Source of the DNA: a virus
Virus genome (UHGV): UHGV-1657534
Length of the DNA: 14,188 bases
Direction: 5' to 3' (one strand)
Shown here: one piece after another, positions 1-14,188 of the stretch
How the letters are laid out: each line of letters starts with the position of its first letter
Position numbering within the stretch: position 1 is the stretch's first letter
Notes under the pieces: model-generated
Database searches by the model: none
Told to the model about the DNA's origin: nothing
The model's input: only the letters and a program-made list of their open reading frames with translations
Position numbers and translations under genes: made by a program

Positions 1-10584: not shown

Positions 10585-10666
10585 GTTGAGAACACTGGTT
10601 GTCACGCTGCAACGCAACATTTATTCGTAGATTGGGATATGACCCCGTTACGCCAGTGTTCTCAAC
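10585..10666. repeat. perfect 14-bp inverted repeat (GTTGAGAACACTGG / CCAGTGTTCTCAAC) enclosing a tRNA-like fragment
   Basis: Arms at 10585-10598 and 10653-10666 are exact reverse complements separated by 54 bp. The loop contains a second copy of the GTAGATTGGGATATGACCCCGTTAC block. It is preceded at 10560-10583 by CATCAGCCTGTGCATTCACCACAA, repeated at 10989-11012. Confidence 0.6.
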
Positions 10667-10811
10667 GTTGTAGTGCCGGTTACGGTTCCGGCCAGGCCTC
10701 TTCCTCAACGGGGTGTTCTCCATACGGACTACCGTTTATTGGTCGTTCCTGCGGTTTATGTTGTGAAGCCAGATGCTTATCTTCTGGTTGCTTCAAAGAG
10801 CTGCACTTCAT

Positions 10812-10879
10812 CACAACGGTAAGAGCACTCGATGCATTTAAGCCAAGCCCCATAAGGGAGAATGCCCTTACCTGTTGTG
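10812..10879. repeat. imperfect inverted repeat CACAACGGTAAG / CCCTTACCTGTTGTG (hairpin element, copy 1)
   Basis: Left arm 10812-10823, right arm 10865-10879. The same arm sequences recur at 11008-11023 / 11078-11094, and the right-arm motif alone at 11519-11533. Confidence 0.55.
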
Positions 10880-11007
10880 TTGTGATGACCGGTGCTGATC
10901 TCCGGCTTGCGGTTATTTCAGACTCTCACGGGCGTTTAATTGCCCCGCCGAACAGCTCTTTTCCGCAATAGCTGCAATGTCTTTCGCGCATCAGCCTGCG
11001 CATTCAT

Positions 11008-11094
11008 CACAACGGTAAGGGTACTTCGTAGGGATTCGAACCCTCTGCCAAGCTCGGCGATCTCCGACGTCGCAAAATACCCTTACCTGTTGTG
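11008..11094. repeat. imperfect inverted repeat CACAACGGTAAGGGTA / TACCCTTACCTGTTGTG abutting the tRNA-Thr 3' end (hairpin element, copy 2)
   Basis: About 16-bp arms flank 54 bp that contain a T-arm-like GTAGGGATTCGAACCCTC. The right arm ends 1 nt from the 3' end of tRNA-Thr (11096). Confidence 0.55.
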
Positions 11095-11095
11095 C

Positions 11096-11171
11096 TGGTG
11101 CCGATTAACGGACTCGAACCGCTGACATCCTGCTTACAAGGCAGGCGCTCTACCAACTGAGCTAAACCGGC
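11096..11171 (-). tRNA. tRNA-Thr (anticodon UGU)
   Basis: Minus-strand 76-nt GCCGGTTTAGCTCAGTTGGTAGAGCGCCTGCCTTGTAAGCAGGATGTCAGCGGTTCGAGTCCGTTAATCGGCACCA. Canonical cloverleaf with anticodon loop CTTGTAA and encoded CCA; acceptor arm resembles E. coli tRNA-Thr. Probably the P1 trnT equivalent. Confidence 0.85.
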
Positions 11172-11173
11172 AT

Positions 11174-11249
11174 TGGCGATGGTGGATGGATTTGAACCAT
11201 CGACCCGTTGATTAACAGTCAACCGCTCTAACCGCTGAGCTACACCATC
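11174..11249 (-). tRNA. tRNA-Asn (anticodon GUU)
   Basis: Minus-strand 76-nt GATGGTGTAGCTCAGCGGTTAGAGCGGTTGACTGTTAATCAACGGGTCGATGGTTCAAATCCATCCACCATCGCCA. Perfect acceptor, anticodon (GTTGA/TCAAC) and T stems, anticodon loop CTGTTAA, encoded CCA. Separated from tRNA-Thr by 2 nt. Probably the P1 trnA equivalent. Confidence 0.85.
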
Positions 11250-11714
11250 ACTTGCCGGGTACGTCTCCGGCGAGGGCTTCCACCTCCGTATGCTTTTCGG
11301 CGCACCGCGCCCTGGCTGCAATTCGGTAACAGGGGATGCACAACCCTGGCTTCCAGCGTGATTAGCGCCTTCAGCATGACGGGATATACCCGTAAATTCG
11401 TGGAACTGTACCCAAAGTGCTGTTAAGCACCGCTGTTACGCTGAAAAGAAGACGCAACAGGAAAGGACGCTGACCAACAGATGGCCCCTTCTCGTTCATC
11501 TGGTTAATCACACCAGCGCCCTTACCTGTTGTGCCTCCCCGTTCCCTAATACACAGACGGGGACACTCTGCGGTCGATTTTTTGACGGGGGACGACTCAT
11601 ACCCCGTGGCGTCTGGCTTCTTAGGCCGCTACCATCATCAGATCATCGTTTGCATTTACTTTAATGGTCAGTTTCTAAACCGCCGCAAAGTCGCTAACCA
11701 TGACGAAAACCCTG

Positions 11715-11740
11715 AAAAAAACGCCCACCCGAAGATGGGC
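11715..11740 (-). terminator. rho-independent terminator (UUCG tetraloop hairpin + U7) downstream of the methyltransferase gene
   Basis: The minus-strand RNA reads GCCCAUC-UUCG-GGUGGGC (7-bp stem including one G-U, UUCG loop; plus 11723-11740) followed by G and UUUUUUU (plus 11715-11721). It lies 185 nt downstream of the MTase stop codon. Confidence 0.6.
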
Positions 11741-11904
11741 AAACTGGAAGCTCGTAACGCACTTCGGTGTTGCCACTTAGGCGTATGGTCAACCTGGCAA
11801 CTCGGCGTCATGAGGGGGAAGGAGTCACTACCCCGCCATACTTGCCGCCGCGCCTGTCGCGGCTAACAGCTAAATCGCTCTATAAATCACGATTCATTGA
11901 GGCG

Positions 11905-11934
11905 ATATTACACTAATAAATTTATTAGAGCAAT
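11905..11934 (-). promoter_or_regulatory. P1 C1-repressor operator (17/17 consensus match) with overlapping inverted second site, embedded in a sigma70-like promoter
   Basis: The minus strand reads ATTGCTCTAATAAATTT (plus 11918-11934), identical to the P1 C1 operator consensus as I recall it. A second site in opposite orientation, ATTACACTAATAAATTT (plus 11907-11923, 15/17), overlaps it by 6 bp, giving the palindrome CTAATAAATTTATTAG. On the minus strand TTGCTC (-35), a 17-nt spacer and TAATAT (-10, plus 11905-11910) form a promoter reading toward the terminator and tRNA genes. The operator overlaps the last codons and tandem TAA TAA stops of the MTase gene. Confidence 0.6.
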
Positions 11935-14153
11935 ATTGCTATAACGTCATGAGCAACACCTCGAGTGTCCCCCTTACAAGACACAGAACGTCTGGCAAAA
12001 AGAGGTTCCACTCTGAAGCCACTGTCCTGATAAAGTTCTCTGATGTTTGGCGCGCCACTGTTAGTAATGAGAACCTTTGCACCTCGGCGATGAGCATCCG
12101 TCAACAGAGACACCAGGCGTTTTTGCTCTTCAAACTTAAAGTCATGACCGGAATAGTTCGTGAATCCCTCTGTATTTGGGAGCGGTTCATACGGCGGATC
12201 GCAAAAGATGACATCTCCTTCTCCGGCAGCTTCAATCACCGCAGCAAAATCACCACATACAAACTCAGAACGCCCTTCCGCACCAAGGAAGGCTTCCATC
12301 TCCTGCAATGGGAAATACGGAGTTTTATACTTCCCATAACCGACATTGAACTCACCGGCTTGGTTGTAACGCGTCAATCCGTTAAAACAATGTCGGTTCA
12401 GGAACAAAAACGCCGCTGCGCGATGTAAATCATCATAGACTTGTTTGTTAAACGCATTCCGTACTGCCAGGTATCCTTCCTGCGTGTTGTAGTCCTGGAA
12501 GAAACGATGTGCCAGAGTGATAAGTGAATGCGCCTCGCGTTGCAGAGTCTTGTAAAAGTTAATCAGGTCAGCATTCACATCATTTAGCAGATTTTCCTGG
12601 TATCCGGCATTCATGAAGACAGCTCCGCCACCAACGAAAGGTTCAATCAGGCGCTTCCCTTCTGGCAAATAGCGAAAGATTTGTTCCAGAACACCAAATT
12701 TTCCACCAGCCCATTTGAATATGGACCGTTCGAATTCTGCCGCTGGTTTAACTTTTCGCTCTTTTGTTTCACTTCCTTCTTTCTGCCGACATGCAGCCTT
12801 GGTAATCCGCTCGCCAATCCAGCGCATTACTGGTATCGCCATACTATTGCCGATCGCTTTGTAACGAGGTCCGTCAGCTGCAAGCATGGCGGCCTCTTCT
12901 TCACTTAAATCAGGATCGTGATTGCGAAGGTATATAAGTTCATCTGAAGTAACTTTCTTACGCTTTCCCGTTGGAATCAACGTATGTCCATCAGGAAAAC
13001 CTTGCAGCCTTTCACATTCGACAGGAGTCAGACGGCGAACGCTCATCATATGAGGTAAGTAACCATTCTCACCTAATTCGCCTTTTTCAATACTTTCCTG
13101 CCCCCAAAAAGATAACGCAACGGCGTCAGCTGTTGCGCGGGAATCAAGAGTAAAACTTATCTCTTTTTGCCACCCTTTACCCTGCGGTCCAGCATCATCT
13201 TTTCGCCCAATTTGTGCATGTTGTAGCGAATACGCAACAGCTGGTGGGCATCCCGCGTTTTGATTGCTATTAGCAGAGTTACCAGCTCGTAAAGTTGGGG
13301 AAATCTCACCACCCGCATCCTGCCCATAATTTTTGCTTGTAAACGCAATAGCTTTCTTGCAAGAAAACACAATTGGAGCTTCATGATTACAAGTAAGAGT
13401 AGGTGATGTCCCATCATTTTTTATTTCTGCCCCCCCTTGCCCATGCGCCATGCAATACACAAGTCCGCTGCCTCGCTGCGCAAAAATCTCTTGGTTACTT
13501 GCACCAATCCCACCAGTATTGTGTGACTGGTTAAGTGTCGGGTGAGGATTTACAGGGTTATCCCAATGGCTCCCGCTTTTAATGCCATTTCCAACATTTC
13601 CGGCAACTTCCTTCCCCTCGCCTCTGCTCGGCGCAATATCCCGGCGCACGCCTTCGAACTCAAAAAGTACCGTTGCGGGATCGAGGTCTGTTCGAGCACT
13701 TGCGACAACAAACACGCGTCGGCGTCGTTGTGCCACTCCGAAGTATTGGGCATCAAGGATTCTCCAGGCCACTTTTCGCTGCGGTCCATAAATACAACCA
13801 CACTGCGGCCACTTTGGAGCATGGCAACCGGTTTTGACATCCCACCGCCAGAATGCGTTACTTTTTCCTGATTCAGGTCGATCACCTGGTTCGAATGGCG
13901 CATCTTCTCCAGCCAATCCGGCAAGGAAACATCCGAAGGCGTTATCTGCCGATGACAAGACTCCTGGGACATTTTCCCAGACGATAACTGCTGGTTTGAG
14001 AAATGACTCAGCCCGTTTGTCGTCAATTGCATTTGCAAGCTCCACATACTTTAAAGTTAGCGCGCCACGCTCATCATCAAGCCCACCACCTAATCCCGCG
14101 ATACTGAATGCCTGACAAGGTGTTCCCCCGACGAGCACATCAGGGGATTCGAT
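11925..14153 (-). CDS. dmt: bifunctional DNA methyltransferase: C5-cytosine MTase domain fused to Dam-like N6-adenine MTase domain (P1 Dmt-like); 5' end truncated by contig end
   Basis: Single minus-strand frame of about 743 genomic codons. N-terminal part has C5-MTase motifs IV (GTPCQAFSIAG), VI (VIVWENVPG), VIII (VAQRRRRVFVVAS), IX (RRLTPVECERLQGFPDGH) and X (KAIGNSMAIPVMRW). C-terminal part aligns by eye with E. coli Dam (FKWAGGKFGVLEQIFRYLP..EPFVGGGAVFMN...NRHCFNGLTRYNQAGEFNVGYGKYKTPYF...CDPPYEPL). Motif I (FxGxGG) is absent because the ORF runs into the adapter; the ORF-track start is a GTG inside the adapter. Ends in tandem TAA TAA. Confidence 0.85.
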   Translation of the reverse strand: MESPDVLVGGTPCQAFSIAGLGGGLDDERGALTLKYVELANAIDDKRAESFLKPAVIVWENVPGVLSSADNAFGCFLAGLAGEDAPFEPGDRPESGKSNAFWRWDVKTGCHAPKWPQCGCIYGPQRKVAWRILDAQYFGVAQRRRRVFVVASARTDLDPATVLFEFEGVRRDIAPSRGEGKEVAGNVGNGIKSGSHWDNPVNPHPTLNQSHNTGGIGASNQEIFAQRGSGLVYCMAHGQGGAEIKNDGTSPTLTCNHEAPIVFSCKKAIAFTSKNYGQDAGGEISPTLRAGNSANSNQNAGCPPAVAYSLQHAQIGRKDDAGPQGKGWQKEISFTLDSRATADAVALSFWGQESIEKGELGENGYLPHMMSVRRLTPVECERLQGFPDGHTLIPTGKRKKVTSDELIYLRNHDPDLSEEEAAMLAADGPRYKAIGNSMAIPVMRWIGERITKAACRQKEGSETKERKVKPAAEFERSIFKWAGGKFGVLEQIFRYLPEGKRLIEPFVGGGAVFMNAGYQENLLNDVNADLINFYKTLQREAHSLITLAHRFFQDYNTQEGYLAVRNAFNKQVYDDLHRAAAFLFLNRHCFNGLTRYNQAGEFNVGYGKYKTPYFPLQEMEAFLGAEGRSEFVCGDFAAVIEAAGEGDVIFCDPPYEPLPNTEGFTNYSGHDFKFEEQKRLVSLLTDAHRRGAKVLITNSGAPNIRELYQDSGFRVEPLFARRSVSCKGDTRGVAHDVIAILL

Positions 14154-14188
14154 CTTTCTCTTATACACATCTCCGAGCCCACGAGACT
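14154..14188. other. Illumina Nextera adapter / Tn5 mosaic end, reverse-complement copy (sequencing artefact)
   Basis: 14157-14188 TCTCTTATACACATCTCCGAGCCCACGAGACT is the reverse complement of bases 3-34 of the window. There is one mismatch at 14156 and the last 2 nt are absent, so the exact genome/adapter boundary is uncertain within 14153-14157. Confidence 0.9.

Follow-up and report, generated by a model that had tools for sequence, protein, structure and literature searches.

The window analyzed here, the whole 14,188-nt stretch presented from the UHGV virus genome UHGV-1657534, is from a P7/P1-type plasmid prophage. From the methyltransferase stop codon to tRNA-Asn, a distance of 681 bases, it shares 99.0% identity with phage P7 and 96.8% with P1. 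Positions 11700-11935, which hold the region under study together with its operator, match several P7-type plasmid prophages, from E. coli, E. fergusonii, and Salmonella, without a single difference (100% identity). The features described below lie on the minus strand unless stated otherwise. A 747-amino-acid (aa) open reading frame (ORF; 14168-11925) encodes D12 N6-adenine and C5-cytosine methylase domains, which identify it as dmt, and an ORF at 8739-7369 is assigned to ban because it encodes a DnaB-type helicase; ban thus lies ~3.2-4.5 kb downstream of the Pban promoters and their operator. As in P1, tRNA-Asn, tRNA-Thr, and tRNA-Met are all encoded on the minus strand, and tRNA-Asn (11249-11174) and tRNA-Thr (11171-11096) are the first annotated products 3' of the terminator that concerns us here. 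The locus itself is not new: Pban, Op72ab, and a "dicF-like region" are all marked in the P1 GenBank record.

Both reference phages carry annotation over the bases ahead of this region. The P1 record annotates the homologous bases as a bivalent operator, Oban-ab (Op72ab in older usage), that overlies two sigma-70 promoters, P1ban and P2ban, while the P7 record lists them as Op(ban), stated to control the tRNAs and ban. Collinear alignment allowed us to transfer the P1 RefSeq annotation to the window, where the Pban promoters occupy 11905-11950: P2ban has its -35 element at 11950-11945 and its -10 element at 11924-11919, and P1ban has its -35 element at 11933-11928 and its -10 element (TAATAT) at 11910-11905, with a start near 11898. 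Since a generic sigma-70 scan made no call at Pban, this placement rests on the curated P1 annotation. The C1 operator Op72a (Oban-a) at 11918-11934 matches the consensus ATTGCTCTAATAAATTT at 17 of 17 positions, and its P1 homologue is annotated as the monovalent operator Oban-a/Op72a. Its inverted, overlapping partner in the bivalent operator, Op72b, lies on the plus strand at 11907-11923, matches at 15 of 17 positions, and is annotated in both P1 and P7. Both operator copies overlie the annotated Pban promoters.

Downstream, an intrinsic terminator found by a terminator scan and by folding occupies 11715-11741. It has an 8-bp stem (TGCCCATC/GGTGGGCG) capped by a UUCG loop (11741-11722) and is followed by a run of seven T residues (11721-11715), U7 in the RNA. 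By count, the scan returned two overlapping matches versus 1.5 expected from shuffles, which is not above the shuffled level; every P1-like record nevertheless keeps the hairpin and U-run, as do D6 and the D6-like plasmids, and a compensatory stem variant, GCCCACC/GGTGGGT, occurs once. Between Pban and ban, this is the sole strong terminator on the minus strand. The distance from the transcription start to the end of the U-run is ~184 nt, and the first part of this leader is predicted, in both minimum free energy (MFE) and centroid folds, to form a 5' hairpin (AAUCG...CGAUU; 11873-11894) that is specific to the P1 lineage, with conservation assessed among close relatives. A sequence-only reading of this DNA had proposed an operator-controlled minus-strand unit of 170 to 180 nt, starting near 11898 and ending at a UUCG-loop terminator. 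The start, the operator control, and the canonical, conserved terminator were all borne out, with the length slightly revised.

The annotations of P1 and P7 have Op72/Pban controlling both ban and the tRNAs, and these lie beyond the sole strong terminator, so read-through and termination must both occur. The same reading had offered an alternative in which the terminator belongs simply to the dmt mRNA and transcription from the promoter continues into the tRNAs. Its expectation of read-through stands, but it does not compete with a terminated unit, as termination and read-through are both needed. The interval makes up the promoter-proximal leader of a C1-repressed operon, the ban operon of a P7/P1-type plasmid prophage, and doubles as the 3' untranslated tail of the dmt gene.

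The unit had been described as lacking a convincing ORF, and comparison with P1 agrees. The sole minus-strand ATG frame in the unit (11811-11668; 47 aa) reads through the terminator, and its start codon is missing in P1, which has ACAAACC in place of TCATGAC; we therefore rejected it as a protein. Two indels, of 3 nt and 1 nt, separate P1 from the window within the unit. The latter falls in the U-run and would shift any frame crossing it, and the 111-aa plus-strand frame at 11531-11866, which does so, was rejected as well. Clear protein-coding conservation, which would have spoken against a regulatory RNA, was looked for and not found: there is no conserved ORF between Pban and the terminator. 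Constraint on the interval acts at the level of base pairing in the RNA, not on coding.

That constraint centers on a conserved pseudoknotted RNA element of ~100 nt at 11766-11864, which scores 104.5 bits with our model R1. Its structure was drawn from an alignment of 74 distinct copies. The short hairpin S1 (11861-11858 paired with 11852-11849) is taken from the alignment of copies, and the remaining four helices all show compensatory changes: S2 (11847-11844 with 11806-11803), which encloses the variable hairpin S3 (11834-11831 with 11818-11815); the pseudoknot S4 (11841-11836 with 11788-11783), which joins GUAUGG in the S2 domain to CCAUAC in the loop of S5; and the 7-bp hairpin S5 (11801-11795 with 11775-11769). 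Lambdoid copies have an additional outer closing helix, S0, which is not conserved in the P1 lineage.

Across the 74 distinct sequences, 97.1% of cells hold standard pairs; with the partner strand slid out of register by one to three columns, the figure is 21-57%. None of 500 column shuffles reached the observed covariation score. Because relatedness among the copies inflates these shuffle and slide controls, the individual switches are more telling. S4 reads GUAUGG/CCAUAC in the window and in Qin; P1 instead has GCAUGG/CCAUGC, a form that recurs separately in one lambdoid copy (L525). S2 reads CGGU/ACCG in P1 and Qin and CGGC/GCCG in the window and in a second lambdoid copy (L453), while S5 reads GUUGUCA/UGACAAC in lambdoids and GUUGCCA/UGGCAAC in P1 types and one further lambdoid copy (L488). 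The S4, S2, and S5 switches are thus each found in P1-type and lambdoid backgrounds alike. S3 occurs with at least seven different stem sequences, every one of which folds, and has pyrimidine-rich loops; loop residues of the element are invariant. The element is a structured RNA whose helices are kept by compensatory change. The covariation comes from a few lineages of close relatives, among which recombination could have spread paired changes or moved them together.

The sequence-only reading had suggested a covariance-model search of Rfam as a check. The structure conserved in our alignment has no counterpart there: at E ≤ 10 over 11200-11960, no Rfam 15 family matches the element, including the riboswitch and ribozyme classes and the DicF model. 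A second suggested check, conservation across P1-like genomes, was made in an alignment of the window, P1, three divergent plasmids, and D6, together with one further metagenomic variant. Throughout the P1 lineage the element and the terminator hairpin are conserved, and the ~24-nt spacer that leads from one to the other (11742-11765) is the least conserved part of the unit. Among P1-type plasmids it has indels and substitutions, with variants showing a 4-nt insertion, a 4-nt insertion plus substitutions, a 10-nt deletion, or a longer replacement (L458). D6 is without the element and retains the hairpin, the U-run, and everything downstream, so at least one relative can do without it. In L418, a D6-like plasmid, the element is present with no Op72 promoter ahead of it.

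We next consider how the unit relates to DicF. The "dicF-like" span of the P1 record (68791-68892) corresponds to about 11811-11706 in the window. Compared with Qin of E. coli K-12, however, the likeness lies in the ~100 nt directly upstream of DicF, the ydfC-dicF spacer, and not in the 53-nt DicF RNA. In a sensitive BLAST search with 11700-11900, 45 non-P1 phage records contained a counterpart of 11862-11765, at 75-83% identity; among them are mEp460, Ayreon, cdtI, Stx2c and PPompW phages, Salmonella phage F1055, and one record deposited as an Actinobacillus phage. The element is present in 4,411 of 5,426 complete E. coli genomes (81%), with a median of two copies and a maximum of eight per carrier. 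Copies in E. coli genomes are almost never annotated, and the element is at present unannotated or overlaid by spurious "hypothetical protein" calls. A scan of genome contigs with a 15-base pattern gave nearly all chance matches; the one real copy was at an E. albertii locus (L027), where R1 scores 117 bits. In the examined loci (59 sources; 626 kb), R1 found one match per locus and none on the opposite strand.

Wherever its downstream flank could be compared, the element is followed by a terminator: in 76 of 76 distinct flanks from viral contigs and phage records, an intrinsic terminator lies 59-106 nt past the core motif. The hairpins themselves differ, being DicF itself, DicF-like, unrelated (Salmonella F1055), or of the UUCG type (P1 types), and several of the DicF-like hairpins have a common GGCGG/CCGCC base with different apical loops. 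Seen from the side of DicF, each of the 123 sampled copies is preceded by the element; the core motif lies 54 nt upstream in exact form in 119, and the other 4 have point variants of it. In lambdoid phages, the element sits in the early-left operon, just past the repressor gene and before kil/dicB and the exonuclease and recombination genes, and in some of these phages the space between promoter and element holds no ORF or a tiny one.

DicF is made by early termination and RNase E cleavage, and both short ydfABC-dicF and full dicBF transcripts have been described. The ydfC-dicF locus of the dicBF operon, in Qin and other lambdoid prophages, resembles the P1 unit in having the ~100-nt element (~80% identity) followed by an intrinsic terminator, with genes 3' of that terminator that need read-through. 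It differs in having the 53-nt DicF, which P1 is without, and in position: the P1 element lies ~35 nt from its repressor-controlled promoter, while the lambdoid element lies in the ydfC 3' untranslated region (UTR), ~1 kb from the promoter. Because the late dmt mRNA must also run into the element and terminator, the dmt-ban layout is even more like that of the ydfC 3' UTR. The architecture of a DicF-type locus, a conserved upstream element and then a terminator-bearing 3' RNA within an operon, is present in P1, and the P1 unit is a variant of this prophage locus. We regard the identity of the unit, as a leader of the ban operon with an element of the dicF-locus type, as very likely. Given the RNA-level constraint and the homology to a locus that makes DicF, a terminated RNA of ~184 nt under C1 control is a reasonable expectation.

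One reading of this homology is that the unit acts in trans as a DicF-type small RNA (sRNA), with the ~184-nt transcript, or an RNase E-derived 3' fragment of ~45-60 nt, binding Hfq by way of the terminator hairpin and U7 tail and pairing with host or phage mRNAs, while the 5' element would stabilize it or direct its processing. Its position is homologous to that of DicF, itself a product of early termination and RNase E. The terminator, a hairpin ending in a U7 tail, has the form usual for Hfq-dependent sRNAs. The P1 3' part and a variant of the DicF locus (L138) also have CAGUUUGCCCAU in common, and other lambdoid variants combine the GGCGG/CCGCC base with differing pyrimidine-rich apical loops, as expected for swappable seeds. 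Against this, the Rfam DicF model RF00039, which scores 76.7 bits in Qin and mEp460 (gathering score, 48 bits), has no match in the window at the gathering threshold, nor at E ≤ 10 over 11200-11960. Between the P1-type 3' part and the start region of ftsZ, complementarity fell below its controls, with a duplex energy weaker than the shuffle mean and 446 of 500 shuffles at least as good, although the duplex method is crude, yielding implausibly long interrupted duplexes, and gives a weak negative only. With neither a model match nor ftsZ complementarity above shuffles, we rejected membership in the DicF family. Two further points concern the spacer and the element. A trans-acting sRNA would be expected to conserve a seed-bearing spacer, so the indels in the P1 lineage make a seed in the spacer unlikely; the argument applies to a seed at that site and not to other modes of action. 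Mature DicF of lambdoids, moreover, no longer contains the element, which is removed by cleavage, and DicF function therefore cannot account for the element's conservation. From these sequence comparisons, a seed-type analogue of DicF in P1 appears unlikely, and we consider the trans-acting reading as a whole to be unlikely. The small regulatory RNA first proposed for this interval therefore survives in part: the unit is non-coding, constrained at the RNA level, and homologous to the DicF locus, but it is neither new nor self-contained, its candidate seed region is variable, it does not match the DicF model, and it shows no ftsZ complementarity above shuffles.

At the other extreme, the interval might have no dedicated function, being a plain leader whose terminator ends the late dmt mRNA and whose likeness to the dicF locus is a relic of mosaic recombination. 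The terminator does lie 184 nt past the dmt stop codon, phage genomes are mosaics, and D6 lives without the element. Such a relic is nevertheless very improbable in view of the compensatory substitutions that maintain the helices in several backgrounds, the invariant loop residues, and the presence of the element in 4,411 of 5,426 E. coli genomes, at a median of two copies per carrier.

Immediately past the terminator, the ban transcript would contain a second structured region, a tmRNA-like module of 175 nt (11536-11710). In order, it comprises a pseudoknot with a PK1-like fold, the sequence AUAAAU|GCA with its resume codon, a tag ORF of 10 codons plus stop (ANDDLMMVAA*; 11653-11621), and two further pseudoknots (11607-11573 and 11570-11536) whose PK2 and PK3 helices covary. 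Unannotated relatives with 70-88% identity are present in 328 phage records, among them P1 types, HK620, Drexlerviridae, N4-like Schitoviridae, and Ackermannviridae. The 29 distinct tag DNA sequences from phage records and viral contigs all have ten codons and TAA, fit A-N-[DE]-[DENS]-x-[FMVY]-[LM]-[AIMV]-[AV]-A, and vary mostly at third codon positions. The module thus has the tmRNA hallmarks of a resume codon and tag frame with a pseudoknot before and pseudoknots after. Inside the module, we found no tRNA-like domain (G3:U70 acceptor stem, T-arm, and CCA end). With default settings, ARAGORN made no tmRNA call, either in the window or across 79 distinct loci, and the Rfam tmRNA match to the module is partial (24 bits). 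At a relaxed threshold, ARAGORN proposed a complete tmRNA at 11775-11323, which we rejected because its stem is mismatched and it has no G3:U70 pair and no CCA; the 5' acceptor strand of this call is the 3' strand of helix S5. In some phages, the hairpins flanking the module contain tRNA-like inserts without an anticodon arm. The module may be a split tmRNA, a decoy, or a relic. The literature we searched contains no description of a phage tmRNA-like module in enterobacterial phages. As a tag-coding RNA without a tRNA-like domain that is found in temperate and virulent phages of several families, the module may matter more than the element, and it hints at phages interfering with or re-using trans-translation.

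The module raises another reading of the hairpin, and possibly of the element: that they belong to the downstream RNA array (the tmRNA-like module, the module hairpins, and the tRNAs) as its 5' boundary or processing signal. D6 keeps the hairpin, U-run, and module as one block without the element; in other phages, the module always starts directly past the 3' strand of a long hairpin; and the sequence ahead of the lambdoid element looks like the 3' strands of those "module stems" that surround the tmRNA-like module. A hairpin with a U7 tail is, however, a textbook terminator, and the lambdoid element occurs without a downstream tmRNA-like module. We judge a boundary role to be quite improbable.

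What a folded element might do in this position is suggested by its surroundings. It constantly precedes a terminator while the terminator itself and the spacing vary, and for this reason we see a role in cis as the simplest reading. Transcription from Pban, which the bivalent operator Op72ab governs, runs through the 5' hairpin, the ~100-nt pseudoknotted element, and the ~24-nt spacer and then meets the strong terminator. Polymerases that stop there would release a non-coding RNA of ~184 nt, and those that continue would produce the tmRNA-like RNA, tRNA-Asn, tRNA-Thr, the tci genes, and ban. We propose that the element would work in cis, with the nascent transcript or the elongating polymerase as its target, setting passage past the adjacent terminator, in a role that would resemble that of the HK022 put RNA or an attenuator and would involve no base-pairing seed. 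The terminated RNA would be a by-product or a secondary regulator, as DicF is in the prophage version. By analogy with known systems, control by the element of cis read-through into the tRNAs and ban is a real but tentative possibility; the explanation as a whole, a ban-operon leader with an element that sets terminator passage in cis, we would put at nearly even. A stronger form, in which the element represents a class of cis-acting RNA of its own, new to science, and carries E. coli RNA polymerase past the following terminator, alone or with host Nus factors, seems to us somewhat unlikely.

Among known systems, the functional analogy we favor is with HK022. The put RNA of that phage modifies RNA polymerase without any protein, binding the beta' zinc-binding domain of the enzyme and so suppressing pausing and termination. 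Its putL copy closely follows PL and precedes a terminator hairpin by ~40 nt. Like the element, putL and putR are structured cis RNAs between an early repressor-controlled promoter and a terminator, and HK022 has no N-type protein, just as none was recognized among the small ORFs neighboring the element. The put type of placement is present at our locus too, with the element between an early promoter and a terminator and with downstream genes dependent on read-through. The two RNAs nevertheless differ: put is ~70 nt long, with two stem-loops and no pseudoknot, and is present in two copies, one each in the left and right operons, whereas the element is ~100 nt long, with five helices including a pseudoknot, and is present in one copy per phage. 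By inspection, putL and the element could not be convincingly aligned, R1 has no match in the HK022 locus, and R1 revealed no second, put-like copy in rightward operons or elsewhere in the examined loci (59 sources; 626 kb). With no sequence or model similarity, homology of the element to put was rejected at the sequence level.

Other mechanisms of terminator control fit less closely. Lambda-type nut sites have the same early-left operon position, and by inspection S1 resembles boxB in being a short G+C-rich hairpin with a purine-rich loop of 5-6 nt, and a boxA-like GCUCU/GCGCUU stretch precedes S1 in the lambdoid element; the boxB hairpin, however, is far smaller than the conserved structure of the element. 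Among nine ORFs near lambdoid copies of the element, a PHROGs search found no N-type antiterminator, returning families of unknown function, Kil, and exonuclease, and no N-like protein is known in P1. Lambda 6S RNA and StxS, from PR', resemble the unit in that a promoter-proximal terminator yields a short non-coding RNA. Both are by-products of read-through control and depend on Q protein loaded at the promoter; to our knowledge, no protein antiterminator is known for Pban. P1 and P7 do make a non-coding regulatory RNA processed from an operon leader, the C4 antisense RNA of immI, but it belongs to another locus and family than the Pban leader, and its model, RF01695, has no match in the window. 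Finally, inspection revealed no conserved alternative pairing between the element and the arms of the terminator, which differ between variants, and this argues against a classical overlapping riboswitch or attenuator. With no mutually exclusive pairing and no Rfam aptamer at E ≤ 10, a transcriptional riboswitch or attenuator of the classical type appears unlikely, though the element might be one of non-overlapping design.

The literature we searched contains no description of the element or of antitermination at Pban, and a preprint on the P1vir transcriptome does not address the Pban leader. Relative to the P1 record, Rfam 15, and this literature, three points appear to be new: that the homology with the dicF locus consists of a discrete pseudoknotted RNA and not of DicF, that this RNA is obligately linked to a terminator, and that it is found in most E. 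coli genomes.

These results have consequences for both groups of phages. In P1 and P7, the ban helicase is controlled from an operator ~3.2-4.5 kb away and across a strong terminator, and an explanation for this arrangement is now directly testable. The same question of expression applies to dicB, kil, and the recombination genes that lie behind the DicF terminator in DicA-type prophages, and it is testable there as well. The purpose of an RNA of ~100 nt that is maintained in most E. coli genomes likewise becomes open to direct test. Even if the element is not an antiterminator, it deserves a family entry. If it is one, it would be a second, structurally unrelated counterpart of HK022 put, serving the ban operon in P1 and P7 and the early-left operons in lambdoid prophages of the DicA type, and carried by about four-fifths of E. 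coli genomes; put would then no longer be a curiosity of one phage.

Just downstream of the terminator that follows the leader element, at 11710-11536 (-), we found a tmRNA-like module that combines a PK1-like fold, a resume codon (in the context AUAAAU|GCA), a tag ORF and two more pseudoknots. The tag ORF lies at 11653-11621 (-) and comprises 10 codons, reading ANDDLMMVAA*. The module is without annotation, and it has relatives in 328 phage records spanning several families. Across phage records and viral contigs the tag DNA takes 29 distinct sequences, each of 10 codons followed by TAA, with variation biased to the third codon position, and the helices of PK2 and PK3 show covariation. The tRNA-like domain is absent from 11710-11536 (-), ARAGORN at default settings called no tmRNA in the window or in 79 distinct loci, and the module was unmatched in Rfam at the gathering threshold.

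Genes for "hypothetical proteins" are annotated in public records across both the element and the tmRNA-like module; they overlie 11531-11866 (+) and the corresponding positions of SJ46, JL22 and several plasmids. P1 differs from the window by a 1-nt indel in the U run, and this, along with covariation at the RNA level, indicates that these calls are spurious. In phage HK620 (record coordinates 15838-15893 plus flanks), the late leader houses the tmRNA-like module, which falls between the qut site annotated for PR' and the tQ terminator; the short transcript made constitutively from PR' would accordingly include it.

A long "module stem" (CAGGUAAGAGCAUU ... AGUGCUCUUUCCUG) recurs beside the tmRNA-like module in many phages, HK620 and the loci L266, L272 and L308 among them, and its window version is found at 11532-11455 (-) as ACAACAGGUAAGGGCGCUGG ... 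CAGCGUCCUUUCCUGUUG. The stem carries compensatory changes between P1 and D6, and within its 3' strand the sequence UGCUCUUU resembles the boxA of rrn operons. In some phages, represented by the viral contigs L308 and L272, the module stems adjoining the tmRNA-like module also house tRNA-like inserts with no anticodon arm, in which an acceptor-like stem is combined with a D-like arm and with a T-arm containing GGUUCGAAUCC. A degenerate counterpart of this insert occurs in the window at 11368-11330 (-), immediately upstream of tRNA-Asn, where it comprises GCG-CUAAUCA-CGC and CAGGG-UUGUGCAUC-CCCUG.

Other RNA and operator sites came to light in the same set of sequences. In the rightward operon of the lambdoid phage Ayreon, Rfam matches to the C4 antisense RNA (80.7 bits) and to isrK (58.9 bits) are adjacent at 529-717, on the opposite strand to the element; the pair is a P1 immI-type RNA module outside P1. 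Rfam also matched isrK in Salmonella phage F1055. In the window itself, a further site resembling the C1 operator is found at 1484-1500 (+), where ATTGCACTAATAATTTT agrees with the consensus at 15/17 positions.

In a genome deposited as Actinobacillus phage vB_Apl-pPE4, the element is followed at ~3090-3260 by a DicF-like terminator unit in tandem duplicate; the rest of that genome looks like that of a lambdoid phage of the E. coli type, and DicA, Kil and exonuclease VIII are present. Compared with the D6-like plasmid NZ_LR890273, phage D6 shows a clean deletion of the element. The plasmid's copy joins a Qin-type S3 hairpin to a P1-type S5 helix, and the Op72 operator is absent upstream of it. 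D6 and this plasmid together offer a natural test of the need for the element.

Follow-up and report, generated by a model that had tools for sequence, protein, structure and literature searches.

A P1-like dmt allele with a C5-cytosine methyltransferase core, a tandem array of four TL modules and a Dam domain

Among the closest described systems are the multispecific C5-cytosine methyltransferases (C5-MTases) M.SPRI, M.Phi3TI/M.SPBetaI, M.Rho11sI and M.H2I of Bacillus phages, together with M.BssHII. A single catalytic core in these enzymes carries an enlarged region between motifs VIII and IX in which TL modules of ~30-50 residues lie contiguously. Closely related Bacillus phages are reported (Behrens 1987; Trautner 1996) to have the core in common and to differ in their module sets. 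Ordinary C5-MTases have one TL motif, located 10-50 residues before motif IX (PMC2413257). No multispecific C5-MTase outside the Bacillus phages and M.BssHII was found in literature searches.

The locus described here lies on the minus strand of UHGV virus genome UHGV-1657534, analyzed over its full 14,188 nucleotides (the window). It has the same single core, enlarged VIII-IX region, contiguous modules and allelic differences as the Bacillus-phage enzymes, and is likewise phage-borne and orphan. It differs from them in its Gram-negative host, a fused Dam domain and a larger module repertoire. The best explanation of the sequence, to which we assign a probability of roughly 0.6, is a P1-like Dmt that combines a Dam half with a C5 core carrying four modules and that would be multispecific for 5mC, by analogy with the Bacillus-phage enzymes.

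Identity and domain organization of the reading frame

The minus strand from 11925 to 14153 is an open frame translated as 742 residues, which ends at the stop codon at 11925..11927 and stays open to 14153 and further. By its sequence, this frame is not a new gene: it is dmt, the C5-cytosine and adenine methylase gene already known from P1-like phage-plasmids, in a truncated copy. Over the full length, the nucleotide identity is 99.6% to dmt of pMUB-MIN10-2 (WP_208207908.1) and 96.8% to that of Salmonella phage SJ46 (YP_009293579.1), whose protein is 97% identical in amino acids and represents the same gene and allele. SJ46 and pMUB-MIN10-2 have the same module array (A-B-D-E, below), Dam half and neighbourhood as the window, and the whole window is collinear with P1-like plasmids at 99%. 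P1 Dmt (YP_006537.1) and the P7 'Dam' are encoded by the orthologous bifunctional gene. Their flanks are ~96% identical in nucleotides to the window on both sides; the entire variable region of ~200 codons is replaced. As in the window, dmt of P1 and P7 adjoins the ban operator, and the dmt stop codon falls within Oban, a conserved bivalent C1 operator (~11907-11934; P1 annotation). A fusion in the order C5 then Dam, high nucleotide identity of both flanks and a location upstream of the ban operator under C1 control all place the frame in the dmt family. The initial annotation had noted a resemblance to P1 Dmt and left the domain order open; alignment gives the same order and identifies the frame as an allele of that gene. 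The upstream neighbour, rdgC/hrdC, falls outside the window.

The frame covers the 3' 92% of dmt. Aligned with full-length Dmt of SJ46 and of P1, it lacks its first 65 codons, which lie beyond the window end and include the AdoMet-binding motif I (GSVCSGIEAAS in the SJ46 and P1 proteins); the pMUB-MIN10-2 protein has its N-terminal start in common with them. The sequence departs from the natural one exactly past 14153, and a non-biological, strandless Nextera transposase adapter occupies 14155..14187, about the last 34 bases of the window. A 'GTG start at 14168' in the list of open reading frames is therefore an artefact. The N-terminus had been placed beyond the contig end: the loss of 65 residues with motif I stands, and the supposed contig end is a sequencing adapter. 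The 5' end, for which a longer assembly had been proposed, is present in near-identical public plasmids (NZ_CP069679.1 and NZ_CP048917.1).

The N-terminal catalytic core of the C5-MTase (residues 1-170, 13644..14153, minus strand, as for all features below) was identified by PF00145 and by a phmmer match to M.HhaI. It contains motif IV, PCQ, with the catalytic Cys (aa 12-14, 14112-14120), motif VI, ENV (aa 60-62, 13968-13976), and motif VIII, QRRRR (aa 142-146, 13716-13730). The C-terminal core (12789..13040), where identity to all dmt alleles is regained at aa ~371, contains motif IX, RRLTPVECERLQGFP (aa 373-387, 12993-13037), and motif X, GNSMAIPV (aa 435-442, 12828-12851). These motifs appear in the canonical order of a C5-cytosine DNA methyltransferase, and the window protein matches PF00145 with E=1.5e-27. 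The dN/dS is 0.09-0.16 for the N-terminal core and 0.09-0.2 for the C5 core. AlphaFold2 models the core confidently as an M.HhaI-like fold, and for the P7-type core in its complete form the predicted fold gives a match to M.HhaI with E=3.5e-12. A Lys/Glu-rich linker, RQKEGSETKERKVKPAAEFER (12726..12788), lies between the two Pfam matches; its pLDDT is low where the model ends.

The Dam-type N6-adenine methyltransferase domain (11928..12725) matches PF02086 over residues 481-714 with E=4.5e-57 and TIGR00571 with 251.9 bits against a cut-off of 114.85. The FVGGG sequence (FxGxG AdoMet motif) appears at 12624-12638 and DPPY (aa 652-655) at 12189-12200. Against the equivalog model for E. coli Dam the domain scores 245.8 bits, short of the cut-off of 441, and its dN/dS is 0.06-0.1. 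The C-terminal 266 residues match the D12-class family of E. coli Dam and T4 Dam over its full length, including DPPY; in the window this unit forms the C-terminal part of a fusion. The fusion of a C5-MTase with a complete Dam domain that the initial annotation had proposed for 11925-14153 is thus borne out, and since PF00145 and PF02086 both match, neither absence that it had named as counting against the fusion applies.

The variable region and its TL modules

The gap between motifs VIII and IX was measured at 224 residues and contains HPTL at residue 205, SPTL at 251, SPTL at 286 and FTL at 334, in agreement with the ~220 residues and four PTL/FTL motifs noted initially. Four TL dipeptides in the variable stretch were obtained in 0.08% of 100,000 composition-preserving shuffles, and four [PF]TL motifs in none of the 100,000. 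The region begins with a leader, RDIAPSRGEGKEVAGNVGNGIKS (13575..13643), within which the dmt alleles have their left recombination breakpoints; identity to the P1 and P7-type alleles breaks down here, at aa ~166-181. The four putative recognition modules follow, each with one TL motif in the order given above and each identified by a module HMM: A, GSHWDNPVNPHPTLNQSHNTGGIGASNQEIFAQRGSGLV (13458..13574, 89 bits); B, MAHGQGGAEIKNDGTSPTLTCNHEAPIV (13368..13451, 70 bits); D, IAFTSKNYGQDAGGEISPTLRAGNSANSNQNAGCPPAVAY (13230..13349, 82 bits); and E, LQHAQIGRKDDAGPQGKGWQKEISFTLDSRATADAV (13119..13226, 82 bits). They are contiguous with no long linkers, so that one catalytic core carries four TL modules within 224 residues; two or more characterize the multispecific C5-MTases. 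A 26-residue tail without TL, ALSFWGQESIEKGELGENGYLPHMMS (13041..13118), follows module E.

The TL of module A is conserved in 86 unique homologous copies, and in most module families TL ranks with the most strongly conserved positions. A comparison of module A with the pEC00592_4 allele gives 10 synonymous and 0 non-synonymous differences, and module B has a dN/dS of 0.08 against the P7-type allele; judged from these substitutions, purifying selection on modules A and B is strong. Module D, common to pEC00592_4, has a dN/dS of 0.31. Module E is weakly related to module families F and E2.

The tail is common to the SJ46 and pEC00592_4 alleles. It has a dN/dS of 0.6-0.85, calculated from 4-5 substitutions only, and is matched by no module HMM. 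It is either a spacer or a decayed module. A reading of the tail (aa 346-371) as a decayed module F appeared plausible in an alignment by eye and received no support from a shuffle test or from the F HMM. The tail also aligns weakly with M.HhaI 248-272 in phmmer (i-Evalue 2.1).

Among the window's own modules, none aligns with another above z=2.5 relative to shuffles, and the only direct DNA repeat detected in the array is a 19-nt pair with 74% identity, at chance level. The array is therefore not the product of recent tandem duplication. The description of the region as internally repetitive holds for the shared TL motif and fails for the modules, which are not repeats of one another (z<=2.5).

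The multispecific MtbP of phi3T/SPbeta contains the same SPTLT/AFTVN pattern as the window array, and in an alignment with M.HhaI its SPTLT falls on the T250-L251 loop. The mtbP gene lies outside the first 50 kb of SPbeta and was located through a tblastn match. When the array was compared with MtbP by BLASTP, the matches were confined to motif IX and to 8 residues at SPTLT (E=0.46). Because this match is at the level of the motif, no target can be transferred to the window modules. The likeness of the modules to SPR/phi3T-type recognition domains is limited to the TL motif, and the array alone gives no phmmer match in the PDB even at E<=10. On these comparisons, the likeness to the Bacillus-phage enzymes is one of working principle and not of descent.

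The C5 half of the window was modeled with AlphaFold2 from a 94-sequence alignment. Residues 167-372 have a pLDDT of 30-45 and no secondary structure. The module region of the complete single-module P7-type C5 domain has a pLDDT of 22-33, so the low values are a property of the recognition region of this family in the absence of DNA. With pLDDT values of 22-45 in the module region, the array draws no structural support from the models, which speak neither for nor against it.

Allele series and module architectures

The dmt alleles have cores that are ~96-100% identical and carry different sets of 27-40-residue TL modules. The P7-type allele (672 aa) contains module B only; the window/SJ46/MIN10 allele (807 aa at full length) contains A-B-D-E; the pEC00592_4 allele (862 aa) contains A-B'-G-C-D-E; and the P1 allele (754 aa) contains B'-G and unclassified segments. 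The nucleotide identity of the window to the other alleles is 100% up to aa ~165-190, falls at aa ~166-190 and returns at aa ~300 or ~371. In the P7-type allele, which is common, module B would suffice as the sole module.

A set of ~125 homologues yielded 17 module families in 60 architectures; the set was chosen by similarity to the window array, which inflates the frequency of module A. The order of the modules is sometimes changed, as in K-E-A vs A..E, with A after E in some proteins. Standalone homologues without Dam carry the same arrays. An exhaustive search with the array alone returned 733 clusters at 50% identity, with variable regions of up to 577 aa and 10 TL motifs, and with D before E in some proteins and after it in others.

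Whole modules are thus gained, lost and exchanged on a shared core, and in the variable region the TL modules act as separable units in tandem. The allele series, the breakpoints and the permuted architectures uphold, at the level of sequence, the tandem target-recognition domains proposed initially; the segments do not align as one ordinary monospecific domain, the outcome that had been named as contrary. The new point is comparative, in that alleles of P1-family dmt with near-identical cores differ in their module sets.

Two other readings of the array were weighed. The enzyme could be monospecific, with module E, the one nearest to motif IX, as the only module that recognizes DNA, and with A, B and D as inactive relics or spacers carried by recombination. 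The four TL motifs lie ~167, 121, 86 and 38 residues before motif IX, so that only the FTL of module E falls within the canonical 10-50 residues, and the tail past module E already looks unconstrained. Lange et al. in 1991 are said to have described inactive 'pseudo-domains' in Bacillus-phage enzymes, and by analogy some of the window modules could be silent. Against a monospecific enzyme stand the strong constraint on modules A and B, the P7-type allele in which B is alone, and the presence of the same modules at different positions in other proteins; we consider this reading unlikely. It is less probable still that the four modules form one composite recognition domain with a single long or degenerate target. 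The absence of long linkers would suit such a domain, and the uninformative AlphaFold models supply no structure that contradicts a compact fold. However, the core is the same in natural alleles with one module, with four and with six, the order is permuted among the 60 architectures, and synonymous divergence within the gene ranges from 0.04 to 1.4 by module, which indicates separate histories.

Proposed function of the array

Multispecific recognition by the four modules remains the preferred reading, and the C5 half probably methylates several different sequences, as expected of a row of four short exchangeable recognition modules. The dmt gene belongs to a P1-like (Punavirus) phage-plasmid of E. 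coli and encodes a bifunctional DNA methyltransferase that is expressed late. From its homology to P1 Dam, the Dam half is predicted to methylate GATC and would supply the GATC methylation that P1 packaging needs. As in the Bacillus-phage enzymes, one module at a time may dock beside the catalytic cleft and recognize its own target, so that one active site could introduce 5mC in as many as four sequence contexts. Such 5mC may shield the replicating phage DNA against several type II restriction systems, in keeping with the broad anti-restriction role suggested initially. The module set is swapped when alleles recombine between their conserved flanks, and P1-like plasmids therefore carry different sets.

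The GenBank note for P1 assigns C5-cytosine activity to Dmt with 'perhaps' only, and literature searches found no paper on the C5 specificity of Dmt. For P1 Dmt, PMC12707154 and the P1 annotation document Dam activity only. RefSeq names the protein solely as a Dam family enzyme and leaves the C5 half unnamed because the long array pushes the dcm model under its cut-off. A C5 half that is silent or non-methylating, serving for example in DNA binding for a Dam half whose GATC methylation alone matters, would fit the records for P1 and RefSeq and is nevertheless very improbable, given that every catalytic motif within the window, with the cysteine of PCQ, is intact, the core is constrained and models confidently as an M.HhaI-like fold, and the same arrays persist in homologues that stand alone without a Dam domain.

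A broader reading, at about even odds, is that P1-family dmt and a large family of Gram-negative phage C5-MTases (hundreds of clusters at 50% identity) form a combinatorial system of recognition cassettes, in which recombination assembles at least 17 short TL modules into varying arrays of 1 to ~10 on one core. Each phage or phage-plasmid would then have its own profile of multi-target 5mC protection, and multispecific cytosine methylation would be widespread rather than a curiosity of Bacillus phages. Since only the module content differs among the P7-, window-, pEC00592_4- and P1-type alleles, they constitute a natural deletion and insertion series and could serve as a ready module-to-target dictionary. 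If this code proves readable, the modules may provide parts for engineering the specificity of C5-MTases.

In E. coli, Salmonella and Klebsiella, P1-like phage-plasmids often act as carriers of resistance genes, and a variable multi-target methylase could influence which restriction barriers they cross. The dmt gene is carried by 492 PLSDB plasmids and is found in 243 of 5,426 complete E. coli genomes.

The dmt gene of the window and its setting

A minus-strand frame with its stop codon at 11925-11927 is open through to the window end and codes for 742 residues from 14153 downwards. Motifs of a C5-cytosine methyltransferase (C5-MTase) appear at residues 12-14 (IV, PCQ), 60-62 (VI, ENV), 142-146 (VIII, QRRRR), 373-387 (IX, RRLTPVECERLQGFP), and 435-442 (X, GNSMAIPV), followed by a Lys/Glu-rich linker of 21 residues and a Dam domain containing FVGGG (506-510) and DPPY (652-655). 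Pfam matches were obtained to PF00145 (E = 1.5e-27) and PF02086 (residues 481-714, E = 4.5e-57), and the NCBIfam Dam model TIGR00571 scored 251.9 bits, above its cut-off. The C5 motif set and complete Dam domain that the initial annotation had read in one frame were thereby confirmed. Alignment with the full-length Dmt proteins of Salmonella phage SJ46 (807 aa) and P1 (754 aa) gave the same order, C5 first and Dam second, in agreement with the suspected likeness to P1 Dmt; 65 N-terminal residues, motif I among them, are absent from the window, the N-terminus having been placed correctly beyond its end. A Dmt-specific insert of about 21 residues (DRPESGKSNAFWRWDVKTGCHAPKW; ~13806-13880, minus strand, residues 92-116) lies between motifs VI and VIII, is missing in the aligned standalone homologues, and forms short strands in AlphaFold2 models.

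Across its whole length the window dmt shares 96.8% identity with that of SJ46; with that of E. coli plasmid pMUB-MIN10-2 (MIN10) the figure is 99.6%. P1-like E. coli phage-plasmids are collinear with the entire 14-kb window at 99%, and the gene content (tail and baseplate genes, dbn, the ban helicase, three tRNAs, and the C1 operator Oban) fits such an element. dmt is a known gene whose C5/Dam fusion is already on record in the P1 annotation ("methylates ... GATC ... and perhaps at C5 cytosine"); gene, allele, and fusion were all present in public databases beforehand. In RefSeq/PGAP the protein is called a "Dam family site-specific DNA-(adenine-N6)-methyltransferase" and nothing more. Scored on the N-terminally truncated window copy, with the match also split by the long array, the dcm model TIGR00675 reached 92.9 of the 100.65 bits of its cut-off; this shortfall is the probable reason that annotations of hundreds of plasmids show no trace of the C5 half.

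Oban/Op72ab (ACACTAATAAATTTATTAGAGCAAT, ~11907-11934), the bivalent C1 repressor operator of the ban operon, is conserved; it shares bases with the dmt stop codon, an arrangement also seen in P1. Three phage tRNA genes on the minus strand, Met (CAT, 9020-9095), Thr (TGT, 11096-11171), and Asn (GTT, 11174-11249), occupy the positions found in P1, where the first is annotated as Ile2. Between tRNA-Met, which adjoins the ban helicase, and the Thr/Asn pair lies a gene for a 275-aa SPFH/Band 7 protein (9123-9950, minus strand; PF01145, E = 1e-30), whereas P1 and SJ46 carry tciA/tciB/tciC there; this position is a second variable cargo site of the window. Bases 4-37 are the Nextera transposase adapter (GTCTCGTGGGCTCGGAGATGTGTATAAGAGACAG) in forward orientation and 14155-14187 its reverse complement with one mismatch, and likeness to natural sequence breaks off exactly after 14153. 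The window is a complete short-read contig with untrimmed adapters. ORF calls entering either adapter are therefore artefacts, and a listed GTG start at 14168 was rejected.

Exchange of TL modules in the variable region

Motifs VIII and IX are 224 residues apart, and the gap contains HPTL, SPTL, SPTL, and FTL at residues 205, 251, 286, and 334, as the initial annotation had described. A TL count that high in the variable region occurred in 0.08% of shuffles and four [PF]TL motifs in 0 of 100,000. The array consists of modules A (13458-13574), B (13368-13451), D (13230-13349), and E (13119-13226), all on the minus strand, and a 26-residue tail (13041-13118).

For P1 and P7 the match falls into two pieces that cover only 74% of the window dmt query, and most of the 492 PLSDB plasmids carrying dmt match in the same partial fashion, with coverage of at least 80% in 43. 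Representatives picked to cover different match lengths differ between common flanks. The P7 type (pY-Ec2, 672 aa) has module B alone; the window, SJ46, and MIN10 allele (807 aa) has A-B-D-E and the tail; pEC00592_4 (862 aa) has A-B'-G-C-D-E and the same tail; and P1 (754 aa) has B'-G and two unclassified segments containing TL/SL. Sliding nucleotide identity between the window and P1 or the P7 type drops from 100% at residues ~166-181 and returns at ~371, just ahead of motif IX; against pEC00592_4 it decays inside module A and is 100% again inside module D. Judged from these alleles, the variable region is a cassette.

A search with the variable region returned ~3,500 proteins, mainly standalone phage C5-MTases of ~400 aa from Xenorhabdus, Aeromonas, Pantoea, E. 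coli, and uncultured Caudoviricetes. Their variable regions span 89 to 290 residues and by eye are mosaics of common short blocks; HMMs of 17 block families gave 60 architectures among ~125 annotated proteins. Exhaustive HMMER searching with the array alone, conserved flanks removed, gave 733 clusters at 50% identity; E is 1e-10 or lower for 148, each matching a different part of the query. In the 41 representatives with both flanking motifs the variable region has a median of 259 residues (longest 577, with ten TL motifs), and both D-E and E-D orders are seen. In most module families TL, or CL in its place, ranks with the best-conserved positions. These homologue sets are skewed towards modules found in the window query.

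In homologues P0155, P0190, and P0188 only two or three segments of variable regions of 420-577 residues, with up to ten TL motifs, match the 17 HMMs; the module repertoire is therefore much larger than sampled. In homologues P0013, P0022, and P0102 the relative of the C5 half is fused with PF05869 (T1-type Dam), not PF02086, so that fusion of C5 and N6-adenine enzymes seems to have had more than one origin, involving different adenine methylases.

Synonymous divergence differs ~30-fold between modules of one gene (E 0.04, A 0.53, B 1.4), as would be expected if the modules had separate recombination histories. The tail after E has EL in place of TL and a dN/dS of 0.6-0.85 in several comparisons of only 4-5 substitutions; it may have decayed from a module or simply be a spacer. 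A by-eye resemblance to module F found no statistical support.

Proposed multispecific recognition and its alternatives

The comparisons show an apparently intact C5 core, an intact Dam domain, and four conserved, contiguous TL modules that are independently exchangeable. Tandem recognition domains in multispecific enzymes are reported for Bacillus phages and M.BssHII (PMC8936443, PMC12707154), and Trautner's group delimited such domains via the TL motif (PMC2413257). In phi3T/SPbeta MtbP, SPTLT and AFTVN precede motif IX, with SPTLT falling opposite the T250-L251 loop of M.HhaI in the alignment. The Dmt array has the same layout, with TL motifs ~167, 121, 86, and 38 residues ahead of motif IX; no significant similarity was found between the array and the MtbP modules or any PDB chain. 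In architecture Dmt is an enzyme of the multispecific class and would work like it, with modules that appear not to descend from Bacillus-phage recognition domains.

We favor, at a probability of about 0.6, the reading that each module in turn directs 5mC to its own target. The modules would occupy the recognition position beside the active site by turns, giving up to four cytosine specificities on top of GATC adenine methylation. Activity of the proximal module E alone is unlikely. Ordinary C5-MTases have one DNA-contacting TL motif 10-50 residues ahead of motif IX (PMC2413257), the range that holds the TL of E; the other modules are under selection, A with 0 non-synonymous and 10 synonymous changes in 39 codons (window versus pEC00592_4), B with dN 0.11, dS 1.39, and dN/dS 0.08 (versus the P7 type), and D with dN/dS 0.31 (versus pEC00592_4). 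Still less probable is one composite domain made up jointly by the contiguous modules: among the ~125 annotated proteins, homologues exist with B alone or A alone, and order varies (K-E-A and A..E; A-M-C and A-C-M). A silent C5 half is the least credible, with dN/dS of 0.06-0.2 for the catalytic core and Dam half in several comparisons.

P1 annotation places dmt within a C1-repressed operon (Odmt), and methylation would therefore be restricted to lytic growth. Under multispecific methylation this would avoid McrBC/Mrr conflict in the lysogen and shield progeny DNA from the type II systems that it meets in the next host. P1 packaging in dam- hosts requires Dam function (PMC12707154). The searchable literature, which excludes REBASE and two key older papers, contained no statement of tandem exchangeable recognition modules in Dmt or in Dmt-related Gram-negative phage C5-MTases; earlier recognition is possible.

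AlphaFold2 gave a confident model of the catalytic core, and the complete P7-type core matched the M.HhaI structure (E = 3.5e-12); pLDDT in the module region is 22-45 in four-module and single-module proteins alike. In Bacillus phage Hyb2phi3Ts-SPbeta a second C5-MTase gene (L007:1276-2256, 326 aa), probably the monospecific M.Phi3TII, lies immediately upstream of the multispecific mtbP homologue.

Follow-up and report, generated by a model that had tools for sequence, protein, structure and literature searches.

The locus studied here raises the question of whether an AT-rich near-palindrome lying on the stop codons of a phage DNA methyltransferase gene is a working repressor operator and, if so, which operator it is and which promoter it controls. 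The sequence occupies positions 11907-11934 of a viral contig of 14,188 bp, which was analyzed over its full length and is referred to below as the window. We conclude, with a probability of about 95%, that it is Op72ab (Obanab), a bivalent operator belonging to a P1-like plasmid prophage and fused to P1ban, an early sigma-70 promoter. The site, the promoter and the repressor are already known, and because all three are annotated in the reference genomes of P1 and P7, the finding adds no new biology. Its value lies in the confirmation that the contig is a plasmid prophage of the P1 type whose early-gene control is intact.

The contig belongs to the P1-like plasmid prophages (Punavirus), and its identity to P1, P7 and related plasmids is 96-99%. 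P7, P1 and other Punavirus genomes match the region at 96-97.5% identity; over the whole window, P1-like phages and more than 400 plasmids of E. coli, Salmonella and Klebsiella match at 98-99%. On the minus strand, the order is dmt, leader, tRNA-Asn, tRNA-Thr, accessory genes, a tRNA with a CAT anticodon (tRNA(CAT)), ban and dbn; tail genes on the plus strand converge on this operon. The gene dmt (11925-14153, minus; open reading frame 11925-14168), annotated in P1, P7 and the plasmids, codes for a Dam/Dcm-type DNA methyltransferase. tRNA-Asn (11174-11249) and tRNA-Thr (11096-11171), both found by ARAGORN and Rfam on the minus strand and both annotated in P1, are the first genes of the ban operon (11096-11249), and the distal part of the operon (6371-9095) contains, besides tRNA(CAT), ban (7369-8739, minus), the gene for a DnaB-type helicase, and dbn (6371-7369, minus). 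The CAT-anticodon tRNA (9020-9095, minus) is called tRNA-Met by ARAGORN, and its P1 orthologue is annotated as tRNA-Ile2 (ileX-like), a reading in which the tRNA is specific for isoleucine after lysidine modification. Directly upstream of it is a 275-amino-acid reading frame (9123-9950, minus), named "SPFH domain-containing protein" in the closest plasmids, in a place where P1 instead has the small genes tciA, tciB and tciC. The interval from gene 26 to the operator is about 570 bp longer in the window than in P1.

Positions 1-37 and 14154-14188 form an inverted pair, CGAGTCTCGTGGGCTCGGAGATGTGTATAAGAGACAG and its reverse complement, which we take to be the Illumina Nextera (Tn5 mosaic-end) adapter. 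Database matches all end at 30 and at 14153 or earlier. Together, the adapter ends and the limits of the matches indicate that the window represents a complete contig whose adapters were left untrimmed, and that dmt is truncated at its 5' end; that end is lost to the contig end and the adapter (from 14154 on), and the 3' end of the gene lies inside the operator.

Window positions 11905-11934 read ATATTACACTAATAAATTTATTAGAGCAAT on the plus strand. A direct read of the minus strand at 11918-11934 gives ATTGCTCTAATAAATTT, a 17/17 match to the C1 operator consensus, which appears in this form in the part of PMC8546580 that cites Lobocka et al. 2004. This half-site corresponds to Op72a (Obana) at 68667-68683 of the P1 record AF234172. 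A second site, ATTACACTAATAAATTT, lies in inverted orientation at 11907-11923 on the plus strand, corresponds to Op72b (Obanb; AF234172 68678-68694), and matches at 15 of 17 positions, with mismatches at positions 4 and 6. Both sites have 6 bp in common (11918-11923), and together they make a 28-bp near-palindrome with 12 of its 14 pairs symmetric. Op72a contains the stop codon of dmt, TAA (11927-11925), along with another TAA in the same frame (11924-11922). The initial annotation had claimed an exact match to the C1 consensus, an overlapping inverted site with 15 of 17 matches and an overlap with the methyltransferase stop codons; the direct read bears out all three, and the first also agrees with the consensus as quoted in PMC8546580.

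Alignment to the P1 reference around dmt places the 28 bp exactly on an annotated operator. At the orthologous bases, AF234172 describes a divalent C1-controlled operator, Obanab (formerly Op72ab), that controls ban expression, and labels its half-sites Obana (formerly Op72a, monovalent) and Obanb (Op72b). The P7 record AF503408 likewise annotates Op(ban[a]) and Op(ban[b]), with Op(ban) at 70972-70999. All 28 operator bases and the next ~70 bp are identical across the window, P1 and P7, and the position is orthologous to that of Op72ab, over the stop codon of dmt and ahead of the leader, tRNA-Asn, tRNA-Thr and ban. Compared with P1 Op72a,b plus P1ban (AF234172 68667-68696) and with P7 Op(ban), the window has the same operator bases, the same hexamers, the same 17-nt spacer, the same overlap with the dmt stop and the same orientation toward the leader, the two tRNA genes and ban, with no difference in operator or promoter. 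By contrast, the 10 bp directly upstream of the operator differ, such that the Dmt C-terminus is ...VIAILL in the window and ...VLGILL in P1. The ...VIAILL allele is common to about 18 of 87 relatives; P1 and P7 carry other alleles. It creates a perfect 12-bp palindrome, AGCAAT/ATTGCT, at 11930-11941, abutting Op72a, and with it arises a weak third operator-like half-site, ATTGCTATAACGTCATG, at 11935-11951 on the plus strand (8.4 bits).

The promoter elements are interlaced with the operator. The -35 hexamer of P1ban, TTGCTC (11928-11933, minus; a minus_35_signal at AF234172 68668-68673), is identical in the window, P1 and P7, and is followed after a 17-nt spacer by the -10 hexamer TAATAT (11905-11910, minus; a minus_10_signal at AF234172 68691-68696). 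Op72a spans the -35 hexamer as well as the dmt stop codon, and Op72b spans four of the six bases of the -10 hexamer. AF234172 lists P1ban as a sigma 70 promoter, without the word "predicted". The TTGCTC-17 nt-TAATAT pair had been noticed in the initial annotation, and it is present on the minus strand just as described (11933-11928 and 11910-11905) and coincides with the annotated P1ban. The accompanying proposal, that a repressor-controlled promoter at the 3' end of the methyltransferase gene would point at the leader and tRNA genes, matches the curated annotation of P1 and P7 at the same bases. A generic promoter scan did not call the P1ban pair, which matches the sigma-70 hexamers at 8 of 12 positions against the nine needed. 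Since the pair falls below the cut-off of the scan, the sequence by itself is insufficient for a promoter call, and it is the P1 annotation that establishes the promoter. Coordinate transfer of a "predicted sigma 70 promoter" (AF234172 68651-68682) places a counterpart of P2ban at 11919-11950 on the minus strand; this promoter is a prediction only, with a -35 hexamer ATGACG (11950-11945) and a -10 hexamer TAAATT (11924-11919) that lies within the operator.

A weight matrix gives the same answer as the consensus. Twenty annotated P1 C1 sites were extracted in all, and the matrix was built from 18 of them, leaving aside Op72a and Op72b. These 18 sites yield the same consensus as ATTGCTCTAATAAATTT, and Op72a is the only one of the 20 with a perfect 17/17 match. 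When the window was scanned, Op72a ranked first (11918-11934, minus; 26.5 bits), followed by the counterpart of P1 Op82/O26 (1484-1500, plus; 23.6 bits), Op72b (11907-11923, plus; 21.2 bits) and the counterpart of P1 Op83/Oppp (577-593, plus; 18.2 bits). The best score per shuffled window (n = 100) had a mean of 11.9 and a largest value of 19.9 bits, and the annotated P1 sites score 15-26 bits, save for the weakest, Oc1b (6.6 bits). The O26 counterpart, ATTGCACTAATAATTTT, has two mismatches, is the same as AF234172 78528-78544 and lies between gene 26 and pmgL. The Oppp counterpart, TATGCACTAATTAATTT, has four mismatches and adjoins pmgM; the P1 sequence at 79435-79451 is CATGCACTAATTAATTT. 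In P1 itself, the operator Omat (Op2b; AF234172 2628-2645) is annotated on the minus strand; the consensus-like sequence CATGCACTAATAAATAT is found there on the plus strand, with a score of 20.7 bits versus -3 bits on the annotated strand.

Which of the P1 operators the site corresponds to is also settled by the alignment. The initial annotation had tentatively suggested a counterpart near map unit 68. This is wrong: the site is Op72, and Op68 is Odmt, which lies elsewhere. The old operator numbers appear to be map units, in percent of genome length, with 68,680/94,800 giving 72.4% for Op72 and 65,150/94,800 giving 68.7% for Op68; the suggestion probably confused a kilobase position with a map unit. 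Correcting the operator name to Op72ab, not Op68, is a by-product of the analysis. Op68 belongs to the same C1 operator family and the same genome region, and its sequence, ATTGCTCTAATAAATAT, has a single mismatch. Unlike the window site, it is monovalent, lies 3.5 kb away at P1 65,145-65,161, fronts uhr-hrdC-dmt and controls Pdmt; its counterpart falls past the end of the window. The other bivalent C1 operator of P1, Op99a,b (Oc1ab) at the c1 promoter, has the same architecture as the window site, i.e., inverted 17-bp sites with a 6-bp overlap, 28 bp in total, over a sigma-70 promoter. However, its half-sites are much weaker (3 and 7 mismatches, versus 0 and 2 in the window site), and its role is the autoregulation of c1, whereas the window site serves an early lytic operon.

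To sample related loci independently of the operator, the C-terminal 300 residues of Dmt were used. The operator was present at the dmt stop in all 83 enterobacterial loci, 75 of which were identical and eight of which had one or two substitutions. All of these substitutions fell within positions 6-17 of the Op72a 17-mer, including the 6 bp shared with Op72b, and the 11 bp unique to Op72b were invariant in the 83 loci. At a Legionella locus with a Dmt homologue (41% identity), the operator was absent. Among 67 unique sequences, the mean column variability was 0.004 in the operator versus 0.085 in the 20 bp directly upstream; the values for the last 300 bp of dmt and for the leader were 0.022 and ~0.04, respectively. 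The gene dmt ends in ATA TTG CTC TAA, and the two leucine codons, TTG CTC, which lie in Op72a, showed no synonymous change in 87 sequences, next to three preceding codons that are hypervariable in the same 87 sequences (V-L-G, V-I-A, V-M-A, V-F-G and others). Leucine codons that stay fixed beside hypervariable codons point to a constraint beyond protein coding. The eight natural substitution variants among the 83 copies could serve as operator mutants. They come from loci L010, L012, L031, L043, L063, L080 and L085 (at position ~2394 in each) and L015 (at 1610), and examples of the variant Op72ab sequences are ATTGCTATAATAAATTT, which creates TATAAT, ATTGCTCTAATATATTT and ATTGCACTAATAAATTT.

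Each asymmetric site is bound by one C1 monomer, and binding is strengthened by the co-repressor Lxc (Bof). The gene c1 is not on the 14,188-bp contig, and the presence of C1 in the contig's own element is therefore deduced from relatives. The closest complete relative, plasmid pE2-2 (NZ_CP048917; 99.0% identical over the window), encodes a "phage repressor protein C1" that agrees with P1 C1.100 at 280 of 283 residues, together with reading frames that have the lengths and map positions of P1 coi and lxc, a correspondence of length and position only. Scanning both genomes at a cut-off of 14 bits gives 21 operator-like sites in pE2-2 and 21 in P1, and many of those in pE2-2 are P1 operator sequences. 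The near-identical C1 and these sites bear out an earlier suggestion that the window is tied to P1-type immunity. C1 binding at the site and C1 control of ban are known from the P1 annotation and literature and are, for the contig, predicted by identity to P1; in P1, ban is C1-controlled, and its induction was measured after heat inactivation of C1.100 (PMC4713147). We infer that the same C1 control operates in the contig's own element.

In a lysogen, two C1 molecules would occupy both of the inverted, overlapping 17-bp sites. C1 on Op72a would cover the -35 hexamer, and C1 on Op72b would cover most of the -10 hexamer; since the two half-sites overlie the hexamers of P1ban, bound C1 would have to exclude RNA polymerase from the promoter. 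The whole operon, from the leader, tRNA-Asn and tRNA-Thr through the accessory genes and tRNA(CAT) to ban and dbn, would then be silent. Upon inactivation of C1, P1ban would fire.

The site could instead be an idle inheritance, if the element had lost C1 or changed its repressor, and would then be a relic that no longer regulates ban. The lack of c1 on the contig fits such a course of events, as does phage D6, which keeps the leader and the tRNA genes (92% identity) without a P1-type operator and thereby shows that the control region is exchangeable. On the other hand, the operator is intact and far less variable than its flanks in the 83 relatives, two further intact C1 operators are present in the window, and a near-identical c1 is found in pE2-2. 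Because of this conservation, in particular, we regard a relic as very improbable.

It could also be argued that the AT-rich palindrome is mainly an end signal of the dmt unit, with promoter control secondary; it would form a hairpin, or its bound protein would be a roadblock to transcripts reading through from Pdmt or the late promoters. The palindrome is placed exactly on the dmt stop codons, and bound C1 might in principle block an elongating polymerase. However, the stem would consist of A-T pairs only and has no U-tract after it, and a terminator scan finds no terminator at 11905-11934. Moreover, the asymmetric 17-mers fit a protein-binding consensus common to ~20 scattered sites, which do not coincide with gene ends, and the P1 record places a promoter at the operator bases, so that a dmt end signal as the main role is exceedingly improbable. 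A functionless chance match, for which the AT-richness of the motif is the sole argument, can be dismissed, given the strong conservation, the full identity to an annotated operator and a consensus search with up to three mismatches, in which three sites were found in the window versus 0.04 expected, a number reached in 0 of 200 shuffles. A C1 operator that controls P1ban thus remains the reading we adopt.

The leader that separates P1ban from the tRNA genes contains features of its own. The P1 record labels part of it a "dicF-like region", which by approximate transfer from P1 68791-68892 falls at 11709-11810 (minus). The Rfam DicF model found no match in the leader even at E<=10, and the label is therefore unsupported by that model. 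What the terminator scan does find within this region, about 160 nt into the P1ban transcript, is an intrinsic-terminator-like hairpin, GCCCAUC-UUCG-GGUGGGC, plus seven U residues (11715-11741, minus; stem 11741-11722). A terminator-like hairpin in the leader implies that the transcript is attenuated or processed ahead of the tRNA genes. Folding of the leader as a whole was not significantly more stable than that of shuffles (z = -1.6).

Phage D6 (L090, 2470-2840) has the terminator, a tmRNA-like module, tRNA-Asn and tRNA-Thr in common with P1, at 92-100% identity. The homology between D6 and P1 ends exactly at the terminator hairpin, and the upstream control region of D6 is unrelated. A scan of D6 upstream of the shared leader for a diverged C1 operator found none of at least 12 bits. 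D6 thus has the module and the tRNAs but not the C1 operator, which makes control by Op72ab a feature specific to the P1 lineage.

The module, which is unannotated, lies downstream of the terminator-like hairpin at 11440-11711 (minus) and comprises a start-less frame, two pseudoknots and a long hairpin. The frame (11650-11618, minus) reads GCA AAC GAT GAT CTG ATG ATG GTA GCG GCC TAA, which translates as ANDDLMMVAA*. The peptide resembles the SsrA tag of E. coli, ANDENYALAA, and, as in tmRNA tags, its C-terminus is hydrophobic and rich in alanine. The frame is not preceded in phase by ATG, GTG or TTG, and eight codons upstream of it is an in-frame TAG. The stretch at about 11711-11518 has BLAST matches (70-88%) in 258 phage records of unrelated families, among them Ackermannviridae, Schitoviridae, Drexlerviridae, other siphoviruses and lambdoid phages; in nearly all of these records the matched stretch lacks an annotation, and in many it adjoins tRNA genes. 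In HK633, it is located ~270 nt downstream of PR'/qut. A search with a two-block pattern found the module in more than 120 IMG/VR contigs among the matches listed.

Comparison of 105 unique copies shows that the 10-codon frame, of the form AN[DE]x..[AV]A*, ends in TAA in all 105 and encodes 18 peptides. Entropy at codon positions 1, 2 and 3 is 0.48, 0.30 and 0.71, respectively, and the last codon is alanine (GCC, GCG or GCT) in 104 of the 105. The constancy of the frame, the peak of variability at the third position and the alanine ending speak for a coding frame. After the stop codon come two H-type pseudoknots. In a hand-drawn structure, 89% of the cells are paired, versus 37-50% with slid partners; both partners change in 13 of 19 pairs, and there are 88 compensatory cells, versus 7-27 in the slid controls. 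These pairing and compensation values were reached in 0 of 500 shuffles.

Standard models do not recognize the module as a tmRNA. In a permissive Rfam search, RF04321 (tmRNA_permuted) has a match in the window that spans the tag-like frame and scores 24.1 bits. Six other phages score 19-33 bits, all short of the gathering threshold of 47; all Rfam tmRNA models (RF00023 and its clan) are below threshold in the seven phages, and ARAGORN at default settings finds no tmRNA in any of the seven. A consistent alanine-type tRNA-like domain, with a G3:U70 acceptor stem, a T arm and a CCA end, was not found: P1 has a stem, GGGCGCU/AGCGUCC, with G3:U70, the corresponding pair in D6 is G3:C70, and it differs again in other phages. 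ARAGORN with lowered thresholds reported a "permuted tmRNA" with the right tag but inconsistent ends, and this was rejected as evidence for a tRNA-like domain. A search for T arms and acceptor stems returned ordinary tRNA genes or isolated candidates only. A scan of viral contigs with a loose 12-mer pattern gave mostly chance matches and was discarded, and AgvB (RF02702), suggested by a CACAACA motif, was rejected, as no Rfam AgvB match was found at E<=1-10. A 2014 survey of tmRNA genes (PMC4131195) lists none in enterobacterial phages, and our literature searches found no description of the leader module.

A tentative reading, which we consider possible but rather doubtful, is that the P1ban transcript carries, within its first 450 nt, a phage-borne template for a trans-translation tag, or a decoy, that is kept silent by Op72ab. 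If so, Op72ab would be a lysogeny switch that silences the module RNA in P1 lysogens. Alternatively, the module may have a promoter of its own, or most P1ban transcripts may end at the terminator ahead of it. It may also resemble tmRNA only in part, since no alanine-accepting domain was found. Apart from the operator finding, the ban-operon leader with its conserved tmRNA-like RNA is a lead of its own.
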